Sequence record: MZ436830.1 | Source: Escherichia phage JK1 | Length of the DNA stretch: 64,000 nucleotides | Strand: one strand, 5' to 3' | Shown: one piece after another, positions 1 through 64,000 of the stretch | How the letters are laid out: every line of letters begins with the position of its first letter | Numbering within the stretch: position 1 is the first letter of the stretch | The notes under the pieces: generated by a model | The model's database searches: none | What the model was told of the DNA's origin: nothing | What the model saw: the letters and a program-made list of their open reading frames with translations, nothing else | Made by a program: the position numbers and the translations under genes

Positions 1-11
1 AATTTTCCTTA

Positions 12-2189
12 TTAGGCCGCAAGGGCCTTCATAGTTTTAGCGATTTGGGAAACTTCATCATCACTTAAAGAGTTGCGATATCCGATGAAGTCGGAAACAA
101 TACGGAATTTCTTGGTAAACTCATCAACCATTTTATCACTGTTTTTTGAAGCATTATTTGATAATACATCAAAAAGATTAGTTACTGTCCAGATGTCATG
201 ACCGATGGTATCTTTTCCACCATTGAAATATACGCCCCGTAATGAACTAACTATATTAGCGAGTCGTGTATATTCTTCAGAAACTTCATCTGTACTGAAG
301 TACTTCATCATAAAATCTAGTTCAGGATACTTGATAATTTTATCAATATATCGTTGAGCTGAACTTGAATAACCTACATACTTATCATAATCTACATCAT
401 CAAAAGCATCTACATATAAATCACGCAAAGCTTCAAAAATACATTGGCACTGACCGAGCTCTTTTACCTTTTTCTGTAAAAGCGGACGAATAACATAAAA
501 TTCATTAATGCCAATAAGATTAGCCATACGAATCAAAATATTCATAGATGGATGACAAAGAGATGTAGTACCATCCATAGAGAAAATATCAGAACGATGC
601 ATATACGCTACATAACCAGTAATTTCATCTGCTTCTGATGTGAGCGTAAATAATTCCTCTTTTTCCCAACGCCCATCTTTAATTTCAAACTTAAACGCTG
701 TAGCAGCTTTAGGACGAGGAGCTTTACTTTTAACTACCTTTGGAATATAACTTTTTACTAAAGCTTCAATTTCTGACAAATAATGAATGTTAACTTCATC
801 ACTTTCAAACATCGCCATAATATCAGGAAGCAAATCAATCTGCGATTCTACTTCTGGATTAATAAACAGAAGACGCTCATTGTGATGAATATTCAAAGTG
901 TTATTAAATTCACTATCATCTAACGCATGTGCTAATCCACGGACAATATTAACACGATTTTTAATATTATCAATAACGATATTAATTTTTGTTGTATTAA
1001 TACCAAACAGACGATAACTTGATGCAACGGCTGAAGTTTCATGACTTTGCTTAATACGTTTCAGTCGAGGGTCAAGATTTACTTCATACACAACTCCTGC
1101 ATTGCATAACTTACTGTCAGGTTCAAACATGCTCTGCATCTTTTTATATGACAGATTTTTAGTCGTGAATTTGACTGAATTACTAATCATATAATCTCGA
1201 GCAGAATACCCCATCTTCATCAATTCACGATATGTGTGACGAGGAGATGTAGATTCTTTAAATCGTTTTACATCTTCATTAAATGCTTTCTCACTGAGTT
1301 CTTTAACTCGTTCAATGATATTTTTACGAGTGCGATCATCCAGTGAAAGAGCCTCGCGAGATGGAGCAATATCAAGTGAACCCATTGGAAACTTAATGTA
1401 ATTCACTTCATTGCGAATGCTTAGCCAGTTACGGTCTCTAATAACACCATCGATAGGATAAACAATACCGCCGTAGATAGCATATAATCCACCACGATCT
1501 GGCCAGTATCTTTCTGGATTTACACCGTAATAATCATCAAAATCCGGAAAATAATCAATTTCGCGGTCAAGACCATTAATGATAGCCAAATCTTTGAATG
1601 GTCGCATGATATAAGAAACTTCATAAGCAAAGTTTCTAAAGTCTTTTTCTTCAACTGGAACTACGATTTCAATACCAGTTTTATCATCTGGACCCATTTC
1701 TTTTACGAATGTAGGTTTAATCTGTGGACCATCACCATCCATATAAGCTACATAACCACGAATTTCACCTTTATGATACGAAGTAATACTAAACGTATCA
1801 GTATAACTAAATGGAGATTTAGAACCTAAACCAAATCCGCCAATAAAGTCATTAGATTCAGCTTTAGATGAACTGAAGTATGAATTATACAACCCAGGAG
1901 AATTATCATCACCTTGAATATCAAAATCACTCATACCCGGACCAAAATCTCGACAAACAAATCGTGGGTCTAAACGTCCAGGAACTTGTATGATAAATTT
2001 TTCAGGATTTCCATTAAGTGCATGAGCATCAATCATGTTAGTAATCAATTCACGGACTACTGCGCGAATCTTGTTTGTATACAAATCAGATGACAGAATT
2101 TTAAATACTTTAGGATTTGCTGCGATGCTAAATGCTTTTGATTTAGAACCATTACCAAGAATTGTTTCTTTTTCAGTGGTGATAATCAT
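12..2189 (-). CDS. rIIA: rIIA protein (725 aa)
   Basis: 725-aa ORF whose sequence and length I recognise as T-even rIIA. Confidence 0.9.
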
Positions 2190-2199
2190 AATTTCCTCA

Positions 2200-2403
2200 T
2201 TAATTCATATTACGCTTAATAACTTCAGCAACTTCTAGTAGTTCATCTTTAGTTGCAGTGTCGGATTGAATTTTATCTCTAATATCTTTAAAGCGGTTTT
2301 TAAATTCTTCGGCTTCTCCCATATCGAAAAAGCGTTGAATGATTCTATATTCTCGATGAACTGCTTTATCAAAAAGTTCTAAATTTACTTTATATGATTT
2401 CAT
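2200..2403 (-). CDS. small hypothetical protein (rIIA.1 position)
   Basis: 67-aa ORF directly upstream of rIIA, preceded by an early promoter. Confidence 0.55.
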
Positions 2404-2428
2404 TTCAATATCCTCATTTGCCCAATTA

Positions 2429-2458
2429 ATTATACCACATCCTTGTGGTAAAGTAAAC
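2429..2458 (-). promoter_or_regulatory. early promoter (GTTTAC-N18-TGGTATAAT)
   Basis: -35 at 2458..2453, extended -10 at 2434..2429. Confidence 0.6.
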
Positions 2459-4278
2459 TACTGGCTCATCCATTCTTTACGAAGGTCAGCGTTATCTCCC
2501 ATGAGCATTTCAAAAAGCTCTTTCCAGTTCTCAGGAAGTTTAACAACATCATATACTGGGTTTTGAATCATCTCACGATATTCAGATTTTTCCAAAGAGC
2601 CAAGTCCCTTAATATAACGGATGCTATGTTTAGGTAGAGCATCTTTGGCACTCTCATATTCAGCGACTGTATAAAACCATTCTTGTTTTTTACCGACCTG
2701 AGCGATGATTACAGGAGTTTTGACGAAGCGAATTCGTCCTTGCTCAAACAATTCTGGCCAATTACTAAAAAACCCGAGCAGAGAAGGATAAATGCTTCCT
2801 AGACCATCATGGTCAGCATCGGTCATAATAGCAATATTATGATAATTCAAGTTTTCAGCTTTTTCACCAAGAACTAATCCAGTGATTGCGCAAATATCAA
2901 ACAGTTCTTTGTTTTTAAGCATATCAGCATATGACATACCCCAACTGTTGAGAACTTTACCACGCAATGGATAACCACCATGAAGTTCTTTATCACGAAC
3001 ATCAATAAGATATCCGATAGCAGAATCACCCTCAGTCAAGAAAAGAGTAGTATCAGCATCTTTACCACAAAGATTCGCTTTGATATGTTTATGAACCTTA
3101 GCTTTAGAAGCCTTTTTAGCTGCTTTAGTTTCTGCTGCTTTTTCTGCTGCCAATTTACGGGCCAAGGCAGCTTCAATAATCGGCATTAAAATTGCTTCAT
3201 TATTTAGAATAGCGCGTGAAATCTTTTTAGCATCAAGTTGAATATGACTACGAATTTCACCAAAAGGAGAAGTAAGTCGTTCTTTAGTTTGAGAATCAAA
3301 TCGCATGTTTTTCATATCACGGACAAACATAACGATAGTCAAACATTCTTTAACGCGTGCTTTAGTTACATCAATTTTGAACTTACGTTTGATTTGTGGA
3401 ATAAGGTCTTCACAAATATCATCCATAACACAGTCAATGTGATGGCCACCATTCTTAGTGTGAATGTTATTCACATAAGTTAATTGGCGAAATCCATCCG
3501 GTGAACGACCAACCGCAATAGAACAATTTTCTTGTTCTTGAACAATAGCATGTTCATCATACTGTCGTGCATATTTCTTAAAATTGCCCTGAACCTTTTT
3601 ACCATTAAAGGTAAATTGAATATCAGGATAAACAACAGCAAGTGTCTGGAGACGATCTAGTGTAATGTCAAGATAAACTTGGGACAGCTCATTAGTTTCA
3701 AATGACATAAAATCAGGAATGAAAGTAACACGGGTTCCTTTCCATTTTCCTGGAATAGTTTCCCATGATTTATTTTCCATGCCATTTGAACAACGAACTA
3801 CAATATTATTTTGACCATCGCCAGTTTCACCGACAAACATCACAGAAAAAATGTTAGTTAAACTAGAACCAACACCATTCATACCACCGGTGACACGTTC
3901 TTTATCATCACCGAAGTTACCACCCGCTTTTGGAATAGTCCAAGCAGCAACTGGACCAGGAATTTCTTCACCGGTAGGTGTTTTAACCATCGCTTGTGGA
4001 ATACCGCGACCGTTATCTTCAACTGTTACCTGATTATTTTTAATGGTAACATTAATTTTATTCGCGAATTTAAACTTAGTACGAATACCTTCATCGACTG
4101 AGTTATCGATAATTTCATCAATAAGCTTAACAAGACCAGGTACATACTGAACACTTTCCCATTTACCAAACAGAAAGCGCTCATGCATTTCATTAGCAGA
4201 AGAGCCAATATACATGCCGCTACGCTTTTTGATATGTTCAATATCGCTCAGAATTTTAATTTCATTCTTAATCATCAC
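2458..4278 (-). CDS. 39: DNA topoisomerase II large (GyrB-like ATPase) subunit, uninterrupted 606-aa form
   Basis: N-terminal GHKL ATPase motifs (VEDNGRGIP) and TOPRIM-like C-terminal part in one ORF. Confidence 0.9.
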   Translation of the reverse strand: MMIKNEIKILSDIEHIKKRSGMYIGSSANEMHERFLFGKWESVQYVPGLVKLIDEIIDNSVDEGIRTKFKFANKINVTIKNNQVTVEDNGRGIPQAMVKTPTGEEIPGPVAAWTIPKAGGNFGDDKERVTGGMNGVGSSLTNIFSVMFVGETGDGQNNIVVRCSNGMENKSWETIPGKWKGTRVTFIPDFMSFETNELSQVYLDITLDRLQTLAVVYPDIQFTFNGKKVQGNFKKYARQYDEHAIVQEQENCSIAVGRSPDGFRQLTYVNNIHTKNGGHHIDCVMDDICEDLIPQIKRKFKIDVTKARVKECLTIVMFVRDMKNMRFDSQTKERLTSPFGEIRSHIQLDAKKISRAILNNEAILMPIIEAALARKLAAEKAAETKAAKKASKAKVHKHIKANLCGKDADTTLFLTEGDSAIGYLIDVRDKELHGGYPLRGKVLNSWGMSYADMLKNKELFDICAITGLVLGEKAENLNYHNIAIMTDADHDGLGSIYPSLLGFFSNWPELFEQGRIRFVKTPVIIAQVGKKQEWFYTVAEYESAKDALPKHSIRYIKGLGSLEKSEYREMIQNPVYDVVKLPENWKELFEMLMGDNADLRKEWMSQ

Positions 4279-4302
4279 TTATCCTCGTTTGGTTTCGGGA
4301 AT

Positions 4303-4330
4303 ATTATACTCCAGTAATCATAAAGCTAAA
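4303..4330 (-). promoter_or_regulatory. putative middle promoter for gene 39 (MotA-box-like AGCTTTA + TATAAT)
   Basis: box about 12 nt upstream of TATAAT. Confidence 0.35.
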
Positions 4331-4345
4331 GGCCCGAAGGCCTTT
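4328..4345 (-). terminator. GC hairpin with UUCG loop between lipoprotein gene and gene 39
   Basis: GGCC-UUCG-GGCC. Confidence 0.35.
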
Positions 4346-4615
4346 TTATTTAAAACGAATAGTTGAATCCTTAAAGAACAGCCCAGAACATACTGTTCCT
4401 TCTACTTTCTGCCCGGTAGGTCCAACAGCACGAAATCCAGTATGTTGGAAATCATTTTCAGAGCAACCGAACCAGTTATATCCAGTGATTTCAATATTCG
4501 TAAAACCACTTGATGATAAAATTTTAGTTGCATTATCAGCATCAGTACATCCTACTAAAGATACTGCTAATACTAATGCTGCGATAGAACGATTAATATA
4601 TTTCATAATTTTCAC
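4346..4615 (-). CDS. predicted lipoprotein
   Basis: signal peptide followed by lipobox LVGC. Confidence 0.55.
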   Translation of the reverse strand: MKIMKYINRSIAALVLAVSLVGCTDADNATKILSSSGFTNIEITGYNWFGCSENDFQHTGFRAVGPTGQKVEGTVCSGLFFKDSTIRFK

Positions 4616-4989
4616 TTAAATTTAATAGCTTGAAGAAGACTAATAATTCTCAAGCGACTTCTTTCATCTTTAACTGTAAAGGAAAGAGAGTCGCCAGATT
4701 TCATGGTAATAGTGCATTCAAAATCAAAATCTTCTGTGACTTCTTCGAAGAAGTCAAATTCTTCAGCATAAATTAGAACATTACTCTGCATACTGTGAAG
4801 AATTTTTCCGTTATTTCCAGACGCTGTACTAATCATCGTAACATTATGACCTTTCATATCTTCAACGATAAATTCGCTTGTAGATATTACAGCATTAATA
4901 GAACCATTCCTATAAATAGCAGACATTAGATATTTCTTTTCTTCGCCTTCGCGAATACGATATTTCTTACCGATTTTAAACATAATCAC
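4612..4989 (-). CDS. hypothetical protein
   Basis: 125-aa ORF, start overlaps stop of upstream gene. Confidence 0.5.
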   Translation of the reverse strand: MIMFKIGKKYRIREGEEKKYLMSAIYRNGSINAVISTSEFIVEDMKGHNVTMISTASGNNGKILHSMQSNVLIYAEEFDFFEEVTEDFDFECTITMKSGDSLSFTVKDERSRLRIISLLQAIKFK

Positions 4990-5015
4990 CCTTTAAGTAA
5001 ATCGTAAAAACCACC

Positions 5016-5162
5016 ATTCACATGCTTAGGAGCAGAAGGCCGACGAGTAGACAAACGATGACATTTAGGGCAAACATCATTTTCTCGTTCAGAAATCTTT
5101 TTAATTTTTTCATATTCATGCCCGCAATCTTCGGATTGGCATTTATAATCATACATTGGCAT
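5016..5162 (-). CDS. small zinc-ribbon protein (FmdB-like, MPxYxYxCxxCGH...CPxC)
   Basis: 48-codon ORF below the track cutoff; AAGGA SD 5 nt upstream of ATG; two CxxC pairs. Confidence 0.5.
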
Positions 5163-5164
5163 AA

Positions 5165-5584
5165 TTATTCCTTAAAGTGAGCTTTCAACATCTGATACAA
5201 GGACCATGCCTGTTCATTATTTTCAATAGTAACTTTCATGACTGGGAATTCTGTGAAATCTTCTATTTGTTCTTGCTCTTCCTGCTCTTGTTCTTCAGCT
5301 GCTTGGTATGGATTTTCCACTTCATCAAAGAATTCAGCTTCGCTAGTAGAAAGCCAAATAAAATCTTCATCCAAAATATCTTTACCGGAGGATAATGCCA
5401 ATCTTCCAGTAGATGTCACAATTTTAGTAGGACGACCAAGATAGTCAATATCTATAACTTTAAAAGGTTCCATACCTAAACGTCGTGCATAAATTCCGTT
5501 TTCAGTATGGTCTTTAATAAAAGCTTCTTGAGCTTGTTTATTTTTAAATTGATACCATTTATTGACTTCAAATCTAATAGCCAT
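5165..5584 (-). CDS. hypothetical protein with acidic [10 protein letters not shown] tract
   Basis: 139-aa ORF. Confidence 0.5.
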
Positions 5585-5799
5585 TAATAAATTTCCTTCC
5601 AGTAAGTTGTACCGTCTTCAGTGATTTCACGGAATACACCATAAATCGGTTGTTTATCACCAACCTTTTCATACACATAAACCGAAGTCAAGTGAGTAAA
5701 CTTGATGGTGTGTTCCTTTTGAACTACTACCAAATCTGGATCGAATAATACATCTTCAAATTCGTCATTAGTGCAGTTCTGAACAATTTTACGTTTCAT
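5584..5799 (-). CDS. hypothetical protein
   Basis: 71-aa ORF; stop/start overlap with neighbour. Confidence 0.45.
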
Positions 5800-5812
5800 T
5801 ACAATTTCCTCA

Positions 5813-6082
5813 TTAATTGAACAGTGGAGCGATGCGTTTCAGAAGAGTAGCAGCACCTTTGGCAAATTTTACATCATGAAAAACAGTTTCTTCTTCTGTA
5901 ACAACTCGAACTTTAATATTTTCACAATCCCAATTTTTACGAACAATCTTCAAAAGCTGCAGTAAATCTTTACATTCAGCAATATCGATAACACATCCAC
6001 GAGAATCTTCCATTATCGCACGATAACCGTAAGCCATACCATAATCGTTAAAAGATTGCTCGATGATAATTAAGTTTTCCAT
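5813..6082 (-). CDS. hypothetical protein
   Basis: ATG preceded by GGAG; track start is an upstream TTG extension. Confidence 0.5.
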   Translation of the reverse strand: MENLIIIEQSFNDYGMAYGYRAIMEDSRGCVIDIAECKDLLQLLKIVRKNWDCENIKVRVVTEEETVFHDVKFAKGAATLLKRIAPLFN

Positions 6083-6160
6083 TTTATTCTCCAAGTTGTT
6101 TTCTGTATCAGTAGTTGATATTGATATAGTACCATAATCAACTACTGATGTATATAGTTT
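6083..6160 (-). repeat. promoter/5'-UTR cassette, copy A (contains 13-bp perfect inverted repeat)
   Basis: shares ttttattctccaa...gtatcagtagttgata..tatagtacca with 25292-25380 and 51712-51790. Confidence 0.6.
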
Positions 6161-6181
6161 TATGAAAAAAAAATTTAAACT

Positions 6182-6673
6182 TTATGCATAGCGAGCTTTG
6201 CTGTAGTGTTTAATCCAACTTTCAGGAATGACTTTGTATGTTCCTAAAAATACCGTGTTGTACAGCTTAACACCGTCTTCTACCCACTGATCGGTAATGT
6301 ATGCGCACATAGCACGAGTACGGTTAACAACCCCTTCCTCACCTTCAGTAAATTCAAACTCATAAGGAGCAACGAACTTGATAGCTTGACCGAGTTTCCA
6401 CTTAAAATCTACACCTACATGCGAAGTATCAATCGTTTCAATTCCTTTAGCGGGAACAGCTTTCAAAAACGCAGGCTCAAGAAATTTCCATCGAACATAA
6501 CCAAACTGAGGTTTAGACATTCCATCTTTAGGAATGATACGCACTTTTACTTCAGAATCTTCATCTTTAACACCATGTTTAAGCTGAATGCTTACAACTT
6601 CAACCAATTTTCCTGCTGCCTTAGAACGGGATTTATCAGATACACGAGCAATTTCACCGATATTAATATTCAT
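6182..6673 (-). CDS. hypothetical protein (motB region), paralogue of 6747-7250
   Basis: 163-aa ORF; C-terminal ITDQWVEDGV segment shared with next ORF. Confidence 0.5.
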   Translation of the reverse strand: MNINIGEIARVSDKSRSKAAGKLVEVVSIQLKHGVKDEDSEVKVRIIPKDGMSKPQFGYVRWKFLEPAFLKAVPAKGIETIDTSHVGVDFKWKLGQAIKFVAPYEFEFTEGEEGVVNRTRAMCAYITDQWVEDGVKLYNTVFLGTYKVIPESWIKHYSKARYA

Positions 6674-6717
6674 AATTATCTCTCACTTGTTAAAAAGATT
6701 TTATACTCCGCAGGACC

Positions 6718-6747
6718 ATTATACTCTGGTCCCAAGAGTTTGTAAAC
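6718..6747 (-). promoter_or_regulatory. early promoter
   Basis: GTTTAC-N18-TATAAT. Confidence 0.5.
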
Positions 6748-7250
6748 TAGCTTACACGAACATTAATCACTGCGCTACGAGGAACTACGGAGTACTCTCC
6801 AGCATGAACTACATTAAGAAGTTCAACGCCATCTTCAATCCACTGGTCAGTTACCCAACCGCCGACCGGATTCGCGAATGGACGACGAATGTAAACTGCC
6901 TTACACAACAAATCAGTCGGGTCTTCAATTTTTTCAACTGGTGCCACATACATAGAAACTAAATCCATATCAATATGGGATTTTTCCTCTTCTTCTTTTT
7001 CAATTTCTGTCAATAGACTAAAATCTTTTTCATAAATAATAAGCGATGACACCATTCCATAATAGTTTCTAATTTCAATATACATCATGCCGATAAGAAT
7101 TCCGCTATTAACACTAATAACAGTAAAAGGATATCCGCCAGTTAAAGCAAGAAGTTCACAAAACTTATTATGAGATGTATTAGACAGTACCGGAAAATTC
7201 TTAATTTCATCAAATTTTTTCAATTGATAAACAGCATTATTTTTAATCAT
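6747..7250 (-). CDS. hypothetical protein, paralogue of 6182-6673
   Basis: 167-aa ORF; C-terminal VTDQWIEDGV segment. Confidence 0.5.
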   Translation of the reverse strand: MIKNNAVYQLKKFDEIKNFPVLSNTSHNKFCELLALTGGYPFTVISVNSGILIGMMYIEIRNYYGMVSSLIIYEKDFSLLTEIEKEEEEKSHIDMDLVSMYVAPVEKIEDPTDLLCKAVYIRRPFANPVGGWVTDQWIEDGVELLNVVHAGEYSVVPRSAVINVRVS

Positions 7251-7260
7251 AATTTTCTCT

Positions 7261-7812
7261 TTAATCTAAGGTAATAAAGCCTTTTAATTCGGCATGCGAT
7301 TTGCGGAACATTACTTGATGTCCGCCAATGATAACTTGGTCATCTGGCACTTCATAAATCGCAATGTACATTCCACGTTCTTTTAAGTCTTCACGCTCTT
7401 CTCGAGTGAACCATCTCATCATATCATATTCGCTAGCGAAAGCAAAATGATATAATGCAATAAACCACAATGGAATATAATTTTCAATTCGTGAATAATC
7501 TTTATTCCATTTAGTTTTAATAACATCATTAGCATTTTCAACTAATAACTTATCATCGTGTGGAATAGGAATACTTTCATGGCTTTCATAATTATCGCTA
7601 TGATGATGAAATGACGATGAATTAATACCGCAAAATTTTAGCCAAGTTCGAGTTTTCATAGAATCAAATCCACGATAAGGAGTTGATTGAACGCATAACT
7701 CTTGCCTAATTTTGACTATACCACTATCATCATTTAATGCGCTAAACGATGATTCAACACGATAAATTTTCATTTTATTATCCTCAGTAGCTATGGTGTT
7801 ATAATACCACAA
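7261..7812 (-). CDS. hypothetical protein
   Basis: 183-aa ORF downstream of an early promoter. Confidence 0.5.
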   Translation of the reverse strand: MWYYNTIATEDNKMKIYRVESSFSALNDDSGIVKIRQELCVQSTPYRGFDSMKTRTWLKFCGINSSSFHHHSDNYESHESIPIPHDDKLLVENANDVIKTKWNKDYSRIENYIPLWFIALYHFAFASEYDMMRWFTREEREDLKERGMYIAIYEVPDDQVIIGGHQVMFRKSHAELKGFITLD

Positions 7813-7830
7813 CTAACCGAGGAAGTAAAC
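7801..7830 (-). promoter_or_regulatory. early promoter
   Basis: GTTTAC-N18-TATTAT with upstream TGG. Confidence 0.45.
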
Positions 7831-7836
7831 AACTTT

Positions 7837-8520
7837 TTATCGTTTTGTTGGAAGAGACAGAGGATCGCAATCTTCCTCTGACGGAGCATCTTCAAGACCC
7901 ATAGCGTATCGCAAAGCATACTTCATCATCAGGATGTCTTTCGCACAGTCATGAATAGAATCATGTGCAACGAATCCATCTAAAGTTCCCTTTGGAAGAG
8001 GACACGTGGTCATATCACGAACAAGCAGAAGTGCTTCAATTCTGGTACGAATATCACGCTGATTCCAGAATTTACATGGTTCTAACTTAAATGTATCAAG
8101 CTCATTCTCGGAAACGCCATTAAGACGTTGAATATCGCGAATGAGATCGACTAAAATTGGAAAATCAAACGACATTCCACGGCACCAGCCTTGAGATTTC
8201 CAAGGATCGATATTATGTGCATTGATGTAATCGTTGAATTTTGCAATACCATCAATGGTGCTTACATCTTCATCGGATGGTGCAATATTTTTTCGAGCTT
8301 CAGGAGACTGATTTTTCCACCATTCGATAGTGCTTTTAGTAAAAAGACGATGTCCTTTTTGGCTTTTTAAATCAAATTTGATTTTAATGCCACGTGAAAC
8401 TAGTTCATCGAATGATTCAACTACTTCTGGGTTAGGGTCAAAAGCAATTACAGCCAAATCAATAACAGCTGCTTTTTCACCGCTTCCCATTGTTTCAAAA
8501 TCTATAATAAAATCAAACAT
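7837..8520 (-). CDS. dexA: exonuclease A (DnaQ-like 3'-5' exonuclease)
   Basis: 227 aa; N-terminal FDFETMG exonuclease motif. Confidence 0.8.
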   Translation of the reverse strand: MFDFIIDFETMGSGEKAAVIDLAVIAFDPNPEVVESFDELVSRGIKIKFDLKSQKGHRLFTKSTIEWWKNQSPEARKNIAPSDEDVSTIDGIAKFNDYINAHNIDPWKSQGWCRGMSFDFPILVDLIRDIQRLNGVSENELDTFKLEPCKFWNQRDIRTRIEALLLVRDMTTCPLPKGTLDGFVAHDSIHDCAKDILMMKYALRYAMGLEDAPSEEDCDPLSLPTKR

Positions 8521-8777
8521 TAAATTTTCCTCGCTAAATCACGAATTTGGCCTACAGTATAGTCTTGAATATAAACTTTATTAATAGGCTCATCAATAAA
8601 TTTTGCCATAGATTCAATATCTTTTTGTATCTCTTCAAGACTGTATACTATCTTTAAAGCTTTTTCGCGAATAGTAACATTATCAGGTCCTGAATTTTCT
8701 TGAATGACAGCTTTAACATTTGCCATAAGAGATTTAAACTGGTACCAACTTAATTCAATCATTAATAATCGCCTCAT
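8520..8777 (-). CDS. small hypothetical protein (tandem paralogue family)
   Basis: 85 aa; LEEIQKDI / DYTVGQI motifs shared with next ORF. Confidence 0.5.
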   Translation of the reverse strand: MRRLLMIELSWYQFKSLMANVKAVIQENSGPDNVTIREKALKIVYSLEEIQKDIESMAKFIDEPINKVYIQDYTVGQIRDLARKI

Positions 8778-9015
8778 AAAGATAGCTAATTTCGCCTAAA
8801 ACGTAATCATTGATTGTAACAGTTTTCACTTCACCACAAAAGAATTCTAACGCAATTAAATCTCGTTCAATTTCTTCTAATTGAAGCATCAACTTACTAG
8901 ATTCAATTTTTACAGTTTCACGATTTTTACCATGAGCAATTTCATAAATTTCGCTAACTTTATCCTGAAGAAGATAAAACTGATCTTTAGTTATTTCCAC
9001 GAATAGCTTCCTCAA
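8755..9015 (-). CDS. small hypothetical protein (tandem paralogue family)
   Basis: 86 aa; LEEIERDL / DYVLGEI motifs. Confidence 0.5.
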   Translation of the reverse strand: MRKLFVEITKDQFYLLQDKVSEIYEIAHGKNRETVKIESSKLMLQLEEIERDLIALEFFCGEVKTVTINDYVLGEISYLYEAIIND

Positions 9016-9247
9016 ATTTAATTAGTAATTTACAGACACTTTCATCTAGTGTAATTACCGTATCTGTATTACTGTGATATGATTGTTTTTCAATTCGTTT
9101 AATTGCTAATATAGTATCACTTATAAGATAAAGCTTATGAAGGAGCTCAGCTCCTGTTACCATAACATTAAGATTATCTTGCTTATTAGTATGCTTCCTT
9201 ATACCATCTATTAGACGATTTAAATATTTTGAATTGATGTTAATCAT
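8987..9247 (-). CDS. small hypothetical protein
   Basis: 86-aa ORF. Confidence 0.45.
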   Translation of the reverse strand: MININSKYLNRLIDGIRKHTNKQDNLNVMVTGAELLHKLYLISDTILAIKRIEKQSYHSNTDTVITLDESVCKLLIKFEEAIRGNN

Positions 9248-9253
9248 ATAACC

Positions 9254-10573
9254 TCACACATAAAACACATCATAACGACCACGGGTAACACCAACATAAA
9301 GAAGTTGTTGGGCCAATTCAGCATCTGCATAATGAATACAAGGCGTATAAATGAAAGCACGGTCTACAGACATACCCTGAGCTTTATGGAATGTTGATGC
9401 AGGAAGTGCTTTCACTTTACTAAACTGTGATTTAGCATCCCAAAAATCACTCCACGGAGCTTTTCCGCCTTTGTTCCAATTTTTATAAGTTTCTGCAGTT
9501 TTACCTAAAAATAGGTTAAACTTATATAGCTCTTCATCAGATGAAATTATTTTAATCTTTTCACGATAATATTCATCATCGCCGTAAGTTTCTACTGTTA
9601 AATCCCAATGACGAATTAAGTATTCTCCAGGAACACCACGGGCTTTAACAAACGTTGATGTATACTCTGCTTCTATAATACGAACTAATTGTCCGTTATT
9701 AAAAATAATTTCTGACACAGGCTTTCCATCAATTTTATATGTTTTAATTAATGGTTCCTGCATTACAATAATTTCACCTACAATAAAATCTTTATCAGTT
9801 TCAAAAATCTTTTTACGAATAATGCTATTTAACTTGTCAACAGATTTATTCGTAAATGCCATTACGCGATTTTCAAACAAATCATCTAGAGATTTGACGA
9901 TTGAAAAATAATTTACCATAAAATCGCGTAAAGCGGTATCACCTGTAAATCCACGTACTCCATGCCCGTCAACAACTTTATCATAAATCCACTTACCGTT
10001 GCGAACATCAGTAGCTACATCAATAATAGGAGCATTACTGCGTTTAACTTCAGTAAGTTCACACTGATAAAAATCTTTGTGTATAAAGAATGGACTGATA
10101 TAAGCAGTATTTTCTCCTGGATCAACAGGTCTAATTTGCTTATTATCCCCTATTCCAATTATGGTACACCATGGCGGGATAGTTGAAAGCAGAATTTTAA
10201 ATAGCTTTCTATCATACATTGACACTTCGTCGCAGATTAATACCCTGCATTTAGCTAAATCTGGTACTTCTTTTTGTTCAAAAAGAACGTTTTCTTCATA
10301 TGTTACTGGGTTAATTTTAAGAATACTATGAATAGTACTCGCTTCTTTCCCTGATAGTTTTGAAAGAATCTTTTTAGCCGCATGCGTAGGAGCTGCTAAA
10401 ATAATACCAGTTTCACCCGTAGATATTAAAGCTTCAATGATGAATTTAGTAAGAGTAGTCTTACCGGTACCAGCAGGTCCATTAATAGTTACATGATGTT
10501 TCTTTTCTTTAATAGCCTTCATAACAATGTTAAAGGCATTTTTCTGGCCTTCGGTCAAATCATCAAATGTCAT
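9254..10573 (-). CDS. dda: Dda DNA helicase (SF1B)
   Basis: 439 aa; Walker A GPAGTGKT. Confidence 0.9.
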   Translation of the reverse strand: MTFDDLTEGQKNAFNIVMKAIKEKKHHVTINGPAGTGKTTLTKFIIEALISTGETGIILAAPTHAAKKILSKLSGKEASTIHSILKINPVTYEENVLFEQKEVPDLAKCRVLICDEVSMYDRKLFKILLSTIPPWCTIIGIGDNKQIRPVDPGENTAYISPFFIHKDFYQCELTEVKRSNAPIIDVATDVRNGKWIYDKVVDGHGVRGFTGDTALRDFMVNYFSIVKSLDDLFENRVMAFTNKSVDKLNSIIRKKIFETDKDFIVGEIIVMQEPLIKTYKIDGKPVSEIIFNNGQLVRIIEAEYTSTFVKARGVPGEYLIRHWDLTVETYGDDEYYREKIKIISSDEELYKFNLFLGKTAETYKNWNKGGKAPWSDFWDAKSQFSKVKALPASTFHKAQGMSVDRAFIYTPCIHYADAELAQQLLYVGVTRGRYDVFYV

Positions 10574-10881
10574 CGGAAAGTCCCTGCAATTGGAATACTA
10601 ACAATACGCCCAGTATCTAAAATTCGCTGATATAATCTTTGTGTATCTACATCAGGCTTAACATGTTTAACTTCTATTTTATTAAACCAAAACTTGCGTG
10701 GAGTCTCAACTAATCTTGGAATTCCCTTACCTAAAGCTAATCGATACTGCTCTTTAAGAGTAGTAAATACTTTATCAGCAATATTCCATTCAAAAAATAC
10801 AGCAGGACGATGTTCATCAAGTGGAACTGGCGCTGTAAATCCGTCTTTGTCTCGGTAAACTATCGCATATACATAAACCAT
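10570..10881 (-). CDS. hypothetical protein
   Basis: 103-aa ORF; ATGA overlap with dda. Confidence 0.5.
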   Translation of the reverse strand: MVYVYAIVYRDKDGFTAPVPLDEHRPAVFFEWNIADKVFTTLKEQYRLALGKGIPRLVETPRKFWFNKIEVKHVKPDVDTQRLYQRILDTGRIVSIPIAGTFR

Positions 10882-10882
10882 A

Positions 10883-11629
10883 TTATCCTCGGATAAGTTT
10901 AAAAATTGAACAATTTAGCGGGTATCCTCTTTTCAGTTTAAGTTTATCAATAAAAGACAAGTTTTGATACCGCTCTACACCTTGAATAATTTTATCACAC
11001 ATATCATATTGCATTTCTGCTTCTGACAACTTTTTCACAATTTTCCAATCCGAGCCTTTAAGAAGAACGTTCAGTTTAACAACTTCAGCGCCTTCTGCTA
11101 TGCGAGAACCATCAATACGAGCTTTAAGTGCTATAATTCTTAGCTTAATGTCAGAGGTCTGTTTTGATTTAGAAAGCTGAGAAATGTGTTCAATTCGGTT
11201 TTCACGTTTTTTCTGTATAGCTTTAATTTGATTATAAGTCTTTTTGATTTTAGCCCATTTCTTTTCATCTAAATTTAGTTTATGAACTTTTTTCGCAGAT
11301 GAACGACCAATTCGCAAAGCAAATAAATCACGCTTTTCAATTAACTCTTCTAAAGTATAATCAGAACGAAATGTATTATACTTTTTCTTTACTGCAATAA
11401 CATTTCCTTTAATGTATCCAACGTTATTATCAAAACGTTCTAATGATAATTTCTCTCCTTCAATACGATTATCAAAAGGTTCTCCCGAGTAAGCACAAAC
11501 TTTTTGATCTAAAATGTTCTTAATGTAATTGAAGTCTAAGTTAAAATCTTTAGAACGTCTTTTTGCAGATGCCTGAGTATGCTCTAAACGACGTTTAATT
11601 TTACGAATTTGGTTATTAGACAGCTTCAT
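10883..11629 (-). CDS. lysine-rich basic protein (srd position, possibly Srd-like)
   Basis: 248-aa ORF between dda and modA; identity by position only. Confidence 0.4.
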   Translation of the reverse strand: MKLSNNQIRKIKRRLEHTQASAKRRSKDFNLDFNYIKNILDQKVCAYSGEPFDNRIEGEKLSLERFDNNVGYIKGNVIAVKKKYNTFRSDYTLEELIEKRDLFALRIGRSSAKKVHKLNLDEKKWAKIKKTYNQIKAIQKKRENRIEHISQLSKSKQTSDIKLRIIALKARIDGSRIAEGAEVVKLNVLLKGSDWKIVKKLSEAEMQYDMCDKIIQGVERYQNLSFIDKLKLKRGYPLNCSIFKLIRG

Positions 11630-11750
11630 ATTTTTCTCACATCTTACGGACGGTTAACTACTTATACTATAACATTTTTACTTCAGCTTGTAAACAACTT
11701 TATGAAAATGCTTTAAAACTTTCATGGTATAATGAATCTAAGTCCTTCCA

Positions 11751-12353
11751 TTATAGATTAAATCCTTCAAAGTCAAGAGTATAGATAGTGTATGTTGAAT
11801 ACTTTTTATACTCGTATCTATCCGCAATTCTAAATACACTTCCAGCTGGTATCATTACTTCTTGTTCATCTGAAACTAATTCCATATTACGATAGCGATG
11901 GCTATCTGGAAACTTAAAACTTGGGCTATATTCTTTACAACGTAAAGCTTTTATAGCATACTCCTGGAAATTAAACACCATAGGAGCTTTGAATTCAAAA
12001 ATAACTTGTGTGTTGTATTCTAATCCAGAAGCAAAATGTAGAGCTATATTTTTATCATATGAAGCTGATACTACTTTATCAAATGTAATAATATCAATTC
12101 CTTGATTTAACACCTGTTTAGTCTCAACTGGAACACCTCTCCAAAGAGGTTTATCGTTTGGAACCAAACGAGATTTGATTATTTCATTTAACCAAGAATG
12201 ATCGTCTGGCTTATTAGTAATACAATGAATTAAAAGTTCAATTTCGGATAAATTAAATCCTTCAGAAAGTAATTCTTCACGAATAGAAGCACGCACCGAT
12301 GCATCCATTGATTTTATTTTAAAATCTTTTAGTTGCATTACTGAGTATTTCAT
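11751..12353 (-). CDS. modA: ADP-ribosyltransferase ModA
   Basis: 200 aa; R (LWRG), S-x-S (VVSASY) and E-x-E (EQEVMIP) ART motifs. Confidence 0.8.
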   Translation of the reverse strand: MKYSVMQLKDFKIKSMDASVRASIREELLSEGFNLSEIELLIHCITNKPDDHSWLNEIIKSRLVPNDKPLWRGVPVETKQVLNQGIDIITFDKVVSASYDKNIALHFASGLEYNTQVIFEFKAPMVFNFQEYAIKALRCKEYSPSFKFPDSHRYRNMELVSDEQEVMIPAGSVFRIADRYEYKKYSTYTIYTLDFEGFNL

Positions 12354-12985
12354 TCAACTACCTCAATATCATACACTTTAAATGTTCCAAACGAATCGTG
12401 TAATTTTTCTTTTGAAATAGAAGTTATTTTATACTTTCCAATTGGAATCATCCATTCTTGTTCACGTACAATCATCATTAAGTTATCAGTACGTTCTGAA
12501 TCTAATCCATCAGTATCTTCATATGTATACTTAAACTCAGTATTAGGAGAAGAAAGTATAATATCGCTGATATGGTCAGAATAATTAAAAGCTTTATCAG
12601 TTTTTAAGCGAAGTATTGTGTCAGTGAAATATTCGGCATAAGAAAAAGAACATGCTGTATGCAAACTAGTAGTAAATGAATCTACTCTGTTCGTTGAAAA
12701 CACTTCTCCGACTTGTAAATCTTTAATGAGTTCTTTTGTCGATTTTGATATACCACGATATAGCTGATAAGGCGATTTAGTTAAATGCTTTTTAACGATT
12801 TTATTCAACTGCTGATGAAGAGCTTCATTCTTTTTGGCTTCCATACATTGCCAAAGAATTGATTGTTCAAAGTCAGTAAATTTTTCACAGACCTTTTTAT
12901 ACATATCATATTGAAAATCGACACTTTCAGCTTTTATAGATAACTGTTCAACATCTGCAAGATTAATAATCATGATAGCCTCCAT
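12350..12985 (-). CDS. modB: ADP-ribosyltransferase ModB
   Basis: 211 aa; YRG, STN and EQEWMIP ART motifs. Confidence 0.8.
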   Translation of the reverse strand: MEAIMIINLADVEQLSIKAESVDFQYDMYKKVCEKFTDFEQSILWQCMEAKKNEALHQQLNKIVKKHLTKSPYQLYRGISKSTKELIKDLQVGEVFSTNRVDSFTTSLHTACSFSYAEYFTDTILRLKTDKAFNYSDHISDIILSSPNTEFKYTYEDTDGLDSERTDNLMMIVREQEWMIPIGKYKITSISKEKLHDSFGTFKVYDIEVVE

Positions 12986-13040
12986 ATACTTCAGAAGCTA
13001 TCATATCATTGTTAGGAAGGAAAGTAAACAACTTTTTGAA

Positions 13041-13223
13041 TTATTTTGCCCAGGGAGCCCAGGGCGGAGGGTCAAGATAGTATGAAGCTAGTTCTTCTAG
13101 AAGAGCATCTGGGGCTTCAATTCCATAATTCTGTAATACTATACGGTACTCTTTCTTATAATCACTAGAATCATTCTGGATATTCGTAGAATGATTATCT
13201 TCTAACATCTCAAATAAATCCAT
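13041..13223 (-). CDS. small hypothetical protein
   Basis: 60-aa ORF. Confidence 0.4.
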   Translation of the reverse strand: MDLFEMLEDNHSTNIQNDSSDYKKEYRIVLQNYGIEAPDALLEELASYYLDPPPWAPWAK

Positions 13224-13231
13224 ATTAATTC

Positions 13232-13702
13232 CTAGCGATAAAAACCAAATTGACGATTAGCTTCAATAATCTTTCTTTCTTCTTCGGACATTCTCCAGCG
13301 TAGTCCAACATCAAAATGAGCCCAGACCATCTTAACAAATGCATTTATATCTTTAATATCTTCAATAATGAATGTTTTACTTTTAGAAGGTTGACTAGCT
13401 AATTTAACTTTATCGTCTTCAAACAGGTCAAAAAGACCATATTCATGAGCTCTTTTATAGCCTTTAATAGTTAAAGCTTCAGAAGAAGAAAACGGTGAAT
13501 CAGTATTCTGTAAAATATCTTCAGTATGCTTTATAATTAGAATAACATTTTCTGGATATTTTCTTTCTTTTATATCTTTAATTAAAATATCCGGATTTTC
13601 TGCTAAAGGAATAATTAATGAACAATTTTTATCAAGCGTATTTACTGATTTACCTTCTTTAGACATAAATTCTATTGAATAATGTTTTGCTACTTCAATC
13701 AT
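13232..13702 (-). CDS. hypothetical protein
   Basis: 156-aa ORF. Confidence 0.5.
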
Positions 13703-13855
13703 GTGATTTCCTTTTGCCTACTAATGGACCGTCAGGAATTTTGTTTTCCTGAATGTATTTCTCATTTTCTTCCATCATTTTACTGCCAATTTTAAGAAGC
13801 AAATCCATTGCTTCATTTGCTTTAGCTTTAGCCTCTTCTAACGCCATATTCTTGT

Positions 13856-14059
13856 TCATGATTTATCCCCATAGATGTCTCTCATTAATTTAAGCGCTGA
13901 GCGTTCTAATTTCTTTTCTTTCTCAGCACTAATCATTGATTTCATCCATTCTTCTGATTCGTTCTGCATTTCTTTATTTGCTTGTTCAACCCAACCATCG
14001 TCAATATACATTGAGTTTGGTCTACTGAACCATTCAAGCATTTTCTTCAGAACTTTCAT
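13856..14059 (-). CDS. small hypothetical protein
   Basis: 67-aa ORF. Confidence 0.45.
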
Positions 14060-14519
14060 CTGTTTTACCTAAAACAACAGTAGGAGCATCATCAAATTCA
14101 TGAATTTTTAGCAAATTTGGATGTAAACTATTCCATACAGAAGAAATAAAGTATGATAAAGCATCTTCGTCCACAATTATAAATTTATTTCCTTTATCTA
14201 TTTTCCAACTATATACTGAATCGTACGAATAAAAAGATAAAGGTTCATCATTATATTTTTCTGTGTTAACATTAATGTATTCTGATTTAGTAAATGCTTC
14301 AATTGCTCTAAATGGAATATTTGGCACAGTTTCAATAATACCAATCTTTTTAAGTTTTATTTCAGCATCTTCTGGAACTGGCATTGAAACGAAATTTTCT
14401 ACGAGATACATTGGGTCACAATAACCCTTATCAATCATTACCGCTACGGTAATTGGAACATCTTTAGCAAACGACAAACTATTACTGCTAATATACATTT
14501 CAAACAAAATCGCTTCCAT
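14034..14519 (-). CDS. hypothetical protein
   Basis: start trimmed to ATG with GAGGA SD. Confidence 0.5.
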
Positions 14520-14527
14520 AATTTTCC

Positions 14528-14866
14528 TCAATCACAAGATGTAGATGAACAACTAGAATCACAAGAACTTCCGCATGAATCGCCCGTCCATACATGAACA
14601 GGAACATTAGTATCATATGAATCAGAACTAGACTGTGTATTCTGCGTATTAGATGATGTAGGTGTTGACCAACGCCAAGGATTTTTATAATATTCCTGGG
14701 CTTCTTCATAAGTCATAGTAACTGCTTCTACTGTTCCATCTCCCATATAAACATATTCAACTACAGTTAAAGGAAGGTAGTCATTTGAAATAGGAACTAC
14801 ACCTTCTCCGGGAGTTGTAGAGAAAAAATCCGTAAAGAAACTTTTAAACCAATTAAAGATAAACAT
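14528..14866 (-). CDS. hypothetical protein with Cys/Ser-rich C-terminal tail
   Basis: 112 aa; tail [18 protein letters not shown]. Confidence 0.5.
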
Positions 14867-15072
14867 TACAAAAAGCCTCTTTTGAATTCGACTTGCTTTT
14901 CGCCATAATCATATCGAATCTCTGCATTAAATTCGACAGAACCATCTGCGTACATCATAAATGAATGCACAACAACTTCTGTAGACCATGGCTGTAGTTC
15001 ATATTTCTTCATTACATGCCGTGAAATGATAATATCTAAATCTTCATTTGGTTTAATCCAGCGATTTAACAT
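14866..15072 (-). CDS. small hypothetical protein
   Basis: 68-aa ORF downstream of early promoter. Confidence 0.45.
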   Translation of the reverse strand: MLNRWIKPNEDLDIIISRHVMKKYELQPWSTEVVVHSFMMYADGSVEFNAEIRYDYGEKQVEFKRGFL

Positions 15073-15098
15073 AGTGCTCTCCTCTATAAGATAATTCT

Positions 15099-15128
15099 AT
15101 TATACCATACTCATTTTGGAAAGTAAAC
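15099..15128 (-). promoter_or_regulatory. early promoter
   Basis: GTTTAC-N18-TGGTATAAT. Confidence 0.55.
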
Positions 15129-15138
15129 CATTTAAATG

Positions 15139-15161
15139 AAAAAGGACTCCCGAAGGAGTCC
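15139..15161 (-). terminator. rho-independent terminator after soc
   Basis: GGACUCC-UUCG-GGAGUCC followed by UUUUU. Confidence 0.6.
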
Positions 15162-15169
15162 TTGAATTA

Positions 15170-15406
15170 TTAACCACCTATTTCTGTAGGTGTAAACATT
15201 GCAGCATTCTTAGTTTTCCAAGTTGCTGCATCGGAAACTACATCAGAATAAGCTGCTTTTTCTGACGGAAAGATTTGATAATGAGAATCTGCAATACGGT
15301 GTTCATTTGAATATACATCAAATGCTACAGAAACTTCCATACCTTTAACTTCTTTGCCTTCACCTGCTGGATGAGTAAAGGTCTTGATGTTAACGAAACC
15401 ACCCAT
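15170..15406 (-). CDS. soc: small outer capsid protein Soc
   Basis: 78 aa; VNIKTF...HYQxFPSEKAAYS matches Soc; late promoter upstream, terminator downstream. Confidence 0.85.
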   Translation of the reverse strand: MGGFVNIKTFTHPAGEGKEVKGMEVSVAFDVYSNEHRIADSHYQIFPSEKAAYSDVVSDAATWKTKNAAMFTPTEIGG

Positions 15407-15437
15407 AATAAACTCCTTTATTGTTTAATTACAGGTG

Positions 15438-15445
15438 TATTTATA
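15438..15445 (-). promoter_or_regulatory. late promoter TATAAATA upstream of soc
   Basis: exact TATAAATA about 30 nt before soc ATG, AGGAG SD between. Confidence 0.6.
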
Positions 15446-15590
15446 TCAGTCTTCAATGAAAACTTGTGCCAGGAATTCGTGTTCATCTTGAATTTGTTTA
15501 TATAAAGCCATTACAGCATTTATATTAGAGCTATCTACTTTAAGTTGATAGGCATACCACTCGTGTAAATTAATTAAAGCTTTTTGTCGT

Positions 15591-15815
15591 CTAATAAATT
15601 CTTCTTTGGATATTTTCATTTGAATGCTCTATAATTAATTTTAAGGCTTCTTTACTGACAAAAATTTCATCAAGACCTTCTTCTACACCCCAATCAACTG
15701 CACGAAGCTGATTAGATAAGAGCTCGTATGTGAGCTCTTTGTCATAATTTTTAAATAGCTGGTCAATACGTTTCTTGTGGGCTTTCTTAAGCTGGCGTTT
15801 ATTTAAACGAGCCAT
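15591..15815 (-). CDS. small hypothetical protein
   Basis: 74 aa; TAATG overlap with gene 56. Confidence 0.45.
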   Translation of the reverse strand: MARLNKRQLKKAHKKRIDQLFKNYDKELTYELLSNQLRAVDWGVEEGLDEIFVSKEALKLIIEHSNENIQRRIY

Positions 15816-16333
15816 TAATAACCTCGGTCTTGACGAGCGAAGTTTTCAGCATTTTTCAAATAATAAAGTTTAAAGATTTCTTCAGCCGTAAGACCGAGAC
15901 CTTGGAACATGTTCAGAACGAAATGAAGAATATCAATCATTTCGAATTTAATTTCCAACTGGTCTTGTGGAGACAAATCAGTAATCAGAGTTTCACGTCG
16001 TTCACCATGTTGAGCTTTCCAAGGCTTCCATACAGCAGATGCATCTTTTTCACCATTGCTCATACCACCAAGAGAAGTCAATAGTTCGCGGAATTCATCA
16101 TCAATATAATCTTTCTGATTACGCAACCAATCAACAACTTCGCCTGCGGTAGCCAAATCATCAGGATGACGGTTATATTCAGGTTTATCTTTAGCTAAAC
16201 GAACCTGAAGAGATTTCTGCATATCAAGCATAACTTGCAGCGGGTCTTTTTCATCACCGAGAATATCCCAGTATTCATTTTGAGCTTTATCAGCGCCTTC
16301 AATCAGTTGTGAACATTCATTAAAGTATGCCAT
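15815..16333 (-). CDS. 56: dCTPase/dCDPase (dCTP pyrophosphatase)
   Basis: MAYFNECSQLIEG...; start trimmed to internal ATG to match the ~171-aa protein. Confidence 0.85.
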   Translation of the reverse strand: MAYFNECSQLIEGADKAQNEYWDILGDEKDPLQVMLDMQKSLQVRLAKDKPEYNRHPDDLATAGEVVDWLRNQKDYIDDEFRELLTSLGGMSNGEKDASAVWKPWKAQHGERRETLITDLSPQDQLEIKFEMIDILHFVLNMFQGLGLTAEEIFKLYYLKNAENFARQDRGY

Positions 16334-16367
16334 TATTTTTCCTTTCAATTCATGGGTTAGTAGATTA

Positions 16368-16392
16368 ATTATACAATAAATATATAAAGCAA
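16368..16392 (-). promoter_or_regulatory. middle promoter for gene 56 (MotA box TGCTTTA + TATAAT)
   Basis: TGCTTTA, 11-nt spacer, TATAAT. Confidence 0.5.
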
Positions 16393-16404
16393 TAAGGAGG
16401 ACAT

Positions 16405-16605
16405 ATGGTACAAAAATTAATGGCACTTGTTAATGCCATAAAAGGTAATAAAAAACGTATAGCTTTTACTATTTCTGCTACGGTAGGAATTTTACTCTGG
16501 AATTTTGTTTTATCACCAATTGCTATTGCTCATGGTGTTAATATTCCAGTAATTACTCTTGATACATTCGTAGATTTATCATTTGCTTTGGTTGGGTTAA
16601 TTTAA
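16405..16605 (+). CDS. small hydrophobic membrane protein (plus strand)
   Basis: 66 aa; perfect SD AAGGAGG 6 nt before ATG; convergent with gene 61. Confidence 0.45.
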   Translation: MVQKLMALVNAIKGNKKRIAFTISATVGILLWNFVLSPIAIAHGVNIPVITLDTFVDLSFALVGLI

Positions 16606-17630
16606 ATCTTAGCATATTTAGATAGCCGCATTTTAGCCATCAACCCTTGGGCAATATTATTTTTCATATATTCCATAATTTGTTCAGGGGTTGCACCTTC
16701 CTTTCTAATCATATCATTAACATCTTTTGATTTCCAGGGAGATTTATCCCAAAACATAACCCTTTCTCCTGCATCAACTAATTTAGTCATTCGCTTAATA
16801 GTGTCAGGATGACGAGGTTCATTATCTAAAACCCACACTCGTCTATCTTTAAATGGAACAACTTCTAGGTCTAATTGACCACCCGTAATAGCTATACCAT
16901 TTTCAATAAAAAGTGAATCTATAGGTCCTTCTAGAACATATACATCACCATCTTTAACTCGTTCGACTCCATAGATTTTTGTTGCTTCAGGATAAGCTTT
17001 GATGGTGATATATTTTTGAGGAGCATCTTTCTTTAATGCACGTCCTTGAAAAGACTCAGCTTTTCCATTAGCATTATAAATTGGAATAACAAGACGAGGC
17101 TCAGGTATTTCCTTTTTATATGTTCCCGGTGCTATGCTATTAACTAATTTAGGCCATTCGGTTGTAAACCAAAGATATTTCCATTTATCCTTTGGAATAC
17201 AACGAGCTTTTACATATTTTATAATTGGATGGTCTTCCGCCAATTTATCTAATCTAACACATGACGGAAGAGATTTAATTATTTTCTTTTCAGGTTGTTT
17301 AGGAAGTTCTTTAGGTTTTTCTACTGGACGACTTTTACCTTTTTCTTTTCTTATTTCAAAGATATACTCACGATATAAATCAGGTTCAAACTCCTTTAAA
17401 TATATTCCTATCGGTGCATGATAGTTACAGTTATAACAATGAATATTTCCTTCATTATTATCACCATAATACCATCCACGGGCTTTATTCTGGTCGGTTT
17501 TTGAATCTCCGCAAACAGGGCATCTAAACCGCAATTTAAAAGTTGAACTATTATTTACTTGTGTGAATTTAGGTAAATGAGCTAATGCACGGTATGCAAA
17601 CTCATTATCAATCCAAGGTATTGATGACAT
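16602..17630 (-). CDS. 61: DNA primase
   Basis: 342 aa; N-terminal zinc ribbon CPVCGD...CYNC and TOPRIM-type core. Confidence 0.9.
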   Translation of the reverse strand: MSSIPWIDNEFAYRALAHLPKFTQVNNSSTFKLRFRCPVCGDSKTDQNKARGWYYGDNNEGNIHCYNCNYHAPIGIYLKEFEPDLYREYIFEIRKEKGKSRPVEKPKELPKQPEKKIIKSLPSCVRLDKLAEDHPIIKYVKARCIPKDKWKYLWFTTEWPKLVNSIAPGTYKKEIPEPRLVIPIYNANGKAESFQGRALKKDAPQKYITIKAYPEATKIYGVERVKDGDVYVLEGPIDSLFIENGIAITGGQLDLEVVPFKDRRVWVLDNEPRHPDTIKRMTKLVDAGERVMFWDKSPWKSKDVNDMIRKEGATPEQIMEYMKNNIAQGLMAKMRLSKYAKI

Positions 17631-17632
17631 TT

Positions 17633-17797
17633 TTACTCTTCTTTTTCTTTAGATTCCTCTTTTTTCTTTTTAGGAATCTGTTCAGGACCTTTATTTACTA
17701 CAGCACCTGACGTTGTTCCAGTAGAGATATTTTCAGGATTACCACCTGAATCTCCAGCGACCATATCTTCTTTAATAAATTCTTTATATGTTTTCAT
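17633..17797 (-). CDS. small protein with CTS-like N-terminus MKTYKEFI
   Basis: 54-codon ORF below track cutoff; TAAtATG coupling with upstream gene. Confidence 0.35.
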   Translation of the reverse strand: MKTYKEFIKEDMVAGDSGGNPENISTGTTSGAVVNKGPEQIPKKKKEESKEKEE

Positions 17798-17842
17798 ATT
17801 AACCTCTATTCATAAAAGCATTAAAAATTTGGTCATCAATAG
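17795..17842 (-). repeat. 48-bp direct repeat spanning a gene junction (copy 1)
   Basis: 45/48 identical to 18153-18200. Confidence 0.6.
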
Positions 17843-18155
17843 ATGGCGCAGTAATATTTTCTGCATCATTTAGCAAATCATTAATTTCATCAGATAGCAT
17901 AACACATGTACCTTTATTTCCTGTAATTGTTACTGCACAATTACGAACGTTTTCTTTATCAAATTTTAGGTTAATATTTTCGTAGTGAAAATCCTTTAAT
18001 GCCGAATATATCTTTAAAATGAAATTGTCTTTTACTACAATAAACCCAACCTCACTATTAAAACGCGGTTCATGGAAACTGTAATAAACCTTTTCATCTA
18101 TAAAATCGTATGAAATTTTTTCCATTTTTAAATATGAAAATTCAGAACTATACAT
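17799..18155 (-). CDS. hypothetical protein (C-terminal IDDQIFNAFMNRG tail)
   Basis: 118-aa ORF. Confidence 0.5.
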   Translation of the reverse strand: MYSSEFSYLKMEKISYDFIDEKVYYSFHEPRFNSEVGFIVVKDNFILKIYSALKDFHYENINLKFDKENVRNCAVTITGNKGTCVMLSDEINDLLNDAENITAPSIDDQIFNAFMNRG

Positions 18156-18200
18156 ATTAACCTTTATTCATAAAAGCATTAAAAATTTGATCGTCAATAG
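18153..18200 (-). repeat. 48-bp direct repeat spanning a gene junction (copy 2)
   Basis: 45/48 identical to 17795-17842. Confidence 0.6.
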
Positions 18201-18789
18201 AAACTTTTACTTTAGGCTGTTCTTCAAACGGTAATTCATATCCACATATTACAATTTTGTGATCGATACCAAAATACACAGAAGCAATATTATTAATATT
18301 ATTTTCAGTGAAATCTAAATCAACATCAATATCTTTTTGACTAACGCTCAAAGGATAATTAATACGAATAATTCGATTATCTTTAACAAAGATTCCACCG
18401 ACATACTCTGTGCTGCGTTTAAAGTTTACACGTTTCCTAAATGAAAAATATTCAGGTTCTTTATGGGCTCGACTCATAGGGCTTAAAGTGTATTCCGAAT
18501 ATGAAATATCAAATCCTACACCTTCAATATGAGCCAAAGTATCATGATTAAACCAATTATAATCGTATGCCAAATCCATTAAATTGTAATATGTGAAAGG
18601 CACCGGATTAACATCATATGTTGTACCTTTAAAATCTGCCCAGGCAACGATTTCGTTATCTTTAACAATTACAAAAATTGTGCCAATAAGATATCCACGG
18701 TTATTTTCATCAGGTGTTATATTATAACATTGTGCATCAGGAAATTTACCGTATTTAAACGGTGGATTTTTGTGCATATAATAAATCAT
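18157..18789 (-). CDS. hypothetical protein (C-terminal IDDQIFNAFMNKG tail)
   Basis: 210-aa ORF. Confidence 0.5.
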   Translation of the reverse strand: MIYYMHKNPPFKYGKFPDAQCYNITPDENNRGYLIGTIFVIVKDNEIVAWADFKGTTYDVNPVPFTYYNLMDLAYDYNWFNHDTLAHIEGVGFDISYSEYTLSPMSRAHKEPEYFSFRKRVNFKRSTEYVGGIFVKDNRIIRINYPLSVSQKDIDVDLDFTENNINNIASVYFGIDHKIVICGYELPFEEQPKVKVSIDDQIFNAFMNKG

Positions 18790-18790
18790 A

Positions 18791-19084
18791 TTATTCGCCT
18801 GTGATTTCGGTTACGATATTTTTGTTATTAAAGTTTTTATCGCAATACAGAACATAATTATACTGCATTACACCACCAGACTTAAGCTGTTTTTGCACTT
18901 CAGCTTTCATTTCAGGACGATCGCGCTCAACGATATTCATAATATCTGCTTCAATTTGAGTTTCAACTTCAGTCTGATCCGCAGTCATAGACCATTCACA
19001 CAAATCTTTATCATAACCTGCCATAGCAGGCTGAGCAGCACAAGAAGCTAAAGCAAAAATTGTAGCAAAGATAAATTTTTTCAT
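18791..19084 (-). CDS. secreted 97-aa protein (spackle/Sp-like by size, signal peptide and position)
   Basis: cleavable signal peptide ...AQPAMA; 97 aa. Confidence 0.5.
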   Translation of the reverse strand: MKKFIFATIFALASCAAQPAMAGYDKDLCEWSMTADQTEVETQIEADIMNIVERDRPEMKAEVQKQLKSGGVMQYNYVLYCDKNFNNKNIVTEITGE

Positions 19085-19144
19085 GATAATCTCCTCAGTA
19101 GTTTATGTTTATATAGTATCTCAATTTCCAACAAAAGTAAACAG

Positions 19145-19402
19145 TTATTTTAAAACTTCTGCGTAATCACATGTTACAAACTGTTTCTCTAGCTTAACGA
19201 TCTTACGAAAATACCTTTTACACTGACGAATCTGTCGCTTCGTAGGACGTACAGCAAACTTAATAAATTCCACTCGACCAAATGGAGGACTTTCTTCTGC
19301 TGGAATATCTAACACCAATTCCCATGTATCTGCAATAAGTGCTTTGAATTGCGTATTTTTCCTGACGTTATACGGAGTAGGTTTAAATAAAACAATATGC
19401 AT
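19145..19402 (-). CDS. hypothetical protein
   Basis: start trimmed to ATG with GAGGA SD. Confidence 0.45.
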   Translation of the reverse strand: MHIVLFKPTPYNVRKNTQFKALIADTWELVLDIPAEESPPFGRVEFIKFAVRPTKRQIRQCKRYFRKIVKLEKQFVTCDYAEVLK

Positions 19403-19403
19403 A

Positions 19404-19586
19404 TTATCCTCGGCAATCCACTTCACATACTTTCTTGTCATCAATGAAAGCTTTAACTAATGCTTTATTAACTTCAGCATACTGAGTAGTAGCCCATTGA
19501 ACGTCATCTTTCATCATTGTGGTTTCTTTAGTAAACATGCTTTCATTCTTAAACCACCCCATAAAAACTACCTTTACCAATTCCAT
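19404..19586 (-). CDS. dmd: Dmd-like antitoxin (discriminator of mRNA degradation)
   Basis: 60-aa ORF immediately downstream of gene 41 with its own early promoter; sequence matches my recollection of Dmd. Confidence 0.6.
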   Translation of the reverse strand: MELVKVVFMGWFKNESMFTKETTMMKDDVQWATTQYAEVNKALVKAFIDDKKVCEVDCRG

Positions 19587-19615
19587 AACAATCTCCTCAT
19601 TTAACCAACAAGACT

Positions 19616-19645
19616 ACTATACCATAGTCTCGTCAGCTTGTAAAC
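19616..19645 (-). promoter_or_regulatory. early promoter upstream of dmd
   Basis: GTTTAC-N18-TGGTATAGT. Confidence 0.55.
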
Positions 19646-21072
19646 TAAAATTTTAATTCATTCGCCAAAGCATCTAACTGAGCTCGAGTGGATTCATTTC
19701 TTTGATAGCGATTCTGCTCAGCCTGAATCTGTTGTGAACCTGCTACTTCACTCACTTCAGTTGGAGTAGAATCTTGTTCGATTTCTACCCATTTCTGATT
19801 TCCCTTTTGAACACCCATCAAAAACTTATTCCATTTATTTTTATCACCATATCGTGATTTGATTTGCTTAATGAGTTGTTGTTCAGCAGCTGCTAACTCC
19901 TCGGTTTCAATGACCGCAAGCATAAAATCGGCTGTTGCTGGAAGACCGGCAGATTCTGCAATATCGCTCATGTTAACATCGGAAGAGTCCCAAGCTTGTT
20001 TACCAACCTGTGCTGCAGTCCAAAGAACAGTTTCGGTTTCAACAGCAAGAGCACGCAATTCCTCTGCAATAGCTTTAACAGTTGTGTAACTATTTTCTGA
20101 ATAAACTCTAATGCGGCAAGATTTACAAATACCCAGATAGTCGACAATAATGATTGTTGGAACAAAATTCTTCTTAAGCTTCAATTCGTTTAAAAGTGAT
20201 CGAAATGTATTAGCATCTGCTCCACCAGTAGGATACTGTTTAACGATTAAACGACCGAGAGTAGATTTCTCGCGCCATTTTTCCATTTTTCCTTTATACT
20301 CAGCGTAAGAAATATGCCCATCATCAATGTCATCAAGAGAAACATCAAGCATATTAGCATCAATACGTTTAGCACAGACTTCTTCTGCCATTTCCATGGA
20401 AATGTAAAGAACATTATGTCCGAGCTGTAAATAATCTGCTGCTAATGAACACAATCCTAATGACTTACCAACGTTAACGCCAGCCATTAAAACGTTCAGT
20501 GTTCCAGTCTCAGCTCCGCCTTTAGTAATTTTATTTAGAATTCTGAGTTTAAATGGAACTTTACGAGCTTTATTCATATAAGATAGCCAGCGTGCTTCGT
20601 AGTCATCCATCCAATCATGACCAACGTAGCTATCAAATGAAATTGATAATGCTTGGCGCATGATGTCAGGAATAGCACCAACATCCGGCATTTTCTTATT
20701 TCGTTTTTCCGGAGGAAGCTCAGCATTAGTTTGAATTTCGATTATTTTAGACGTAGCATTAAACATCGCCCTTTGCTGAACATATTTTTCTGTTTCTTTT
20801 ACTAACCAGCTGTGGTCTTCTGGAGAATCAGCCAGTTTTGAAATAAGTGTTTTTACACCAGAATATTCTGTTTCAGTAAATGAACTATTTTCTAATGCAA
20901 CATTTAACGCATTAATAGATGGAACGCTATGGTACTCATTAACATGAGATTTAATTAATTTGAATGTATTTTTAGCTGGACCACTTTCAAAATATTCTGA
21001 ATCCATATATGGCCAAACTTTTGAAAAATAAGCTTGATCAAATATAAGATGAGAAAGAATAATTTCTACCAC
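19645..21072 (-). CDS. 41: replicative DNA helicase (DnaB-like)
   Basis: 475 aa; Walker A GVNVGKS. Confidence 0.9.
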   Translation of the reverse strand: MVEIILSHLIFDQAYFSKVWPYMDSEYFESGPAKNTFKLIKSHVNEYHSVPSINALNVALENSSFTETEYSGVKTLISKLADSPEDHSWLVKETEKYVQQRAMFNATSKIIEIQTNAELPPEKRNKKMPDVGAIPDIMRQALSISFDSYVGHDWMDDYEARWLSYMNKARKVPFKLRILNKITKGGAETGTLNVLMAGVNVGKSLGLCSLAADYLQLGHNVLYISMEMAEEVCAKRIDANMLDVSLDDIDDGHISYAEYKGKMEKWREKSTLGRLIVKQYPTGGADANTFRSLLNELKLKKNFVPTIIIVDYLGICKSCRIRVYSENSYTTVKAIAEELRALAVETETVLWTAAQVGKQAWDSSDVNMSDIAESAGLPATADFMLAVIETEELAAAEQQLIKQIKSRYGDKNKWNKFLMGVQKGNQKWVEIEQDSTPTEVSEVAGSQQIQAEQNRYQRNESTRAQLDALANELKF

Positions 21073-21081
21073 ACTTACTCC

Positions 21082-21438
21082 TTAAAAGAATTTAAATTTT
21101 TTCTTTGACCTTTTATTAAATGCATCTTGCAGTTGCATTGTAATACATTTTTCTACATGAGGAGCTAACTCAGCTTTTCTTTCTTGGTCAAGAACAGCAA
21201 AGTCCATTACGACTTTTCCATCAACCCAATCTAATTTTGTCACATACACAATGTGTGTAGAACCATCTTCTAGTTTAATGACAATCTCCTGGATAACATT
21301 TTCCATGGCAGATTTAATTATCTTAAGAGATTCATTAAAAAGACGTTCTTTTCTTTCTTCTTCCCCCTCCGAAGAGGGGGATTCATCGATAATTTCTAGA
21401 TCTAAATCATCTTTATTCATTAAATTCTTCCATATCAC
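21082..21438 (-). CDS. 40: gp40-like protein (head vertex assembly chaperone position)
   Basis: 118 aa between uvsX and 41. Confidence 0.55.
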   Translation of the reverse strand: MIWKNLMNKDDLDLEIIDESPSSEGEEERKERLFNESLKIIKSAMENVIQEIVIKLEDGSTHIVYVTKLDWVDGKVVMDFAVLDQERKAELAPHVEKCITMQLQDAFNKRSKKKFKFF

Positions 21439-22594
21439 TTAACTGTTCGAGGTCAGTTTCTAAATCAGCAGCTGATTTACTTTTACTTTCTGGAGATTTA
21501 AATTTTTCAACCTTTGAGTTAATCAATTCATCAACTTCAGCTTCAACAATTTCATTACTATCAATAGCACCTAACTGATAAGCACGTTTAATAGCATCTC
21601 GGAATGGTTGATGCTTAAATAAAGGACCCCAGAATGTAGTGCAGTTGGTATCTTTTGCACGCCAAGATTTTTCTTCGCGAATCATCTCGCCGGTTTCTTC
21701 GTCAAGAAATTCACGAGCATACCAACCATTCTTAGGTTTTACTACAAATCCTAATTCTAGAGCCATATCTAACAATCCAGAATAAGGATCGATACCACCG
21801 TCAAATTTAACATCAATAAAGAATTTACTTTTTTCTTTAACGGTACGAGATTTTTCTACATTTAGAACAAATTGATACCCTTGAAGATCAGAACCATCTT
21901 TAATCTGACGCTTACCGATAATGAATACGGTATCAGCCGAATACATTACGCCTGTACCACCTGTCATCACGGTTTTACTAAACATTTCAATTGTTTCAAT
22001 TGTATGGTTAACCGCAACACATGGAATATTTTTAATGCTAAAGTAAGGAGTAACAATACGGAATAATGACTTCAGTGATTTAGCACGAGTCATATCTGCC
22101 ACAGATTTTTCATTCAAGGCATCTTCCGTTTCTTTCTTAGAAGCCATATTACCAATTGAGTCGATGAATACTATAACCTTTTCACCACGCTCAATAGCTT
22201 CAAGCTGATTCACCATATCAATTTTCAGCTGTTCAACTGATTGAATTGGCGTATGAATTACACGTTCCGGGTCAACTCCCATGGATCGCAAATAAGCTGG
22301 AGTAATACCAAATTCGCTATCATAGAATAGACAAACTGCGTCAGGATATTTGTTCAAATATGCCGCAACCATAGTCAAAGACATATTTGATTTAAAGTGT
22401 TTAGAAGGCCCTGCGAAAATAGTTAAACCAGACTGCATACCGCCATCAATCGCACCAGAAATAGCAATATTAAGCATTGGGATTTTTGTACGGATTACAT
22501 CCTTTTCATTAAAGAATTTAGATGTAGTCAGTTCAGCAGTCATTTTAGAAGTGGAAGCTTTAATCAAACGGGATTTTAAATCTGCAATAGACAT
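21413..22594 (-). CDS. uvsX: UvsX recombinase (RecA-like)
   Basis: 393 aa; Walker A GPSKHFKS; strong match to T4 UvsX. Confidence 0.9.
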   Translation of the reverse strand: MSIADLKSRLIKASTSKMTAELTTSKFFNEKDVIRTKIPMLNIAISGAIDGGMQSGLTIFAGPSKHFKSNMSLTMVAAYLNKYPDAVCLFYDSEFGITPAYLRSMGVDPERVIHTPIQSVEQLKIDMVNQLEAIERGEKVIVFIDSIGNMASKKETEDALNEKSVADMTRAKSLKSLFRIVTPYFSIKNIPCVAVNHTIETIEMFSKTVMTGGTGVMYSADTVFIIGKRQIKDGSDLQGYQFVLNVEKSRTVKEKSKFFIDVKFDGGIDPYSGLLDMALELGFVVKPKNGWYAREFLDEETGEMIREEKSWRAKDTNCTTFWGPLFKHQPFRDAIKRAYQLGAIDSNEIVEAEVDELINSKVEKFKSPESKSKSAADLETDLEQLSDMEEFNE

Positions 22595-22671
22595 TCATTT
22601 TTTCCATAGGCATCATTATATTTTCCTCACTGGTTAAAGATAGAGTAATTATAACACAATAAATTTAGGCA

Positions 22672-23520
22672 TTAATCAACTGCTATTGGATGAATAGCAT
22701 TAAACTTATGAAATGCTTCTGATTTTTCTTTACGAGAAACACACATGCGAAGAACCTTTAATGGCTCGTCTTCTTCACCCAACGATTTTCGTTTTTCAAT
22801 ATTAGAAGTTTTCCAACGAGCTTGCTCTGGAAACTCTCTATTGATTTGCTCAAGCGCTCTATTATGTTTAGAATTACTACGAATTGAACTGCACCCGCCA
22901 GGAGCTTGTGCTTTTCCAGATACAACCAGATATTTGAACAAGGCCAAATGCGGATAACCTTGATTAATTAAATTGAGAAATGCATACATATCTTCGCACA
23001 AATCAATTTTTCCATACCCAATTTGTTCTGTCGTAAGTTTTCCGAGGTCATACCATGTATTCGTGAATCCATATGAATTTTCACGATAATTACCCCAAGA
23101 TGAAGTAATTTTAAAAATAGGTAGACGAGCATGACCGTGATAATACCCGCAATCCATGGCATCTTCAACGTATTGAATCAATTCATAGAACTGTTCACGG
23201 GTTAATTGATTGACTTTATCTACACAACGACGGTCATCTCTTTTTCGCATTGAACTCATACGAATAGTAGTATCATCGTCAATCATCCAGATTCGTTGAC
23301 CTGCATACATATCAGTAATTGCTTTACGAGTACCGGCAATTCCGTTTACATCATCAGGAATAGTTATAATTTTAGCTCTAGACCCATAGGCATCATAATA
23401 AGCTTTTTCTTCATGTTCACGCACTACAATATGGGGTTCATAATCAGTCGGAAACATATCAAGGGCAGAAACTGCCCCGACACGCTGATAACTTGGAATT
23501 ACGAATTGAATCATTTCCAC
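22672..23520 (-). CDS. GT-A fold glycosyltransferase (DxD), probable HMC-DNA glucosyltransferase at the beta-gt locus
   Basis: 282 aa; IWMIDDDTTI DxD motif; between uvsX and 42. Confidence 0.55.
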   Translation of the reverse strand: MEMIQFVIPSYQRVGAVSALDMFPTDYEPHIVVREHEEKAYYDAYGSRAKIITIPDDVNGIAGTRKAITDMYAGQRIWMIDDDTTIRMSSMRKRDDRRCVDKVNQLTREQFYELIQYVEDAMDCGYYHGHARLPIFKITSSWGNYRENSYGFTNTWYDLGKLTTEQIGYGKIDLCEDMYAFLNLINQGYPHLALFKYLVVSGKAQAPGGCSSIRSNSKHNRALEQINREFPEQARWKTSNIEKRKSLGEEDEPLKVLRMCVSRKEKSEAFHKFNAIHPIAVD

Positions 23521-24251
23521 TCACCTTTATAGTCTTTTTTCACAATATGAGTTTCGCCAGTATTCCACCAATGATCAACCAAGTAAAAATGACGAGAATA
23601 TACATGAAGACTTCCGACATTCCATATAATAGAACCTGCTTTATACTGACGAGTTAAATCGCCGGCATTCAAATCAGATACTAATTTATCTAATACGTAT
23701 TTTTGCCATGCATAATCATTACGGAATCCGAAGACCACGTCATTTGAGCGCATGCTTACTACTGCATTGACTTTCTTATCACGAATCAGGTACTGTACTG
23801 TATTAGTACACATGAAATCTGACATACCATCTTTATTGTAGTCAAATTGCATGGATGGACGAGTATAAATCATGATACCACGTCGAGAATCAGGATTTTG
23901 ACCAAGTTCAGCTAAACACATATCATACTGGGCATAGTTATCTTCTGACCAAATAGCCCAACCATAATTCGAGTTAATTTCGCCTTTAGAAGATGCTACC
24001 TGCTGCCAAATCTTTGGTGTTTCACCTGGAATATCTTTAACAAACAAGCTCTTAGATTTATACCATTCAAGTTCACGCTGAATGTATTCATCATTAAGAG
24101 CGCCAAAAATAAACGGTTCATCTGCTACAAATGATGCGCCAATAATTTCAATAGTTTTAACACCGGTTTTATCAACTACGAAATCTTTTTCTTTTAATGC
24201 AAGCCCCAAATGAAGACGGATTTCTTCAACTGTCATAGAGTCACTAATCAT
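23511..24251 (-). CDS. 42: dCMP hydroxymethylase
   Basis: 246 aa; thymidylate-synthase-like fold, recognised sequence. Confidence 0.9.
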   Translation of the reverse strand: MISDSMTVEEIRLHLGLALKEKDFVVDKTGVKTIEIIGASFVADEPFIFGALNDEYIQRELEWYKSKSLFVKDIPGETPKIWQQVASSKGEINSNYGWAIWSEDNYAQYDMCLAELGQNPDSRRGIMIYTRPSMQFDYNKDGMSDFMCTNTVQYLIRDKKVNAVVSMRSNDVVFGFRNDYAWQKYVLDKLVSDLNAGDLTRQYKAGSIIWNVGSLHVYSRHFYLVDHWWNTGETHIVKKDYKGEWK

Positions 24252-24258
24252 TTAAACC

Positions 24259-24408
24259 TCAATTGATACATTCATATTTAACTTGTAACAGTAATAAACC
24301 CCAACCTAAAATAATAGTTGGAATCATAAGAGGAACCGTTACACTATAGTATATACTTATTATAATCATCAAGATTAAAAGCAACACTGCTATAATTTTG
24401 CTTTTCAT
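24259..24408 (-). CDS. small membrane protein
   Basis: 49-codon hydrophobic ORF; ATGA overlap with imm stop. Confidence 0.35.
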   Translation of the reverse strand: MKSKIIAVLLLILMIIISIYYSVTVPLMIPTIILGWGLLLLQVKYECIN

Positions 24409-24656
24409 TCCTTCTCTCTGATGATAATTACCTGATTTGGTTGTGCAGACTTTTTAGTTTCACCCGCAATTGACCAAATAAATGTAATAAACCAACCAAT
24501 AATTGACCAGTTAAACAGTAAAGATGTGAAAAAGATTCCTACTGTCGATTTTGACCCACGCATCAAGGCGATAAACCATGGAAGCATGTATATAATAATA
24601 GCCAACACACCTGAAACTAAAACCATAAAAATTGAACCTGCTACTAAAGTTTCCAT
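24405..24656 (-). CDS. imm: immunity (superinfection exclusion) membrane protein
   Basis: 83 aa, two TM segments, directly upstream of 42. Confidence 0.75.
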   Translation of the reverse strand: METLVAGSIFMVLVSGVLAIIIYMLPWFIALMRGSKSTVGIFFTSLLFNWSIIGWFITFIWSIAGETKKSAQPNQVIIIREKE

Positions 24657-24663
24657 GTTTTCC

Positions 24664-25044
24664 TCACTTAGTCAAATTTTTTACACATGAATTATAAGAA
24701 TTCACTACATACTCCATCGGAGCATTTTTACCAGTACGCCATTGGTAATTATTAGCCCAATTAGCCCAAAGCTCGGCGCAGTAGTTTTCAATTTTTTCTT
24801 CGCGTGTAATTACATCCGAATTACGATATGCTTGAGCAGATTCATCTGGACGAATAGCTTCGTCAAAATTCGCCTGCATTTGTTCTACTGTTTGCTTTGG
24901 AGCTTCTTTATAACACTTGACATTAGGATTATAAAATTTGCTTGAACAGTTTACAATTTTTCCTACATCAGACTGATTTACTACCGGTCCTTGAGCTACA
25001 CAACCAGTAAGACCTAATGCAATAACCAAAATAGCGATTTTCAT
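24664..25044 (-). CDS. predicted lipoprotein
   Basis: signal peptide with lipobox LTGC. Confidence 0.55.
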   Translation of the reverse strand: MKIAILVIALGLTGCVAQGPVVNQSDVGKIVNCSSKFYNPNVKCYKEAPKQTVEQMQANFDEAIRPDESAQAYRNSDVITREEKIENYCAELWANWANNYQWRTGKNAPMEYVVNSYNSCVKNLTK

Positions 25045-25054
25045 AATAATTTCC

Positions 25055-25291
25055 TCAAATGCAAGTAGTAATTACTCCAGTAGTGCTTATGCAGGTATTA
25101 CCCATTTGCACACCTAAAGATCCATTTGTATTCACATGAAGATTATCATCAATTTTAACTGATATTTTACCATTAGTGTGAATAACGGTGCTAGATTCAA
25201 TCACAGGTTGAGTATCATTTTCAACACTAACAAATGGAACTGCTGCTAATGCAACTAAACAAACTGCTAAGCATCCCATAACAATTTTCAT
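25055..25291 (-). CDS. small secreted protein
   Basis: signal peptide; ATG with GGAG SD (track start is TTG extension). Confidence 0.5.
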   Translation of the reverse strand: MKIVMGCLAVCLVALAAVPFVSVENDTQPVIESSTVIHTNGKISVKIDDNLHVNTNGSLGVQMGNTCISTTGVITTCI

Positions 25292-25380
25292 TTTATTCTC
25301 CAAATCTGTATCAGTAGTTGATAGTTGTATAGTACCATGGAAGAACAGTCTTGTAAACAGTTTTGTGAAAATTTTTTAGG
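25292..25380 (-). repeat. promoter/5'-UTR cassette, copy B
   Basis: near-identical to copy C apart from a 14-bp variable core; includes GTTTAC and TACTAT. Confidence 0.6.
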
Positions 25381-25440
25381 GAATTCTAAAGGTCCAGAAT
25401 CATCTGTTTTTCATAAGTATAGATTTATATTACTTGTATG

Positions 25441-25461
25441 AAAAAGGGACCCGGAGGTCCC
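25441..25461 (-). terminator. rho-independent terminator after gene 43
   Basis: GGGACC-UCCG-GGUCCC followed by UUUUU. Confidence 0.55.
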
Positions 25462-25474
25462 TAGATTTATTCTA

Positions 25475-28171
25475 TCAGCCAAACAGGAAGTCTAACGAAG
25501 CTTTTTCTTCATAGTCCATACCAGCCGATTCACACATGCCTGCAAGCGGTTTAACAAACGATTTTTGGAACAAAGTTGAGTAGTCAATCCAAGACAGTAC
25601 GTCAGAACGAATTTCTTTTGGAAGTTCTGTACCCGACGGCCAAGCAATGCATTTGTCACCAAATGGATTTCCTTCACGCAATGGAAGAACCATTACTTTA
25701 TTTCCATCCAAAATTGGAGCTACACCTAAACCGCTAACAGCTCGACGATAAGTTAGCACACCACGAATATGGAACGGACATTTAAATCCTGGCCAACCTT
25801 TATCATCATATTTCGCTATATCGTTCGCAGTTTTTACTTCAGCAATAACTTTATAGTCAAGTTGACGATATTCTTTCTCGAAGTTCTTGTAATATTCTTG
25901 GACAGACTCTTCACCTTCCTGAAGAATACGACGAATACTTTCTTCGAGAGCTTCTTGGACCGCTTTAGGCGTTGAACTCTGCTGAGTTTCCATACCCATG
26001 ATTTTTAGATGCGGTTCAGCAAATCGCTTATCTTCCATATCATAAACGTTCAGAGCATAACGCTTTTTCGCTTTCCAAAATCCACCAACGCCCTTTGAAC
26101 CAAGTGGAGGGCAAGAAATAGCTTCACGGTCCATATGCATCAGATGCTCGCGGTTATTCATATAATCACATAACTCACGATATGCAACATCAATCATAGG
26201 TTCCATCTTTTTCTTACCGAACTGATTCATGAATTCAACTAAATCGTTCTGCTCTTTGAATCGGTCAAGACCAACTTTTTCAATAACTTTATCTACACAA
26301 ACATATACCGAATCAGTATCACCTGCTGCGATGAAATCTTCGCCATTAGTTCCGCATACTTTATTCAGATATTCATTAATTTTACGAGCAATCCACTGAA
26401 TACCAACTTGGCCGAAAATTGTGATAGCAGTAGCATTTCGCAAATCATAGTAACGGAAATGAATATTACCAAGAGCACCGTAAAGGCTGTTAATAAGAAT
26501 TTTACGGTTCAGCTGATTTGTATTAGCAAGTGTAGCCGCTTTTTCACATTCTTCAATCAAACTATTGAGAACAGATTCAGTATAATTCGATAGTTCATTT
26601 AAGAAATCATCACTGAACTTAACATATCGTTCAACTTCAGGTTTAGTTGAACAAGACCCTGCGCCTTTCATAATAATCTTTTTAATAGCTTCGGCATTCA
26701 TTTCTTCAGCGAACATTTTCTTTTTCCAATCTTTACGCTGGAAAAATACTTTAGCGATTTCCTTTGGAATGATACCTTCTTGATGCTTATCATACATCCA
26801 TCCATTCGGAGAACAAGAATATTCATCACTCGGTTTAGGAGCTGTTCCTGCGATATATTCATGAATTGGATGAACTTTAAACTGACCACGAATAGTCTCA
26901 GGACTAATGTTAACCTGACGAATAATGCTCGGATACAGAGACGTCAAGTCAAAACTCATAATATATCGACGAGCAATTGGTTTAGGTTCAAATACGAATG
27001 CACCCGGAAAACTCTGTTTAACGTGCGAACCTTGTTGAGGAATAACCTTATGTTCACCTTTCAATGAGTTAAAAATAATGGCATCCCAGGTTTTAATAGG
27101 ACTCATTACACCAGAAAAAGGCATTTTAGCGTAATAAGACATACTTAAAACTAGATCGATAAACCCGCGAATTTTATCAATTGCTTGAACTGATTCTACG
27201 TCAATGATGTTATAACTAATGTATCGTTGATGATTAGTCTCACGAAGTTTATTAATAGGACCGTCGTATGGTAATTTACCTTTTTTGGTTTCATGTTGAG
27301 CAACTGATTCCAAAGAGAATGACGGCAAATTAGTAAAAGCGAATTTCTTGTACAAATCTAAATAATCAAGAATAGATACGCCATCAATAGAATAAATTTC
27401 TTTGCTGCCGTACATATTTTGAATTAGTTTGGATTTTACCCGACCGATTGGAGAGAAACGTTTCATACTGCGTTCACCTAGAATCATTTTAACACGATTC
27501 ATGATATATGGAACGTCAAACCCCTCAATATTCCAACCAGTAAAAATAGCAGGTCGTTTCTGTTCCCAGAGATTGATATATTCCATGAGCATATCACGCT
27601 CATTATCGAATGGCATATAAATTACTCGGTCAAGAATTTCTTGAGGAACTTCATCACCACCTTCACAGTCAAGCTTAGCAGCTAACTTTGCATCCCATTT
27701 TGATACTGAACCATACATTGAATTCAAAAGGTCGAAAACATAAAAACGATCATCAATTGAATCGTAATGAGTGATAGCATCAATTTCATATTCAGCTTTC
27801 ATTGGGTCAGGAAATTTATCACCAGTAACCTCAATGTCACAGTTAGCTACACGAACAAATTTTCGGTCATAAACAATTTCTGAACCGTATGTATCACTGA
27901 TATAAGCGAGTTTAAAATCGTTCATACCGAGAGCTTCGAGACCGATGTCTTCCATTCGTTTCATCCAATCTCGAGCATCTTTCATTGATGGAAATTTTTG
28001 AGGAGCACAATTTTTACCATAGATGTCTTTGTACTTTGACTCTTCCTTACAATGCCTAAACATAGTTGGAAGATATTCTACTTCACGAGTACGTTCCTTT
28101 CCATTTTCATCAATATAACGTTCAACAATATTATTTCCGACTGTTTCAATAGAGATATAAAATTCTTTCAT
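25475..28171 (-). CDS. 43: DNA polymerase (family B)
   Basis: 898 aa; exonuclease and polymerase motifs incl. YGDTDS. Confidence 0.95.
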   Translation of the reverse strand: MKEFYISIETVGNNIVERYIDENGKERTREVEYLPTMFRHCKEESKYKDIYGKNCAPQKFPSMKDARDWMKRMEDIGLEALGMNDFKLAYISDTYGSEIVYDRKFVRVANCDIEVTGDKFPDPMKAEYEIDAITHYDSIDDRFYVFDLLNSMYGSVSKWDAKLAAKLDCEGGDEVPQEILDRVIYMPFDNERDMLMEYINLWEQKRPAIFTGWNIEGFDVPYIMNRVKMILGERSMKRFSPIGRVKSKLIQNMYGSKEIYSIDGVSILDYLDLYKKFAFTNLPSFSLESVAQHETKKGKLPYDGPINKLRETNHQRYISYNIIDVESVQAIDKIRGFIDLVLSMSYYAKMPFSGVMSPIKTWDAIIFNSLKGEHKVIPQQGSHVKQSFPGAFVFEPKPIARRYIMSFDLTSLYPSIIRQVNISPETIRGQFKVHPIHEYIAGTAPKPSDEYSCSPNGWMYDKHQEGIIPKEIAKVFFQRKDWKKKMFAEEMNAEAIKKIIMKGAGSCSTKPEVERYVKFSDDFLNELSNYTESVLNSLIEECEKAATLANTNQLNRKILINSLYGALGNIHFRYYDLRNATAITIFGQVGIQWIARKINEYLNKVCGTNGEDFIAAGDTDSVYVCVDKVIEKVGLDRFKEQNDLVEFMNQFGKKKMEPMIDVAYRELCDYMNNREHLMHMDREAISCPPLGSKGVGGFWKAKKRYALNVYDMEDKRFAEPHLKIMGMETQQSSTPKAVQEALEESIRRILQEGEESVQEYYKNFEKEYRQLDYKVIAEVKTANDIAKYDDKGWPGFKCPFHIRGVLTYRRAVSGLGVAPILDGNKVMVLPLREGNPFGDKCIAWPSGTELPKEIRSDVLSWIDYSTLFQKSFVKPLAGMCESAGMDYEEKASLDFLFG

Positions 28172-28229
28172 AGATATTCCTTAGTTTATAGCCCGAGTTA
28201 TTAGGCTCTTGATATATTATACTCCAAAT

Positions 28230-28247
28230 AAGGGGCCGAAGCCCCTT
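28230..28247 (-). promoter_or_regulatory. C(UUCG)G RNA hairpin in gene 43 leader (candidate translational operator)
   Basis: GGGGC-UUCG-GCCCC on transcript, about 60 nt upstream of gene 43 ATG. Confidence 0.4.
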
Positions 28248-28251
28248 TGCT

Positions 28252-28488
28252 TTAAATTTCTATTGTACGACGCGATATAACGGACTTGCCATCTGTATTT
28301 GTGGTTTTGATAATCGCATGAAATGCGCGTTGGCGTGGGTAAACTAATCGTTGGAATTCTTTTTGGAATTCTATTTGTTTATCTTCCGGGAGGTCAAAAA
28401 CCAGTTGGGTAGAAGACAGACCATATGTTTGTTTTAGATTTTCGAATATTAGAAAAGCTTCGGTAAACTGAATTTCTGATTGTGTCAT
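28252..28488 (-). CDS. small hypothetical protein
   Basis: start trimmed to MTQSEIQF. Confidence 0.4.
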   Translation of the reverse strand: MTQSEIQFTEAFLIFENLKQTYGLSSTQLVFDLPEDKQIEFQKEFQRLVYPRQRAFHAIIKTTNTDGKSVISRRTIEI

Positions 28489-28498
28489 ATAATTTACC

Positions 28499-28867
28499 TT
28501 AATTACCAATCGTATATTTAGGAACGAGTTTCCATTCATGTTTTTGTTTAAAAGAAATAACTCGGAAGTTATTAGTTAAATCTTTCATAAAAGTTCTTTG
28601 ACCAGGAACGATTTCAATCAGTCCCCAATCTTCTAACAACCATGCTATTGAATCACGACGAACTTCATCTTCTTCTGTCATTTCAACTTGGCGACCATCC
28701 ATACGAAGCATTTCTTTAAAATGAACGATATAGTATAGTCCTTTTTTCTGAAGAATATGACAGGACTGATACAGAACTTTATCTTTATTATTAGCAATTC
28801 CCATACGAGTCAAAGTTTCTTTTACTTTCAGAAAATCTTCAGGTTTTTTAAGAGTAATTTCAATCAT
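28499..28867 (-). CDS. regA: RegA translational repressor
   Basis: 122 aa between 62 and 43. Confidence 0.8.
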   Translation of the reverse strand: MIEITLKKPEDFLKVKETLTRMGIANNKDKVLYQSCHILQKKGLYYIVHFKEMLRMDGRQVEMTEEDEVRRDSIAWLLEDWGLIEIVPGQRTFMKDLTNNFRVISFKQKHEWKLVPKYTIGN

Positions 28868-28868
28868 T

Positions 28869-29432
28869 TTACCATTCCAATGCTAGTTTTTTGAGTTGTT
28901 TCTGTTCTTTTACGTTCTTAGTCACTTCTTTCAAAAAATCATCCGTGACTAATCCTTTAAGTTCTTTTAATACTAAAGGTAGTTTTCCATTTTTAGTAAG
29001 AATTGATTTATAGTTAATTGCATCATTTGTATTAACTTGATACCGCTTAGCAAGTAACTTAATAATCAATACTTCGGTGGAATCTTCAACCAGTTTTGCC
29101 CATTTACCATATCTTTTACCACGAGGAACTGCAGCCATTAGATAATTAAAATGAGCTTCATCACTTAAGCCTGATCCAATTAAATTCATAGCATATACAG
29201 CTGGCATGCACTCTGGAAATTGTGACAATGCATTTTCAACCATGAATTTTGAATAATCTTTTTGAACAATAGAGCATTTAGTTTTATTATTAATAGCTCC
29301 AATTATTTCAAAAAATTCATTTTCAGCTTTTTCTTTAAAAGAATCAGCAGCGGATTGGACAGCTGTCCAATCTTTTGAATACCAAGCAACTTGATGCTCG
29401 TTTAATTGAATATCATCTTCAAATAAGCTCAT
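28869..29432 (-). CDS. 62: clamp loader small subunit
   Basis: 187 aa, adjacent to gene 44. Confidence 0.85.
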
Positions 29433-29433
29433 A

Positions 29434-30408
29434 TCACTTCCACTGCATTTCGCATGCTAATTGAATGAAAAGATAAGCTAAATGCAATTCAGTATTAGCT
29501 GCAATACCATGATACTGATTATTTTCGCCGACAATTTCGTACATACGAATAATACTCTGTGGAGTTACACGTGAATAGATTTCTTCGGCAAGTTTACCTA
29601 CGAACCACGAATAATCAGCTGCATATTTTGGTGCTAAAGCTCTGAGTTGTTTAACATCTTTATTTTTGAGAGACTCAAGAACATCATCAATAGCACCACG
29701 ATCGTTAGTAACCAGTGATAAAATACCAGCATCCAAAACACCTTTAGATGAATAACTATCGAGCTCGCCAATAGTTTTACGAAAATCAGGAAAATTCTTT
29801 TTAACCAAAGCTGCTACAACTTTCATATCAGCTATAGCAATTCCTTCATGCTTACAGATTTCGGTCAACCGACGAATCATCTGCTTCATCATTTCAATTT
29901 TATCTTCATCGGTCGGTTGACCGAATGTGATAACTCGACAGCGTGACTGAAGCGGTTTAATAATACCATCAATATTGTTAGCAGTAATAATAATACTGCA
30001 GTTTGAACTATAAGCTTCCATAAAGGAACGAAGATGTCGCTGAGATTCTGCTAAACCTGAACGGTCAAATTCATCAATAACAATTACCTTTTGACGACCA
30101 TCAAATGAAGCTGCACTCGCAAAATTAGTTAAAGGACCACGAACGAAATCAATTTTACAGTCTGATCCATTTACAAACATCATATCAGCATTTACATCAT
30201 GACACAATGCTTTTGCTACAGTTGTTTTACCTGTTCCTGGAGAAGGAGAATGAAGAATAATATGTGGAATCTTACCTTTACTTGTAATAGATTTAAAGGT
30301 TTCTTTATCAAAGGCGGGAAGAATACATTCATCGATAGTAGATGGACGATATTTCTGTTCAAGAATGTGTTCTTTTTCATTTACGGTAATCATAATTTCC
30401 TCATTCAA
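29434..30408 (-). CDS. 44: clamp loader large subunit (AAA+)
   Basis: Walker A SPGTGKTT, Walker B VIVIDEFD. Confidence 0.9.
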
Positions 30409-30427
30409 GTTTTAGTGTAAATTATAA

Positions 30428-30441
30428 AGGGCCGAAGCCCT
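30428..30441 (-). terminator. C(UUCG)G hairpin between genes 45 and 44
   Basis: AGGGC-UUCG-GCCCU. Confidence 0.35.
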
Positions 30442-30444
30442 CTA

Positions 30445-31131
30445 TTAAAAATCATGGGTAGAATCAGCTTCAAGAGCTACTACATAATTCGCGTGTTCAC
30501 CTTCAAATTTAGCAGCACCTTGTTTACCTTTTGCCCAGAGCAGAAGTTTATAATTTCCTGGTTGCATTTTCATATTTGCCATATTGATAATGAAATTAAA
30601 TGTATTTTCACCATCATAATCACCAAGAGTCAAAGAATATTTAACACGGGTCAGAGCAGAATCTTCTACTTTATTAAAACCGTTAATTACGATTTTACCT
30701 TCTTTTACCGTGATAGCAATTGTATCAATTTGCAGACCACGAGATACACGCAACAATTGTTGAAGGTCTTCAGCTTTAATTTCAGTAACAACAGATGCTA
30801 CCGGGAATGGAATTGGTTTATTAGGAGCAACTACTGTACTCGGATCGGCTGCTGGCCAAAAAATTGTTGAACGGGCATCAGCAATTTTAATATTTCCATC
30901 TTCTGACTGGGAAATTTCTGCATCATCATTAACTAGAGACAGAATACCGAGAAAACCGTTCAAATCGTAAATTGCTACATCAAAATCAATAACGTCAGAA
31001 ATATTTGCTTCAGCATAAGTTGTACCATTAACTGCACGAGTCATAATAAATTGACCAGATTTAAGCATAATGCCAGAGTTAATAGTAGCGAAATTTTTAA
31101 GCAGAGCAGTAGTATCTTTAGACAGTTTCAT
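30445..31131 (-). CDS. 45: sliding clamp
   Basis: 228 aa, recognised sequence. Confidence 0.9.
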   Translation of the reverse strand: MKLSKDTTALLKNFATINSGIMLKSGQFIMTRAVNGTTYAEANISDVIDFDVAIYDLNGFLGILSLVNDDAEISQSEDGNIKIADARSTIFWPAADPSTVVAPNKPIPFPVASVVTEIKAEDLQQLLRVSRGLQIDTIAITVKEGKIVINGFNKVEDSALTRVKYSLTLGDYDGENTFNFIINMANMKMQPGNYKLLLWAKGKQGAAKFEGEHANYVVALEADSTHDF

Positions 31132-31186
31132 GTAATTTCCTTCAATTCAAATGAGATTTAATTTTATAACTAATTTAATAAAGCAA

Positions 31187-31576
31187 TTAACGATTAAAAT
31201 CAGCCGCAATTGTTTCCGCAACAATTTGAGCAGCAACAATTAGACGTTCATCTGCATTACCGCAATAATCATCTTCAAGACGTTCACCACATGAAGTCAT
31301 AATAAATTTAGCACCGGCGTTTAGGGATTCTGTAGTATGTTTGCGCATTAGTTCAATCCATTTATTACTTACTTCACGATCGATAGCTTCATAATACGCA
31401 TGACGAGCAGGTGCAGATTTAATTTTGTTCTGAATAACTTCCATTGCGTTATCAGAAAGAGACAAAACCCATGCTCGACGAATTTTATTTTGGTTTTGTG
31501 GATTTGATTCAGAACGCACGTGTTTTGGCTGAATATCTTTTACATCAACAGTATAATTCACAGTAATTTTAGTCAT
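31187..31576 (-). CDS. rpbA: RNA polymerase-binding protein RpbA
   Basis: 129 aa between 46 and 45. Confidence 0.6.
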
Positions 31577-31585
31577 AATACACCT

Positions 31586-31774
31586 TTAGTCATAATAATC
31601 AGTAACAGTCCAAGCTTCATTTCTATTGGACATTATTTTTGTATATTCTGCTTTAAATGCATTCCTAAGCATAGATTCAGTAACTATATGCTCTTCATTA
31701 GAAAAATTATTTCTCAGAATATATCGTTTTATTTCAGGAATAGTTAATAGATGCTGTCCAGTTGAATATTCCAT
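31586..31774 (-). CDS. small hypothetical protein
   Basis: 62-aa ORF after middle promoter. Confidence 0.45.
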   Translation of the reverse strand: MEYSTGQHLLTIPEIKRYILRNNFSNEEHIVTESMLRNAFKAEYTKIMSNRNEAWTVTDYYD

Positions 31775-31791
31775 GTTTTTCCTCCATAGAG

Positions 31792-31815
31792 ATTATACTC
31801 TAATAAATTAAAGCA
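31792..31815 (-). promoter_or_regulatory. middle promoter (MotA box TGCTTTA + TATAAT)
   Basis: box then 11 nt then TATAAT. Confidence 0.5.
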
Positions 31816-31829
31816 TAATCTCTTATAAA

Positions 31830-33512
31830 TTAAACCATTACAGTAAATCGACCAACTTTCTTCATTTGAAGATGCTGACCATATGCTTGTGGGTCATGGT
31901 CTCTATGCGAAATAACAAAAACATTAGTATTTTTTAAACTATCTAAAATAGTTGAAATAGCTTTTACACCTTCAACGTCGGTCGCTGAATCAAAAACTTC
32001 ATCAAGAATTAGTGTGTTTATTTTAACACCTGAAACTTTTTCAGCAATATCACGCCAAGTAAATAAAAGAGCAATATCAATTCGTGCTTTTTCACCTTGA
32101 CTGAATGAAGCATAACTAAAATCTTCACGACCACGGGATTTAATTGTCTCATTAAATTCTTCATCTAATGTAAACACATAATCCGCTTCCATTATTTTAA
32201 GATAATGGTTAATCTGCTTATTAAATAATGGAATGTACTTTTTAATAATAGCACCTTTAATACCAGAATCTTTGAGCATATCAGTCAAAATTCCTCGGTG
32301 GTATTTTTCCATTACTAAATTAGTTTTTGTCTTAACAATTTTATCAAGTTCTTCTTGAAGCAGTGCTATTTCATCAGCATGGTCAATAAACTCAGAAGAT
32401 GCTTTTTCTATAGCTGCTTTAACTTTTTTAGCTTTATCTACTGTCGTGATTAGAGATTGCTTTTTATTGCGAATATCATTTGCCAACGACTGTTGGGTTT
32501 TAATATTATCTCGGTATTCATCAACAAGAACTTTTAAATTATCACGGTGTGTTGAAAGCTGTTCAAACGAATGCGTACATTCAGAAACTTTATCTTTAAT
32601 TTTAGAAACAACTTTATCACCGGAACTCAATTGTGACAAACAGGTTGGACATAATCCACCTTCGTGATACATATTAATGACTTTATTATACGAGTCAATT
32701 TTTGATTTAATTAAAACTGCTTCTTGACCGATTTTATTAAATGCATCAGTCGGGTCTTCGTCTAAAACAATATTAACTAATCTTTCATTAGCTTCTTCTA
32801 TTTCCGATTTTAGCGTTCTAGCTTCTTTTGCCAAATCATCATACATATTTTGCAGACGAGTAAGATTGTCACCCGTTAATTTTTTCTGGCGTTCAACGTT
32901 ATCATTATATATTTTAATTTGTTGGATAATACTATCTTTTTTAACATCAAGCACTTGGTTTTGTGAATTTAATTCACGTATTAGTGCTTTATTAAGCTTA
33001 TCCATTTCAGCTAATGTTCCTACCTCGAGCAGGTCTTCCACAAGCTTTCTTCGCGCAGGGGTCGACAAACCCATGAAAGGGGTATACCCTGCTGTACCAA
33101 GGACAACAATCTGCTTGAAACTGGCATATGACATTCCGATAAGCTGTTCAAATTCTGCTTGGAAATCTTTACTGCTGGCAGATTCATTAAGACGTGTACC
33201 GTTAACGGTGATTTCGAAAACGTTTGGTTTTTGTCCTCTTTTGATATAGTACTTTTTCTCATCATATTCCATCCACAGTTCAACTAAAAGTTCTTTCTTA
33301 TTTGTGCTGTTTATTAATTGACCTTTCTTTACATCACGAAATGGTTTGCCAAAAAGCCCAAATGTGATGGCTTCTAACATAGTAGACTTACCACCGCCAT
33401 TTCGGCCAGTAATAAGAGTTTTTTGAACCTTATCTAGTTGAATGTCAATAGGATTTCCACCTACTGACATTATATTTTGATACCTAACTCGGTTTAGTTT
33501 AAAATTCTTCAC
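31830..33512 (-). CDS. 46: recombination nuclease subunit (Rad50/SbcC-like ATPase)
   Basis: 560 aa; Walker A GRNGGGKST, zinc hook CPTC, coiled coil. Confidence 0.9.
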   Translation of the reverse strand: MKNFKLNRVRYQNIMSVGGNPIDIQLDKVQKTLITGRNGGGKSTMLEAITFGLFGKPFRDVKKGQLINSTNKKELLVELWMEYDEKKYYIKRGQKPNVFEITVNGTRLNESASSKDFQAEFEQLIGMSYASFKQIVVLGTAGYTPFMGLSTPARRKLVEDLLEVGTLAEMDKLNKALIRELNSQNQVLDVKKDSIIQQIKIYNDNVERQKKLTGDNLTRLQNMYDDLAKEARTLKSEIEEANERLVNIVLDEDPTDAFNKIGQEAVLIKSKIDSYNKVINMYHEGGLCPTCLSQLSSGDKVVSKIKDKVSECTHSFEQLSTHRDNLKVLVDEYRDNIKTQQSLANDIRNKKQSLITTVDKAKKVKAAIEKASSEFIDHADEIALLQEELDKIVKTKTNLVMEKYHRGILTDMLKDSGIKGAIIKKYIPLFNKQINHYLKIMEADYVFTLDEEFNETIKSRGREDFSYASFSQGEKARIDIALLFTWRDIAEKVSGVKINTLILDEVFDSATDVEGVKAISTILDSLKNTNVFVISHRDHDPQAYGQHLQMKKVGRFTVMV

Positions 33513-33772
33513 AAAAGATTCCTTTTAATGTATCTTTTAGACCATTCTATCATATCATCATAATCTAAAAAGTATTCATCAAATTCAGCCATGCAAACAA
33601 CACCTTGTGCTGCTTTTGATGTGATATAAATTATTCCAACATATCTAGAATCTTCTTCGGTATAATCAATATTTGCTATGAATTCATCATTAATGTCAAA
33701 TGTCGAAAACTTCACAGTATGCATCCTTAATACAAGATACAGCCATATCTTGTAATGATTTAGGTGTGTCAT
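33509..33772 (-). CDS. small hypothetical protein
   Basis: 87-aa ORF; start uncertain. Confidence 0.4.
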   Translation of the reverse strand: MTHLNHYKIWLYLVLRMHTVKFSTFDINDEFIANIDYTEEDSRYVGIIYITSKAAQGVVCMAEFDEYFLDYDDMIEWSKRYIKRNLL

Positions 33773-33959
33773 TATCTAAAATGTTGAAGTTAAAAGATAC
33801 AGCCCAGTCAGTGCAGACTGTAACCTTTTTAATACAATTATCTTCAACCTCTAACGGTTCAAACCAATATTCAATAATTTCTTTATGCCCAATATCATCT
33901 TTTACTTCGCATTCAAAATGCTGACTCATCATAACATTTTTAAATTCATCAAAAGTCAT
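33696..33959 (-). CDS. small hypothetical protein
   Basis: 87-aa ORF. Confidence 0.4.
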   Translation of the reverse strand: MTFDEFKNVMMSQHFECEVKDDIGHKEIIEYWFEPLEVEDNCIKKVTVCTDWAVSFNFNILDNDTPKSLQDMAVSCIKDAYCEVFDI

Positions 33960-34975
33960 TGTGTTGCCTCTACATATAGCTGATTCGCATATTGAATAAG
34001 TGCTTCACGGTCAGAATCAGTGATGTCTGGAATTGCATTAATGTATTCTTCCATCAACGTCTGAAGAGATTGAACTTCAACTTCTTCACTTTCATCTGAC
34101 TCGACAGAGTTATCAATTTTTGACACAACTCGTAATGAATGCACAACTTTTTCTAGTTCAGATTCGAACTTCGTTAGATTTTTGTCTACTTCAGTTACTA
34201 TAACACGTACTGATAGATTTGTAAAATCTTTATAGTCAATTTTTCCTTTAAATGGATAATGAATTCTACGATGCCAGGTAGTATTGTTTGGAATAAATTC
34301 CATTCGTTCTGTTTCTGTATCAAACATCCAGAACCCACGAGGGTCATTCTCGTCACCTGCAGTTAGTGTCCATGGTGTCCCAATATATCTGACGTTAGCA
34401 GCCTCAGAGATAGTATGGAAGTGACCAGACCACACTTCCTTATAAGTCTTAAGGAAATCAGGTTCAAGACCGTGAGATTTCATTCCTTTATAAAAATAAA
34501 ATCCGTTCAGTTCCCAGTGACCAACGCAAAAAGAAGCAGATGAAGTTTTGATGTGTTCAAGAATTTCACCAGTATTTTCTTCACACATCCAAGGAATTAA
34601 ATCAATTAAACATCCGTCAAAATCTACTGTAGTAGGCTTATCATATACTTTAACATTAGGATATTTAGCCAAAAGCTCAGTAGAGGCATTTGGAGTTAAA
34701 GTATTTTTAAAGTGCATATCATGGTTTCCTACAACAGTATGTAGGGTAATACCAGCATCATCAAGCATTTGAACTATTTCACGAGCAAACTCCATAGTTT
34801 TATGCGTGATTGCTTTTCGCACATCAAAAATATCGCCGTATTGAATCCATGTAGTAATTCCATTTTTCTTAGAATATTCTATTGCTTGTTTAATTCCATC
34901 CAACTGAATGGATTGAACCCACTCATCATCGGCTTTAACGCCTAAATGCCAATCACCTAAATTTAAAATTTTCAT
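33956..34975 (-). CDS. 47: recombination nuclease subunit (Mre11/SbcD-like phosphoesterase)
   Basis: 339 aa; metallophosphatase motifs DWHLG, GDIFD, GNHD. Confidence 0.9.
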   Translation of the reverse strand: MKILNLGDWHLGVKADDEWVQSIQLDGIKQAIEYSKKNGITTWIQYGDIFDVRKAITHKTMEFAREIVQMLDDAGITLHTVVGNHDMHFKNTLTPNASTELLAKYPNVKVYDKPTTVDFDGCLIDLIPWMCEENTGEILEHIKTSSASFCVGHWELNGFYFYKGMKSHGLEPDFLKTYKEVWSGHFHTISEAANVRYIGTPWTLTAGDENDPRGFWMFDTETERMEFIPNNTTWHRRIHYPFKGKIDYKDFTNLSVRVIVTEVDKNLTKFESELEKVVHSLRVVSKIDNSVESDESEEVEVQSLQTLMEEYINAIPDITDSDREALIQYANQLYVEATQ

Positions 34976-35135
34976 ATATCAAGAACCGTCATTGAAATGC
35001 AAAATAAAATTATTGAAATAAACCCATCTGGTGTGCTAAAGAACCCAATCCAACATGCTTTAGTGAATAGATAAAATGCAAGAAAAAGTATCACATATTC
35101 AAGAAATATCATTATATCAAACTCCGTATAAAGCT

Positions 35136-35153
35136 AAAGGGCCGAAGCCCTTT
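35136..35153 (-). terminator. C(UUCG)G hairpin at 3' end of alpha-gt
   Basis: AAAGGGC-UUCG-GCCCUUU. Confidence 0.4.
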
Positions 35154-36354
35154 ATTTTGTAATAATGTCAAACTGTTCTTTAAAGCAGAAGCTTGAATCT
35201 TGATGCTGATACAAAAATTCATAAGCTTTTTCGCGTTCGCGGTCATAAAGAGTTCGGTCAGATGACAGTTCTTTAATACGTTCAAATGTTGATTCCATGT
35301 CATTTTCATCAAACCAAATGATACCGCTATCATGCGAGGTCAAAGGAGTATTATCAACACGGAATTTTAAATTTTCGCCAGTAGATTTCCAAAATACCGG
35401 AATTGTTCCACATGCACCAAGCTCGAGATGAGTATATTCTAAAGAACGTTGTAGATATTTTTTATCCAACTTACTCAACTGATAACCAAAACCGGATTTA
35501 CTCATACGTTCAAGCATTTCGCTATTTACATAACGGTCAAGAATTTGCGTTGGCAAATTAGGAGCAATTTTAATTTGGTCTACTTGATGAAGACGATAAT
35601 ACTCGTATGGAATTCCTTTTTCTTTAATAGGAATGAACGCTGGAGAACGTTCCAGACCTTCCATAATAGTACTTAGTCCTGCAGGTTTAAGATGTTTTTC
35701 ATGAAAATCAAACATCTGATAAAAACCTTTCCATGTAGTCGTACGACCAATCCAACGGTTGATATTCATGTTAATTTCAGAAACATCTTTCCAGTAGGTT
35801 GACCGAACCTTCGCAATATCCATAGGAGGCTGAAAGTTATATACTGTCGGTGCTTCTTCAATATCATCAAACAGAGAAACTGTTTCAGGATACCATTCTT
35901 TCATCAGAACTTTATTAAAATCACCATTATCAGAATGGCTAAAAATAACATCAGCTCGACGAACAGTTTCTTCTAATCCCAAATTTCGGCGCAAAGAAAG
36001 AGAAGAATGGTCATGTTGATAAACTACAACACGAACAGAAGGTTTAATGTTATCAATAATTTTTTTATAGTTATTAATAGTGTCTTCTTCAACCGAAGTA
36101 GCAGGAACTGAATTGATAATTAGAATATCACAATCATTTACCAGCTTAAGTGTTTTATCATATTCTTTTGCCAATAAAACCGGAATTGAAAATGATTTAT
36201 AATCATGCGCGCAATTACGAGTAAATGATTTATCTTTAGCATAAACCAAAGTTACTTCATGACCATTCTTAATAAACCAATCACGTTGCTCAAGAGAAAA
36301 TTTAGTTACACCACAACCTTCAAGACCTCGAGCCATAAAAATACATACTTTCAT
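35152..36354 (-). CDS. agt: DNA alpha-glucosyltransferase
   Basis: 400 aa, recognised sequence. Confidence 0.9.
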   Translation of the reverse strand: MKVCIFMARGLEGCGVTKFSLEQRDWFIKNGHEVTLVYAKDKSFTRNCAHDYKSFSIPVLLAKEYDKTLKLVNDCDILIINSVPATSVEEDTINNYKKIIDNIKPSVRVVVYQHDHSSLSLRRNLGLEETVRRADVIFSHSDNGDFNKVLMKEWYPETVSLFDDIEEAPTVYNFQPPMDIAKVRSTYWKDVSEINMNINRWIGRTTTWKGFYQMFDFHEKHLKPAGLSTIMEGLERSPAFIPIKEKGIPYEYYRLHQVDQIKIAPNLPTQILDRYVNSEMLERMSKSGFGYQLSKLDKKYLQRSLEYTHLELGACGTIPVFWKSTGENLKFRVDNTPLTSHDSGIIWFDENDMESTFERIKELSSDRTLYDREREKAYEFLYQHQDSSFCFKEQFDIITK

Positions 36355-36403
36355 TTAATATCCTCTTTGTTTTGGTTTATTTTACCAAAAATTTATAAAG
36401 CAA

Positions 36404-36423
36404 TATAGGAGCCGAAGCTCCTA
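36404..36423 (-). terminator. C(UUCG)G hairpin upstream of alpha-gt
   Basis: AUAGGAGC-UUCG-GCUCCUAU. Confidence 0.35.
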
Positions 36424-36594
36424 TCTACATAATACGCCATACAGAGGCTCGTTAGAACTTTTAAATTTTATGCGCTTATATTTTATAGTTCCTTCTGCTT
36501 TAGCTTTATCATGAGACGCTTTAAAGAGTCTCATCATTTCCTCTTTAGAGGAACGAATTTTATTATAATCTATTTCAGAAGTCTGGGTGTTCAT
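36421..36594 (-). CDS. small hypothetical protein
   Basis: 57-codon ORF below cutoff; coupled to upstream stop. Confidence 0.35.
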   Translation of the reverse strand: MNTQTSEIDYNKIRSSKEEMMRLFKASHDKAKAEGTIKYKRIKFKSSNEPLYGVLCR

Positions 36595-36597
36595 CTT

Positions 36598-36804
36598 TCA
36601 TAACTGCCACCATTTTTTGACTTGATAAGAATCAACCCACACTTTCATATTAGGGTCTGCTCTTACAATAGGAGGATTAACTTCTTTAATTGAACTATCA
36701 TGGTATTCTTTTTCAGAAATTTTCACACAAAGATGACCATTCAAAGATTCAGTAAATCCTGCATTAATTTTAAGACGCTTGAATTTTACGTGTGTAAGCA
36801 TCAA
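36598..36804 (-). CDS. small hypothetical protein
   Basis: 68-aa ORF. Confidence 0.4.
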   Translation of the reverse strand: MMLTHVKFKRLKINAGFTESLNGHLCVKISEKEYHDSSIKEVNPPIVRADPNMKVWVDSYQVKKWWQL

Positions 36805-37087
36805 TCATATCCTCAATCTGCGATCTAGTAGTCTTCCAAAGAATACTAATGAGTTCATCGTTATATGGCTGTTTTAGAATATCCCGACTTTTCTTGATAG
36901 CATATTCGTATTGAGCAAAATTATTGTTTTCAGCTGCAATCTGAGCGTGCTTATAAAGACGATTCAGTTCGCGTTTGTTTTTAGACAATAACTTATTTGC
37001 TTTTCTTTCTGCTTCAAGACGGTTCTTTTCTTCAATAGAAGAAATAAGCTTTTCCACTTCATCATTAATTTCGGGTTTATCAGTCAT
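36770..37087 (-). CDS. hypothetical protein
   Basis: 105-aa ORF. Confidence 0.45.
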   Translation of the reverse strand: MTDKPEINDEVEKLISSIEEKNRLEAERKANKLLSKNKRELNRLYKHAQIAAENNNFAQYEYAIKKSRDILKQPYNDELISILWKTTRSQIEDMIDAYTRKIQAS

Positions 37088-37088
37088 A

Positions 37089-37307
37089 TTATTTCTCTAA
37101 TATAAAATAAAAATCATCATCTGTCAAATGATACCTGTAATTTAATTCTACACCATTAGATTTAAAAGCGGTATCATACGGATTTTCTGGATCAATATCA
37201 ATGTCAAGAGCTAAAACTTCCCTGAGATACATTTTAAGTAAATAGGGAATAGCTTCAACTTCAGGTATTTCTTCCAAGAATCCGGAGAGGTTAATCGTTA
37301 GCCTCAT
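37089..37307 (-). CDS. small hypothetical protein
   Basis: 72-aa ORF. Confidence 0.45.
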
Positions 37308-37854
37308 ATAAAAAATCCAAACTAGGAGAATCGTCTACAACACTTTTCTTTTCAGCCCCCGGTGTTCTATAGGTTGATTCTTCGTAATGCGTCATTTTAT
37401 CGTAGATGTCTTGAATAAAAGTTTCATCTACTAACGCAACCATATCGTCGTCACGACTGTCATAGACATTGTGAACGAAGTAACTATATTTCTTTGCAAC
37501 TTCCTTACGTTCTTTTTTAATACGCTGGACGAATGCATTAAAACAAGCTTGAGTTATATACGCATGTGGGTTTTTATATTTCGTTTCATCAAAATTATGA
37601 AGCCCCTTAATAGAAGCTTCTATACCATCTGCAATCATTTCTTGTTTCCAAGACTGGGTGTATCCTGAAAAGTTGAAACGTTTAGATAAGCCTTCTGCAA
37701 TAAGCATAATGGCTAATCCGATAGTATCATTTTGACGAACTACTTTATTTGGGTCTTTATTATTTGCTAATTCTGTTTTCCAATCAATAATAGCTTGTAA
37801 AAGCTCTTTATTGTTTACGTAATTATATTTAGGCTTAGTTTCTGACATTTTCAC
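37291..37854 (-). CDS. 55: late-transcription sigma factor
   Basis: 187 aa, recognised sequence. Confidence 0.85.
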
Positions 37855-37926
37855 CTCTTAGCTCAATTCATAGATCTATTATATCATAATATTTGAAGAT
37901 CTATCTTAAAGCATAGAGAATATCAG

Positions 37927-38196
37927 TTATCTAAGTAAACAGTATGCTTGGAATACTTTCTCCATCATCTTTTTAAATTCATGAATATCTATATAATGAC
38001 TAGTTAGATCAGCATGATATAAAAAGTCTAAAAACTTTTCATGTGTACTAACATATTCACTTTCATTTAATTCAGAAACATGGCTTTCCCAATATCCAAC
38101 ACCAGTCTTATTTGGGAAAAATGAAATTTTCATGTATTGGTCAACATAGAAAATGCCATAATTTTCAATAGTAATAGAAATATTAATAAATTTCAT
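37927..38196 (-). CDS. hypothetical protein
   Basis: 89-aa ORF. Confidence 0.45.
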   Translation of the reverse strand: MKFINISITIENYGIFYVDQYMKISFFPNKTGVGYWESHVSELNESEYVSTHEKFLDFLYHADLTSHYIDIHEFKKMMEKVFQAYCLLR

Positions 38197-38408
38197 ACAT
38201 TCATCAACTTAGCCGCTTCAAGAGCTGCATCTAGTGAATCAAATTGGTCAACGTATTCAATCAATTCGCCATAATTGGCATATAACCACCATTGGCTAAA
38301 TTCATACTCAAGGATGAATCCGTTTCCTTCAATTTGAGTTAAACCAATGCCATTTGTATTTACTTCATATCCAGCAAGACGCAAATCGTTAATAAGAGCT
38401 TCGTTCAT
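38193..38408 (-). CDS. small hypothetical protein
   Basis: 71-aa ORF. Confidence 0.45.
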   Translation of the reverse strand: MNEALINDLRLAGYEVNTNGIGLTQIEGNGFILEYEFSQWWLYANYGELIEYVDQFDSLDAALEAAKLMNV

Positions 38409-38410
38409 AA

Positions 38411-38737
38411 TTATACCTTAGTAATTTTCAGGTCTGCAAATTTTTTCTTGCGTTGATTTTTCATGCGACGAATAGTTTTATCGGAAATTTCATGCTTTTG
38501 ATAAGCTTTAGATTCTACACCAAAAGCTTTAACATCAAATTCTGACAAGATATATTGAACCAACAATTCACGGACAGTATTGCGTCCAATCTTCTGATCA
38601 TTCTGTTTCATCGTTTGATGAAGCTCTTTTTCCCATTTATCCAAACTTTGAGGAGTTACAATATCGCCTTTTTCTAGCAAAGAAACTACTTTATCATATG
38701 CGTAAGAATTGATGGCGTTTTTAATTTGAATAGTCAT
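38411..38737 (-). CDS. hypothetical protein
   Basis: 108-aa ORF. Confidence 0.45.
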   Translation of the reverse strand: MTIQIKNAINSYAYDKVVSLLEKGDIVTPQSLDKWEKELHQTMKQNDQKIGRNTVRELLVQYILSEFDVKAFGVESKAYQKHEISDKTIRRMKNQRKKKFADLKITKV

Positions 38738-38774
38738 ACATTATCCTCAATTGCGTTAAAATTTTATTATCCAA

Positions 38775-38790
38775 AAAGGGCCGAAGCCCT
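38775..38790 (-). terminator. C(UUCG)G hairpin
   Basis: AAGGGC-UUCG-GCCCUU. Confidence 0.35.
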
Positions 38791-38990
38791 TAGCTAAACT
38801 TTTTGGCACCCTTCCAGCCTTCATACATCATTGCGGCTGATATTAATATTGCTCCTGAGCAACTTGAATATTTGTGATTCCAAAACCAGTTTAGAAAAAC
38901 TTCGTCATCAATACCTTGTGCTATCATATTTTCAAAGAACTGACGACGAGCTTCGGCAATTCGCTGCGATAATTTAGATTCAGGATTCAT
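38790..38990 (-). CDS. small hypothetical protein
   Basis: 66-aa ORF. Confidence 0.4.
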   Translation of the reverse strand: MNPESKLSQRIAEARRQFFENMIAQGIDDEVFLNWFWNHKYSSCSGAILISAAMMYEGWKGAKKFS

Positions 38991-39129
38991 TTAAATTTTC
39001 CAATTACCGTTTTCATCAATGAATTTAATCCAGTCATTTACTGACCACTTAGTTGTATCGCCTTTTGGAGTAACATTTAAAGTATATAGCCCTTGCTTAA
39101 AAAGCATTCGTTTGATATTCATAATTTCC

Positions 39130-39423
39130 TCAGCTGTAACGATAGCACTCGTTTGATTTACGTTTAGCAACTCGTTGAGAAGTATTATAATCAAAATCAT
39201 CGTCAATGTAAACTGATTTTTTCAACTTTCTTACTTCACCACGTAATTGGCGATTTAGCTCATCTTTAACTTCTGAATCAATACCTTTCATTCTACGCCA
39301 TTTATCTGAGCGAAAAATGTTTTCAACCATATCTTTATGACTTACACCATCAGGAGCTTTACGCTTTCCGAAATAGTCATAATCACGTACTTTTAAATCT
39401 TTACGACGATACGTTTTACCCAT
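39130..39423 (-). CDS. highly basic hypothetical protein
   Basis: start trimmed to ATG with AAGGAA SD. Confidence 0.45.
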   Translation of the reverse strand: MGKTYRRKDLKVRDYDYFGKRKAPDGVSHKDMVENIFRSDKWRRMKGIDSEVKDELNRQLRGEVRKLKKSVYIDDDFDYNTSQRVAKRKSNECYRYS

Positions 39424-39629
39424 GGAGTTTAATTTCCTTAGCAACTGAACTAAATGCAGCACGATCGCAAATCATGCGTTTATGTAACTTGAGTATAATA
39501 TAGCAAACTTCAAAACTATTTACATGAGTAACGCGAACAGCATTACCATTAATAAGATAATACTGTCCCTTTTTAATTTCTTTATCAATCATAACCATAT
39601 CAATTCCTCAAAGGCAATTCATATGTTAA

Positions 39630-39658
39630 TAATACCACGGTTTGAACTTGTTGTAAAC
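39630..39658 (-). promoter_or_regulatory. early promoter
   Basis: GTTTAC-N17-TGGTATTAT. Confidence 0.45.
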
Positions 39659-39738
39659 AACTTTGTGAAAAATATTTTAGGGAATGATAAGAAAGGAACG
39701 ATAGCTTAGAATGGTAATATACAGAATGTGAGAAAGAA

Positions 39739-39751
39739 AGGCCCAGAGGGC
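39739..39751 (-). terminator. GC-rich hairpin after nrdH
   Basis: 5-bp GC stem with 3-nt loop followed by U-rich tract. Confidence 0.35.
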
Positions 39752-39756
39752 CCGTC

Positions 39757-40065
39757 TTAATCTTCTATGATATCTCTATCATATCCAAGTGAAATGAGAG
39801 TTTCTTTGAAGTGTTTAATGTTCTTTTGTCTAGAATCATTAATGAAAATGACTGGATAACGAATGTTAAGAGATGTGAATCCAGCGCGTTTAGCAAGAGA
39901 TACAATCAGTGGACGATCATACTCAATCTTACCATTATTTGTAAGAACTTTATAGAAAGTAAAAGGAGCATTGAGCTCCTTTAGAAGTTTTGTAACTGAT
40001 TGACATCCAGGACAACGACCTACTTCATCTGGAATTCCATAGACTTCAATCTTATTTTGTTTCAC
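39757..40065 (-). CDS. nrdH: glutaredoxin-like protein NrdH
   Basis: 102 aa; CPGC redox motif. Confidence 0.7.
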   Translation of the reverse strand: MKQNKIEVYGIPDEVGRCPGCQSVTKLLKELNAPFTFYKVLTNNGKIEYDRPLIVSLAKRAGFTSLNIRYPVIFINDSRQKNIKHFKETLISLGYDRDIIED

Positions 40066-40067
40066 AA

Positions 40068-40280
40068 CTATTCCTTACTAAGAGCAGCATTCAGCTTGTT
40101 AGTAATTTTATCCAGACGCTCATTGAACTCACTAGAAGATAAGCCCTTTTCTGGAGAAATTAAACTAATCACGAAAAATACAACAATAAAAGGAATAAGA
40201 AAAATAGCTCCAACTGCCATAAACAGAAAGAACGTTACAGTTGTAAGAAAATCAGCTAAACCTTTACGAAATTTATACAT
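40068..40280 (-). CDS. small membrane protein
   Basis: 70 aa, one long TM segment. Confidence 0.45.
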   Translation of the reverse strand: MYKFRKGLADFLTTVTFFLFMAVGAIFLIPFIVVFFVISLISPEKGLSSSEFNERLDKITNKLNAALSKE

Positions 40281-40395
40281 ATTTTACCCTTAATTGATTA
40301 ACCAAGCATTGATAAGCACTAAACTATATTGCGAATAAAATTCTGGACCAAAATGAAAAATCATATCATTTATAGTGTCCATAATATAATTCAAT

Positions 40396-40866
40396 TTAAT
40401 CATGTTTCCACACCCCATCGGTATTTGACCAAAGTCGCTGATTATCTGATCCTCGCCACAGCTTTTTAGTCGGAAGATTTTTCTCATACTTCCCATCAAT
40501 AATAACATCAACATATTTAAGCATTTCTAGTTGTTTAATATCTTCAAACTTATATCCTGTCCACAACCAAATGCTTTTATTGGGATAAAGATTTTTTACT
40601 GTTTGAACCACAGAGTGAATCACGTCTCTGTTATCAGGATAAAGAGGGTCACCTCCGGTTATAGTTAATCCTTCTATATAATCATTATTCAAACATTCAA
40701 TCAATTGTTCTAGTGTTTCACCAGTAAATGGAATACCATTTCTAGCATTCCATGTTGATTTATTATAACACCCTTCGCATTTATGCAAACAACCTGTAAC
40801 GAAAAGAACGACCCTGCAACCAGGGCCATTAACAAAATCGCAAGGATAAAATCTATCATAATTCAT
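40396..40866 (-). CDS. nrdG: anaerobic ribonucleotide reductase activating protein (radical SAM)
   Basis: 156 aa; CLHKCEGCYN cluster motif. Confidence 0.85.
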   Translation of the reverse strand: MNYDRFYPCDFVNGPGCRVVLFVTGCLHKCEGCYNKSTWNARNGIPFTGETLEQLIECLNNDYIEGLTITGGDPLYPDNRDVIHSVVQTVKNLYPNKSIWLWTGYKFEDIKQLEMLKYVDVIIDGKYEKNLPTKKLWRGSDNQRLWSNTDGVWKHD

Positions 40867-42680
40867 TGGTGTTTAACCCTATGCATGATTTCTTTATTTT
40901 TACCGAGATTAAATCCGCGTTCGTTTGGATTTCCCAAATAACCACATGTTCTTCTTATGGTGTTCATCTTTTTAGGATCAGTTTCTCCACAAATAGAACA
41001 AACAAATCCGTTTTCAGTAGGAGTCATTTCATGGGTACTTCCACATGTAAAACATTTATCTACTGGCATATTAACACCAAAATAATCTAAATGTTGTGCA
41101 GCATAATCCCATACGGCCTCAAGACCTTTCAAGTTATTTTTCATATCAGGAAGTTCAACATAAGAAATGTGACCACCTGTCGCAATGAAATGATATGGCG
41201 CTTCACGAGAAATCTTTTCAAACGGAGTAATATTTTCTTCTACTGAAACGTGGAAACTGTTAGTGTACCAGCCTTTATCGGTAACATCTTTTACACTTCC
41301 ATATTTTTCTGTATCAAGTTTACAGAAGCGATAACAAAGGTTTTCAGCAGGAGTCGAATATAAACTAAAAGCAAATCCAGTTCTTTCAGTCCACTGTTTA
41401 AGATGAGCATTCATTTTAGTTAAAATTTCTTGTCCAATATCACGACCGACAAGAATATTCAATTCGTGAATACCAATGTATCCTAGGGACACTGAACTTC
41501 TACCGTTTTTAAATAACTCAATTATGTCGTCATCAGGTTTAAGACGAACCCCGAATGCACCTTCTTGGTAAAGAATAGGAGCAACAGTAGCTTTAACTCC
41601 TTTTAAGGAACTAATTCTACACATCAATGCTTCAAAACACAGATCCATTCGTTCATTGAACAATTCAACAAATTTCTGTTCATTGAATTGTGTTCCAATA
41701 TAAGAATCTAACGCGATGCGAGGAAGATTCAATGTTACAACACCAAGATTATTACGTCCATCAAGAATTTCATTACCGGTCGAATCTTTCCATACGCTCA
41801 AGAAACTACGGCATCCCATCGGAGAAACAGGAACAGATGAACCAGTGATAGCTTTATTGTTCTTAGCCGAAATGATGTCAGGATACATTCTTTTGCTTGC
41901 GCACTCTAAAGCAAGCTGCTTAATATCATAGTTCGGGTCGTCTTTATAAAGATTAACACCTTCTTCAACGAACATAACAAGCTTAGGGAAAATAGGAGTT
42001 ATCCCATCACGACCAAGACCTTTAATACGATTTTTCAGAATTGCTTTCTGAATCATTCGTTCAGTCCAGTCAGTTCCCGTACCAAATGTAATTGTTACAA
42101 AAGGCGTTTGTCCGTTTGAACTAAAGAGAGTATTTACTTCATATTCATAAGCTTGGAATGCATCGTATACGTCTTTTTCTGTTTTAGATTGAGCATAATT
42201 CAATGCATCAGCGATTTGCCATTTTTCTGCATCCTCAATATGTTTTGCATAGGTGCGTTTAACATAAGGAGAAAGTACTTTATCTACATTAGCAAAAGTC
42301 GTTCCGCCGTATTGGTGAGAAGCAACCTGTGCAGTAATTTGTGCCATAATTGCAGTAGCAACACCGATTGATTTAGGAGTTTCAATCTGTGCATTACCAA
42401 GCTTAAATCCGTTCTCAAGCATTCCTTTTAAATCTACTAAACAGCAATTAGTAAATGGAAGAGCAGGGGAATAATCAATATCATGGAAATGGATAATTCC
42501 GCTTTCATGAGCTTTCATAATAAAAGACGGGACCATATTTTTGGCAATGTGTTTAGACACAATACCAGCCATAAGGTCCCGTTGAGTTGGAAAAACACGA
42601 GAATCTTTATTAGCATTCTCGTTTAAAAGGTCTTTATTAGTTTTATGAATCAATCCTTCAATTTCTTTTTCAATTGTCAT
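40863..42680 (-). CDS. nrdD: anaerobic ribonucleotide reductase, uninterrupted
   Basis: 605 aa; C-terminal Zn ribbon CFTCG...CSICG and glycyl radical region. Confidence 0.9.
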   Translation of the reverse strand: MTIEKEIEGLIHKTNKDLLNENANKDSRVFPTQRDLMAGIVSKHIAKNMVPSFIMKAHESGIIHFHDIDYSPALPFTNCCLVDLKGMLENGFKLGNAQIETPKSIGVATAIMAQITAQVASHQYGGTTFANVDKVLSPYVKRTYAKHIEDAEKWQIADALNYAQSKTEKDVYDAFQAYEYEVNTLFSSNGQTPFVTITFGTGTDWTERMIQKAILKNRIKGLGRDGITPIFPKLVMFVEEGVNLYKDDPNYDIKQLALECASKRMYPDIISAKNNKAITGSSVPVSPMGCRSFLSVWKDSTGNEILDGRNNLGVVTLNLPRIALDSYIGTQFNEQKFVELFNERMDLCFEALMCRISSLKGVKATVAPILYQEGAFGVRLKPDDDIIELFKNGRSSVSLGYIGIHELNILVGRDIGQEILTKMNAHLKQWTERTGFAFSLYSTPAENLCYRFCKLDTEKYGSVKDVTDKGWYTNSFHVSVEENITPFEKISREAPYHFIATGGHISYVELPDMKNNLKGLEAVWDYAAQHLDYFGVNMPVDKCFTCGSTHEMTPTENGFVCSICGETDPKKMNTIRRTCGYLGNPNERGFNLGKNKEIMHRVKHQ

Positions 42681-43150
42681 TTTAAACTCTTTCTAAGCTG
42701 CTTCTTAAATGAAGCTATTAACTGTGTTTTGGTGTCAGATTCATTATATTCAAATCCTCTTTGAAGCATCTCGGCCATCATTTCCTCTTTTCCTAAACGA
42801 GAAAATTCCTTTGATTTATCTCCAACAAAGTTAGGGTGAATATTATTTTGGGTGTAATCGGATTTTAAGTAAGTAAGTAAATTTTCTAACCATTCAAGAT
42901 AATCAACACCTTGTCCCTTTAAGCCAGAACGATTAAATTTATGCTTCATTTGACCTTCTGCGGCATTACAGAGATTACAAAGCAATCCACGTACCTTTCC
43001 TGCTTTTGGTCCATTTAATTCATGGTCATGGTCGAGGTGATTAGCTTGAACATCAGGATTTAGTTCTCGTTGGCAAATTAAGCATTTACCGTTTTGTGCA
43101 TCATAAAATTTCTGTTTTTCTTCTTTATATAATTTGCCAGTCAATAACAT
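42677..43150 (-). CDS. 49: endonuclease VII (Holliday junction resolvase)
   Basis: 157 aa; CLICQ...HLDHDH...CNLCN. Confidence 0.85.
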   Translation of the reverse strand: MLLTGKLYKEEKQKFYDAQNGKCLICQRELNPDVQANHLDHDHELNGPKAGKVRGLLCNLCNAAEGQMKHKFNRSGLKGQGVDYLEWLENLLTYLKSDYTQNNIHPNFVGDKSKEFSRLGKEEMMAEMLQRGFEYNESDTKTQLIASFKKQLRKSLK

Positions 43151-43192
43151 AATAAAACCCTTACCTTAAATAGATAAGGGTATTTATTATTT

Positions 43193-43696
43193 TCAAGTAT
43201 TGTAAAACATTTGATTCAATCGCTTATATTGCCGAATCTTTTGGTCAGAAAAAGAAATTTGGGTTTCAAGCCATTCAATATATTCTGCCGCAGCTTGCAT
43301 CAAATTTCCTTCATAGCCATCGTTATTTTCTTGTGCAGCTAATTTAGCTAATGCATATGAAATACGTTCACCTTGAAAATCGGCTTTAGGCTTCTGAACA
43401 ACTTGATTAGTTCGCTCTACAACTTCTTCAATTTCGCCATTTTCGACTGATTCAGTATTCCACAAGCACCAATACGTAATTGGCTTATCGTAGATGTTAA
43501 TAATCTTTCCATCAGAAAGTTCAATTTCAATAATTCCAGTGTCAGGCTCTATATCATCTTCACATTCTTTTGCAAGTTCACGAACTTTAAAGACAGTACC
43601 TGCACTAAGTTCCGGCCAGTAATTACACAGCCCTGTATCAGCACGATTAATTCTAAACCACTTATCTACTGTAATCATGTCCCATCTCCATATCAA
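43193..43696 (-). CDS. hypothetical protein (pin position)
   Basis: 167-aa ORF; identity by position only. Confidence 0.4.
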   Translation of the reverse strand: MIWRWDMITVDKWFRINRADTGLCNYWPELSAGTVFKVRELAKECEDDIEPDTGIIEIELSDGKIINIYDKPITYWCLWNTESVENGEIEEVVERTNQVVQKPKADFQGERISYALAKLAAQENNDGYEGNLMQAAAEYIEWLETQISFSDQKIRQYKRLNQMFYNT

Positions 43697-43801
43697 TTAA
43701 GTCATTTATCGTTGGTTCATTATATACTGTTTCTTCATCAGTGTAAACCGGTTCTTCCAGCTCTGGCTCTACAGTTTCCCATCTAGCCGCCCACCAAGGT
43801 T

Positions 43802-44122
43802 TTATAGCGTAATCCATTCTCGTACTGTCTGAGTTACTACACGTTCATGGGGCTCGACTAGTTCAACAGTCGGAACTGCATAATACCAGTCAGAATGATA
43901 AGAACCTGACCGAGATTCATTTACAGCCACATGTACATTATGTTTTGGACTAAAGTAAACACACTGACGATATTGACATTTACCATCTTGCACCCAGTCT
44001 TCTATTTCGACAGGTTTAAGATAATCGGAAAAATCGAAATCATAGTTTTCCGAAAATGCATCATGGTCTTCAATGATTTCGCTCAGAACTGCATCAACAT
44101 CTAATTTATTTTCAATAGTCAT
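43802..44122 (-). CDS. hypothetical protein
   Basis: 106-aa ORF. Confidence 0.45.
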   Translation of the reverse strand: MTIENKLDVDAVLSEIIEDHDAFSENYDFDFSDYLKPVEIEDWVQDGKCQYRQCVYFSPKHNVHVAVNESRSGSYHSDWYYAVPTVELVEPHERVVTQTVREWITL

Positions 44123-44305
44123 TTTTCACCAATTAATTTCGCAATTTATTAAGTTCTTCATCATCAATCCAGGATTCTAGTCCTGATGGCAGGTCACATT
44201 CAATTTCCCAAAGAAGTTCTTCAATTTTCTGAAGACGATCTAGTTCTTCAGCTGGAATAGTAACCATTGACGGAGCTCGTGATACATTAATATCGTAAAT
44301 CATAT

Positions 44306-44521
44306 TTACCCCAATTTAACCATACAATCGCCGTATTTCCACTTAGAAATAGACTTTTCACCGTTAGAATAATAAACTTCGAGTTTAGCACGATTATTTT
44401 TAATTTGAATAACCTTGGCTGTCATCAAAGTTCCATACCCATAGTAAACTGCAACTTCATCACCTACATATACCGCGCTTCCGCGGTAATCATGGATATA
44501 ATCAGTTCCTTCGAGAATCAT
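44306..44521 (-). CDS. small hypothetical protein
   Basis: 71-aa ORF. Confidence 0.45.
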   Translation of the reverse strand: MILEGTDYIHDYRGSAVYVGDEVAVYYGYGTLMTAKVIQIKNNRAKLEVYYSNGEKSISKWKYGDCMVKLG

Positions 44522-44781
44522 TTAAAGTATTCTCGCAATTGGTCAAATCCACCAATATGACTTCCATCAGGAGCAAATACCTGAGGCATTGTTAAGCCGA
44601 TTTGAGTATCACGACCTAGTTTAGTCAGAAGCTCAGCAATTTTCTCATCATCAAAAACACCTTTTTCCGGCATAATGTTGATAAATTCAAACGGCTGTTT
44701 CTTCACGGTCAAAAGACGTTTTGCATTATCACAATACACGCATTTATGAATGCTGCTATCATAACCATATACTTTAAACAT
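44518..44781 (-). CDS. nrdC: thioredoxin/glutaredoxin NrdC
   Basis: 87 aa; CVYC active site. Confidence 0.8.
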   Translation of the reverse strand: MFKVYGYDSSIHKCVYCDNAKRLLTVKKQPFEFINIMPEKGVFDDEKIAELLTKLGRDTQIGLTMPQVFAPDGSHIGGFDQLREYFK

Positions 44782-44782
44782 A

Positions 44783-45025
44783 TTATTCCTTAATTCCTAG
44801 TACTTGTTTAAAAGTCTCGTCGTAATCAAGACTTTGGCCCGTTTGTTCTTTATGTTTGTATATAATATCACTTACTTCTGATAGCATATTTTTATATGAA
44901 CGAGTTAAAGCAGATTTAAGCACGCTGTATCTATCAGGAAATTTACCATGTTCATTATAATACGCTATTGCTAATTCACGGACTGCCTTTTCAGCAGTCT
45001 CCATATATTCTTTACGCTTTGTCAT
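44783..45025 (-). CDS. hypothetical protein
   Basis: start trimmed to MTKRKEY. Confidence 0.4.
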
Positions 45026-45326
45026 TTTCTTCTCGGTCAAATCGGTGTTTACAATGGCGGCATTTATAACGAAGATTACTAGTCTGCCAATGAACCAATT
45101 GCACCTGTTCAGTTCCGCATTCAGGGCAATTAGGAACGTTTTTAGAAGCACGTTCGCGGCGTTCAACCATGACCATTACAGAATCCCAATTAATAGGGCT
45201 GCTATAATCATCACAACCATGAATCTTTCCACGCATTTCCAAATCGTCTTCTTCACCAGCCATAATAATTTTAATTAGACTGGAATTACTAGAAGCTGCA
45301 ATATCTTCTAATAGACGCTTTTTCAT
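45012..45326 (-). CDS. zinc-finger protein
   Basis: 104 aa; CPECG...CRHC. Confidence 0.45.
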
Positions 45327-46249
45327 TTCAATACCTCAATAGCATTACGTAAACCATTTGCTTTTGCATTAAGAGCTTTTAACAATTTGGTGTGTTCTGC
45401 AATTTGGGCTTCAACTTCAATCAAACGAGTATTGAGATATTCGCGTTCTTCTTTCATAGTATCATTCCCATGATTGGGTTTTGACGTAGGTTTAAATTCA
45501 CTAGGGTCCTTTAACTTAATAACAACTTTAGTTTCAAACAACGAAAGACCATAATTTGTATTATCATCAAAGGATTCAACTACATCCATTTTAGATAATA
45601 ACATACGCAAATTATAAGTCAAAGAACGAATTGTTTCATTGTGTTTATTAGCTTCACGCGGTTTCATATACGGAAGATTTTTATATATCTCGTGCGGAGC
45701 ACAGATAATAACTGATAATTCAGATGATTTATTCTGGGATGATGGAATGAATTTAGCCGTAACCCAGTCTTTTACATTCACATTAATAGTACGATCATCG
45801 CCATGACAAAACAGTCTACGAGAATGCTTAAAAAGCATATTCACGTTATTATTGAATTCGTGTGAAAACTCACTAGTAAATTTTTCTTTACTATTTTTAG
45901 AAAACCATTCTTCTAAATAAGTTCTTTTCACGTCGTTAATAATATTAAATGTAACAACACTAGCATTTGATACATTAGTCTCAATGTAGCTTGGATACAT
46001 AAATTTTTTAATGTTCTCACGAGCTACAGTAGAAGATAACACACGAGAACGCTTGAACCACTCAAGTAAAGAACCAAGAGATTGTGAATACGCATTCTGA
46101 GTATCCTTACAGATATGATTTTCCTGTCCAGTATAATCTAAAAAATCACGAAGAATATTATTGATTACTGCTCTGTGTCCGATTTGATAATTACGGTGTT
46201 TAGTAATAAGACTGTCAAAATAATCAATATAATGTTTACGAGTTTTCAT
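45323..46249 (-). CDS. hypothetical protein with C-terminal coiled coil (tandem family member 1)
   Basis: 308-aa ORF. Confidence 0.5.
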   Translation of the reverse strand: MKTRKHYIDYFDSLITKHRNYQIGHRAVINNILRDFLDYTGQENHICKDTQNAYSQSLGSLLEWFKRSRVLSSTVARENIKKFMYPSYIETNVSNASVVTFNIINDVKRTYLEEWFSKNSKEKFTSEFSHEFNNNVNMLFKHSRRLFCHGDDRTINVNVKDWVTAKFIPSSQNKSSELSVIICAPHEIYKNLPYMKPREANKHNETIRSLTYNLRMLLSKMDVVESFDDNTNYGLSLFETKVVIKLKDPSEFKPTSKPNHGNDTMKEEREYLNTRLIEVEAQIAEHTKLLKALNAKANGLRNAIEVLK

Positions 46250-46301
46250 GTTCTTCTCACTTGGTTAATGATTTATACTCCGAGCCATCCTTGGCTTTAA
46301 A

Positions 46302-47303
46302 TTACTTAATTAACTGTAAAGCTTGTTCCAGACGATCAAGACGATTAACGGATTCTTCCCAAATCTTTTTAGCCTGCTCATATTCTTTGTGCGCTTTATT
46401 AGAAATTTCTAGAACTTCTTTATAAGCTTTTTCTAGTGCAATAACTTCTGGACGAATTTCTATCGGTTCAGGTGAATCGTCAAGACATTCCATTAGTTCC
46501 TCAAGGGTAGTTTCTTCTTTAGGAGTATTCACAATTTCATCACATTTTTGTTGGTAAATTTCTTTATCAGTCGGTGAGTACGCACACTTTACTTCACGAA
46601 GACTAATTACAATTTTATATCCTTCCCATCCGCATATATTCTTAAAAGGATATGTATGAATACTTTTTACAGTTTCCATACAGCCCAAAGCCATCTCTAA
46701 TTGATGAGTTATAGTGCTAGCAATTGAGAAAAATTTATTAATGTTCTTTTGATTAGCTGCTGGTGTAAAAAATCCATAATTCACAAAAATAGCTACTTTA
46801 TTTTTATCAAGCTCATATTCTTTTACGATAATCATATCAGAAGCCAAAGGATGAATTTGACGATAATCGCCATAACATAATTTAGAAGCTGATTTTAGAA
46901 TTTGTCCTTTGAAAAGTCTGAAATTACTAATCCAACGACGAGTAAAAATATTCTCAGGGTCTTCTTTGATATTAAGATGATAAGAATTAACATCACCGAA
47001 CCAATTATATCCTACTACATCTTTAGTTCGTTTAATTTCTTTCCCAAAATTACCAAGAATATCCCTATTAACCAAATATGAAAGAAGACGAGACCCTTTA
47101 AAGGTTTTCTTAATGGCATCTTTATCTGTACGACTAGAAATTTCACGAACTTCATGAATAAATTTGCCGGAAGAAACAATACTTGCATCAGTATTATTGA
47201 GCCATTGATTGATAATAGAAAGAACACTATTTTGGCCAAACAGCGGTATAACTTTATCATCAATAACGCTATTGAATGATTTGATATATTCGTTACGAGT
47301 CAT
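46302..47303 (-). CDS. hypothetical protein with C-terminal coiled coil (family member 2)
   Basis: start trimmed to ATG with GAGGAG SD. Confidence 0.5.
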   Translation of the reverse strand: MTRNEYIKSFNSVIDDKVIPLFGQNSVLSIINQWLNNTDASIVSSGKFIHEVREISSRTDKDAIKKTFKGSRLLSYLVNRDILGNFGKEIKRTKDVVGYNWFGDVNSYHLNIKEDPENIFTRRWISNFRLFKGQILKSASKLCYGDYRQIHPLASDMIIVKEYELDKNKVAIFVNYGFFTPAANQKNINKFFSIASTITHQLEMALGCMETVKSIHTYPFKNICGWEGYKIVISLREVKCAYSPTDKEIYQQKCDEIVNTPKEETTLEELMECLDDSPEPIEIRPEVIALEKAYKEVLEISNKAHKEYEQAKKIWEESVNRLDRLEQALQLIK

Positions 47304-47331
47304 AATAATCTCCTCAGTAGAAAGTAAGAAC

Positions 47332-47361
47332 ATTATACCACATCCTTGTGGCAAAGTAAAC
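47332..47361 (-). promoter_or_regulatory. early promoter, near-identical copy of the 2429-2458 promoter
   Basis: GTTTAC-N18-TGGTATAAT. Confidence 0.55.
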
Positions 47362-48383
47362 TAGTTCAGTGCATTTAGTGCATTGTTCAGTTTAGAACGT
47401 TGCTTCGTGAGATTTTTGACTTTTTCTTGAGCTTTTTCTAGCATCTTTTCAGCTTCTAACACTTCATTAGTTGCTTTAACGAGTTCATCATCTACTGCCT
47501 TGATAGACTTCTCAATCGCATGTGCATGCCATTTTTCAACAGGTTTAAGACTCGGATTTTCAATAGGAAGAAAATTCACTTTATTGAATTTCCATGCATC
47601 CTTATTACCTGAACTATACATCCAAAATTTAGGATCGTTTGATAAGTAATTAGATAAATTTAAGTTATCTTGCACTTCTTGCTTTTTCTCTTGCGTAACT
47701 TCGTCCTTTCTCAAAAAATCGTATTTAAATGAAACGATCATATCAAGTTCATATGTTGTTGTGTCTAATTTAAATCGTTCGAAATGCTGTGAAATCTTAG
47801 ACTGAACTGCAGCAACAACATCCATATACTTAAATGCTTCTGTCAACTGCGATTTAAGGCATTCGCAAATTGAAAGAGAATTTTTTGTATTAGGTTTAAA
47901 GCTAATTCGTGCAGTTCTATTATTTTCTTTTAATGGTCTTACTTCCATCTGAAGAGTATAACCATCAAATTTCAGGTTCTTTAAGTTAATGTCAGAACCT
48001 TTTAATCGACTAGCCGTCGACAAAATTTGCTTTAATTGTTTACGGAATAGAGCAATAAATCTCCATTCAATACGATAATGATTTGGATTGAAAAATCCAG
48101 ATGATAAATCAACCTTACTCTGACCAACACCTTGAACAAATAGAGGATTTTTATAATCAATAGTTTTACAGAAATCGGTGAGCTGCTCACGAGCAGTCAT
48201 TTGTGTAATATACCCCGCTTTACTAAAATGACGTAACCATTCACTGCTATTCAGATGTTTAAAGGCGTGAATGGAACAATTAACTTTACCAAGGTCTAAA
48301 TTATTTTCGCACAAAAATGTCATAGCATCACGAGTATAGCTGGCATTACGAACCATATCTTCAATTTGAGAACGAGTTTTCAT
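47361..48383 (-). CDS. hypothetical protein with C-terminal coiled coil (family member 3)
   Basis: 340-aa ORF. Confidence 0.5.
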   Translation of the reverse strand: MKTRSQIEDMVRNASYTRDAMTFLCENNLDLGKVNCSIHAFKHLNSSEWLRHFSKAGYITQMTAREQLTDFCKTIDYKNPLFVQGVGQSKVDLSSGFFNPNHYRIEWRFIALFRKQLKQILSTASRLKGSDINLKNLKFDGYTLQMEVRPLKENNRTARISFKPNTKNSLSICECLKSQLTEAFKYMDVVAAVQSKISQHFERFKLDTTTYELDMIVSFKYDFLRKDEVTQEKKQEVQDNLNLSNYLSNDPKFWMYSSGNKDAWKFNKVNFLPIENPSLKPVEKWHAHAIEKSIKAVDDELVKATNEVLEAEKMLEKAQEKVKNLTKQRSKLNNALNALN

Positions 48384-48391
48384 GGTGTTCC

Positions 48392-49294
48392 TTAAGATTT
48401 AAGTAAATCAACAATTTTAATTAATTTTTCACGCTCAGATTTAGCTTTACTACTCAATCCAGATAGTCTGAAAATTTCATCGTCATATTGTTGAATAGAA
48501 ATATTCAGCTCTTCAATCTGTTTATTAAAATAATCAATTTGTTCAGAATGTTTTTCGTTACTACGAACTGGTACAGGTTTTGTAGGCAATTTAGTTAAAC
48601 TGGATTCATCCGGGCGATAAATTAAAATACAATTTGAACCAATCGGGCATTTAGCACCAGACACATATTCTAATGTTCCAGCTTCTTTTAAAACTTCAAA
48701 AGCTAAACAGAGATGATGCCCCATATTGACATAATCTGTAGAGTGAGCTCTGACGTAATAATCATCTCCACGAGTGCTAAATTTAAAGCATTTAAGGTCT
48801 TCTGTATTATTAGTTTTAAAAATCATTTGTTTATCTAGACCTTTAGCCAATCGAGCACCTAATGCTAATAATCGTCGTTGATTTTCCCACAAATCCTCAA
48901 TCATTTGATCAAATGATAATTTCGGCATTAGTCGACCATAAAGGTCATATCCTTTATTATAATTACGAAGGATTTCACTCGCATTAATACGAGACAACGC
49001 TCCAATTTTATTAAGGGCTTTCATGATGCGATTAGATAAACTCATTCCAGACCCGTTTGTTCGCTGTAAATGTTTTTCTAATCCAAATCCAATATCAACT
49101 TTAAACTTATCTAAAATTTCTGCATGAACATCTCTGTCAATAACATTCAAATCCAAAGTTGGGTTAAATCTATGAAAAAATTTATCTGGCTCTCCACGAC
49201 GAAGTACAGTCCATTCATTCAATTTTTTATTAACTAAAGATTTAATTACTGCATTGACATTATTAATTACTACTGACATATTTTTCTCACTCAA
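48392..49294 (-). CDS. hypothetical protein with C-terminal coiled coil (family member 4)
   Basis: 300-aa ORF. Confidence 0.5.
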   Translation of the reverse strand: MSEKNMSVVINNVNAVIKSLVNKKLNEWTVLRRGEPDKFFHRFNPTLDLNVIDRDVHAEILDKFKVDIGFGLEKHLQRTNGSGMSLSNRIMKALNKIGALSRINASEILRNYNKGYDLYGRLMPKLSFDQMIEDLWENQRRLLALGARLAKGLDKQMIFKTNNTEDLKCFKFSTRGDDYYVRAHSTDYVNMGHHLCLAFEVLKEAGTLEYVSGAKCPIGSNCILIYRPDESSLTKLPTKPVPVRSNEKHSEQIDYFNKQIEELNISIQQYDDEIFRLSGLSSKAKSEREKLIKIVDLLKS

Positions 49295-49695
49295 TTTTCA
49301 ATTTTACTAAATACACAGAATATGATGGAAAAGACTATATAAGCACCACACACAGATTGAACTAATACCATTCCAAAGAACCAAACAATATTATCAAACA
49401 ATGTCTGTTTTACGTCGAAAGGACGTAAACTTACAGTAATATTATCGCCTTTTTCTATTGATGAATACATCTCTGGAGAAATATATTCACTAAATCTATA
49501 ACCGTCTTTGAGTTCATATACAGCAATAAACGATAAACTAGACCCCTTTCCTTGAGTTCCTGTAAGGGTATTAACTACAGTAACATCATAATCTTTATAA
49601 TGCATATAATCATTAATTGCGTAATAACCATATGCAACTACTACACATAAACAACATATCAATAAATTCAATCTTTTAATTATCAACTGTTTCAT
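49291..49695 (-). CDS. membrane protein (2 TM)
   Basis: 134 aa, N- and C-terminal hydrophobic segments. Confidence 0.5.
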   Translation of the reverse strand: MKQLIIKRLNLLICCLCVVVAYGYYAINDYMHYKDYDVTVVNTLTGTQGKGSSLSFIAVYELKDGYRFSEYISPEMYSSIEKGDNITVSLRPFDVKQTLFDNIVWFFGMVLVQSVCGAYIVFSIIFCVFSKIEN

Positions 49696-49750
49696 AATAA
49701 TCTCAGTTAAAAGGGCTTAGAACCATTATACCATCCTTGGTATAAAGCGG

Positions 49751-50278
49751 TTATGCGAGTACCGTCTTTAACCGTTCTTCAAACTTCCGAAGAGTATTTT
49801 GGCGTTCAGCTCTTTGCTTTTTGTAAGTTTCAATACGCTCTGAAATGAGAGTGTATCGTTCATTTACTGATTCTTTCATAAAATCAGGAATTTCACGAGA
49901 AGCTTTAATCTCGTCAAATTTATCAATAACAGCTTGCTCTTCAGCAATTAAGTTATCATACATCAAAATATCTTTCTTGATGAACTCAATATCTTCTTGA
50001 GTTACGCGAGATAATTTAGATGCTTTATCCTTTTTGTACTGTTCGTTAGTATCACGAGACCAGTGTAATGTACGATTTTTATTCGTATTCTTATAAATTT
50101 CTACAATACCAATCTCATCAATAATAACGATCCAATTCCAACGGGATTTGTAAATTTGTCCTCCATCAACTGTGATTTCACCTCCGATTGAGATGTCATT
50201 AAAGAACTTGCTTTGTGCTTCAGATTTAAATTTACCATCGTTGTAATTTACCAAGTTGAAAATATCTTTAGCGTTCAT
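49751..50278 (-). CDS. hypothetical protein
   Basis: 175-aa ORF. Confidence 0.5.
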   Translation of the reverse strand: MNAKDIFNLVNYNDGKFKSEAQSKFFNDISIGGEITVDGGQIYKSRWNWIVIIDEIGIVEIYKNTNKNRTLHWSRDTNEQYKKDKASKLSRVTQEDIEFIKKDILMYDNLIAEEQAVIDKFDEIKASREIPDFMKESVNERYTLISERIETYKKQRAERQNTLRKFEERLKTVLA

Positions 50279-50338
50279 TTTCTGTTCCTCCGTAGTTGAT
50301 AGTTGTATAATACCACAGAGGAACAGTCTTGTAAACCA

Positions 50339-50641
50339 CTAAAAGAAACTTCTTTCACAATTTTTTCCACTGAACCAAGCGCTCACTGCTTTCTTAGTCT
50401 CAGGAGCAGTGTTATCCATAAACCATTCAAAGGCAGCCTTTTTATGATTCTGGAGGGCTTCTCGGGCTTTAATCTGTTCACGGTCTATTAACACTAACAT
50501 ATGAGCCTTTCTTGTCACCAAGGGCTTCTTATGATTTTTTGAATACTCCCAATCATTTGTCCATCGCATCGTTGTTGCGAACTGAAATACTGCTTCTTTA
50601 ATTTTAGTTTCGTAAATTTCACGAGCCTTTGAGTATAACAT
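50339..50641 (-). CDS. hypothetical protein
   Basis: start trimmed to ATG with GGAGG SD. Confidence 0.45.
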   Translation of the reverse strand: MLYSKAREIYETKIKEAVFQFATTMRWTNDWEYSKNHKKPLVTRKAHMLVLIDREQIKAREALQNHKKAAFEWFMDNTAPETKKAVSAWFSGKNCERSFF

Positions 50642-50742
50642 CACTACCTCCATTTACCAGTTTAATTCTAATCATCTTTTTGATGGCAGTCCATATAATC
50701 TATTTCTGAACTGCCTTTTTATCTTAGAAGGCCTCTTATGAA

Positions 50743-51711
50743 TTATTTCAGAAGAGTAACCTCAGCGATTTCTTCCCAACCGTTTTTGTCGGTCATAATA
50801 AAGTCAGCAAGATAAAGAGCAGTACGCAGTGAAACATTACGTAAACGATTAACATTGACTTTCATCCATGATAATGCTTTATAAGTTTCTTCATCAGAAA
50901 GACCGCGCTTTTGCATCATGTCAGTTGAAAGAATAACATCTTCAACCCTGACCATAATTTCTTCATTAGTGTGAACACCCAAATCCAAATAAACTGAGCG
51001 GGACACTAATGCTTGTAAATGTGGAGCAAGTTTAGTACCACGGTCTAATTCGCGGTCAATGTCAACGTTTGTGATAAAAACAATCGTTCCTTTAAATTCA
51101 AACTCACGCTCAATGCCTTTTTCTTCTAAGTAAGAAGATGCAGTGCTCCAGCAGACTTTACGGGTCTCTCCAGTGTCCAGAGCAGCTTTTAGAAGATTAA
51201 GAATGTCCATATCAGAGAAAACATCCACATCATCAATCAAAAGGACAGAATTCTCTTCACGATTATTCCAAAGCTGTTCATAAAGACCGATACCGGAGAT
51301 TTTACCGTTAATGCTTTTATATTCAATGTATCCAATATCATTTGCTTTATTTAAAGCTTTATCTAAAGAATACGTTTTACCAATACCTGCCGCACCAGAG
51401 ATAATTAATGAACGAATGTTTCCGTTAATAATACCATTCGTCATCATTCCCATAACATTAAATCTTTTATTAATGCGGGTTTTCATATCTTCATACGATT
51501 CTTTAACTTCTTCAACTTTTACACCATCATATGAAATGTCTGATTTGTAAACCCAAACACCGCGACGTTTACCGTCAATTTCAACAAAAACTTTACCATC
51601 TCCTTGTGCATCTACCGGAGCATTATCTGGGAACCATTCGCCTAAGAGCTCAAAAGTTCCAGAGATTTCTTTACCGAAGTAGATACCCTTATTGATAGTT
51701 ACAGTTTTCAT
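50743..51711 (-). CDS. AAA+/P-loop ATPase
   Basis: Walker A GAAGIGKTYS, Walker B VLLIDDVD. Confidence 0.6.
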   Translation of the reverse strand: MKTVTINKGIYFGKEISGTFELLGEWFPDNAPVDAQGDGKVFVEIDGKRRGVWVYKSDISYDGVKVEEVKESYEDMKTRINKRFNVMGMMTNGIINGNIRSLIISGAAGIGKTYSLDKALNKANDIGYIEYKSINGKISGIGLYEQLWNNREENSVLLIDDVDVFSDMDILNLLKAALDTGETRKVCWSTASSYLEEKGIEREFEFKGTIVFITNVDIDRELDRGTKLAPHLQALVSRSVYLDLGVHTNEEIMVRVEDVILSTDMMQKRGLSDEETYKALSWMKVNVNRLRNVSLRTALYLADFIMTDKNGWEEIAEVTLLK

Positions 51712-51790
51712 TTTATTCTCCAAATCCGTATCAGTTGATAGTTGTATAGTACCATAAAGCTTTATGCTTGTAAACAGTTTTGTGAAAAAT
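51712..51790 (-). repeat. promoter/5'-UTR cassette, copy C
   Basis: near-identical to copy B. Confidence 0.6.
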
Positions 51791-51799
51791 TTTTGAAAT

Positions 51800-51823
51800 A
51801 AAAAAGGGAGCCCGAAGGCTCCC
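51800..51823 (-). terminator. rho-independent terminator between NTase-like gene and ATPase gene
   Basis: GGGAGCC-UUCG-GGCUCCC followed by UUUUUU. Confidence 0.55.
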
Positions 51824-51825
51824 TA

Positions 51826-52839
51826 TCATTTATAATAACTTTGGTGGTTTTCAAGATAGACCTTCTCAAGGAAGTCATCCCAGAAACTCATGTCTACTGT
51901 TTTAGGCATACCATTCTTAGAAGCTTCAGTAGATGCTGCTTCTACTTGATCGACCACATCTTCCAAAAACTCTTGAACTGTTTTAAATGGATGTTTACCC
52001 AACTTCACGTCGAGAATAAATGGAGCATCTTGGAGTGGATAAATCAAGTCGCCAGTTTTGTAAATTTCCAATAGTTGAAGTCCACCACGACAAGCATGAC
52101 TTAGTGCTTTCCAATCAATACCTTCATTAGCTTCGGCTTTACGAGCACGTTCACCATATTCAGCATCTAATTTGTTCAGTGACTGCTTAAGCTCAATAAG
52201 AGAAAGCGTTGTCTGATATTTACGACCCAGCACTGTATAGAACGTTTGTGGACCTGTTTTCTCATGATTATGGAACACCCATTCACAGAATTCGTTTTCT
52301 GGAAGACGATGCTTAATATCTTCAACTTTAGTACGACGCTGCTTAATGGAACCGTCTTCTTGGTAATCAACCCATTGCTCAGGGATTTGATTAACTACTT
52401 TCAATACATCGCGTAATGCAGCCAAACGAGAACCCTTGACACCGTATTTAGAAGCTTGCTTGCGGACATATCCTAAATAGGATTTCATGTTAGTCGTATA
52501 AAAACGAGAACGGTTGTCTTGAATAAACTTCCACACATCAGGCAAATCAGATTTAACCACTAGTTTAGGTGGAGTATGAAGCATATCCAATGCTACAGTT
52601 TCACCATCTGCTGCTAATTTAAAGAAATATTTAAGACTGTATAGTTCATGGTCAATATCATCTTTAGTGTTTTTAGATGATGTATTGTTAGTATTTTTAC
52701 TCATATGCTCTTTAACATTTCCGACAAGAATATCGCGAGCAGGAGGAACAAAGATTTCTTTAAAATCTACATCAGATTCTGGGGTAGAAGTTCCATAAAG
52801 ATGACTACCAAAATAGCTTTTCATTACTGTTTTCATCAT
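51826..52839 (-). CDS. nucleotidyltransferase-fold protein (Pol-beta-like minimal NTase motif)
   Basis: 337 aa; N-terminal FGSHLYGTSTPESDVDF = hG[GS]x10DhD. Confidence 0.5.
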   Translation of the reverse strand: MMKTVMKSYFGSHLYGTSTPESDVDFKEIFVPPARDILVGNVKEHMSKNTNNTSSKNTKDDIDHELYSLKYFFKLAADGETVALDMLHTPPKLVVKSDLPDVWKFIQDNRSRFYTTNMKSYLGYVRKQASKYGVKGSRLAALRDVLKVVNQIPEQWVDYQEDGSIKQRRTKVEDIKHRLPENEFCEWVFHNHEKTGPQTFYTVLGRKYQTTLSLIELKQSLNKLDAEYGERARKAEANEGIDWKALSHACRGGLQLLEIYKTGDLIYPLQDAPFILDVKLGKHPFKTVQEFLEDVVDQVEAASTEASKNGMPKTVDMSFWDDFLEKVYLENHQSYYK

Positions 52840-53297
52840 TCAGCCTTATATTCAATAACAGGACATACTTTAGCTTTACGAGCTTTTAAAAATTCAACGA
52901 TAATCGATTTCTTGGGTTGAATAGGAGGTAAACCTTTATACGCCCTATCAATATTTTCTACGTGTAAAGCATAATCCTTTTTCCATTTATAATCTTTATA
53001 TTTTTCACGCAAATGTGCAGGAATAACAAATGAACCGATAATAAGTAAAACAACCAAAAGCGCAAGTATAAATGCCGATGGAAGAAGAGTCCATAAACTA
53101 CCGAAAATAAGCCAACGTTGTAGGCTTTCTGCACAAATAATTGTTAGCCCTACGAGTATAGCACACCCAAAAATAGAAACGAAAAATGTAGGAATGGCAA
53201 TAGACCAAAAATATGCGCATAGTGTCTTAGGTCGTTGCCATTCATCGTTAAACAATTTGAATAATTTATAGTGCCAAGAGTTTTCATTAATAATCAT
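52836..53297 (-). CDS. membrane protein (3 TM)
   Basis: 153-aa hydrophobic ORF. Confidence 0.5.
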   Translation of the reverse strand: MIINENSWHYKLFKLFNDEWQRPKTLCAYFWSIAIPTFFVSIFGCAILVGLTIICAESLQRWLIFGSLWTLLPSAFILALLVVLLIIGSFVIPAHLREKYKDYKWKKDYALHVENIDRAYKGLPPIQPKKSIIVEFLKARKAKVCPVIEYKAE

Positions 53298-53299
53298 AA

Positions 53300-53821
53300 T
53301 TATCCTTTCATTGAAGGCGTAACGGTTGTTAAATACTTAATCATAGCTTCAGCTTCTGATTTTGATAATGAAATTTCTCCATTGTTTTGACGAATAGAAA
53401 TAAAATCCGGATGACGGTCACCACCAGCTTTTAAAACACACATATAAGTATCAGTTTCACCTTCAATATTTGAAATGATTGAAGCAGTTCCACATGAATG
53501 TGGTTTTTGATAAATCAATGCAGCTTTTCTTCCGCCATTTGACTGCTCATAGGCTTTTAATACATCAAGCAAATCAGTTCTTTTATCAATAGCTAAAATG
53601 TTATTTTCATCTTCAATGTTAAATCCTTCGGATACTTCATAAAGCGTTACCCATAAATCACCAATGTCAATAACAGCATTTACTTTTCCACGGCTTTCAA
53701 GAGTATGACAAATTTTCTTGATTTCGTCATAACTCATTTTAATAATATCATCTCCTTGAATAAGGAAGATGTCATTTTTAAATTCAACACGAATTAAACC
53801 ACTTTCACTTGAAATAAACAT
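53300..53821 (-). CDS. hypothetical protein (paralogue of 53828-54382)
   Basis: C-terminal SKSEAEAMIKYLTTVTP. Confidence 0.5.
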   Translation of the reverse strand: MFISSESGLIRVEFKNDIFLIQGDDIIKMSYDEIKKICHTLESRGKVNAVIDIGDLWVTLYEVSEGFNIEDENNILAIDKRTDLLDVLKAYEQSNGGRKAALIYQKPHSCGTASIISNIEGETDTYMCVLKAGGDRHPDFISIRQNNGEISLSKSEAEAMIKYLTTVTPSMKG

Positions 53822-53827
53822 ATTTCC

Positions 53828-54382
53828 TCACTTTGAAATCATAGTTGGAATAACAGAATCAAGATAAGTCTTTAGTGCAATAGCTTCGTCTTTGGTAAAT
53901 GTGACAATATGTGCTCGAGAATCATCAATTTGGCGAACAAGTACGACATCGCCATCTTCATAAGAAGTCTTGACATCCAAAGTCGTAGTATAATTTGCAG
54001 CTACTGGATTAATAATGCTAGCACCACGATCTTTAGCCCATTGAAGTTTAGCCTTTTCGGGTGTTTCGACTGTTTCAGATTCCAAGAATTCTTTCACCTT
54101 GGCAACGAATGTTGCCCAATTGTTGATAGAAAGACACATAAATTCAGTTTCAATATTACCGCCGTAAAGGCCACGATAAAAACGAACTTGGAGGTCGCCT
54201 GTAATATTAGTTACACCGGTAACTCCTGAGGGAGCATAAGATAAAATCGCAGCCAGTTCCATAGGAAGAATAGTAATACTATCGTCTTCCTGCGTCAGAA
54301 CGTATACATTATCACGTTTTTCGATAACCAGGTCACCGAACAAATCAGTTGTTTCAATTACAGCTTTCATATTATTTACCAA
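53828..54382 (-). CDS. hypothetical protein (paralogue of 53300-53821)
   Basis: C-terminal TKDEAIALKTYLDSVIP. Confidence 0.5.
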   Translation of the reverse strand: MVNNMKAVIETTDLFGDLVIEKRDNVYVLTQEDDSITILPMELAAILSYAPSGVTGVTNITGDLQVRFYRGLYGGNIETEFMCLSINNWATFVAKVKEFLESETVETPEKAKLQWAKDRGASIINPVAANYTTTLDVKTSYEDGDVVLVRQIDDSRAHIVTFTKDEAIALKTYLDSVIPTMISK

Positions 54383-54557
54383 TTAAAGTTTCAATATAAG
54401 AATCAAGATTTACTTTAGCTTCTTCCATAAGAGTTTTGTATTTAATCTTGTTAGCATGTCCGGAGAAAGCTGATTCATCAATAATTGTTGATGTATGAAC
54501 AGCTTTACTATACGTCTCAATTAATTCTCTTAATTTAAAAGCCTGCTCACTTGTCAT
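54372..54557 (-). CDS. small hypothetical protein
   Basis: 61-aa ORF. Confidence 0.4.
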   Translation of the reverse strand: MTSEQAFKLRELIETYSKAVHTSTIIDESAFSGHANKIKYKTLMEEAKVNLDSYIETLIGK

Positions 54558-54689
54558 TACATACTCCTTTGAATCATATCAATAATATTGTTCACCAGAT
54601 TATAGGTAAACAAAGGATAATTATATTGAATCATCACATACACAACAAACAAAACTTTCATTCTCTTCTCCTTGGCAGTTGACAAGATT

Positions 54690-54719
54690 ACTATACCATA
54701 ACCTTGCCAACTTGTAAAC
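54690..54719 (-). promoter_or_regulatory. early promoter
   Basis: GTTTAC-N18-TGGTATAGT. Confidence 0.5.
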
Positions 54720-54884
54720 CATTAAATGACGTTTTCGATAAAATTCTGAAGCTTTGTATGAGCATCAACCATGATTTTCATTTCTTCCTTTGCGAAAGCT
54801 GTACCTCTTTCACGAGAAGAACATTCATAGTCAGAAACTGCATTAGCATATTCTTCAATTAGCTTCATTAAAAACATCTGCTTT

Positions 54885-55079
54885 TCAGTTTTCATTATTC
54901 CACCTAATCATTTCAAGATATTGAACTAACTTAGCTTTGGATTTATCCAAATCCTTTTTAGCTGCTTCTATACCGTCGTATGAATATCCTTCACAATGCT
55001 CAACTGCCAATTGATATGAATCTATTTCAATATCACGTGCTAATTTAATGATTTTTTCAAACTGTTCGCGTGTTAGCAT
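54885..55079 (-). CDS. small hypothetical protein
   Basis: 64-aa ORF. Confidence 0.4.
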   Translation of the reverse strand: MLTREQFEKIIKLARDIEIDSYQLAVEHCEGYSYDGIEAAKKDLDKSKAKLVQYLEMIRWNNEN

Positions 55080-55081
55080 AA

Positions 55082-55285
55082 TTAAACTCTCGTATTATGA
55101 TCGATAATTTCATCAAGAAACATATCTAACGCTTCTAAAGCATTATCAACTTTAGTTTCAAAGTCTTTAATGCCTTTATTCGAAATACCCGATGAATACC
55201 AAGCAAAGTCAATCAGCTCTTCATCTGCTTTACGAATTGAAGCCACTAATTCCTTGATTTTATCTGCTTGCTCTATACTAATCAT
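55082..55285 (-). CDS. small hypothetical protein
   Basis: start trimmed to MISIEQ. Confidence 0.4.
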   Translation of the reverse strand: MISIEQADKIKELVASIRKADEELIDFAWYSSGISNKGIKDFETKVDNALEALDMFLDEIIDHNTRV

Positions 55286-55518
55286 TATTCCACCACATAT
55301 GACAGAGAGAATATTGCACACGCCATGTGAGTTGCAACTTCATCACACATATTATAACGTTTCTTAAGAAATTCTACAAGTTCTTCACTAGTAACTTCAT
55401 CCATGTCGACGAAAAAATCACCATTAATGATGACGTAGATATTTCCTTCTTGATTGAGTGCTTCAATTTTCATGATGTTCTCCTCTTTATCCGATAGTTG
55501 TATAGTATCACAGCTCAA
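55285..55518 (-). CDS. small hypothetical protein
   Basis: 77-aa ORF. Confidence 0.4.
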
Positions 55519-55541
55519 ACGGAAAGTAAACCGGTAAAATG

Positions 55542-55563
55542 AAAAAAGTCTCCCGAAGGAGAC
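55542..55563 (-). terminator. rho-independent terminator after rI.-1
   Basis: GUCUCC-UUCG-GGAGAC followed by UUUUUU. Confidence 0.55.
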
Positions 55564-55568
55564 TAATG

Positions 55569-55955
55569 TTATTCGAGGGAAAGAAGATACTTACTCTGGT
55601 AAAACATCCCAGTAATATCATCTATCGTGCTTTGGATGGCTGGAGGCATTTCTTTATAAATGCTGTTAGATTGGTCTAGTATGCGATCAATCATTTTAAT
55701 TGTGTCGGTAGGAAGTTTACTGGCATCTGGAATTGAAGGTGTGTATTTTCTACCAGAATACCCCAAATATTGCTCACCAAATTTATCAATCAAATCTGGC
55801 AACTCGGAGAAAATAAAATCGTATGCTTTGTGTCTAGCATAACTTTTAGTTTCAAAATGTGCAGAATGAAAATAAGCTTGTGCAGCCATTAATAAACCTA
55901 AGTATTCATCTGCCTTTGAAGGTTTTCCACTTTGTGAAAAGTCGCTGAATTTCAT
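55569..55955 (-). CDS. hypothetical protein (rI.-1 position)
   Basis: 128 aa directly downstream of rI. Confidence 0.5.
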
Positions 55956-56245
55956 TCAGTCTCCAATTTAATGTTCATAATTCTAGCGTATGATTGTGCC
56001 ATCTCCGCGCCTCGTTCTATACATTCAAAATCAGAAGAGCACGGGTCATTTTTATAGGTCGTTCTCATAAAACTATAGAATTGTTCAGACGATTCTACGC
56101 TTTTATTTTCAAAAAGTGTATAAACGTGCCTAATACCAGATTCCATAAATTTATCAAAATGAGGATCGACATTCGCTTCAATCGATGGAGATAAAACAAA
56201 TGACAATCCTAGCATGGCAAATAGTGCCGTTGCTTTTAAGGCCAT
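55952..56245 (-). CDS. rI: lysis inhibition regulator RI
   Basis: 97 aa; MALKATALFAMLGLSFVLSPSIEA signal-anchor, recognised sequence. Confidence 0.85.
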   Translation of the reverse strand: MALKATALFAMLGLSFVLSPSIEANVDPHFDKFMESGIRHVYTLFENKSVESSEQFYSFMRTTYKNDPCSSDFECIERGAEMAQSYARIMNIKLETE

Positions 56246-56257
56246 AAAGGCCTCCTA

Positions 56258-56470
56258 TCATTTTTGTCCTGTATTTACTTTATGCCGATGCACGGCCTTA
56301 ACTTTATCAAGGTATTTTTCAAAATTTCGCAATCTAGTATAGTCTGCCGGAGATTGGTTGAGTGATACTTCTCGACGCAAAGCTGAAATAACATTTCCAA
56401 CTTCCCTACGAATTTCATCTAATTGAAGCACAGTAAGATTGCGAAGTTGCTTTTCAGTTAATTGTAGCAT
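56258..56470 (-). CDS. small hypothetical protein (rI.1 position)
   Basis: 70-aa ORF. Confidence 0.45.
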
Positions 56471-56512
56471 ATATACCCCTTTAGTTAGATAAACCTATTT
56501 ATAACTTTTGCA

Positions 56513-57094
56513 CTAACCGAGCTTTTTAGTTAATTCATTCCAATGTTTTCTACACAAAGAAACATAAATTTCATCACCAATACAGATTTGATTACCTTCT
56601 TTAACTGGTGTTCCATCTTCCATTAATCGAGCTGTCATAATCGCTTTTTTACCACAATGACAAACTGCTTTTAGTTCAATAAGTTTATCTGCAATCGCTA
56701 AAAGTTCTTTAGAACCTTCAAACAATTTTCCAGCGAAATCAGTCCTTAATCCATAAGCCATAACAGGAACATTATATGTATCAACAATTCGGCTCAATTG
56801 ATGCACTTGTTCAGTTTTTAAAAACTGAGCTTCATCTACAAATACGCAATGAATATCTTTTTGTGCTTCAGCCCATTTATAGAACTCGAAAATATCCATA
56901 TCATCTGTAATAATATTCGCTTCCTGTTTAATTCCAATGCGAGAAACAACTTCACAGACAGAATCGCGAGTATCAATAGCAGGCTTAAGAACTAATACAC
57001 TCATTCCACGTTCTTTATAATTATGTGCAGCAGTCAAAAGAGAAGCAGATTTTCCAGCATTCATTGCTGCATAAGTAAAAATTAAACTCGCCAT
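56513..57094 (-). CDS. tk: thymidine kinase
   Basis: 193 aa; Walker A AMNAGKS, C-terminal zinc cluster CHCG...C. Confidence 0.85.
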   Translation of the reverse strand: MASLIFTYAAMNAGKSASLLTAAHNYKERGMSVLVLKPAIDTRDSVCEVVSRIGIKQEANIITDDMDIFEFYKWAEAQKDIHCVFVDEAQFLKTEQVHQLSRIVDTYNVPVMAYGLRTDFAGKLFEGSKELLAIADKLIELKAVCHCGKKAIMTARLMEDGTPVKEGNQICIGDEIYVSLCRKHWNELTKKLG

Positions 57095-57103
57095 ATCACC
57101 TTC

Positions 57104-57289
57104 TTAAAGCGTATTCACATAAGCTATTAATTCATTTTCTTTCTTATCAAACAGATCAGCAAATTCTTCCTGCTGTTCAGGAGATAGCGGGCCGTATTCA
57201 TCATAAAAGGTGTTTGCTTCTGTATGCTCATCTAGAAGTTCATGGATAAGCTCAAACAATTTATCTTTTTGTTCTTTACTCAGACTCAT
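57104..57289 (-). CDS. small acidic hypothetical protein
   Basis: 61-aa ORF. Confidence 0.4.
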   Translation of the reverse strand: MSLSKEQKDKLFELIHELLDEHTEANTFYDEYGPLSPEQQEEFADLFDKKENELIAYVNTL

Positions 57290-57455
57290 ATATTAATTTC
57301 CAGGAGTTTTAAGATAATTCGCTTTTGCTTAAATATTTCCATCGTTAAATGATCAATATCTTTTTGACCAATTCCAATAGCAAAACCCTTATTTACGGCA
57401 AGTTCAATTAAATTATCAATATTGCGTAAAACTTCATAACGTAACTCAAAATTAT

Positions 57456-57683
57456 TCATTTTGGTTCACCTTCTTTAACGAAATCAGGATAAGGATAAAA
57501 TCCTGAATAAAATCCTTCACCTTTATGATTGATGCATCCTTTATTAGAACAATAGCACCAATAATCGAAATCACAAGCCATTTCATCGTTGCATAAAGCA
57601 AAAACAACCGGCCACTTACACTTTTCACAGTGGGCATTTTTAAGAATACTAGTTTGGCTCATAACCATGTAACCTTTAAGCAA
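57456..57683 (-). CDS. Cys-rich small protein (putative zinc-binding)
   Basis: 75 aa with about 10 Cys. Confidence 0.45.
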   Translation of the reverse strand: MLKGYMVMSQTSILKNAHCEKCKWPVVFALCNDEMACDFDYWCYCSNKGCINHKGEGFYSGFYPYPDFVKEGEPK

Positions 57684-57871
57684 TATTCTTCTACATGTTG
57701 TTTACGACCTTTCTTATCAATAAAGGTATATTCAACGAATGTTCCAATGTAGTCTTTATCTACATCATGTGGACTATTAATTGGACATTTAGTACGGCAA
57801 ATGCGTTCCCATTGACGAATAATTACTGCTTTGTTTTTAGGATCAAACGGATGTGGGTAATGCACTTTCAT
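57659..57871 (-). CDS. small hypothetical protein
   Basis: 70-aa ORF. Confidence 0.45.
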   Translation of the reverse strand: MKVHYPHPFDPKNKAVIIRQWERICRTKCPINSPHDVDKDYIGTFVEYTFIDKKGRKQHVEEYCLKVTWL

Positions 57872-58322
57872 AATCCACCACTATTAAATCAATATCAGGA
57901 GTAAACATGTCGATTAATTTAGAAACCTTATCCCAATCGCCGCCAGCAATACCACAACCTATGCGTGGAATGTAAATTACCGGTTTAAACAAAAGGGTTT
58001 CTGCCTGTAGATTTAATTCTATCATGCAGTTTACTAAAGCACCATAATCAAGATTAGGACCTGGTTCGTATTGCGTATACAGGTTATAGCATATACCAAA
58101 TCCCGTAGGACTATGTTTAAAAACAATAGACATATCGCCTAATTTATCACGAGAACCGTACTCAGTAGTGGTTTTATCTATTTCTAAAATTTTGGGATAG
58201 GCTCTGGCTAATTGACCCGCTACACCTGAACCCATAGTATGAAAACAATTGCACCCGTGCGCAATAATATTACCTTGAAGAAATAGGGCGACAATATCGC
58301 CCTTGATATATTTTACAATCAT
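57843..58322 (-). CDS. macro-domain protein (ADP-ribose binding/processing fold)
   Basis: 159 aa; GDIV...IIAHGCNCFHTMGSGVAGQ and IPRIGCGIAGG resemble macro-domain signatures. Confidence 0.5.
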   Translation of the reverse strand: MIVKYIKGDIVALFLQGNIIAHGCNCFHTMGSGVAGQLARAYPKILEIDKTTTEYGSRDKLGDMSIVFKHSPTGFGICYNLYTQYEPGPNLDYGALVNCMIELNLQAETLLFKPVIYIPRIGCGIAGGDWDKVSKLIDMFTPDIDLIVVDYESALPTSV

Positions 58323-58660
58323 CTAGTACTCAATCCTCGATTATAAGAATCTACCAAACGGTCAACCATTGAATGACAAGCGGCTTTATCTTTCTCCTCC
58401 GCAACTGAACATTCTAAGGTATTCCACTTTTTAGCATATCGTTTTAACAATGTATCATTTTTGTATCTGCTTGATTTATCTCTTTCTCCGTCTTTATATG
58501 CATATATTAATTTCTGCGCAAATTCAGCTTGGCATGCTTTATTTTTCCCGCAATAATCCGCTGCAGTACGGTTTACATACTCTCTAATTTCAGTATATGA
58601 TGTATCTGCTAACGCAGAAAATGAAATTAATCCTATACATAAAACCAAAATTTTAGTCAT
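58319..58660 (-). CDS. secreted protein
   Basis: 113 aa with signal peptide ...SALA. Confidence 0.5.
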   Translation of the reverse strand: MTKILVLCIGLISFSALADTSYTEIREYVNRTAADYCGKNKACQAEFAQKLIYAYKDGERDKSSRYKNDTLLKRYAKKWNTLECSVAEEKDKAACHSMVDRLVDSYNRGLSTR

Positions 58661-59198
58661 TTACTATTTCCAAAAGTTTATTATTTTTAAGGTAATTAGC
58701 CTTTTCTAGGACTTCAGAAGCATATTTAGAACCTGCTTTAACATTCCATCCCGAATTATAAGAGGATATTGCTTTTCTTATATCGCCCTTATGTATATTT
58801 AACCAATAAGAAAGTTCAATGTACGCCCAGGAAGCTGAATTGGACCGTTTATTCAACATTCTTTTTATTTCAGCATCGGTCATATTATAACCAAGTTCCT
58901 TAACTCTTGCTCGCATAGTAGGCAAATAATTTTGGAACATTCCATAAGCGTGATGCTTTGGTTTAGATTTTAAATTAACTCCGCCAGAGCTTTCTTGCCA
59001 TAAAATAGCAGCCATTATATGACCTAATCCGCTCTTGTGGATATTTTTGTGTGTTTTATATTTTCCATCCTTAGAAAATTGTTCCCCGAATTGATACGCG
59101 TAACGCATGTTATCGAGTTGGACATTACTGAAAGTATGCTCGGAGCTATGTGCCATCATTGAAATGGCCAATAGACCAGCGAGTAGTGCTTTTCTCAT
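58653..59198 (-). CDS. secreted lytic-transglycosylase-like protein (vs.1 position)
   Basis: signal peptide; AILWQESSGG catalytic-Glu-type motif. Confidence 0.5.
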   Translation of the reverse strand: MRKALLAGLLAISMMAHSSEHTFSNVQLDNMRYAYQFGEQFSKDGKYKTHKNIHKSGLGHIMAAILWQESSGGVNLKSKPKHHAYGMFQNYLPTMRARVKELGYNMTDAEIKRMLNKRSNSASWAYIELSYWLNIHKGDIRKAISSYNSGWNVKAGSKYASEVLEKANYLKNNKLLEIVND

Positions 59199-59205
59199 GC
59201 TTACC

Positions 59206-59667
59206 TCATTGAGTTTTAATTACTGCTTTAGAAGCCTTTCCTGGTAAACGACGACTGTTGATAATTGCCATCCTGCATTGAAGTGACGGGTTTTTGAACT
59301 TCTCATTAGGCTTACAAACCGTAAATCCAAGCCAAAGATTTCCATCTGTGATTTCTAAACGTCCAGGACGATATTCAACCCCATCAATAAAATCCTCGTC
59401 AATGTCAGGACGCGGAGGCATACTCAGGAATTCATTAACTTCTAAAACATGGTCTTTTATTTTATGGAATAATTCAAAAACATATGTCTCATCAATCTCC
59501 CGTTGAATTGCACGATCAAGAAGATGTTGAGAATATTTTAGATGAAACGATGAGACTCCTGCTGCTTTTGATGCCTCACGAATCTCATTGTTAATTTGAC
59601 GAAACTCCGACTCAAAGTGACGACGAAGCTTATTTCGACGGATAAAAACTTCTGTATTGATAGTCAT
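59206..59667 (-). CDS. regB: RegB site-specific endoribonuclease
   Basis: 153 aa, early promoter upstream. Confidence 0.8.
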   Translation of the reverse strand: MTINTEVFIRRNKLRRHFESEFRQINNEIREASKAAGVSSFHLKYSQHLLDRAIQREIDETYVFELFHKIKDHVLEVNEFLSMPPRPDIDEDFIDGVEYRPGRLEITDGNLWLGFTVCKPNEKFKNPSLQCRMAIINSRRLPGKASKAVIKTQ

Positions 59668-59694
59668 GTTATTCTCCTCTTAACTGATAGAAAA

Positions 59695-59724
59695 ATTATA
59701 CCACAGTCAAGAGGAAAAGTAAAC
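59695..59724 (-). promoter_or_regulatory. early promoter upstream of regB
   Basis: GTTTAC-N18-TGGTATAAT. Confidence 0.55.
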
Positions 59725-59726
59725 AG

Positions 59727-60047
59727 TTATTCTTTAAATCTAATCAATTTATTCATAGACTTTGAAACTTCTGCACGAACCTCATGTAAGTTTTTAAGCT
59801 GTTCAAGACGCTGCTCATAGTAAGCAATTTCATCTTCTTCGAGACAGTCCTGTGAATCTTCTTTAAGATAACGTGCATAGTCCTGGAAAGCTTTACGGAC
59901 TACTTCCTGGAAGTCATCAAGACTTTGAATTTTCTTAGGAGCGACAGATACACGACGAGGTGCAGTATAATACTCATAACCAAACCCTGCACTTAATTGA
60001 GCCATTAGTATTTTTCCTCTGGTTGGAACACTGCACGACAAGCCCAC
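59727..60047 (-). CDS. hypothetical protein
   Basis: 106-aa ORF. Confidence 0.45.
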
Positions 60048-60307
60048 ATACTGGCTTCTTTGAGTTTCGTTTTAGCAATAGTTAACTGATCGAGGCTTTC
60101 GGCGTAATTCTTCGCGAGTTCATCATCTTCACAGCTATCAAATGCTTCCCAAAATTCATCGTATAAAGCATCAAAGATAAGTCCTAAACGAACTTCAGCG
60201 TCTTTAATAGCATTTACTTTACCGATTTTTTCGTCGGTATGTGGCTTATAACCTTTAATATCTTCAATCATATTTGACTTCCTCACCAGTACATAAATCG
60301 TATTCAA
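60005..60307 (-). CDS. hypothetical protein
   Basis: 100-aa ORF. Confidence 0.45.
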
Positions 60308-60485
60308 CTAAACGAATAGGTTCATGAATGCCATATCCCTGAACAGAAATTTCTGTAGTAGGATAAATTCCATCAATATCACCCATATTCCACGCTTCGT
60401 TAAATTGCTGTTCGCCTGAATTACTAAACCACTCGGCGAAAGCATTTAGCACATCTTTAGAACCTTCAATAATTATCTTTGCCAT
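60264..60485 (-). CDS. small hypothetical protein
   Basis: 73-aa ORF. Confidence 0.45.
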   Translation of the reverse strand: MAKIIIEGSKDVLNAFAEWFSNSGEQQFNEAWNMGDIDGIYPTTEISVQGYGIHEPIRLVEYDLCTGEEVKYD

Positions 60486-60847
60486 TACAAACTCTCGGTG
60501 AAGGTACGAGCGATAACGTCGCGCTGCTGTTCCGGAGTCAGAGAGTTAAAGCGAACTGCATAACCGGATACACGGATGGTCAGCTGCGGATATTTTTCCG
60601 GATGCTTAACTGCATCTTCCAGAGTTTCACGACGCAGAACGTTAACGTTCAGGTGTTGACCACCTTCAATTTTAACTGTAGGCTGTGGCTCAATTTCAAT
60701 TTCACGGGCATGCAAACCGTAGAAAATTTCTGGGTCTACAAAAGAGTCCTCTTTAAAGGTTTTAGAGACAATAATTCGTGCTTGAATACCATCTTCAAAA
60801 TAAATAGTGCCTTTATGTGTGCCTTCAAGAATTTGATATGCTTTCAT
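60485..60847 (-). CDS. autonomous glycyl radical cofactor (GrcA/YfiD-like)
   Basis: C-terminal ...[27 protein letters not shown] glycyl-radical motif; 3' half GC-rich. Confidence 0.8.
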
Positions 60848-60854
60848 ATAAACC

Positions 60855-61235
60855 TCAATTAGAAAATAAATTTATCCAAGATTGTTCTTTAATTAAAAAT
60901 GGCTCAGAATCATATGCCATTAAACTTTGGGTAATTAATCCTTTAAAAGGTCCATCAATAAATTCCATGGTAAAATATGGAATTTTATTCATTAGCCGTG
61001 CATTAGGAGCAGTGCACAAAACTCTGCATCCTTTGAATATACCTTTTTGTAATTTGTATTGCTTGGGATAAAATTCGCTCAAAGTGTTATTATTTGCCAA
61101 AATTTCAAAATGATTCACCAATTTATTTTTAATAGTTTTTGGCGAAAAATAAAGATATTCGAAAAGCTGAGTGTCTGTCATCATTGCATTCCAATCACAA
61201 AAAATTGAGGACGAGTAATACCACCAATGCAACAT
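60855..61235 (-). CDS. hypothetical protein
   Basis: 126-aa ORF, start uncertain. Confidence 0.4.
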
Positions 61236-61723
61236 TTACTATTACAGCAGTAGTGTACAGTGTCAATATGGACGCTATAAATCTTATCCATATCAGGAGA
61301 TTTGACAGGCTCATCAATTATATACAAAATTCGCGAAAGCGATAAACCTCTGAACTTACTTCCTTTATTACCAATAAAACTGCGCACAGAATCAGTAAAT
61401 AAACGAAAACGTATATCATCATTAGAATAACGCGAAAATTCCTTTTTAATGTTATTTGCAGAAATTTTAGCGTAAGCTGAAGTATTAGAAAGAACAATAA
61501 CTGTTCCGCCATCATACAGCCAATTAGCAGCAAAGTTAGTCACAGCAATTGATTTACCAGATTGACGTCCACCATCTAGTCGAAGTGTACAATATTCTTT
61601 AAATAAATGCGACGAATCAGGTACATAAAATCCACTATTACAAATTTCTTCTACTCTAGCATCAGAATGGTGTGTAAAAGCATTCATCAGGGATAGATAA
61701 GGACCAGTTAAAAATGTTCTCAT
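61181..61723 (-). CDS. small P-loop NTPase
   Basis: Walker A GGRQSGKS, Walker B ILYIIDEP; start trimmed to MRTFL. Confidence 0.5.
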   Translation of the reverse strand: MRTFLTGPYLSLMNAFTHHSDARVEEICNSGFYVPDSSHLFKEYCTLRLDGGRQSGKSIAVTNFAANWLYDGGTVIVLSNTSAYAKISANNIKKEFSRYSNDDIRFRLFTDSVRSFIGNKGSKFRGLSLSRILYIIDEPVKSPDMDKIYSVHIDTVHYCCNSKCCIGGITRPQFFVIGMQ

Positions 61724-61864
61724 TTTATTCTCTCTAAATTTGGGCCATTCCGTGGCGCATGAATTGTCCATTTCTGTATTTACCCATTACCGCACTCAGG
61801 CTCGACCTTATCACAGGTTGGCGGGAATCCCTCACAGAATCATGAGGTCCAGCTTGTTCCCATA

Positions 61865-62338
61865 TTATTTGAACGATTTAACGTACTGAATAGAACCTTT
61901 ACTATTCACAAAGGCAATTTTACCATTTTTATTATACATGGTAGCAGTACGTTGATAACCATAAGTTTGTTTACCAGATTGATAACCAACTAATGCGAAA
62001 TTATCTTCGCCCATTTTATTCTGTTTAGCGCGAATGCGTTCATGACCATGTGCCATAAGAACCTTAGCATCACCGGTTGCAATGGATCGACGAGTTTTTT
62101 CATCTTCAACTGTATTAACAAAGTCGTCAAATGAATCAAATTTAGCATGAGATTTATTATACAGTTTTCCATCTACTGCATAATTATATCCCTGTACATC
62201 CATCTCAACTTCTGTACCATCATCCAATACAGCAGTGATTTTTTGACCTTTTTTAAATTTCAAAAGATCAGTAAAAGATTCAGCAATAATTTGAGAATTA
62301 ATAGCTGCTTCAGTGATAAATTCTTGATATGTTTTCAT
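61865..62338 (-). CDS. internal protein with capsid-targeting sequence
   Basis: N-terminus MKTYQEFITEA typical of T-even internal protein CTS. Confidence 0.6.
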   Translation of the reverse strand: MKTYQEFITEAAINSQIIAESFTDLLKFKKGQKITAVLDDGTEVEMDVQGYNYAVDGKLYNKSHAKFDSFDDFVNTVEDEKTRRSIATGDAKVLMAHGHERIRAKQNKMGEDNFALVGYQSGKQTYGYQRTATMYNKNGKIAFVNSKGSIQYVKSFK

Positions 62339-62347
62339 ATGTTTCCT

Positions 62348-62764
62348 TTAAATGTAAATATTTTTACCGTAATACTTATACCAATGTGGTTTCATTAAAA
62401 TTTTTTCATCAAGTCGTTGTTGACTCAATTTAATAGCTGATTTGCATGGATTATAATCATTTTTCCATTCTATTGGAATATCGCTGATGTCAGGAACTTC
62501 AGTATCTTTTATACTGAACCCGCGTTTTAAGCATTCCGTTATAATGTCTAATTGACGCTTTCGCAAAAATTCTAACTTATCGTAAAAGAACGTAACATGA
62601 CCAGAACCTAAAATAAACTCGGAAGATATTTTAAAATCTTTAACGCGCTTACCGTTTGCCACATGCTTACGAACTATACCAAAAACACGTGGCAATTCAC
62701 GATATTCTGCAATTAAATGCTGATCAGTAAGTTCAGATACTAAAGTCAAATTAATACGAGTCAT
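62348..62764 (-). CDS. denV: endonuclease V (pyrimidine dimer DNA glycosylase)
   Basis: 138 aa; [12 protein letters not shown]...WYKYYGK. Confidence 0.9.
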
Positions 62765-62789
62765 TTTATCCCTCCAAGTAACTGTGAAT

Positions 62790-62819
62790 ATACTATCACA
62801 ATTCTAGGAGAAAGTAAAC
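62790..62819 (-). promoter_or_regulatory. early promoter upstream of denV
   Basis: GTTTAC-N18-TAGTAT. Confidence 0.4.
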
Positions 62820-62823
62820 AACT

Positions 62824-63794
<971 letters not shown>

Positions 63795-63811
<17 letters not shown>

Positions 63812-64000
63812 TCAGTGATAAAGCTATTTAAATTTTGGGTATATTTCTTTTCATCAAAAATCTTTTGTTGTCTGCGTAAACGCCATGGCATTTCAATGAA
63901 CGTGTACCATATCCCAGATAATATTGCTGCTGTAAAAATATTAACAAGTATGGTTAAAATAATCCAATCTCCCGTTCTGTCTACTGGACTTTCTCCAAAG
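63795..64000 (-). CDS. C-terminal fragment of a membrane protein (5' end beyond window)
   Basis: open frame to window edge; stop overlaps nudE ATG (ATGA). Confidence 0.4.

Follow-up and report, generated by a model that had tools for sequence, protein, structure and literature searches.

Two genes lying side by side on the minus strand of the window (the whole stretch of Escherichia phage JK1 DNA that was analysed, 64,000 nucleotides; sequence record MZ436830.1) were identified as orthologues of nrdC.11 and nrdC.10. They are probably two independent early genes of T4-like phages that are adjacent by inherited order, with NrdC.11 being a long form of the RlaP family (PF10127) that most likely restores nucleotides to cleaved tRNA. 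The features on which the analysis draws are as follows.

51826 to 52839, minus strand: nrdC.11 orthologue (337 aa, beginning MMKTVMKSYFGSHLYGTSTPESDVDF), from the ORF list, PF10127, phrog_388 and the RB32 annotation
52762 to 52812, minus strand: nucleotidyltransferase (NTase) core motif FGSHLYGTSTPESDVDF of NrdC.11 (F10 to F26, residues 10-26) with G11-S12 and the metal-binding D23-x-D25, from alignments and hhalign
52645 to 52662, minus strand: DDIDHE of NrdC.11 (residues 60-65), with D61, D63 and E65 invariant in alignments A2 and A3
52087 to 52116, minus strand: DWKALSHACR of NrdC.11 (residues 242-251), a signature of the NrdC.11 type in the C-terminal helical domain, invariant in A2 and A3
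51795 to 51824, minus strand: intrinsic terminator GGGAGCC-UUCG-GGCUCCC (GC-rich stem of 8 bp, U6), from a scan and folding
51746 to 51774, minus strand: Sigma-70/T4 early-type promoter-like site of nrdC.10 (TTTACA-17-TACTAT, with TG upstream of the -10), from a scan
50743 to 51711, minus strand: nrdC.10 orthologue (322 aa), predicted stand-alone AAA+ ATPase
51373 to 51396, minus strand: Walker A GAAGIGKT of NrdC.10 (residues 106-113), with G106, G109, G111 and K112 invariant in 49 homologues
51223 to 51246, minus strand: Walker B VLLIDDVD of NrdC.10 (residues 156-163), with D160, D161 and D163 invariant in 49 homologues
50995 to 51081, minus strand: sensor-1 strand VFITN (N215) and SRS motif (S237-R238) of NrdC.10, with N215, S237 and R238 invariant

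The window belongs to a Tequatrovirus sharing about 98% identity with phage slur07, with 98.7% DNA identity in this region. The orthologues of the two genes in RB32 are annotated as nrdC.11 and nrdC.10, and the NrdC.11 of the window shares 97% identity with the T2/T4-type protein P0001. Both reading frames named in the original prediction were present in the ORF list where it had placed them, on the minus strand. In the mechanical list, the nrdC.10 frame runs on to a TTG at 51723. As this TTG falls within the GGAG ribosome-binding site, located 8 nt ahead of the ATG at 51711, the ATG is the better start. A 32-aa ORF annotated between the two genes in one GenBank record overlaps the terminator and the promoter, and was rejected as spurious.

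Both genes are already catalogued T4 ORFs, to which a 2006 paper assigned domains (PMC1524935), and the finding is to that extent largely ordinary. The original prediction was to fall if the proteins proved to be well-characterised T-even proteins of unrelated function. This holds in part, as both are named T-even ORFs with assigned domains. Laboratory growth tolerates the loss of nrdC.11 (PMC9825161), and a record of an nrdC.11 deletion exists (GenBank accession number OL964745.1). Dispensability fits an accessory anti-defence role but is not proof of one.

NrdC.11 passed the cut-off for PF10127 (44.4 bits against 23; E 2.2e-11), and no other Pfam family reached its cut-off, NTP_transf_2 giving 13.6 bits against 21. 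The PF10127 match was limited to residues 7-135 (model positions 23-142 of 249), and the same partial match was found in phage and cellular homologues, with 40-56 bits across the subfamily. The protein also matched phrog_388, 'nucleotidyltransferase' (E 4.6e-137). When NrdC.11 was compared with canonical RlaP using hhalign (probability 90.9%, E 1.1e-6), G11-S12, D23-x-D25 and D63 were in register with S/G37-S38, D49-x-D51 and the invariant D88 of canonical RlaP, so that the hG[GS], DxD and third carboxylate elements of a Pol-beta catalytic core are all found in NrdC.11. Alignments A2 and A3 show no variation at G11, S12, D23 and D25, and D63, on predicted strand 62-68, is the probable third catalytic Asp. 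The original prediction of a nucleotidyltransferase motif close to the N-terminus, and of the corresponding fold, thus stands, the fold being of Pol-beta type as indicated by the PF10127 match and the top Foldseek matches in the PDB.

Confident matching by Pfam and hhalign is limited to about the N-terminal 110-135 residues, with hhalign running to ~220 at lower confidence. An HMM built here for canonical RlaP failed to detect NrdC.11 at E<=0.01, and the subfamily is therefore strongly divergent; RlaP membership is predicted from the broader Pfam model and hhalign. NrdC.11 represents a divergent 'long' RlaP subfamily. An RlaP preprint of December 2025 already includes T4 NrdC.11 in the PF10127 network, in cluster 5, whereas the enzymes assayed belong to cluster 1a (PMC12776372). 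Sequence searches of the PDB with single proteins and profiles returned nothing significant for NrdC.11 or NrdC.10, and matches in NCBIfam were all sub-threshold.

In the AlphaFold model of NrdC.11 (pLDDT 84.5), the NTase domain is N-terminal and the C-terminal domain is largely helical, the same architecture as in canonical RlaP. In the crystal structure of PfRlaP, the final C-terminal helix folds back against the NTase domain. The long helical region that had been predicted to follow the core was recovered in part, as residues 214-336 are helical in the model but a beta-rich insert at about residues 156-209 interrupts the region. NrdC.11 is ~65 residues longer than canonical RlaP, which matches PF10127 over its full length with 221 bits rather than over an N-terminal segment, and it has C-terminal motifs of its own (QAxKYGVKGSR, EYGERA and DWKAxSHAxR). 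A pattern search with DWKALSHACR retrieved 116 cellular and 333 viral relatives. The C-terminal domain of NrdC.11, which should hold the substrate, is different from that of the RlaP enzymes that have been assayed.

The second reading frame had been described as a P-loop ATPase of the AAA+ class. GAAGIGKT and VLLIDDVD were found where expected, and this fold call is right. The NrdC.10 model consists of an N-terminal beta domain (residues 1-62), a linker helix, an alpha-beta-alpha nucleotide-binding core (101-243) and a helical lid (249-320), of which core and lid are shared with AAA+ ATPases of the clamp-loader, initiator and MoxR groups (RFC, Cdc6/ORC, DnaA/Hda and NorQ/CbbQ). Conservation was assessed in 49 homologues with 33-89% identity. 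The Walker A and B, sensor-1, arginine finger and sensor-2 arginine positions are conserved, and the lid residues R291 and R296 are invariant. R238 of the SRS motif is a candidate arginine finger resembling that in the SRC motif of clamp loaders, and a homologue from a Pseudomonas phage has SRC at this position. From their positions in the model and general knowledge of AAA+ proteins, we infer sensor-1, arginine finger and sensor-2 roles for N215, R238 and R291/R296, respectively. NrdC.10 fell below the curated Pfam cut-offs (AAA_14, 23.5 against 27; AAA_22, 21.2 against 27; AAA, 16.5 against 21.2) and far below that of NCBIfam Hda (14.7 against 194.8). As the sequence is divergent, the AAA+ assignment rests on fold and motifs. 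The protein nevertheless looks like a catalytically competent stand-alone AAA+ ATPase.

Weak profile matches of NrdC.10 were to Cdc6, RFC4, Hda and phage clamp-loader PHROGs. There is no more than a faint hint of a role in DNA replication or recombination. In environmental phages, homologues of NrdC.10 were found in a UvsX-SSB-UvsY-like-[AAA+]-SF2 helicase cluster. The helicases in this cluster are 59-100% identical, so that it represents essentially one lineage and provides a hint rather than evidence.

The terminator hairpin and promoter that had been placed between the two genes are real. The terminator, whose hairpin and U6 were placed at 51805-51824 by the scan, comes immediately behind the stop codon of nrdC.11. 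Its folding energy is -16.4 kcal/mol (z = -4.25), and none of 200 shuffled sequences folded as well. Behind nrdC.11, the closest relatives (loci L001, L005, L006 and L167) have an equivalent GC stem-UUCG hairpin and T tract, as do L009, L014, L091 and L100. GTTTACA-N17-TAnnAT is found ahead of nrdC.10 in almost all T4-like loci examined, irrespective of which gene is upstream, and nrdC.10 would be transcribed from this early promoter of its own.

The adjacency of nrdC.11 and nrdC.10 is a matter of lineage history without functional meaning. The NTase gene was found <10 kb from the ATPase gene in 30 of 84 loci seeded with the ATPase, all with an ATPase at least 61% identical, and tblastn and HMM searches found it in 0 of ~50 loci where the ATPase is <=60% identical. 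The idea that the two proteins form one machine, in which the ATPase remodels or delivers the substrate of the NTase, draws on the common orientation of the adjacent genes in the window and in those 30 T4-like viral loci, and on their adjacency in Acinetobacter T4-like phages in which the NTase is only 51-54% identical. However, genomes of the Aeromonas type keep both genes 40-110 kb apart (L036/L131, L038/L134 and L039/L138), T4-like loci L093, L096, L107-L109 and L116 include the NTase but no ATPase within 10 kb, and none of 80 cellular loci with an NrdC.11-like gene included an NrdC.10-like ORF. The spacer between the genes also varies from 111 to 2290 bp and holds inserted ORFs, and a terminator and a consistently retained private promoter separate the genes. 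A two-protein machine is therefore highly improbable, and the pairing of ATPase and NTase, confined to close relatives of T4, finds no functional support.

NrdC.11-like proteins of full length (30-53% identity) are encoded in 77 cellular loci, of which 47 had RNA-repair genes as neighbours within 8 kb, the partners being canonical RlaP (36), Pnkp (10), Hen1 (9), RtcB (9) and Ro60 (4). In these RNA-repair loci, the NrdC.11-like gene is usually immediately upstream of canonical RlaP, and typical gene orders are Hen1-Pnkp-[NrdC.11-like]-[RlaP] and RtcB-[NrdC.11-like]-[RlaP]. In phages, genes for a CCA-type NTase, HD-kinase, HD or RtcB were found nearby in 16 of 82 loci seeded with NrdC.11 compared with 1 of 84 seeded with NrdC.10. 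The RNA-repair association typical of RlaP thus characterises the subfamily (47/77 cellular and 16/82 phage loci) but not the window, as HMMs built for this analysis detected no RNA-repair genes in its 64 kb. Canonical RlaP, in cells the almost constant partner of the long form, was found neither in the window nor in any phage nrdC.11 locus examined, suggesting that phage NrdC.11, which is on its own, may work differently.

At genus level, the numbers of records with T4 Pnkp and NrdC.11 are almost equal (Klebsiella, 286/286; Shigella, 83/83; Enterobacter, 56/56), though this may simply mean that both are near-core genes of T4-like phages. NAMPT and NMNAT-Nudix genes were also observed near nrdC.11 in Aeromonas and Vibrio phages. 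A link between these genes and the NTase was considered and judged to be unrelated lineage synteny.

The RlaP enzymes characterised to date are from Pseudomonas fluorescens and P. aeruginosa (PMC12776372). They add one or two NMP to an RNA 3'-OH, prefer Mn2+ and a mimic of cleaved tRNA, do not use DNA or protein, and partly rescue the aminoacylation of tRNA lacking one anticodon-loop nucleotide (PMC12776372). This biochemistry, together with the PF10127/RlaP membership of NrdC.11 and the RNA-repair neighbourhoods of its homologues, supports the suggestion in the original prediction that the protein could modify RNA.

The same prediction also proposed that NrdC.11 tampers with host nucleotide signalling, by making, capping or depleting a second messenger against immunity of the CBASS, Thoeris or Pycsar type. 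The Pol-beta NTase fold is common to cGAS/CD-NTases and to the oligo-dA synthase HalB of Hailong, and HalB chains were among the Foldseek matches to the NrdC.11 model (probability 0.98-0.99 over ~155 columns), but these cover only the shared NTase core (TM 0.25-0.27, 14-16% identity, E>0.01). No PADLOC family was matched and RlaP was the only Pfam family recognised, hence NrdC.11 does not group with the cGAS/CD-NTase signalling enzymes, and the neighbourhoods of its homologues hold RNA-repair rather than effector or sensor genes. As the assayed RlaP enzymes yield RNAs extended at the 3' end by one or two nucleotides and no free oligonucleotide or messenger (PMC12776372), this proposal can hardly be maintained. 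Nucleotidylylation of a protein or small molecule, in the manner of an MNT-type antitoxin AMPylating a host HEPN toxin or of a KNTase-type modifier of antibiotics, is very unlikely. The best Foldseek matches in the PDB, all to Pol-beta NTases, were indeed kanamycin and aminoglycoside nucleotidyltransferases (best E 7.7e-3, probability 0.89), with an MNT antitoxin further down the list, and NCBIfam gave a weak match to MntA (E 0.058, 13 bits). However, none of these matches reaches significance and each is confined to the generic core, and the leading structural matches to that core, namely kanamycin nucleotidyltransferase (1kny), ANT(4'), AadA and HalB (9dbj), have E>=7.7e-3, TM<=0.32 and 9-16% identity, so that no specific structural relative can be named. 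Pfam points to RlaP and not to NTP_transf_2, E. coli proteins were not used by the assayed RlaP enzymes (PMC12776372), and no HEPN or toxin gene recurs in the neighbour clusters examined. Neither context nor family supports aminoglycosides or the oligomerisation of dATP as the business of NrdC.11.

A different task at RNA 3' ends, either the restoration of tRNA 3'-CCA after exonuclease damage or the tailing of host or phage RNAs to alter their stability, is unlikely, though less so than the preceding readings. Species labelled by the assayed RlaP enzymes also include full-length tRNA, rRNA-sized RNA and single-stranded RNA, with little preference among NTPs (PMC12776372), and in two loci (L139 and L145) distant phage homologues of NrdC.11 are encoded 4 kb from genes for a CCA-type tRNA nucleotidyltransferase. 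Against this, those enzymes favour the 5' half of a nicked tRNA over the tRNA 3' end (PMC12776372), the strongest genomic partners, Pnkp/Hen1, RtcB and HD-kinase, heal or seal RNA that is broken internally, and a dedicated CCA enzyme next to the NrdC.11 homologue suggests that the two have non-redundant functions where both occur.

In the preferred reading, restoration of cleaved tRNA, NrdC.11 would act mainly on the 5' half of a tRNA after a host anticodon nuclease, for example RloC, has cut and trimmed the anticodon loop. NrdC.11 would put nucleotides back on the cleaved tRNA before repair by T4 Pnkp and RNA ligase 1 (Rnl1), which presumably are encoded elsewhere in T4-type genomes, and healing by phage Pnkp followed by sealing by RNA ligase 1 would then regenerate the full-length tRNA. 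An RNA 3'-end activity of NrdC.11, a tRNA target and cooperation with Pnkp/Rnl1 are all inferred from the family and its genomic context.

The T4 tRNA repair system, in which Pnkp (PseT) acts with RNA ligase 1, counters the PrrC anticodon nuclease. The purpose proposed for NrdC.11 is the same, namely the restoration of host tRNA cut by a defence nuclease, Pnkp shows the same genus-level distribution in T4-like phages, and the 5'-phosphate ligases of the T4 system accept the 3'-OH product that an RlaP enzyme would make. Pnkp and Rnl1 mend and join ends but have no means of supplying a lost nucleotide, the step that NrdC.11 would add. However, pseT and rnlA are encoded a long way from nrdC.11, and their link with it is a deduction. 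In the lesion made by RloC the wobble nucleotide is excised, and this was predicted in 2008 to defy phage repair enzymes (PMC2610378).

A bolder version of this scheme is possible but on balance doubtful. Here, NrdC.11 would be the missing third enzyme of T4 tRNA repair, working without a template and defeating RloC-type nucleases. The long form in cells would form an obligate, translationally coupled pair with canonical RlaP in Pnkp/Hen1 and RtcB operons, and phages would have kept the long subunit only.

T4 is the phage in which RNA repair was discovered. If NrdC.11 restores excised anticodon nucleotides, this would settle the question raised in 2008 of whether RloC-type nucleases truly escape phage tRNA repair. 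The tandem cassette of long and canonical RlaP genes in bacterial repair operons points to a more complex enzymology in this family than the single-enzyme picture on which tests have so far been based.

Two co-oriented minus-strand ORFs, with a terminator hairpin and a promoter between them, had been predicted between 50,743 and 52,839. Both ORFs were present as described, and both signals were recovered by scanning.

Features of the nrdC.11-nrdC.10 region
50335-50307, early-type promoter-like site after nrdC.9, TTTACA-17-TATTAT with TG
50339-50653 (-), nrdC.9 orthologue, Pfam DUF7203 (57 bits, cut-off 27)
50743-51711 (-), nrdC.10, AAA+ ATPase, 322 aa; Walker motifs GAAGIGKT (residues 106-113) and VLLIDDVD (residues 156-163)
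51774-51746, promoter-like site before nrdC.10, TTTACA-17-TACTAT with upstream TG, ~30 nt past the hairpin
51805-51824, terminator hairpin directly after the nrdC.11 stop codon; 8-bp GC-rich stem, UUCG loop, U6 tail
51826-52839 (-), nrdC.11, nucleotidyltransferase (NTase), 337 aa, N-terminus MMKTVMKSYFGSHLYGTSTPESDVDF
52762-52812 (-), GS...DxD motif of NrdC.11, residues 10-26
52836-53297 (-), predicted membrane protein, 153 aa, phrog_944, in the position of the T4 homing endonuclease gene mobD
53300-53821 and 53828-54382, both (-), mobD.1-type ORFs, adjacent paralogues (29% identity, E 2e-8)

The nrdC.10 start was placed further out, at a TTG at 51723, in the mechanical ORF list, but this TTG falls within the Shine-Dalgarno sequence (GGAG) located 8 nt ahead of the ATG of the original prediction, and the ATG was therefore retained. 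The hairpin (-16.4 kcal/mol, z = -4.25) was not equalled by any of 200 shuffled sequences, and a terminator after nrdC.11 was seen in many T4-like phages. A 32-aa ORF annotated in the spacer in one GenBank record is probably spurious, and it overlaps both the terminator and the promoter. As a further early-type promoter-like site follows nrdC.9, the region appears to be composed of single-gene early cassettes. The stop codon of the 153-aa ORF, whose equivalent in phage RB32 is annotated 'replaces mobD', overlaps the nrdC.11 start (ATGA), suggesting that the two may be translationally coupled, and the two mobD.1-type ORFs are, judged by sequence, a tandem duplication.

The 3-kb region shared 98.7% identity with Escherichia phage slur07; 475 phage records, mostly Tequatrovirus, matched 80% or more of the region. 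In RB32, which retains the T4 gene names, the orthologues are annotated nrdC.11 ('nucleotidyltransferase') and nrdC.10. Downstream of them come nrdC.9, nrdC.8 and so forth, and upstream lie mobD.1-like ORFs, rI and tk. nrdC.11 and nrdC.10 are known genes of a known phage type, with a published family assignment; their domain content (AAA for nrdC.10, COG3541 nucleotidyltransferase for nrdC.11) was published in 2006 (PMC1524935). The nrdC.x series, including both genes, is labelled 'thioredoxin' in many GenBank and UniRef entries, an error propagated from the unrelated gene name nrdC, and one public entry names NrdC.11 'HNH homing endonuclease'.

The proposed pairing of ATPase and NTase proved to be coincidental. 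An NTase gene was located within 10 kb of the ATPase gene in 30 of 84 ATPase-seeded loci, all with an ATPase at least 61% identical to that in the window, and in none of the ~50 more distant ones (tblastn and HMM searches); the reciprocal NTase-seeded search gave the same picture. The genes lie tens of kilobases apart in four genomes (locus pairs L036/L131, L038/L134, L039/L138 and L040/L139), several T4-like phages carry nrdC.11 with no nrdC.10 nearby, and no NrdC.10-like ORF was found in 80 cellular NrdC.11-like loci. Spacer length ranges from 111 to 2290 bp among T4-like phages, often with inserted small ORFs, and nrdC.10 retains its own early-type promoter (GTTTACA-N17-TAnnAT) throughout, whatever the spacer. 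As linkage is confined to close relatives, the promoter is separate and the spacer variable, the adjacency represents gene order inherited within one lineage. The spacer (window 51712-51825) was also seen to be an insertion hot spot relative to loci L005-L035 and L088-L137.

NrdC.10 matched only AAA-type Pfam models, all below threshold, and phrog_1250, labelled 'unknown function'. Its confident structural model (pLDDT 90.6) begins with a beta domain (residues 1-62) and continues through a linker helix into an alpha-beta-alpha core and then a helical lid. In 49 homologues no variation was seen in Walker A, Walker B, N215, S237-R238 (SRS in the window protein, SRC in a Pseudomonas phage homologue) or R291/R296, and from this conservation NrdC.10 looks catalytically competent. 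The family includes 917 clusters (E<=1e-30), all of stand-alone proteins of 250-470 aa, and the named members are from phages. In one environmental phage lineage (loci L060, L061, L066, L070 and L077, and related loci) the gene is flanked by UvsX-like, SSB and UvsY-like genes on one side and by a gene for an SF2 helicase on the other, and in Vibrio phage K364 (L004:7989-9002) it lies between dUTPase and helicase genes, beside clamp and clamp-loader genes in a replication block. This context, mostly from one lineage, hints weakly at a function in DNA transactions (replication or recombination).

Profile searching placed the NTase in PF10127 (RlaP, RNA repair pathway DNA polymerase beta family), at 44.4 bits against a gathering threshold of 23 and over residues 7-135; phrog_388 was also matched. 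G11, S12, D23, D25, D61, D63 and E65, and the C-terminal motifs QAxKYGVKGSR, EYGERA and DWKAxSHAxR, were invariant among phage homologues with identities as low as 30%. Profile-profile comparison with canonical RlaP (probability 90.9%, E 1.1e-6) brought GS, DxD and D63 into register with its invariant residues, D63 opposite D88, and D63, on predicted strand 62-68, is likely the third catalytic aspartate. The AlphaFold model (pLDDT 84.5) bore out the predicted NTase fold, the best PDB matches all being Pol-beta NTases (kanamycin NTase, ANT(4'), Hailong HalB and AadA), though with E values of 7.7e-3 at best this search found no close solved structure. The long helical region expected after the NTase motif was partly recovered, as helices are predicted in the model but a beta-rich insert (~residues 156-209) interrupts them.

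One genome per prokaryotic species was scanned using conserved motifs of the NrdC.11 subfamily, and the 80 cellular loci recovered, many on chromosome-sized contigs, encode full-length relatives with 29-53% identity. Neighbouring genes were clustered and the clusters identified using Pfam; 47 of 77 loci had RNA-repair genes no more than 8 kb away.

Neighbours of cellular NrdC.11-like genes
Canonical ~270-aa RlaP (221 bits, full-length PF10127), 36 loci
Pnkp (kinase-phosphatase-ligase), 10 loci
Hen1, 9 loci
RtcB, 9 loci
Ro60/TROVE, 4 loci

Typical orders are Hen1-Pnkp-[NrdC.11-like]-[RlaP], RtcB-[NrdC.11-like]-[RlaP] and Ro60-RtcB-...-[NrdC.11-like]-[RlaP]-Hen1-...-Pnkp. Cellular and phage long-form members alike match PF10127 at only 40-56 bits, over approximately the N-terminal 135 residues, and NrdC.11 represents a divergent 'long' RlaP subfamily found in RNA-repair operons.

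In bacteria, long RlaP (~320 aa) is followed by canonical RlaP (~270 aa) inside Hen1-Pnkp or RtcB/Ro60 operons (L186:8004-9746, L198:8001-9802, L222:7992-9802, L215:2956-4895 and ~30 more cellular loci), and the canonical start usually overlaps the long-form stop codon by 4 nt. This tandem suggests a two-subunit or two-step enzyme, a point that single-enzyme biochemistry leaves aside.

Distant NrdC.11 homologues in phages are encoded 2-4 kb away from genes for CCA-type tRNA nucleotidyltransferase, HD-plus-kinase end-healing proteins or RtcB, and such neighbours were found in 16 of 82 NrdC.11-seeded loci compared with 1 of 84 NrdC.10-seeded loci. Counted by genus, phage records with T4 Pnkp and those with NrdC.11 were nearly equal in number (Klebsiella 286/286, Shigella 83/83, Enterobacter 56/56, Aeromonas 77/75, Acinetobacter 70/69), though this may reflect no more than a near-core status of both genes in T4-like phages. 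In Aeromonas and Vibrio phages, NAD-salvage genes (a NAMPT-type phosphoribosyltransferase and an NMNAT-Nudix fusion) lie ~5 kb or less from nrdC.11 (L131:13701-15179, L086:11661-12755 and related loci), probably reflecting lineage synteny.

Two Pseudomonas RlaP enzymes, characterised in a December 2025 preprint, add 1-2 NMPs (or dNMPs) to an RNA 3'-OH, best with Mn2+, favour the 5' half of a nicked-tRNA mimic, are inactive on DNA and protein, and partially return aminoacylation to tRNA short of one anticodon-loop nucleotide (PMC12776372). A jumbo-phage review noted that the distribution of RlaP mirrors that of RNA ligases, and predicted that RlaP replaces nucleotides removed by nucleases such as RloC (PMC7824862). 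NrdC.11 would most plausibly act on the 5' half of a tRNA that a host anticodon nuclease has cleaved and trimmed, once Pnkp has taken off the 2',3'-cyclic phosphate and ahead of sealing by Rnl1; the T4 5'-phosphate ligases accept the 3'-OH product. However, the cellular long form comes with a canonical RlaP partner, which was found neither in the window nor in any phage locus, phages having the long form only, and the 64-kb window has neither Pnkp nor Rnl1. The C-terminal domain also differs from that of the assayed enzymes, which belong to cluster 1a of the PF10127 similarity network, while 'T4NrdC.11' is in cluster 5 (PMC12776372).

The role in host nucleotide signalling suggested in the original prediction is unsupported, as NrdC.11 gave no PADLOC or CD-NTase-type match and its likeness to HalB is confined to the NTase core. 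Modification of a protein or antibiotic, for which weak generic fold matches are the sole basis, is a weak alternative. A different action on RNA 3' ends, for instance tailing or the repair of CCA, is possible at a fairly low probability.

A genome-reduction study found that nrdC.11 is not needed for laboratory growth (PMC9825161), and T4 record OL964745.1 (159,752 bp), a laboratory deletion strain in which only residues 299-337 are left, agrees that it is dispensable. Such dispensability would fit an accessory role in counter-defence. The idea that the T4 RNA-repair toolkit may include NrdC.11 as a third, nucleotide-restoring component is well grounded.

Follow-up and report, generated by a model that had tools for sequence, protein, structure and literature searches.

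The tk.4 macrodomain of a T4-like phage: a probable eraser of DarT2-made DNA ADP-ribosylation, found as two discrete alleles

What is a macrodomain doing in the genome of a T4-like phage? The question is raised by an open reading frame of 159 aa on the minus strand, at 57843..58322 of a 64,000-nucleotide stretch of Escherichia phage JK1 (record MZ436830.1), which is referred to here as the window. The original prediction recognized macrodomain signatures in this ORF, and the motifs that it quoted, GDIVALF...IIAHGCNCFHTMGSGVAGQ and IPRIGCGIAGG, are indeed present in the translation. The ORF is a genuine gene, since it scores above threshold against the Pfam Macro family (PF01661; 32 bits vs. 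a cutoff of 22, E = 1.3e-7, profile positions 2–117 of 118), has relatives in 2789 phage records from many unrelated phage groups, and shows a low dN/dS among four phages that carry the same allele class (0.02–0.09), as expected under strong purifying selection. Structure prediction, proposed as a check of the fold, recovered a macrodomain: the AlphaFold2 model, built on 58 homologues, has a pLDDT of 93.9 and a pTM of 0.89 and consists of a mixed beta-sheet with helices. Sequence, predicted fold and the loops for ADP-ribose binding described below thus all bear out the macrodomain call.

The gene is in fact already known. The window is a segment of a Tequatrovirus genome; its bases 57000–59300 have matches in 747 phage records and share 99.4% identity with Escherichia phages slur02 and slur04. 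Set beside the annotated records of T4 and T2, the 159-aa ORF proves to be tk.4 and the 70-aa ORF that follows it tk.3, and the placement of tk.4 between vs and tk.3 is common to JK1, T4 and T2. The JK1 protein aligns with T4 Tk.4 (NP_049723) over its full length at 58% identity (E = 1e-70). Given the Tequatrovirus origin of the window and the location between vs and tk.3, the JK1 gene is orthologous to T4 tk.4. The T4 and RefSeq entries label this gene "phosphatase; A1pp phosphatase motif", and the A1pp/macro motif was reportedly annotated already in the 2003 review of the T4 genome. A role for T4 tk.4, now also called adfM, against the DarTG2 defense system was reported in 2025.

In JK1, tk.4 belongs to a minus-strand array that runs from regB (59206–59667) through vs.1 (58653–59198, with an SLT domain), vs (58319–58660), tk.4 itself, tk.3 (57659..57871; Pfam DUF7202, E = 8e-39; 96% identical to T4 Tk.3), a Cys-rich ORF (57456..57662) and two further ORFs of 57 and 61 aa to tk (56513–57094). 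In the annotated records, the Cys-rich and 57-aa ORFs are present in T2 and not in T4; by comparison with the same T4 and T2 records, tk.1 is missing from JK1. Most successive genes are joined by ATGA overlaps, for example at the tk.3/Cys-rich junction and at vs/tk.4, where the tk.4 start codon overlaps the vs stop codon; tk.3 overlaps both tk.4 (by 29 nt) and the Cys-rich ORF. A scan for promoters and terminators found promoter-like sites no more numerous than in shuffled sequence, with none directly upstream of tk.4 and the sole convincing one preceding regB. With these overlaps, and with tk.4 having no promoter-like site of its own, the genes from regB to tk look co-transcribed.

Which kind of macrodomain does tk.4 encode? 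A Foldseek search with the model returned 155 PDB macrodomain chains at E ≤ 1e-3, with TARG1 (E = 5e-10), Poa1p (3e-9), BT1257, Thermus and Mycobacterium DarG and a Thermosipho DarTG fusion as top matches. The family profile gave a similar order, with E-values of 9.5e-20 for BT1257, 4.7e-18 for TARG1, 8.9e-16 for SCO6735, 7e-14 for Poa1p, and 7e-12 and 7e-10 for DarG, whereas viral Mac1-type and MacroD-type domains reached only about 2e-3. By sequence and by fold, Tk.4 therefore belongs to the ALC1-like class (TARG1/DarG/SCO6735/Poa1p) rather than with MacroD or viral Mac1. The sole PADLOC match is the macro region of DarG, and the best NCBIfam match is likewise DarG (NF048014), limited to the N-terminal macro part (model positions 2–138 of 338). 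However, at 27.6 bits this match falls far short of the equivalog cutoff (250 bits) and does not make Tk.4 a DarG antitoxin. Tk.4 is without the C-terminal, DarT-binding half of DarG (159 aa vs. about 330–340), and no darT adjoins it in JK1, where its neighbors are vs and tk.3.

What would the phage gain from such a protein? In a transposon-sequencing study of T4 (HIDEN-SEQ), tk.4 was the single significant hit, depleted on a DarTG2-expressing host, and a clean tk.4 deletion rendered T4 sensitive to DarTG2, for which the gene was named adfM; this evidence, from a preprint, is genetic, together with structural similarity to M. tuberculosis DarG (bioRxiv 10.1101/2025.11.20.689424). The literature searched contained no enzymology for any T-even Tk.4. 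The PhiKZ protein of the same name (gp104, AdfM) removes thymidine-ADP-ribose in vitro and protects chimalliviruses from DarTG2 (PMC13309987). Since deletion of tk.4 sensitizes T4 to DarTG2, the removal of ADP-ribose from DNA is the likeliest function. We consider it probable that JK1 Tk.4 strips DarT2-installed ADP-ribose from the thymidines of phage DNA by a water-mediated Gln/Asn scheme like that of SCO6735. In this reading, the fold, the orthology with T4 tk.4 and the residue pattern come from the present analysis, the phenotype of T4 and the chemistry of SCO6735 come from published work, and we infer the same activity for the JK1 protein by analogy with its 58%-identical T4 orthologue. 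In an infected host that carries DarTG2, DarT2 would ADP-ribosylate thymidines in single-stranded phage DNA and thereby block replication. Tk.4, made from the regB–vs.1–vs–tk.4–tk.3–…–tk array as a free-standing macrodomain ADP-ribosyl glycohydrolase, would hold the ADP-ribose between two glycine-rich loops (residues 22–35 and 119–130) and hydrolyze the thymidine–ribose bond, giving back normal DNA.

Of the two roles suggested in the original prediction, the removal of host-imposed ADP-ribose marks agrees with the DarTG2 sensitivity of the T4 knockout, with the amendment that the mark in question sits on a thymidine of the phage DNA and not on protein. The other, a regulation of phage ADP-ribosylation, fares poorly; taken broadly, Tk.4 would undo or modulate the ADP-ribosylation or RNAylation that Alt, ModA and ModB carry out on proteins, and we regard this as very improbable. 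Alt, ModA and ModB modify arginine, and the resulting N-glycosidic linkage is reversed by enzymes of the ARH/DraG type; macrodomains of the TARG1 class are not known to cleave it. It is this arginine linkage that disfavors the idea. There is also no genomic linkage, as the genes lie about 45 kb apart, the relatives of Tk.4 are spread over 2789 records from many unrelated phage groups, and loss of the gene in T4 has a DarTG2-specific phenotype. On the other hand, ModA (11754–12353) and ModB (12353–12973) are encoded in the same window, as had been stated, and SCO6735 and TARG1 do show some protein de-ADP-ribosylation as well (PMC9411070).

How might the thymidine–ribose bond be cleaved? Loop 1 (residues 22–35, HGCNCFHTMGSGVA; 58218..58259, minus strand) holds Asn25 (codon 58248–58250) and a GxG motif, and loop 2 (residues 119–130, PRIGCGIAGGDW; 57933..57968, minus strand) is the phosphate-binding loop. 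Among the 58 homologues these loops are conserved as HGCNC..MGSGVA and PRIGCGIAGGDW, and fifteen positions are invariant, including H22, G23, N25, C26, G33, N80, Y82, Q84 and, in loop 2, P119, G122, G124 and W130; A35 is likewise invariant. Loop 2 is almost identical to PRIGCGLAGGTW of SCO6735, and PRIGCGLAGGxW is common to SCO6735 and BT1257. The HMMER profile and MAFFT, as independent methods, both align Gln84 (codon 58071..58073, minus strand) with TARG1 Lys84 and SCO6735 Gln85, the latter being the Gln of the motif NMIGQHG that BT1257 and SCO6735 share; Asn25 aligns with SCO6735 Asn27, DarG Asn22 and N23 of PhiKZ AdfM. DarG Lys80 corresponds to Gln84, too. For DarG the residue equivalences come indirectly, from the TARG1, SCO6735 and PhiKZ alignments and a published structural alignment, because a tblastn search of plasmids with the macro protein yielded free-standing macro genes and SLOG fusions but no DarG sequence.

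The catalytic lysine of the DarG/TARG1 type is thus replaced by Gln84 in Tk.4, and TARG1 Asp125 by Ala126, while Gln84 and Asn25 match the catalytic center of SCO6735 (Gln85 and Asn27). In SCO6735, Gln85 is structurally equivalent to DarG Lys80 and TARG1 Lys84 and is locked in position by Asn27. With Q85A, DNA that carries DarT-made thymidine-ADP-ribose is no longer hydrolyzed; for Q85A and N27S together, the loss of this activity is described as complete or nearly so, and SCO6735 itself rescues DarT toxicity. The same study argues that thymidine de-ADP-ribosylation unifies the macrodomain class to which SCO6735 belongs (PMC9411070). Catalysis by Tk.4 would most likely follow this scheme rather than that of DarG: lacking the catalytic lysine, it would use Gln84, kept in place by Asn25, to orient the distal ribose so that water can attack it.

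Does Tk.4 need catalysis at all? It could counter DarT2 mainly by binding and blocking the toxin, or be a mere reader of ADP-ribose. In vitro, DarT is inhibited even by catalytically inactive forms of SCO6735, DarG and TARG1, most strongly by that of SCO6735 (PMC9411070), and the Tk.4 alleles described below differ mostly outside the ligand loops (residues 44–79 and 131–155), which would fit co-evolution with a binding partner. However, the residues that are catalytic in SCO6735 (Asn, Gln and GxG) are invariant in the 58 homologues and kept in 74 of the best 80 bacterial relatives, an invariance not expected of a pure binder, and the domain with which DarG binds DarT is missing from Tk.4. We therefore give a predominantly non-catalytic role very little credence.

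Some observations do speak against DNA de-ADP-ribosylation by JK1 Tk.4. The JK1 protein differs at 42% of its residues from the T4 protein that was tested. Lys34 and Lys89, which position the DNA in SCO6735, are replaced by Ser32 and Gly88, and Tk.4 does not have the extended "mobile loop" seen in SCO6735 and BT1257; in the profile alignment, six residues of BT1257 face a gap. Other members of the class have different substrates (ADP-ribose-1''-phosphate for Poa1p, Glu-ADP-ribose for TARG1), and in Vibrio phage JSF10 a relative of 38% identity lies between NAD-salvage-like genes, one Prs-like and one for a nicotinamide phosphoribosyltransferase. (JSF10 is a T5-like phage and is not ICP1. AdfB of ICP1 was considered as a relative of Tk.4 and rejected, as it is a 77-aa mimic of the DarG C-terminus with no macrodomain.)

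The JSF10 neighborhood would suit a protein that processes a small ADP-ribose derivative, such as ADP-ribose-1''-phosphate, O-acetyl-ADP-ribose or the ADP-ribose-based signals of immune systems, or that frees ADP-ribose for the reconstitution of NAD+. So would the "A1pp phosphatase motif" annotation in T4 and RefSeq, the place of Poa1p among the best sequence and fold matches (Poa1p His23 and Ser30 are aligned to His22 and Thr29 of Tk.4), and a comparative study proposing that phage macrodomains mostly act on soluble ADP-ribose derivatives (PMC9503650). However, the phenotype of T4 tk.4 is specific to DarTG2, and the Gln/Asn pair in the active site is that of the DNA-acting SCO6735. A source of ADP-ribose-1''-phosphate is also not known in T4-infected E. 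coli, which counts against that substrate, and activities of this kind could coexist with DNA de-ADP-ribosylation and need not replace it. A small derivative as the main substrate is thus decidedly unlikely, and the thymidine-linked mark on phage DNA remains the preferred target.

The difference between the JK1 and T4 proteins has a peculiar distribution. The DNA identity to T4 is 92–100% in tk.3, vs, vs.1 and regB, and the first 125 nt of tk.4 are 87% identical, but sliding identity drops to 40–73% per 60-nt block in an island at 57838..58257 that is flanked on both sides by sequence of 92–100% identity. The encoded protein is 58% identical to the T2 copy as well as to that of T4. At the protein level, identity between the alleles is 84% over residues 1–43, 44% over residues 44–79 and 24% over residues 131–155, with the catalytic and ligand-loop residues all kept in both. 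Between the alleles dN is 0.37 and dS is 1.2–2.1, a saturated value that makes the between-allele dN/dS uninformative. The pattern speaks for an old divergence that recombination has introduced, and against rapid local evolution.

There are two discrete tk.4 alleles at similar frequency in Tequatrovirus genomes that are otherwise nearly identical. About 290 phage records, a Gaprivervirus among them, contain the variable core of the JK1 (window) type at ≥90% identity, and about 223 contain that of the T4 type; within Tequatrovirus, few records are intermediate between the classes. Why should two versions persist? The alleles could differ in the DarT2 variants or the sequence contexts that they handle, or in a toxin-binding surface. 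That they form a balanced polymorphism, each specialized for different ADP-ribosylating defenses of the hosts, is a tentative idea that we think unlikely to hold; if it did, the window-type allele would have a protection spectrum different from that of T4 AdfM. The window-type allele is the commoner one in sequenced Tequatroviruses, and the T4 type is the one that was tested experimentally. For phage therapy and host-range work on T4-like phages, it would be useful to know whether both alleles neutralize the same DarTG2 systems.

Where did the T-even gene come from? Relatives of Tk.4 at 33–44% identity occur at 387 bacterial loci, mainly in Rhodobacteraceae, Verrucomicrobia, Desulfobacterales and Hyphomicrobiaceae, and 74 of the best 80 of these 387 have the motif N-x-h-[TGS]-Q. 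A Pfam scan of 133 ORFs flanking the bacterial homologues found heterogeneous housekeeping genes; the DarT family was absent from the families matched by at least two of these ORFs, neighbors having been chosen crudely. A descent of T-even AdfM from free-standing, Gln-type macrodomains like SCO6735, and not from a DarG antitoxin, is suggested by these data, and suggested only.

The original prediction also placed a Cys-rich, probably zinc-binding ORF of 75 aa next to the macrodomain gene. The two are not adjacent, since tk.3, which had been overlooked, lies between them. The Cys-rich ORF itself is real, but its length of 75 aa (57456–57683) requires a TTG start at 57683, whereas the GenBank annotations start at an internal ATG, so that the protein has 68 aa in slur02 and 70 in T2. 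The protein is probably 68 aa long, starting from the ATG at 57662 that overlaps the tk.3 stop codon as ATGA. Zinc binding remains probable: the ORF matches Pfam PF23895, "phage zinc binding domain" (E = 2.6e-29, 101.5 bits vs. a cutoff of 27), as well as PHROG 2306. Five residues (C12, C15, C38, C43 and H46 in the 68-aa numbering) are invariant in the copies from Tequatrovirus, Moonvirus, Krischvirus, Slopekvirus and Pseudotevenvirus, and C24, C30 and C36 vary across the same genera. With four Cys and one His invariant and the three other Cys not, the pattern would fit one conserved zinc site. Copies of the ORF occur in 777 phage records and almost without exception lie between tk and vs in Straboviridae. 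Its AlphaFold2 model, made from about five or six close sequences, has a pLDDT of 41, too low to be used, and a PDB sequence search retrieved no solved relative, the best match being the ZZ zinc finger of p62 at a non-significant E of 0.21; the same search with tk.3 gave no match. Judging from its sequence, the product is probably a separate, small, zinc-binding protein. It is not an obligate partner of the macrodomain, because T4 is without it and yet has a functional AdfM.

The present analysis adds to the known gene the assignment of a Gln-type active site, the sharply bounded two-allele polymorphism and a corrected gene map. How does JK1 Tk.4 compare with the characterized members of its class? 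Its nearest counterpart is T4 Tk.4/AdfM (anti-DarT factor macrodomain), which occupies the same locus, has the same N25/Q84 pair and loop motifs, and is identical over the first 14 residues. The T4 protein has 155 aa compared with 159 in JK1, where the C-terminus is four residues longer and the overlap with tk.3 is 29 nt, compared with 4 nt in T4; the sequence of loop 2 is GCGIAGGDW in JK1 and GAGIGKGNW in T4, and the differing 42% of residues are concentrated in positions 44–79 and 131–155. Yeast Poa1p, which acts on ADP-ribose-1''-phosphate, has the N-terminal HxCNC...G.G motif in common with Tk.4. TARG1/OARD1, which acts on Glu-ADP-ribose, has a Lys84/Asp125 dyad where Tk.4 has Gln84/Ala126.

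The free-standing ALC1-like proteins SCO6735 of Streptomyces coelicolor (PDB 5E3B) and BT1257 of Bacteroides (2FG1/2AFC) are the best or near-best PDB sequence matches. Like Tk.4, they are single-domain proteins that are not encoded beside darT, and they share with it the Gln in place of the catalytic Lys, the locking Asn and the sequence PRIGCGxAGGxW; SCO6735 is a thymidine-ADP-ribose DNA hydrolase. Unlike Tk.4, to which they are 26–29% identical, they have a mobile loop that is longer by five or six residues, together with, in SCO6735, Lys34 and Lys89, and they are bacterial housekeeping or stress proteins, not agents of phage counter-defense. DarG (Thermus, 5M31/5M3E; M. tuberculosis, 5M3I) is of the same class and presumably has the same substrate, with a fold TM-score of about 0.72–0.77 and 17–23% identity in structural alignments, but it has Lys80 where Tk.4 has Gln84, binds DarT through an additional C-terminal domain and has darT as a neighboring gene.

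PhiKZ gp104 (AdfM of Chimallivirus), finally, shares with Tk.4 its name and its role as a single phage macrodomain directed against DarTG2, and is imported into the phage nucleus (PMC13309987). It is only about 21% identical to Tk.4, with a marginal BLASTP E-value of 0.001, and is of the Lys type (N23/K78), its PTK being aligned to YTQ of Tk.4. From the low identity and the Lys-for-Gln difference, the two appear to be separate lineages of one macrodomain class, which suggests that they were acquired independently, and they probably use different chemistry. The Gln-type, SCO6735-like site of the T-even proteins would predict a catalytic mechanism different from that of PhiKZ AdfM.

The original prediction placed the Cys-rich ORF next to the macrodomain gene tk.4. 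In the JK1 window the two do not adjoin, because tk.3 lies between them, but the arrangement does occur in another genus: Escherichia virus TH44 (Gaprivervirus, MT446415.1), whose macro allele is of the window type (core DNA identity 93%), has a homologue of the Cys-rich ORF directly after the macro gene, without an intervening tk.3. The small-gene content of the tk to tk.4 interval (window 57104-57683) is mosaic when compared with T4 and T2. The window phage has a tk.2-like ORF (61 aa, DUF7438), a 57-aa ORF and the Cys-rich ORF in this interval and lacks tk.1; T4 has only tk.1, tk.2 and tk.3; and T2 has the complete set. The Cys-rich protein itself (57456-57662, minus strand) can be aligned by its CxxC and downstream Cys/His residues with the p62/sequestosome-1 ZZ-type zinc finger, but at E 0.21 this likeness is sub-threshold and non-significant.

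Inside tk.4, the terminator scan returned, on both strands, a GC-rich hairpin of 8 perfectly paired bp, AGGGCGAtatTCGCCCT, with a T-rich tract after it (58285-58303). The hairpin is within the coding sequence, about 20 nt past the start codon, and falls in the portion of the gene that is conserved across both alleles.

Divergence from T4 also affects a further anti-DarT locus of the window phage. At 18160-18789 on the minus strand, it encodes a homologue of gp61.2 (AdfA, the anti-DarT1 factor) that is just 73% identical to the T4 protein, whereas the srd, modA, modB and dmd genes beside it are 97-100% identical to their T4 counterparts. Immediately downstream, on the same strand, is a second, weaker paralogue-like match (17802-18095, 35%).

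The bacterial relatives of Tk.4 (387 loci) belong mainly to marine and environmental lineages, namely Ruegeria and other Rhodobacteraceae, Verrucomicrobia, Desulfobacterales and Hyphomicrobiaceae, and enterobacteria are not represented among the best 80. A few of the genes neighboring these relatives encode TIR, NUDIX or AbiEii-like AAA domains.

The macro position of Citrobacter phage CF1 (Moonvirus; 462-1143 of the locus) is taken up by a pair of short ORFs, for a 136-aa hypothetical protein and a 92-aa "phosphatase", which may represent a split or frameshifted macrodomain gene. Vibrio phage JSF10 (KY883654.1; 598-3453 of the locus) encodes a Tk.4-like macrodomain, 38% identical, that is Gln-type and has a long mobile loop. 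On one side of it is a gene for a Prs-like "ribose-phosphate pyrophosphokinase" and on the other one for a "nicotinamide phosphoribosyltransferase", a pair reminiscent of the phage NAD+ reconstitution pathway.

Follow-up and report, generated by a model that had tools for sequence, protein, structure and literature searches.

Host-identical DNA in the 3' part of the T-even phage gene vs.6, a copy of the glycyl radical cofactor gene grcA

The phage gene vs.6 is very probably an old capture of the bacterial gene grcA whose 3' part was recently overwritten by host grcA through recombination, and whose product serves as a spare part for PFL. We analysed it in a 64-kb stretch of DNA from Escherichia phage JK1 (referred to as the window), where 169 consecutive nucleotides of the gene are identical to the E. 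coli chromosome, with older, phage-type sequence on both sides. The usual view of virulent T-even phages, which degrade the DNA of their host, is that they exchange little with its chromosome. A perfect tract of this length, specific to the host species and present in hundreds of genomes, indicates that such exchange by homology does take place and gets fixed. The features discussed below are as follows.

60485..60847, minus strand: vs.6 (Y06I) coding sequence, 120 codons and stop, from the list of open reading frames
60670..60847, minus strand: old phage-type 5' part, gene nt 1-178, codons 1-60; GC 35.4%, GC3 23%
60501..60669, minus strand: host-identical tract, gene nt 179-347, codons 61-115 with flanking bases; 169-nt exact match to E. 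coli grcA
60563..60565, minus strand: GGT codon of Gly95, the predicted glycyl radical site in RVSGY, from alignments to YfiD 6OWR and PflB 697-759
60485..60500, minus strand: 3' edge, gene nt 348-363, last five codons and stop; phage-type synonymous codons

Gene, locus and protein family

By sequence and gene order, the open reading frame at 60485..60847 is identified as the known T4 gene vs.6, the phage copy of the bacterial 'spare part' GrcA/YfiD. Its protein is identical to T4T Vs.6 and to UniRef A0A653FZL9_BPT4, and in public collections the same protein appears as the T4 'autonomous glycyl radical cofactor', on 187 contigs. At the DNA level, vs.6 of the window does not differ from that of Escherichia phage teqskov (100% identity), and its identity to T4T vs.6 is 98.3%. 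The neighbouring genes correspond to T4 denV, vs.8, vs.7, vs.5, vs.4, vs.3, regB and vs.1, and the T4 order is matched (denV, vs.8, vs.7, vs.6, vs.5 ... regB, vs.1). The window accordingly belongs to a Tequatrovirus closely related to T4. The TAA stop codon of vs.6 and the ATG of vs.5 share one base (TAATG), and a scan for promoters and terminators around vs.6 gave nothing above chance. From its legacy UniProt name we take the protein known as Y06I to be Vs.6, which fits with Vs.6 being the sole small glycyl radical protein found in the window.

Vs.6 is a small stand-alone protein of 120 residues, consisting essentially of one glycyl radical domain: Pfam PF01228 (Gly_radical) scores 66.8 bits on residues 61-101, with a gathering cutoff of 22.2. 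The best solved structure is E. coli YfiD (6OWR, phmmer E 8.6e-42), and residues 58-120 align with PflB 697-759 (phmmer E 5e-26), to which the C-terminal 60 residues are about 80% identical. The RVSGY motif lies in codons 92-96, and its Gly95 is equivalent in the alignments to GrcA G102 and PflB G734; the CGNGTNWSNGGNTAY pattern has a single match in the window, at 60560..60574. The NCBIfam equivalog model TIGR04365 (spare_glycyl) reaches 153.3 bits over residues 20-120 and stays below its cutoff of 170, since the N-terminus has diverged, so that by this curated rule Vs.6 is not a GrcA 'equivalog'. That the curated GrcA model narrowly misses Vs.6 calls for caution in annotation, and many records label the vs.6 product as hypothetical, as 'pyruvate formate-lyase' or as 'ribonucleotide reductase subunit'.

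Mosaic structure and source of the 3' part

The original prediction, made from the letters alone, had proposed that the C-terminal ~60 residues are those of E. coli GrcA/YfiD, and indeed all of the last 60 residues are identical (60/60). The identity extends to the DNA, where 167/167 bases match over gene nt 179-345 and the longest exact run is 169 nt, encoding EGGQHLNV...DVIART with the radical glycine included (the E. coli reference is the chromosomal grcA, locus L001, in its ung-grcA-eamB context). On both sides the match breaks off abruptly. Upstream, only 39 of 88 bases (44%) agree with E. coli grcA over gene nt 91-178 in ungapped register, and further 5' than nt 91 the two genes are separated by indels; downstream, 13 of the last 18 nt (72%) agree. 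The contrast in identity with the tract is significant on either side (Fisher p 1.5e-28 upstream, 5e-6 downstream). Each of the last five sense codons carries a synonymous change (TTC ACC GAG AGT TTG in the phage, TTT ACT GAA AGC CTG in E. coli; 5/5).

The base composition changes together with the identity. Over gene nt 179-345 (60503..60669) the tract has a GC content of 50.3% and a GC3 of 44%, compared with a window mean of 34.3% GC. It is the GC-richest 167-nt stretch in the 64 kb (z = 3.97), and the 0.028% of 167-nt windows that reach 50.3% are all at the vs.6 locus. By Nei-Gojobori estimates (used for all dS and dN values here), the tract has a dS of 0 relative to E. coli grcA, with zero changes at 42 synonymous sites, while the alignable portion of the 5' part has a dS of 1.4 and a dN of 0.88. 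vs.6 is a mosaic gene, then, in which a host-like segment coincides with a step in composition. A GC-rich, host-like region had been predicted at about 60485-60700; the step itself is real (50.3% against 35.4%), but its extent had been overestimated, as the GC-rich DNA ends near 60669 and the exact match covers 60501..60669. The prediction that the N-terminal half is AT-rich and diverged agrees with its 35.4% GC and with the 39/88 bases shared with E. coli grcA. The comparison of GC and GC3, the nucleotide alignment to grcA and the division into two halves all turned out as predicted, and the opposite picture, uniform divergence along the gene with no GC step, is clearly not what the gene presents.

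Which gene supplied the tract? A match of vs.6 to grcA turns up in every one of the 5,426 complete E. coli genomes (blastn), and of the 5,432 E. coli records that match the 169-nt tract, 5,156 do so with at least 99% identity. Compared with a panel of 83 enterobacterial grcA genes, the tract agrees at 165/165 positions with E. coli, at 163/165 with a cryptic Escherichia and at no more than 152/165 with any other. When 25 kb of the window (39001-64000) were compared with the 5,426 E. coli genomes by megablast, the matches were the tract and, more weakly (~80%), the pflB paralogue, and no other host-like DNA was found in these 25 kb. We rejected pflB and tdcE as DNA donors; the tract and pflB share only about 80% identity, and therefore the donor is grcA rather than pflB.

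An identical segment can in principle arise when host reads are assembled into a phage contig, and the host-like GC and the exact host identity of the tract are what such an artefact would produce. We regard this as practically negligible, since hundreds of phage genomes that were sequenced independently, several T4 records among them, have the same in-frame junction, and phage-type sequence is present on both sides of the tract inside one open reading frame. Identity by itself also carries no direction, and T-even phages might have been the source from which E. coli and K. pneumoniae obtained the 3' part of their grcA. Nothing specific supports this reverse transfer, and it is hardly credible given that the tract has the composition of the host (50% GC against 34% in the phage) and that grcA sits in the conserved ung-grcA-eamB context. 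Furthermore, the GC content of E. coli grcA is much the same throughout the gene (47% in one part, 51% in the other), and so is its divergence from the K. pneumoniae and Salmonella orthologues. With a tract of host composition and a homogeneous E. coli grcA, the host gene is not the mosaic one, and the direction of transfer is from host to phage.

Could the tract instead reflect common descent without any recombination, maintained by codon bias and by purifying selection that acts very strongly on the protein or the mRNA? Among GrcA proteins of Enterobacterales the C-terminal 60 residues hardly vary, and the codon usage of host grcA is biased, as this reading would need. The synonymous sites, however, leave it scarcely any probability. 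Cronobacter phage Cronuts encodes the same tract residues (dN = 0) with a dS of 1.24 relative to E. coli, and in the tract segments of RB49 and T5 the synonymous sites are saturated relative to E. coli. The hosts themselves differ within the tract segment (dS 0.57 between E. coli and K. pneumoniae, 1.2 between E. coli and Salmonella), the last five codons encode the same residues and yet all differ from E. coli, and in Klebsiella phages the tract switches to the K. pneumoniae sequence. The comparison of the window with RB69, which belongs to a different genus (Mosigvirus), points the same way:

vs.7 (neighbour): dS 1.0
vs.5 (neighbour): dS 3.4
vs.6 codons 1-60: dS 0.35
vs.6 tract: dS 0.024

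Nucleotide identities between the same two phages are about 70% in the flanks, 90% in the 5' half of vs.6 and 99-100% in the tract. With RB69 and Cronuts as controls, the similarity of the tract is greater than shared descent plus protein constraint would give, and from these comparisons we conclude that neither shared ancestry nor protein constraint can explain the identity. A dS of 0 relative to E. coli grcA argues for recent homogenisation.

The diverged 5' part has a different history. Although the N-terminal 60 residues of Vs.6, searched alone, hit no NCBIfam model, an HHalign comparison restricted to the N-terminal halves (profiles of eight phage and twelve host sequences) gave a probability of 95.4% and an E of 1.9e-8 over 49 columns, and intermediate phage sequences bridge the phage and host GrcA N-terminal halves. 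An unrelated phage N-terminus fused to a captured domain was rejected on this basis. The homology of the N-terminal halves argues that the whole of grcA was captured anciently, as opposed to a fusion of unrelated parts, and on this sequence evidence vs.6 is chimeric in age and not in origin: an anciently captured whole grcA of which the 3' part has recently been replaced. This is in line with the original suggestion of host gene capture followed by recent homogenisation of the 3' half, the first part of which is supported by the N-terminal homology (E 1.9e-8) and the second by the tract dS of 0.

Host following and the exchange process

The Klebsiella phages of the genus Jiaodavirus share the vs.6 architecture and the 5' boundary, with a tract that is the K. 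pneumoniae version. In Klebsiella phage 17-11 the tract matches K. pneumoniae grcA at 159/167 positions and E. coli grcA at 147/167, while the tract of the window matches them at 146/167 and 167/167, respectively (the K. pneumoniae reference was taken from a K. pneumoniae chromosome misfiled in a plasmid collection). A further phage from IMG/VR (L129) reaches 162/165 to K. pneumoniae, and its tract has 58% GC compared with 38% in the flanks. Among the phage records of GenBank, 638 reach an identity of at least 95% to the terminal 185 nt of E. coli grcA, and 106 are 95-99% identical to the K. pneumoniae segment; among the matches listed, the latter are Klebsiella phages, and coliphages are only 85-88% identical to that segment. 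The tract thus follows the host, being of the E. coli type in Tequatrovirus and Mosigvirus and of the K. pneumoniae type in Jiaodavirus.

How far beyond these genera does this extend? The 3' ends of Salmonella enterica and Enterobacter asburiae grcA matched no phage in the collection above 90%. The copies in Slopekvirus, Karamvirus-like, Krischvirus and T5-like phages are old (117-143/165), and for the Slopekvirus, Pseudotevenvirus/Karamvirus-like, Krischvirus, T5-like and jumbo-phage copies no close host was found in the 83-gene panel. Recurrence is therefore documented for two host species and three genera of Tevenvirinae only. Two candidates for a wider range were rejected: the 116-kb EC.W14-2, considered as a T5-like phage with the tract, is an incomplete Tequatrovirus, and IMG/VR L132, considered as a Yersinia-tracking phage, contains a complete grcA of the host type and probably represents host DNA.

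The number of exchanges has to be judged from the fine structure of the tract. The 3' endpoints of E. coli-type tracts are nested (nt 347 in the window, 350 in L105, 353 in L104 and 356 in T4), with some of the edges mosaic. Phage L107 carries 282C>A, the SNP that marks the other common E. coli allele. Three Jiaodavirus phages have one common old phage-type 3' end, yet they match K. pneumoniae at 162/165 (L129), 158/165 (17-11) and 149/165 (PKO111) positions. Taken together, the K. pneumoniae version in Jiaodavirus, the nested 3' endpoints and the L107 allele point to at least several separate exchange events, and homogenisation of the vs.6 3' part by the host appears, to judge from these sequences, to be recurrent. 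The nested endpoints and the L107 allele are also indirect signs that exchange during infection may still be going on.

There is an alternative view that only one or very few host-to-phage events took place, for instance in an ancestor of the coliphages and in an ancestor of the Klebsiella phages, followed by spread from phage to phage between T-even genera, with no ongoing exchange with the host. Tequatrovirus and Mosigvirus have their 5' tract boundary at the same position, and the E. coli tract is present in some Tequatrovirus phages whose names refer to Salmonella or Yersinia. In addition, the 5' half of vs.6 is unusually alike between the two genera, with a dS of 0.35 (window against RB69) compared with 1.0-3.4 in neighbouring genes, which suggests that the whole gene moves between phages. 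Part of the spread among coliphages may therefore represent phage-to-phage exchange rather than fresh host-to-phage events. As a full account, however, the few-events view seems rather unlikely to us, because it has to accommodate the nested and partly mosaic 3' edges, the second E. coli allele in L107 and the differing host identities of the three Jiaodavirus phages behind their common 3' end. Zero changes at 42 synonymous sites in a fast-evolving lineage also argue for copying that is either very recent or repeated.

How could the repeated overwriting, which we prefer, come about? In T4, host DNA is fragmented and the UvsX/UvsY/46-47 recombination system is very active; short pieces of homologous DNA that contain cytosine are also readily recombined into the T4 genome, plasmid marker rescue being an example. 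After the old capture of grcA the loosely constrained N-terminal half has drifted to phage composition, and the 3' part, which begins at codon 61 and reaches nearly to the stop codon, has recently been overwritten by host chromosomal grcA. We propose that this happened through homologous recombination or gene conversion between vs.6 and host DNA fragments during infection. The conserved C-terminal coding region would keep enough similarity for an initial homeologous event, and the ~170 bp of identity, once present, would ease further exchange. Easier repeat exchange would explain why hundreds of Tequatrovirus and Mosigvirus genomes keep the tract at 100% identity or close to it, and why Jiaodavirus has the K. 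pneumoniae version instead. The 5' limit of exchange would be set where recognisable homology stops: the common 5' boundary coincides with the end of protein conservation and hence of DNA homology. The 3' boundary is variable and falls within the last 6-17 nt before the stop codon, and homology ends at the 3' end of vs.6 because vs.5 starts there.

A point against this mechanism is that the tract boundary lies within 6 nt of the edge of homology, which simple patch conversion does not predict.

A more far-reaching possibility is that the vs.6 gene of the hmC-containing T-evens is a permanent hotspot at which gene conversion runs from host to phage. Fragments of the degraded chromosome would then repeatedly overwrite codons 61 to ~115, matching the spare part to the PFL/PflA of the current host, and the tract would serve both as a record of the recent host species and as a universal 170-bp patch for exchange between phages. 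We consider the chances of this extended model to be about evenly balanced. If it holds, it would provide a clean and experimentally tractable case of recombination from the chromosome into a virulent phage in nature.

Client enzyme, significance and known systems

What would the phage gain from the gene? According to Andorfer et al. (2021; PMC8683613), who cite Wagner et al. (2001), YfiD and the T4 protein Y06I receive a glycyl radical from the PFL activase and restore oxygen-cleaved PFL. Since the Vs.6 protein of the window is identical to T4 Vs.6, the published Y06I biochemistry applies to it, and the repair of oxygen-damaged host PFL put forward in the original prediction is the activity reported there for T4 Y06I. 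In our working model the host radical-SAM activase PflA would install the glycyl radical on Gly95, and the C-terminal 60 residues would dock into PFL with an oxygen-cut C-terminus and restore its activity. In microaerobic hosts, the fermentative supply of acetyl-CoA and ATP would in this way be kept up after the phage shuts off host expression. The benefit to the phage is presumably that host fermentation keeps running once host gene expression has stopped.

The same prediction had named a second possible client, the anaerobic ribonucleotide reductase NrdD of the phage itself, in place of host PFL. NrdD is likewise a glycyl radical enzyme that is cleaved by oxygen and is encoded in the same window (40863..42680), and a role in nucleotide metabolism was guessed by Nolan et al. 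(2006), on the basis of a Pfam hit alone. In spite of this the sequences give the idea very little probability. BLASTP of Vs.6 against the NrdD of the window gave no significant match (best E 3.9), and this comparison revealed no mimicry in Vs.6 of the C-terminal glycyl radical segment of NrdD, which has the motif RRTCGYLG and a different tail. The C-terminus of Vs.6 is instead that of GrcA and close to PflB 697-759, and the published assay (described in PMC8683613) was done on PFL. With no detectable similarity between the two proteins, we rejected NrdD as the client enzyme, and this part of the prediction finds no support.

Since the gene and its biochemical role were already established, no new system is revealed here. 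In the literature, with Nolan (2006), Petrov (2010) and Andorfer (2021) among the papers covered, we found no description of the nucleotide-level identity of vs.6 or of its host tracking, although an earlier remark may exist; this tracking at the nucleotide level is the only part for which no published description was found. The remaining interest of vs.6 is as a clean, testable example of repeated gene conversion from the chromosome into a virulent phage. The tract also acts as a built-in host signature, of E. coli or K. pneumoniae type, which is relevant to host prediction, and its type bears on how 'Salmonella' or 'Yersinia' isolates of Tequatrovirus with an E. coli tract are to be read.

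Among known systems the closest is T4 Vs.6/Y06I itself (Wagner et al., 2001, BBRC 285:456, cited by PMC8683613), with an identical protein in the same genomic position; the phage of the window differs from it in the DNA only, where three further codons of the 3' edge have kept the synonymous phage form. E. coli GrcA (YfiD, TIGR04365/6OWR) is similarly a stand-alone ~14 kDa protein with a glycyl radical domain; the last 60 residues and 169 nt are identical and the N-terminal half is homologous. Unlike in GrcA, the N-terminal half of Vs.6, which is only about 30% identical to it, contains indels and is 7 residues shorter, and vs.6 resides in a virulent phage, co-transcribed and overlapping with early phage genes. 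The GrcA-like genes of T5-like phages, Slopekvirus, Krischvirus and jumbo phages share with vs.6 the domain, the RVSGY motif and often near-identical C-terminal residues. Their DNA, however, is only 71-87% identical to any host of the panel; its synonymous sites are saturated, and it contains no tract identical to a host.

Outside the GrcA family, intragenic recombination between host and phage in the mosaic psbA/psbD genes of cyanophages was reportedly described by Zeidner in 2005. For T4-like cyanophages, host-phage intragenic recombination and patchy GC were described in psbA/psbD by Sullivan et al. (2006; PMC1484495). As in that system, vs.6 is a host-derived metabolic gene of a T4-like phage in which the GC content varies in patches and segments have been swapped with the host copy. 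The differences are that the hosts of vs.6 phages are enteric bacteria, that the phages are hmC-containing T-evens which degrade host DNA, and that the tract in vs.6 is one sharply bounded, 100% identical block, for which the donor species can be identified and the direction is clear.

Divergence of vs.6 between phage genera

The phage-type 5' half of vs.6 differs from its counterpart in the Mosigvirus RB69 by a dS of only 0.35 (compared region, window 60264–61235), as against 1.0 for the neighbouring vs.7 and 3.4 for vs.5 in the same pair of phages. Between Tequatrovirus and Mosigvirus, then, the entire gene, its 5' half included, is much less diverged than the two genes that adjoin it. Such low divergence relative to vs.7 and vs.5 suggests that vs.6 has passed from one genus of phages to another at a later date than those two genes, and the host-identical tract common to both genera was perhaps the seed of the recombination that moved it.

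NrdD and the naming of the gene

The window also encodes a phage glycyl-radical enzyme, 18 kb from vs.6:

40863–42680, minus strand: NrdD, anaerobic ribonucleotide reductase, 605 aa

Its C-terminus carries the glycyl-radical motif RRTCGYLG. When 25 kb including nrdD were searched against E. coli genomes, nothing apart from the grcA tract matched any of them.

The T4-type Vs.6 protein scores 153.3 bits on the NCBIfam GrcA equivalog model, narrowly below the cutoff of 170 bits. In GenBank phage records the gene appears variously as hypothetical protein, GrcA, pyruvate formate-lyase, 2-ketobutyrate formate-lyase, ribonucleotide reductase subunit and acetyltransferase-related.

Variant and misfiled records

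Four of the compared loci depart from the usual reading frame or length (coordinates are those of each locus):

222–586: vs.6 of Klebsiella phage CPRSA, frameshifted and annotated as two CDSs
401–759: vs.6 of an IMG/VR entry (L129), 1-nt frameshift in the 5' half
200–590: grcA of K. aerogenes NCTC10006 (L096), frameshifted record
229–585: vs.6 of Escherichia phage OES_C-2, 5' half shortened by an in-frame deletion of 6 nt

The three frameshifts are probably sequencing errors rather than marks of pseudogenes. The OES_C-2 protein has 118 aa and contains the sequence REIETQP, and the 3' 185 nt of its gene show the highest identity of any to E. coli grcA (99.5%).

Two records filed as plasmids are chromosomal DNA, a 5.37-Mb K. 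pneumoniae sequence (CP125156.1) and a 568-kb K. aerogenes piece (LR134122.1, the L096 record), and both contain the chromosomal grcA locus. A contig labelled as the Firmicute 'Vagococcus sp. WN89Y' (NZ_JBQPOM010000029.1) carries an enterobacterial grcA, whose product is 91% identical to E. coli GrcA; the label is likely wrong or the contig contaminated. The exact phage Vs.6 protein is likewise assigned to E. coli, Salmonella and Enterococcus in public protein sets. The grcA of the 19-kb 'viral' contig IMGVR_UViG_2706794630_000006 is full-length and of host type, with [22 protein letters not shown]... at the N-terminus of its product, and is identical to that of Yersinia artesiana at 150 of 165 positions. 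The contig probably represents bacterial DNA or the flank of a prophage, and not a source of phage vs.6.

Tract type and named host

Salmonella phage pSe_SNUABM_01 is a Tequatrovirus with an E. coli-type tract, and the same holds for Yersinia-named Tequatrovirus records. In these phages the tract is identical to E. coli at 164 of 165 positions and is not the version of the named host, which may be the trace of a recent E. coli host or reflect inheritance from coliphages.

Follow-up and report, generated by a model that had tools for sequence, protein, structure and literature searches.

[quoted passage not shown] By the same comparisons Vs.8 descends from the terminase ATPase core and probably works like it, yet is no terminase; we have little doubt about the identity and the fold assigned here. 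Directly upstream of the gene lies a conserved GC-rich RNA element with covarying helices, which we take to be a real and previously undescribed phage RNA motif.

Gene, start site and neighbourhood

The window, i.e. the whole stretch of 64,000 nucleotides that was analysed, belongs to a Tequatrovirus (T4-like) genome, and the 2 kb around vs.8 are 96-99% identical to many T4-like phages of Escherichia, Shigella and Yersinia. According to the list of open reading frames and the sequence itself, the coding sequence comprises 180 codons and a TGA stop. The program-made reading frame is longer, spanning 61181-61771 on the minus strand (196 amino acids), but the start at 61723 (MRTFL...) is better supported: most Vs.8 homologs in the alignment share this methionine as their start, and an AGAGAG Shine-Dalgarno-like run lies 6 nt 5' of it, at 61730-61735. 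For these reasons the boundaries of the gene and the length of about 180 residues given in the first-pass annotation can be retained. The 48 nt 5' of the start are kept as nucleotides between the window and T4, not in frame; because the reading frame there differs between the two, this extension is not conserved as protein, and it is probably not translated as part of Vs.8. T4 reads the same upstream bases in another frame, so that its annotated Vs.8 comes to 219 residues, about 39 of which form an N-terminal extension read off the conserved non-coding element in a frame that is not conserved. Over the whole 180-residue core, the window protein is 88% identical to T4 Vs.8 (NP_049732.1), and its best PHROGs match is PHROG 1488, a family without assigned function (E 3.5e-78). 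The features of this part of the locus are:

61181-61723, minus strand: vs.8, assigned from the T4 identity, the PHROG 1488 match and the start methionine of the homologs
61724-61771, minus strand: in-frame upstream extension, containing the AGAGAG run and the 3' end of the RNA element
60855-61184, minus strand: vs.7, encoding 109 amino acids, whose ATG overlaps the vs.8 stop codon (ATGA, 4 nt)

The gene order on the minus strand is nudE, e (lysozyme), denV, an internal-protein gene (DUF7412), vs.8, vs.7, vs.6, vs.5, vs.4, vs.3, regB and vs.1. In T4, denV lies directly upstream of vs.8, whereas in JK1 the internal-protein gene stands between the two; the location in the early region and the ATGA overlap with vs.7 are the same in both phages. 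An earlier description had placed the gene between the internal-protein gene and a GrcA-like gene, which is correct on the first side and not on the second, as the GrcA-like gene of the window is vs.6 and vs.7 intervenes. The cluster from vs.8 to vs.3, headed by vs.8, holds the genes of the anti-defence sponges Acb2 and TadIV-1: vs.4 of the window matches the Acb2 sponge family in Pfam, and vs.3 is TadIV-1 (PMC13243611). The genuine regB is found about 1.5 kb downstream of vs.8 and matches REGB_T4 with an E-value of 5.9e-69.

The ATGA overlap suggests translational coupling of vs.8 and vs.7. Of 35 related loci, 34 have a start codon overlapping or adjoining the vs.8 stop, and 27 have a recognisable vs.7 homolog directly downstream. 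Within the T4-like phages we regard Vs.7 as the best candidate partner of Vs.8 on the basis of gene arrangement. A search with Vs.7 found few full-length homologs, and its AlphaFold2 model is poor (pLDDT 57) and too weak to interpret.

A tblastn search found vs.8 in 1,009 of 50,697 phage records, all of them T4-like phages of Enterobacterales, and a profile search among 1.84 billion representative proteins returned 52 clusters, all of small proteins. Distant family members occur in other genomic contexts without vs.7, e.g. between the topoisomerase and rIIA genes. Split copies of vs.8 also exist, as in phage SV76, where the match falls into three pieces, and such copies fit a dispensable accessory gene.

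Sequence motifs and their conservation

Conservation was assessed in a family alignment of 23 homologs that are 41-84% identical to the window protein. The elements considered in the following are:

61550-61576, minus strand: Walker A motif (P-loop) DGGRQSGKS, residues 50-58, from sequence, invariant columns and hhalign
61346-61351, minus strand: Arg125-Gly126, invariant in the Vs.8 alignment, nearly invariant in the alignment of large terminases (TerL) and aligned by hhalign
61310-61330, minus strand: Walker B strand ILYIIDE, residues 132-138, from sequence, hhalign and a predicted beta-strand at 132-137
61229-61249, minus strand: cysteine cluster CCNSKCC, in variable columns beside a disordered loop
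61184-61192, minus strand: C-terminal Gly-Met-Gln after the last beta-strand (173-177), with G178 and Q180 invariant

Both Walker motifs named in the first-pass annotation can be read directly from the sequence and are conserved in the family. GGRQSGKS (residues 51-58) conforms to the Walker A pattern GxxxxGK[ST], and ILYIIDE to a Walker B motif of the form hhhhD with a catalytic-type glutamate immediately after it. Residues D50, G51, G52, R53, Q54, S55, G56 and K57 are invariant across the 23 members, as are R114, R125, G126, E138, G178 and Q180, and position 137 is D or E. Since D50-K57 and E138 do not vary in any of the 23 sequences, the motifs are far beyond what chance would produce. In a diverged subgroup of distant members, histidine replaces the Walker A lysine and the Walker B DE pair is lost; given this replacement, some members of the family may be non-hydrolysing.

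The cysteine cluster, to which attention had also been drawn, is present, but it is confined to close relatives and variable in the 23-member alignment, and by this comparison it is without family-wide significance. A Pfam conotoxin match on the cluster was rejected, being below the cut-off and on residues that are not conserved.

Predicted fold and relationship to the terminase ATPase

The AlphaFold2 model of Vs.8, calculated with the family alignment, has a pLDDT of 83 and a pTM of 0.84 and consists of alternating strands and helices. It shows a RecA-like ASCE fold of the parallel-sheet alpha/beta type, which ends after the fifth strand; the ASCE proteins are the P-loop class with a catalytic glutamate after Walker B. 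The only disordered segment comprises residues 163-169 (pLDDT <50) and adjoins the cysteine cluster. The motifs thus form a P-loop fold in the predicted structure, and the initial proposal of a compact P-loop NTPase is borne out. The top structural neighbours in two neighbour lists were all RecA-like ASCE domains, namely domain 1 of SF1/SF2 helicases and the ATPase domains of the T4 gp17 and P74-26 terminases; Foldseek gave SF1 helicases, RecD and the P74-26 domain, and neither a kinase nor a zeta toxin was among the neighbours listed. Domain 1 of the SF1/SF2 helicases (DEAD-box, RecD, T4 Dda) shares the general fold and gave the best raw structural scores, but these enzymes have two tandem RecA-like domains, whereas Vs.8 has room for one.

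Considering that structure comparison alone does not separate a terminase ATPase from helicase domain 1, we compared sequence profiles with hhalign, using a Vs.8 family profile of 32 sequences and a TerL profile of 20 T4-type ATPase domains. The two matched with a probability of 97.7% (E 1.8e-12), the 120 aligned columns beginning ahead of Walker A and extending beyond Walker B, and the Vs.8 profile matched the single gp17 sequence with a probability of 90.1% (E 1.6e-6) over 110 columns. In the controls, the match to T4 Dda, an SF1 helicase, reached 34% (E 4.2e-4) over 47 columns around Walker A only, and that to T4 thymidine kinase 3% (E 0.013) over 35 columns. In the hhalign alignment R53, Q54, K57 and S58 of Vs.8 pair with R162, Q163, K166 and T167 of gp17, D137/E138 with D255/E256, of which E256 is the catalytic glutamate, and R125/G126 with R245/G246; the columns of R53/Q54 and of R125/G126 are also invariant or nearly so in the TerL alignment. 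K166, R162 and E256 are catalytic residues of gp17.

Other searches gave weaker signals of the same relationship or none. A secondary PHROGs match of Vs.8 was to a terminase large-subunit family (E 2.1e-5). The Pfam family Terminase_6N scored 12.6 bits with the window protein against a gathering cut-off of 22, and weak matches to it appeared in 16 of the 32 family members, the best E-value being 1.4e-4 and sub-threshold. All Pfam matches of Vs.8 (AAA_14, Terminase_6N, AAA_30) were sub-threshold; NCBIfam returned nothing for Vs.8, and PADLOC a marginal HerA match below its threshold. Searches of PDB sequences with the single protein and with a family-profile HMM yielded only insignificant matches to TcpA-type coupling proteins, and no terminase.

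The correspondence with gp17 has clear boundaries. A conserved counterpart of the gp17 adenine-binding Gln region is absent from the Vs.8 alignment. At the other end, the hhalign alignment stops before the TTT coupling motif of gp17 (residues 285-287), and in Vs.8 the last strand is followed by an invariant G-x-Q at the very C-terminus; judged by position only, the Gly-Met-Gln of Vs.8 would sit where gp17 has TTT. The N-terminal region (residues 1-140), subdomain II and the nuclease domain of gp17 (610 amino acids) are all missing from Vs.8. Because a complete large terminase has both subdomain II and a C-terminal RNase H-like nuclease, neither of which is present in the 180 residues of Vs.8, the protein is not a packaging enzyme. 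The real terminase gene sits elsewhere in the genome, whereas vs.8 lies in the early accessory region. The statement that the protein is too small for a terminase therefore holds for the complete enzyme and fails in one respect, since Vs.8 is a homolog of the terminase ATPase core.

In the P74-26 terminase, R139, located 11 residues before the catalytic glutamate, reportedly acts in trans as an arginine finger. The PDB entry for the R139A mutant of this terminase is among the structural matches of Vs.8. By analogy Arg125 is a candidate arginine finger, and because the spacing between R125 and E138 resembles the Arg-to-Glu spacing of P74-26, an oligomeric mode of working is suggested.

Proposed role and alternative explanations

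Published work already bears on Vs.8. In a study in Nature Communications (August 2026; PMC13601566), Vs.8 emerged when proteins of T4 and PhiC120 were screened with AlphaFold 3 against EcAvs2, a bacterial immune sensor of terminase, and was described as an uncharacterised ATPase-like protein with intact Walker motifs and sequence homology to the T4 terminase ATPase domain. [quoted passage not shown] The fold and terminase-like nature of Vs.8 and its Avs2 link are thus already known, and what we add is an independent reproduction of the homology, with controls. As far as the published descriptions allow a comparison, Vs.8 resembles Ksap1 and Ksap2 (PMC11564622, PMC13601566), which are non-terminase activators of Avs2 from other phages, small and lineage-restricted, with a terminase-ATPase-like sheet; of the three, only Vs.8 has terminase sequence homology and intact Walker motifs (PMC13601566). 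In another study, the T4 vs.8-vs.3 segment was cloned and each gene expressed from 'the promoter of vs.8'; type IV Thoeris was inhibited by Vs.3 (TadIV-1) and by no other product of the segment, so not by Vs.8 alone (PMC13243611).

In our view it is likely that Vs.8 is a terminase-derived single-domain ASCE ATPase, an accessory protein whose role would be in host interaction. It keeps the nucleotide-handling residues of the terminase, namely K57/S58, the terminase-typical P-loop Arg-Gln R53/Q54, D137/E138 and R125/G126, the last pair about 12 residues ahead of Walker B, and it would bind and probably hydrolyse ATP; on catalytic activity as such we lean towards a positive answer. Because there is only one RecA-like domain, together with a conserved candidate arginine finger, the active site would probably be completed by a homo-oligomer or by a partner, which could be Vs.7 or a terminase subunit. 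As an accessory product, Vs.8 would act on host or phage macromolecules and not in packaging. A host-interaction or counter-defence role is favoured because vs.8 heads the cluster that encodes the Acb2 and TadIV-1 sponges; counter-defence in particular is a tentative proposal, against which it can be held that Vs.8 alone left type IV Thoeris uninhibited (PMC13243611) and that it triggers toxicity with EcAvs2 instead of blocking it (PMC13601566).

The Avs2 results could also be read in terms of a non-catalytic terminase mimic that acts only through binding, either as a decoy for sensors of the terminase ATPase (Avs1-3, Upx) or by titrating the small terminase gp16 or the portal protein gp20 before packaging. 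What EcAvs2 recognises in the terminase is the part to which Vs.8 is homologous; Vs.8 is predicted in the same pocket and has none of the motor parts, and the diverged subgroup without the Walker A lysine would suit a protein that only binds. However, the catalytic glutamate, the P-loop lysine and both conserved arginines are invariant in the main family, which points to selection on catalysis, and the toxicity seen with EcAvs2 amounts to activation of the sensor and not to a block, so that we consider a pure mimic unlikely. A helicase-like ATPase dependent on nucleic acid, which would remodel RNA or DNA at an early stage of infection in oligomeric form or together with Vs.7, is quite unlikely: the second RecA-like domain needed by every SF1/SF2 helicase is absent, the 34% match of the Vs.8 profile to T4 Dda, confined to Walker A, compares with 90-98% for terminase, and a nucleic-acid-binding motif was not identified in Vs.8.

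The first-pass annotation had considered a kinase-like or zeta-toxin-like enzyme. All that speaks for a small-molecule or protein kinase or a zeta toxin is the size of the protein and its Walker A motif, but Walker B carries the conserved Asp-Glu characteristic of ASCE ATPases, Pfam gave no kinase or zeta-toxin family at E-values up to 1 apart from a CobU match in 2 of the 32 members, and the thymidine kinase control and the listed structural neighbours described above offer nothing in its favour; we regard this suggestion as extremely improbable and set it aside. The probability of an endoribonuclease is practically negligible. GenBank records such as those of JLBYU31 and teqskov carry the label 'putative endoribonuclease' on vs.8 and vs.7, but Vs.8 matched neither the RegB family nor a nuclease family of any kind, and the genuine regB lies further downstream; the label seems to have been transferred from the neighbouring gene. 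A terminase-derived accessory ATPase is the explanation that we retain for Vs.8.

A probable structured RNA element upstream of vs.8

The stretch of roughly 135 nt that separates the vs.8 start from the preceding gene shares 90% identity with T4, although the two phages have different genes at that place. The element within it, about 120 nt long and some 120-150 nt across the T4-like loci examined, is still strongly conserved in Salmonella phage STML-198, where Vs.8 is only 43% identical. Its parts in the window, which carries one copy, are:

61742-61861, minus strand: GC-rich structured RNA element, from conservation and covariation
61852-61850 / 61776-61774, minus strand: long-range helix CUG/CAG, from covariation
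61847-61842 / 61835-61830, minus strand: hairpin P2, from covariation
61818-61815 / 61808-61805, minus strand: hairpin P3, from covariation
61805-61787, minus strand: conserved strand UCGAGCC..GUGCGGUAA
61756-61753 / 61747-61744, minus strand: hairpin P6, from covariation

Searching with a nucleotide profile, we found the element once per locus, directly 5' of vs.8, in the great majority of 35 IMG/VR loci that had been retrieved with the Vs.8 protein. Four loci have an extra internal-protein gene inserted after the element, and there a second copy of its final ~55 nt stands before vs.8. The core of the RNA, a hairpin CCUGUAAYAAGG followed by UCGAGCC...GYGCGGUAA and enclosed by the same covarying helices, is not limited to this setting and also occurs as a stand-alone unit in unrelated phages: beside a tRNA cluster in Vequintavirus isim, within a tRNA cluster in Pseudomonas phage PsgM04F, in coliphage Ivi (45 kb) and in several metagenomic contigs, each about 46 kb long. 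The stretches inspected in these phages contain no vs.8-like gene. Inspection of Ivi by eye revealed a promoter-like pair, TTGATA...GATTAA, before the element and a GC-rich hairpin with a T run after it; near the T4 copy we found no sigma-70-like promoter.

The helices were found by segmenting the copies at invariant anchors. The long-range helix takes at least eleven variants, being CUG/CAG in the window and in T4 and CGCCGA/UCGGUG, CUCGA/UCGAG, ACAC/GUGU or ACCA/UGGU elsewhere. A second helix (AAAGG/CCUUU, AAAGC/GCUUU, AAAGA/UCUUU) crosses the long-range helix and so forms a pseudoknot, in a third CCC/GGG alternates with CUGG/CCAG, and two hairpins of the element contain swapped base pairs. 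Cognate strands had lower duplex energies than permuted ones, with permuted pairings as good in 0, 1 and 4 of 2,000 cases for the three helices. Covariation statistics were obtained from an unfitted MAFFT alignment of 27 distinct long-form copies, in which 90.5% of the cells pair, compared to 81.3% in shuffles, and 11 pairs are changed on both sides; for neither value did any of 500 shuffles reach as high. In the same alignment the covariation score was 0.253 versus 0.087 in shuffles, and sliding the partners by one to three columns reduced pairing to 20-52%. The copies in the window and in T4 represent a shortened form with weaker helices. Folding of single sequences gave a result no better than shuffled sequence (z 0.36), and RNAalifold on a plain MAFFT alignment recovered only fragments of the structure.

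The element had no match in Rfam at E-values up to 10 and no copy in E. coli genomes, and a literature search with the core sequence string found no paper. A coding reading was rejected, since every frame is interrupted in some of the copies and the indels do not come in multiples of three. Likewise rejected was a relationship to the specificity domain of RNase P RNA, suggested by a shared GUGCGGUAA; compared with E. coli rnpB, the element scored no better than shuffled sequences. Taken together, we judge it likely that the structured RNA is genuine and represents a new class. In the T4-like phages the RNA might control the vs.8-vs.3 cluster as a riboswitch or a protein operator; alternatively it might work with the terminase-like ATPase, in a way conceptually similar to the packaging RNA and ATPase of phi29. 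That the RNA is functionally tied to Vs.8 or to its operon is, for all that, unlikely.

Significance

Taken as a gene call, vs.8 is an ordinary ortholog of an accessory gene already catalogued in T4, and the value of the assignment is mostly corrective: the public labels 'endoribonuclease', 'toxin' and 'terminase large subunit' for Vs.8 are wrong or misleading, and the 219-residue annotation in T4 takes in a non-coding element. What makes Vs.8 noteworthy is that a terminase-derived ATPase core able to set off a bacterial terminase sensor has been retained by about 1,000 T4-like phages, and that its gene heads a cluster in which two products are proven immune-signal sponges. Its role, if learnt, would explain why phages keep a gene that is a liability in hosts carrying Avs2, and, should the upstream RNA be confirmed, a phage genome regarded as completely mapped would gain a structured RNA of wide occurrence.

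A structured RNA element upstream of vs.8

The terminase-like ATPase gene vs.8 is directly preceded by a structured RNA, copies of which were located in T4-like phages, including T4 itself:

Window 61742-61861, minus strand: RNA element, GC-rich, non-coding and conserved, immediately 5' of vs.8
L002 (T4) 4297-4439: RNA element copy
L005 3832-4011: RNA element copy
L017 2330-2479: RNA element copy

The element contains covarying helices, a pseudoknot among them. In an unfitted alignment, 90.5% was paired and 11 pairs had both sides changed, a result equalled in none of 500 shuffles (0/500), and further support came from duplex energies, comparing cognate with permuted strand pairs. A comparison with Rfam gave no match to the element, and the T4 annotation reads it as coding, as an N-terminal extension of Vs.8.

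The core of this RNA, a CCUGUAAYAAGG hairpin together with UCGAGCC..GYGCGGUAA, is also carried by unrelated phages, with covarying helices on its flanks and an outer closing stem:

L045 (phage isim) 1465-1620: RNA core
L046 (Pseudomonas phage PsgM04F) 1470-1560: RNA core
L047 (coliphage Ivi) 1455-1570: RNA core
L053, L063, L069, L076, L079 and L085: further loci with the core

A tRNA gene cluster contains or adjoins the core in two unrelated phages, and the sequence retrieved around the core in such phages yielded no vs.8-like gene. Read by eye, the Ivi locus shows a promoter-like pair before the core and a terminator-like hairpin after it, which suggests that here the core is a stand-alone small RNA.

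Rearrangement of the denV/vs.8 region

Close relatives differ by rearrangement of the denV/vs.8 region. In JK1, the following gene lies between denV and vs.8:

Window 61865-62338, minus strand: internal-protein gene, DUF7412, with the capsid-targeting start MKTYQEFI

The T4 arrangement differs, with ipII and ipIII lying between e and denV. In four T4-like phage loci (L024, L025, L027 and L036, at about 1920-2500), an additional internal-protein gene starting MKTYKEF... is found between the RNA element and vs.8, and the final ~55 nt of the element are present again before vs.8; this repeat looks like a recombination junction.

Diverged relatives and annotation of vs.8

Four distant members of the Vs.8 family (P0057, P0061, P0070 and P0071) carry G-H-[ST] where the Walker A motif otherwise reads G-K-[ST], and they lack the Walker B Asp-Glu; this diverged subgroup may comprise non-catalytic relatives. 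Labels on vs.8 and vs.7 are inconsistent across GenBank (OK272473, MN895437, MK962752, OM386655, PQ657791 and others), ranging over 'endoribonuclease', 'toxin', 'terminase large subunit' and 'terminase-6 domain-containing protein', of which 'endoribonuclease' appears to have been carried over from the nearby regB.

The gene cluster headed by vs.8

The following genes lie downstream of vs.8:

Window 60855-61184, minus strand: vs.7, overlapping the vs.8 stop (ATGA)
Window 60005-60271, minus strand: vs.4, matching the Acb2/Tad1 sponge family (E 9.4e-20)
Window 59727-60005, minus strand: vs.3, ortholog of T4 TadIV-1 (PMC13243611)

Among 35 related loci, 27 have a vs.7 homolog directly 3' of vs.8; many database copies of vs.7 carry a truncation or frameshift, and its predicted fold is of low confidence (pLDDT 57). 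T4 TadIV-1 is a known immune-signal sponge (PMC13243611). Given this orthology of vs.3 and the Acb2/Tad1 match of vs.4, the cluster headed by vs.8 therefore contains two known immune-signal sponges.
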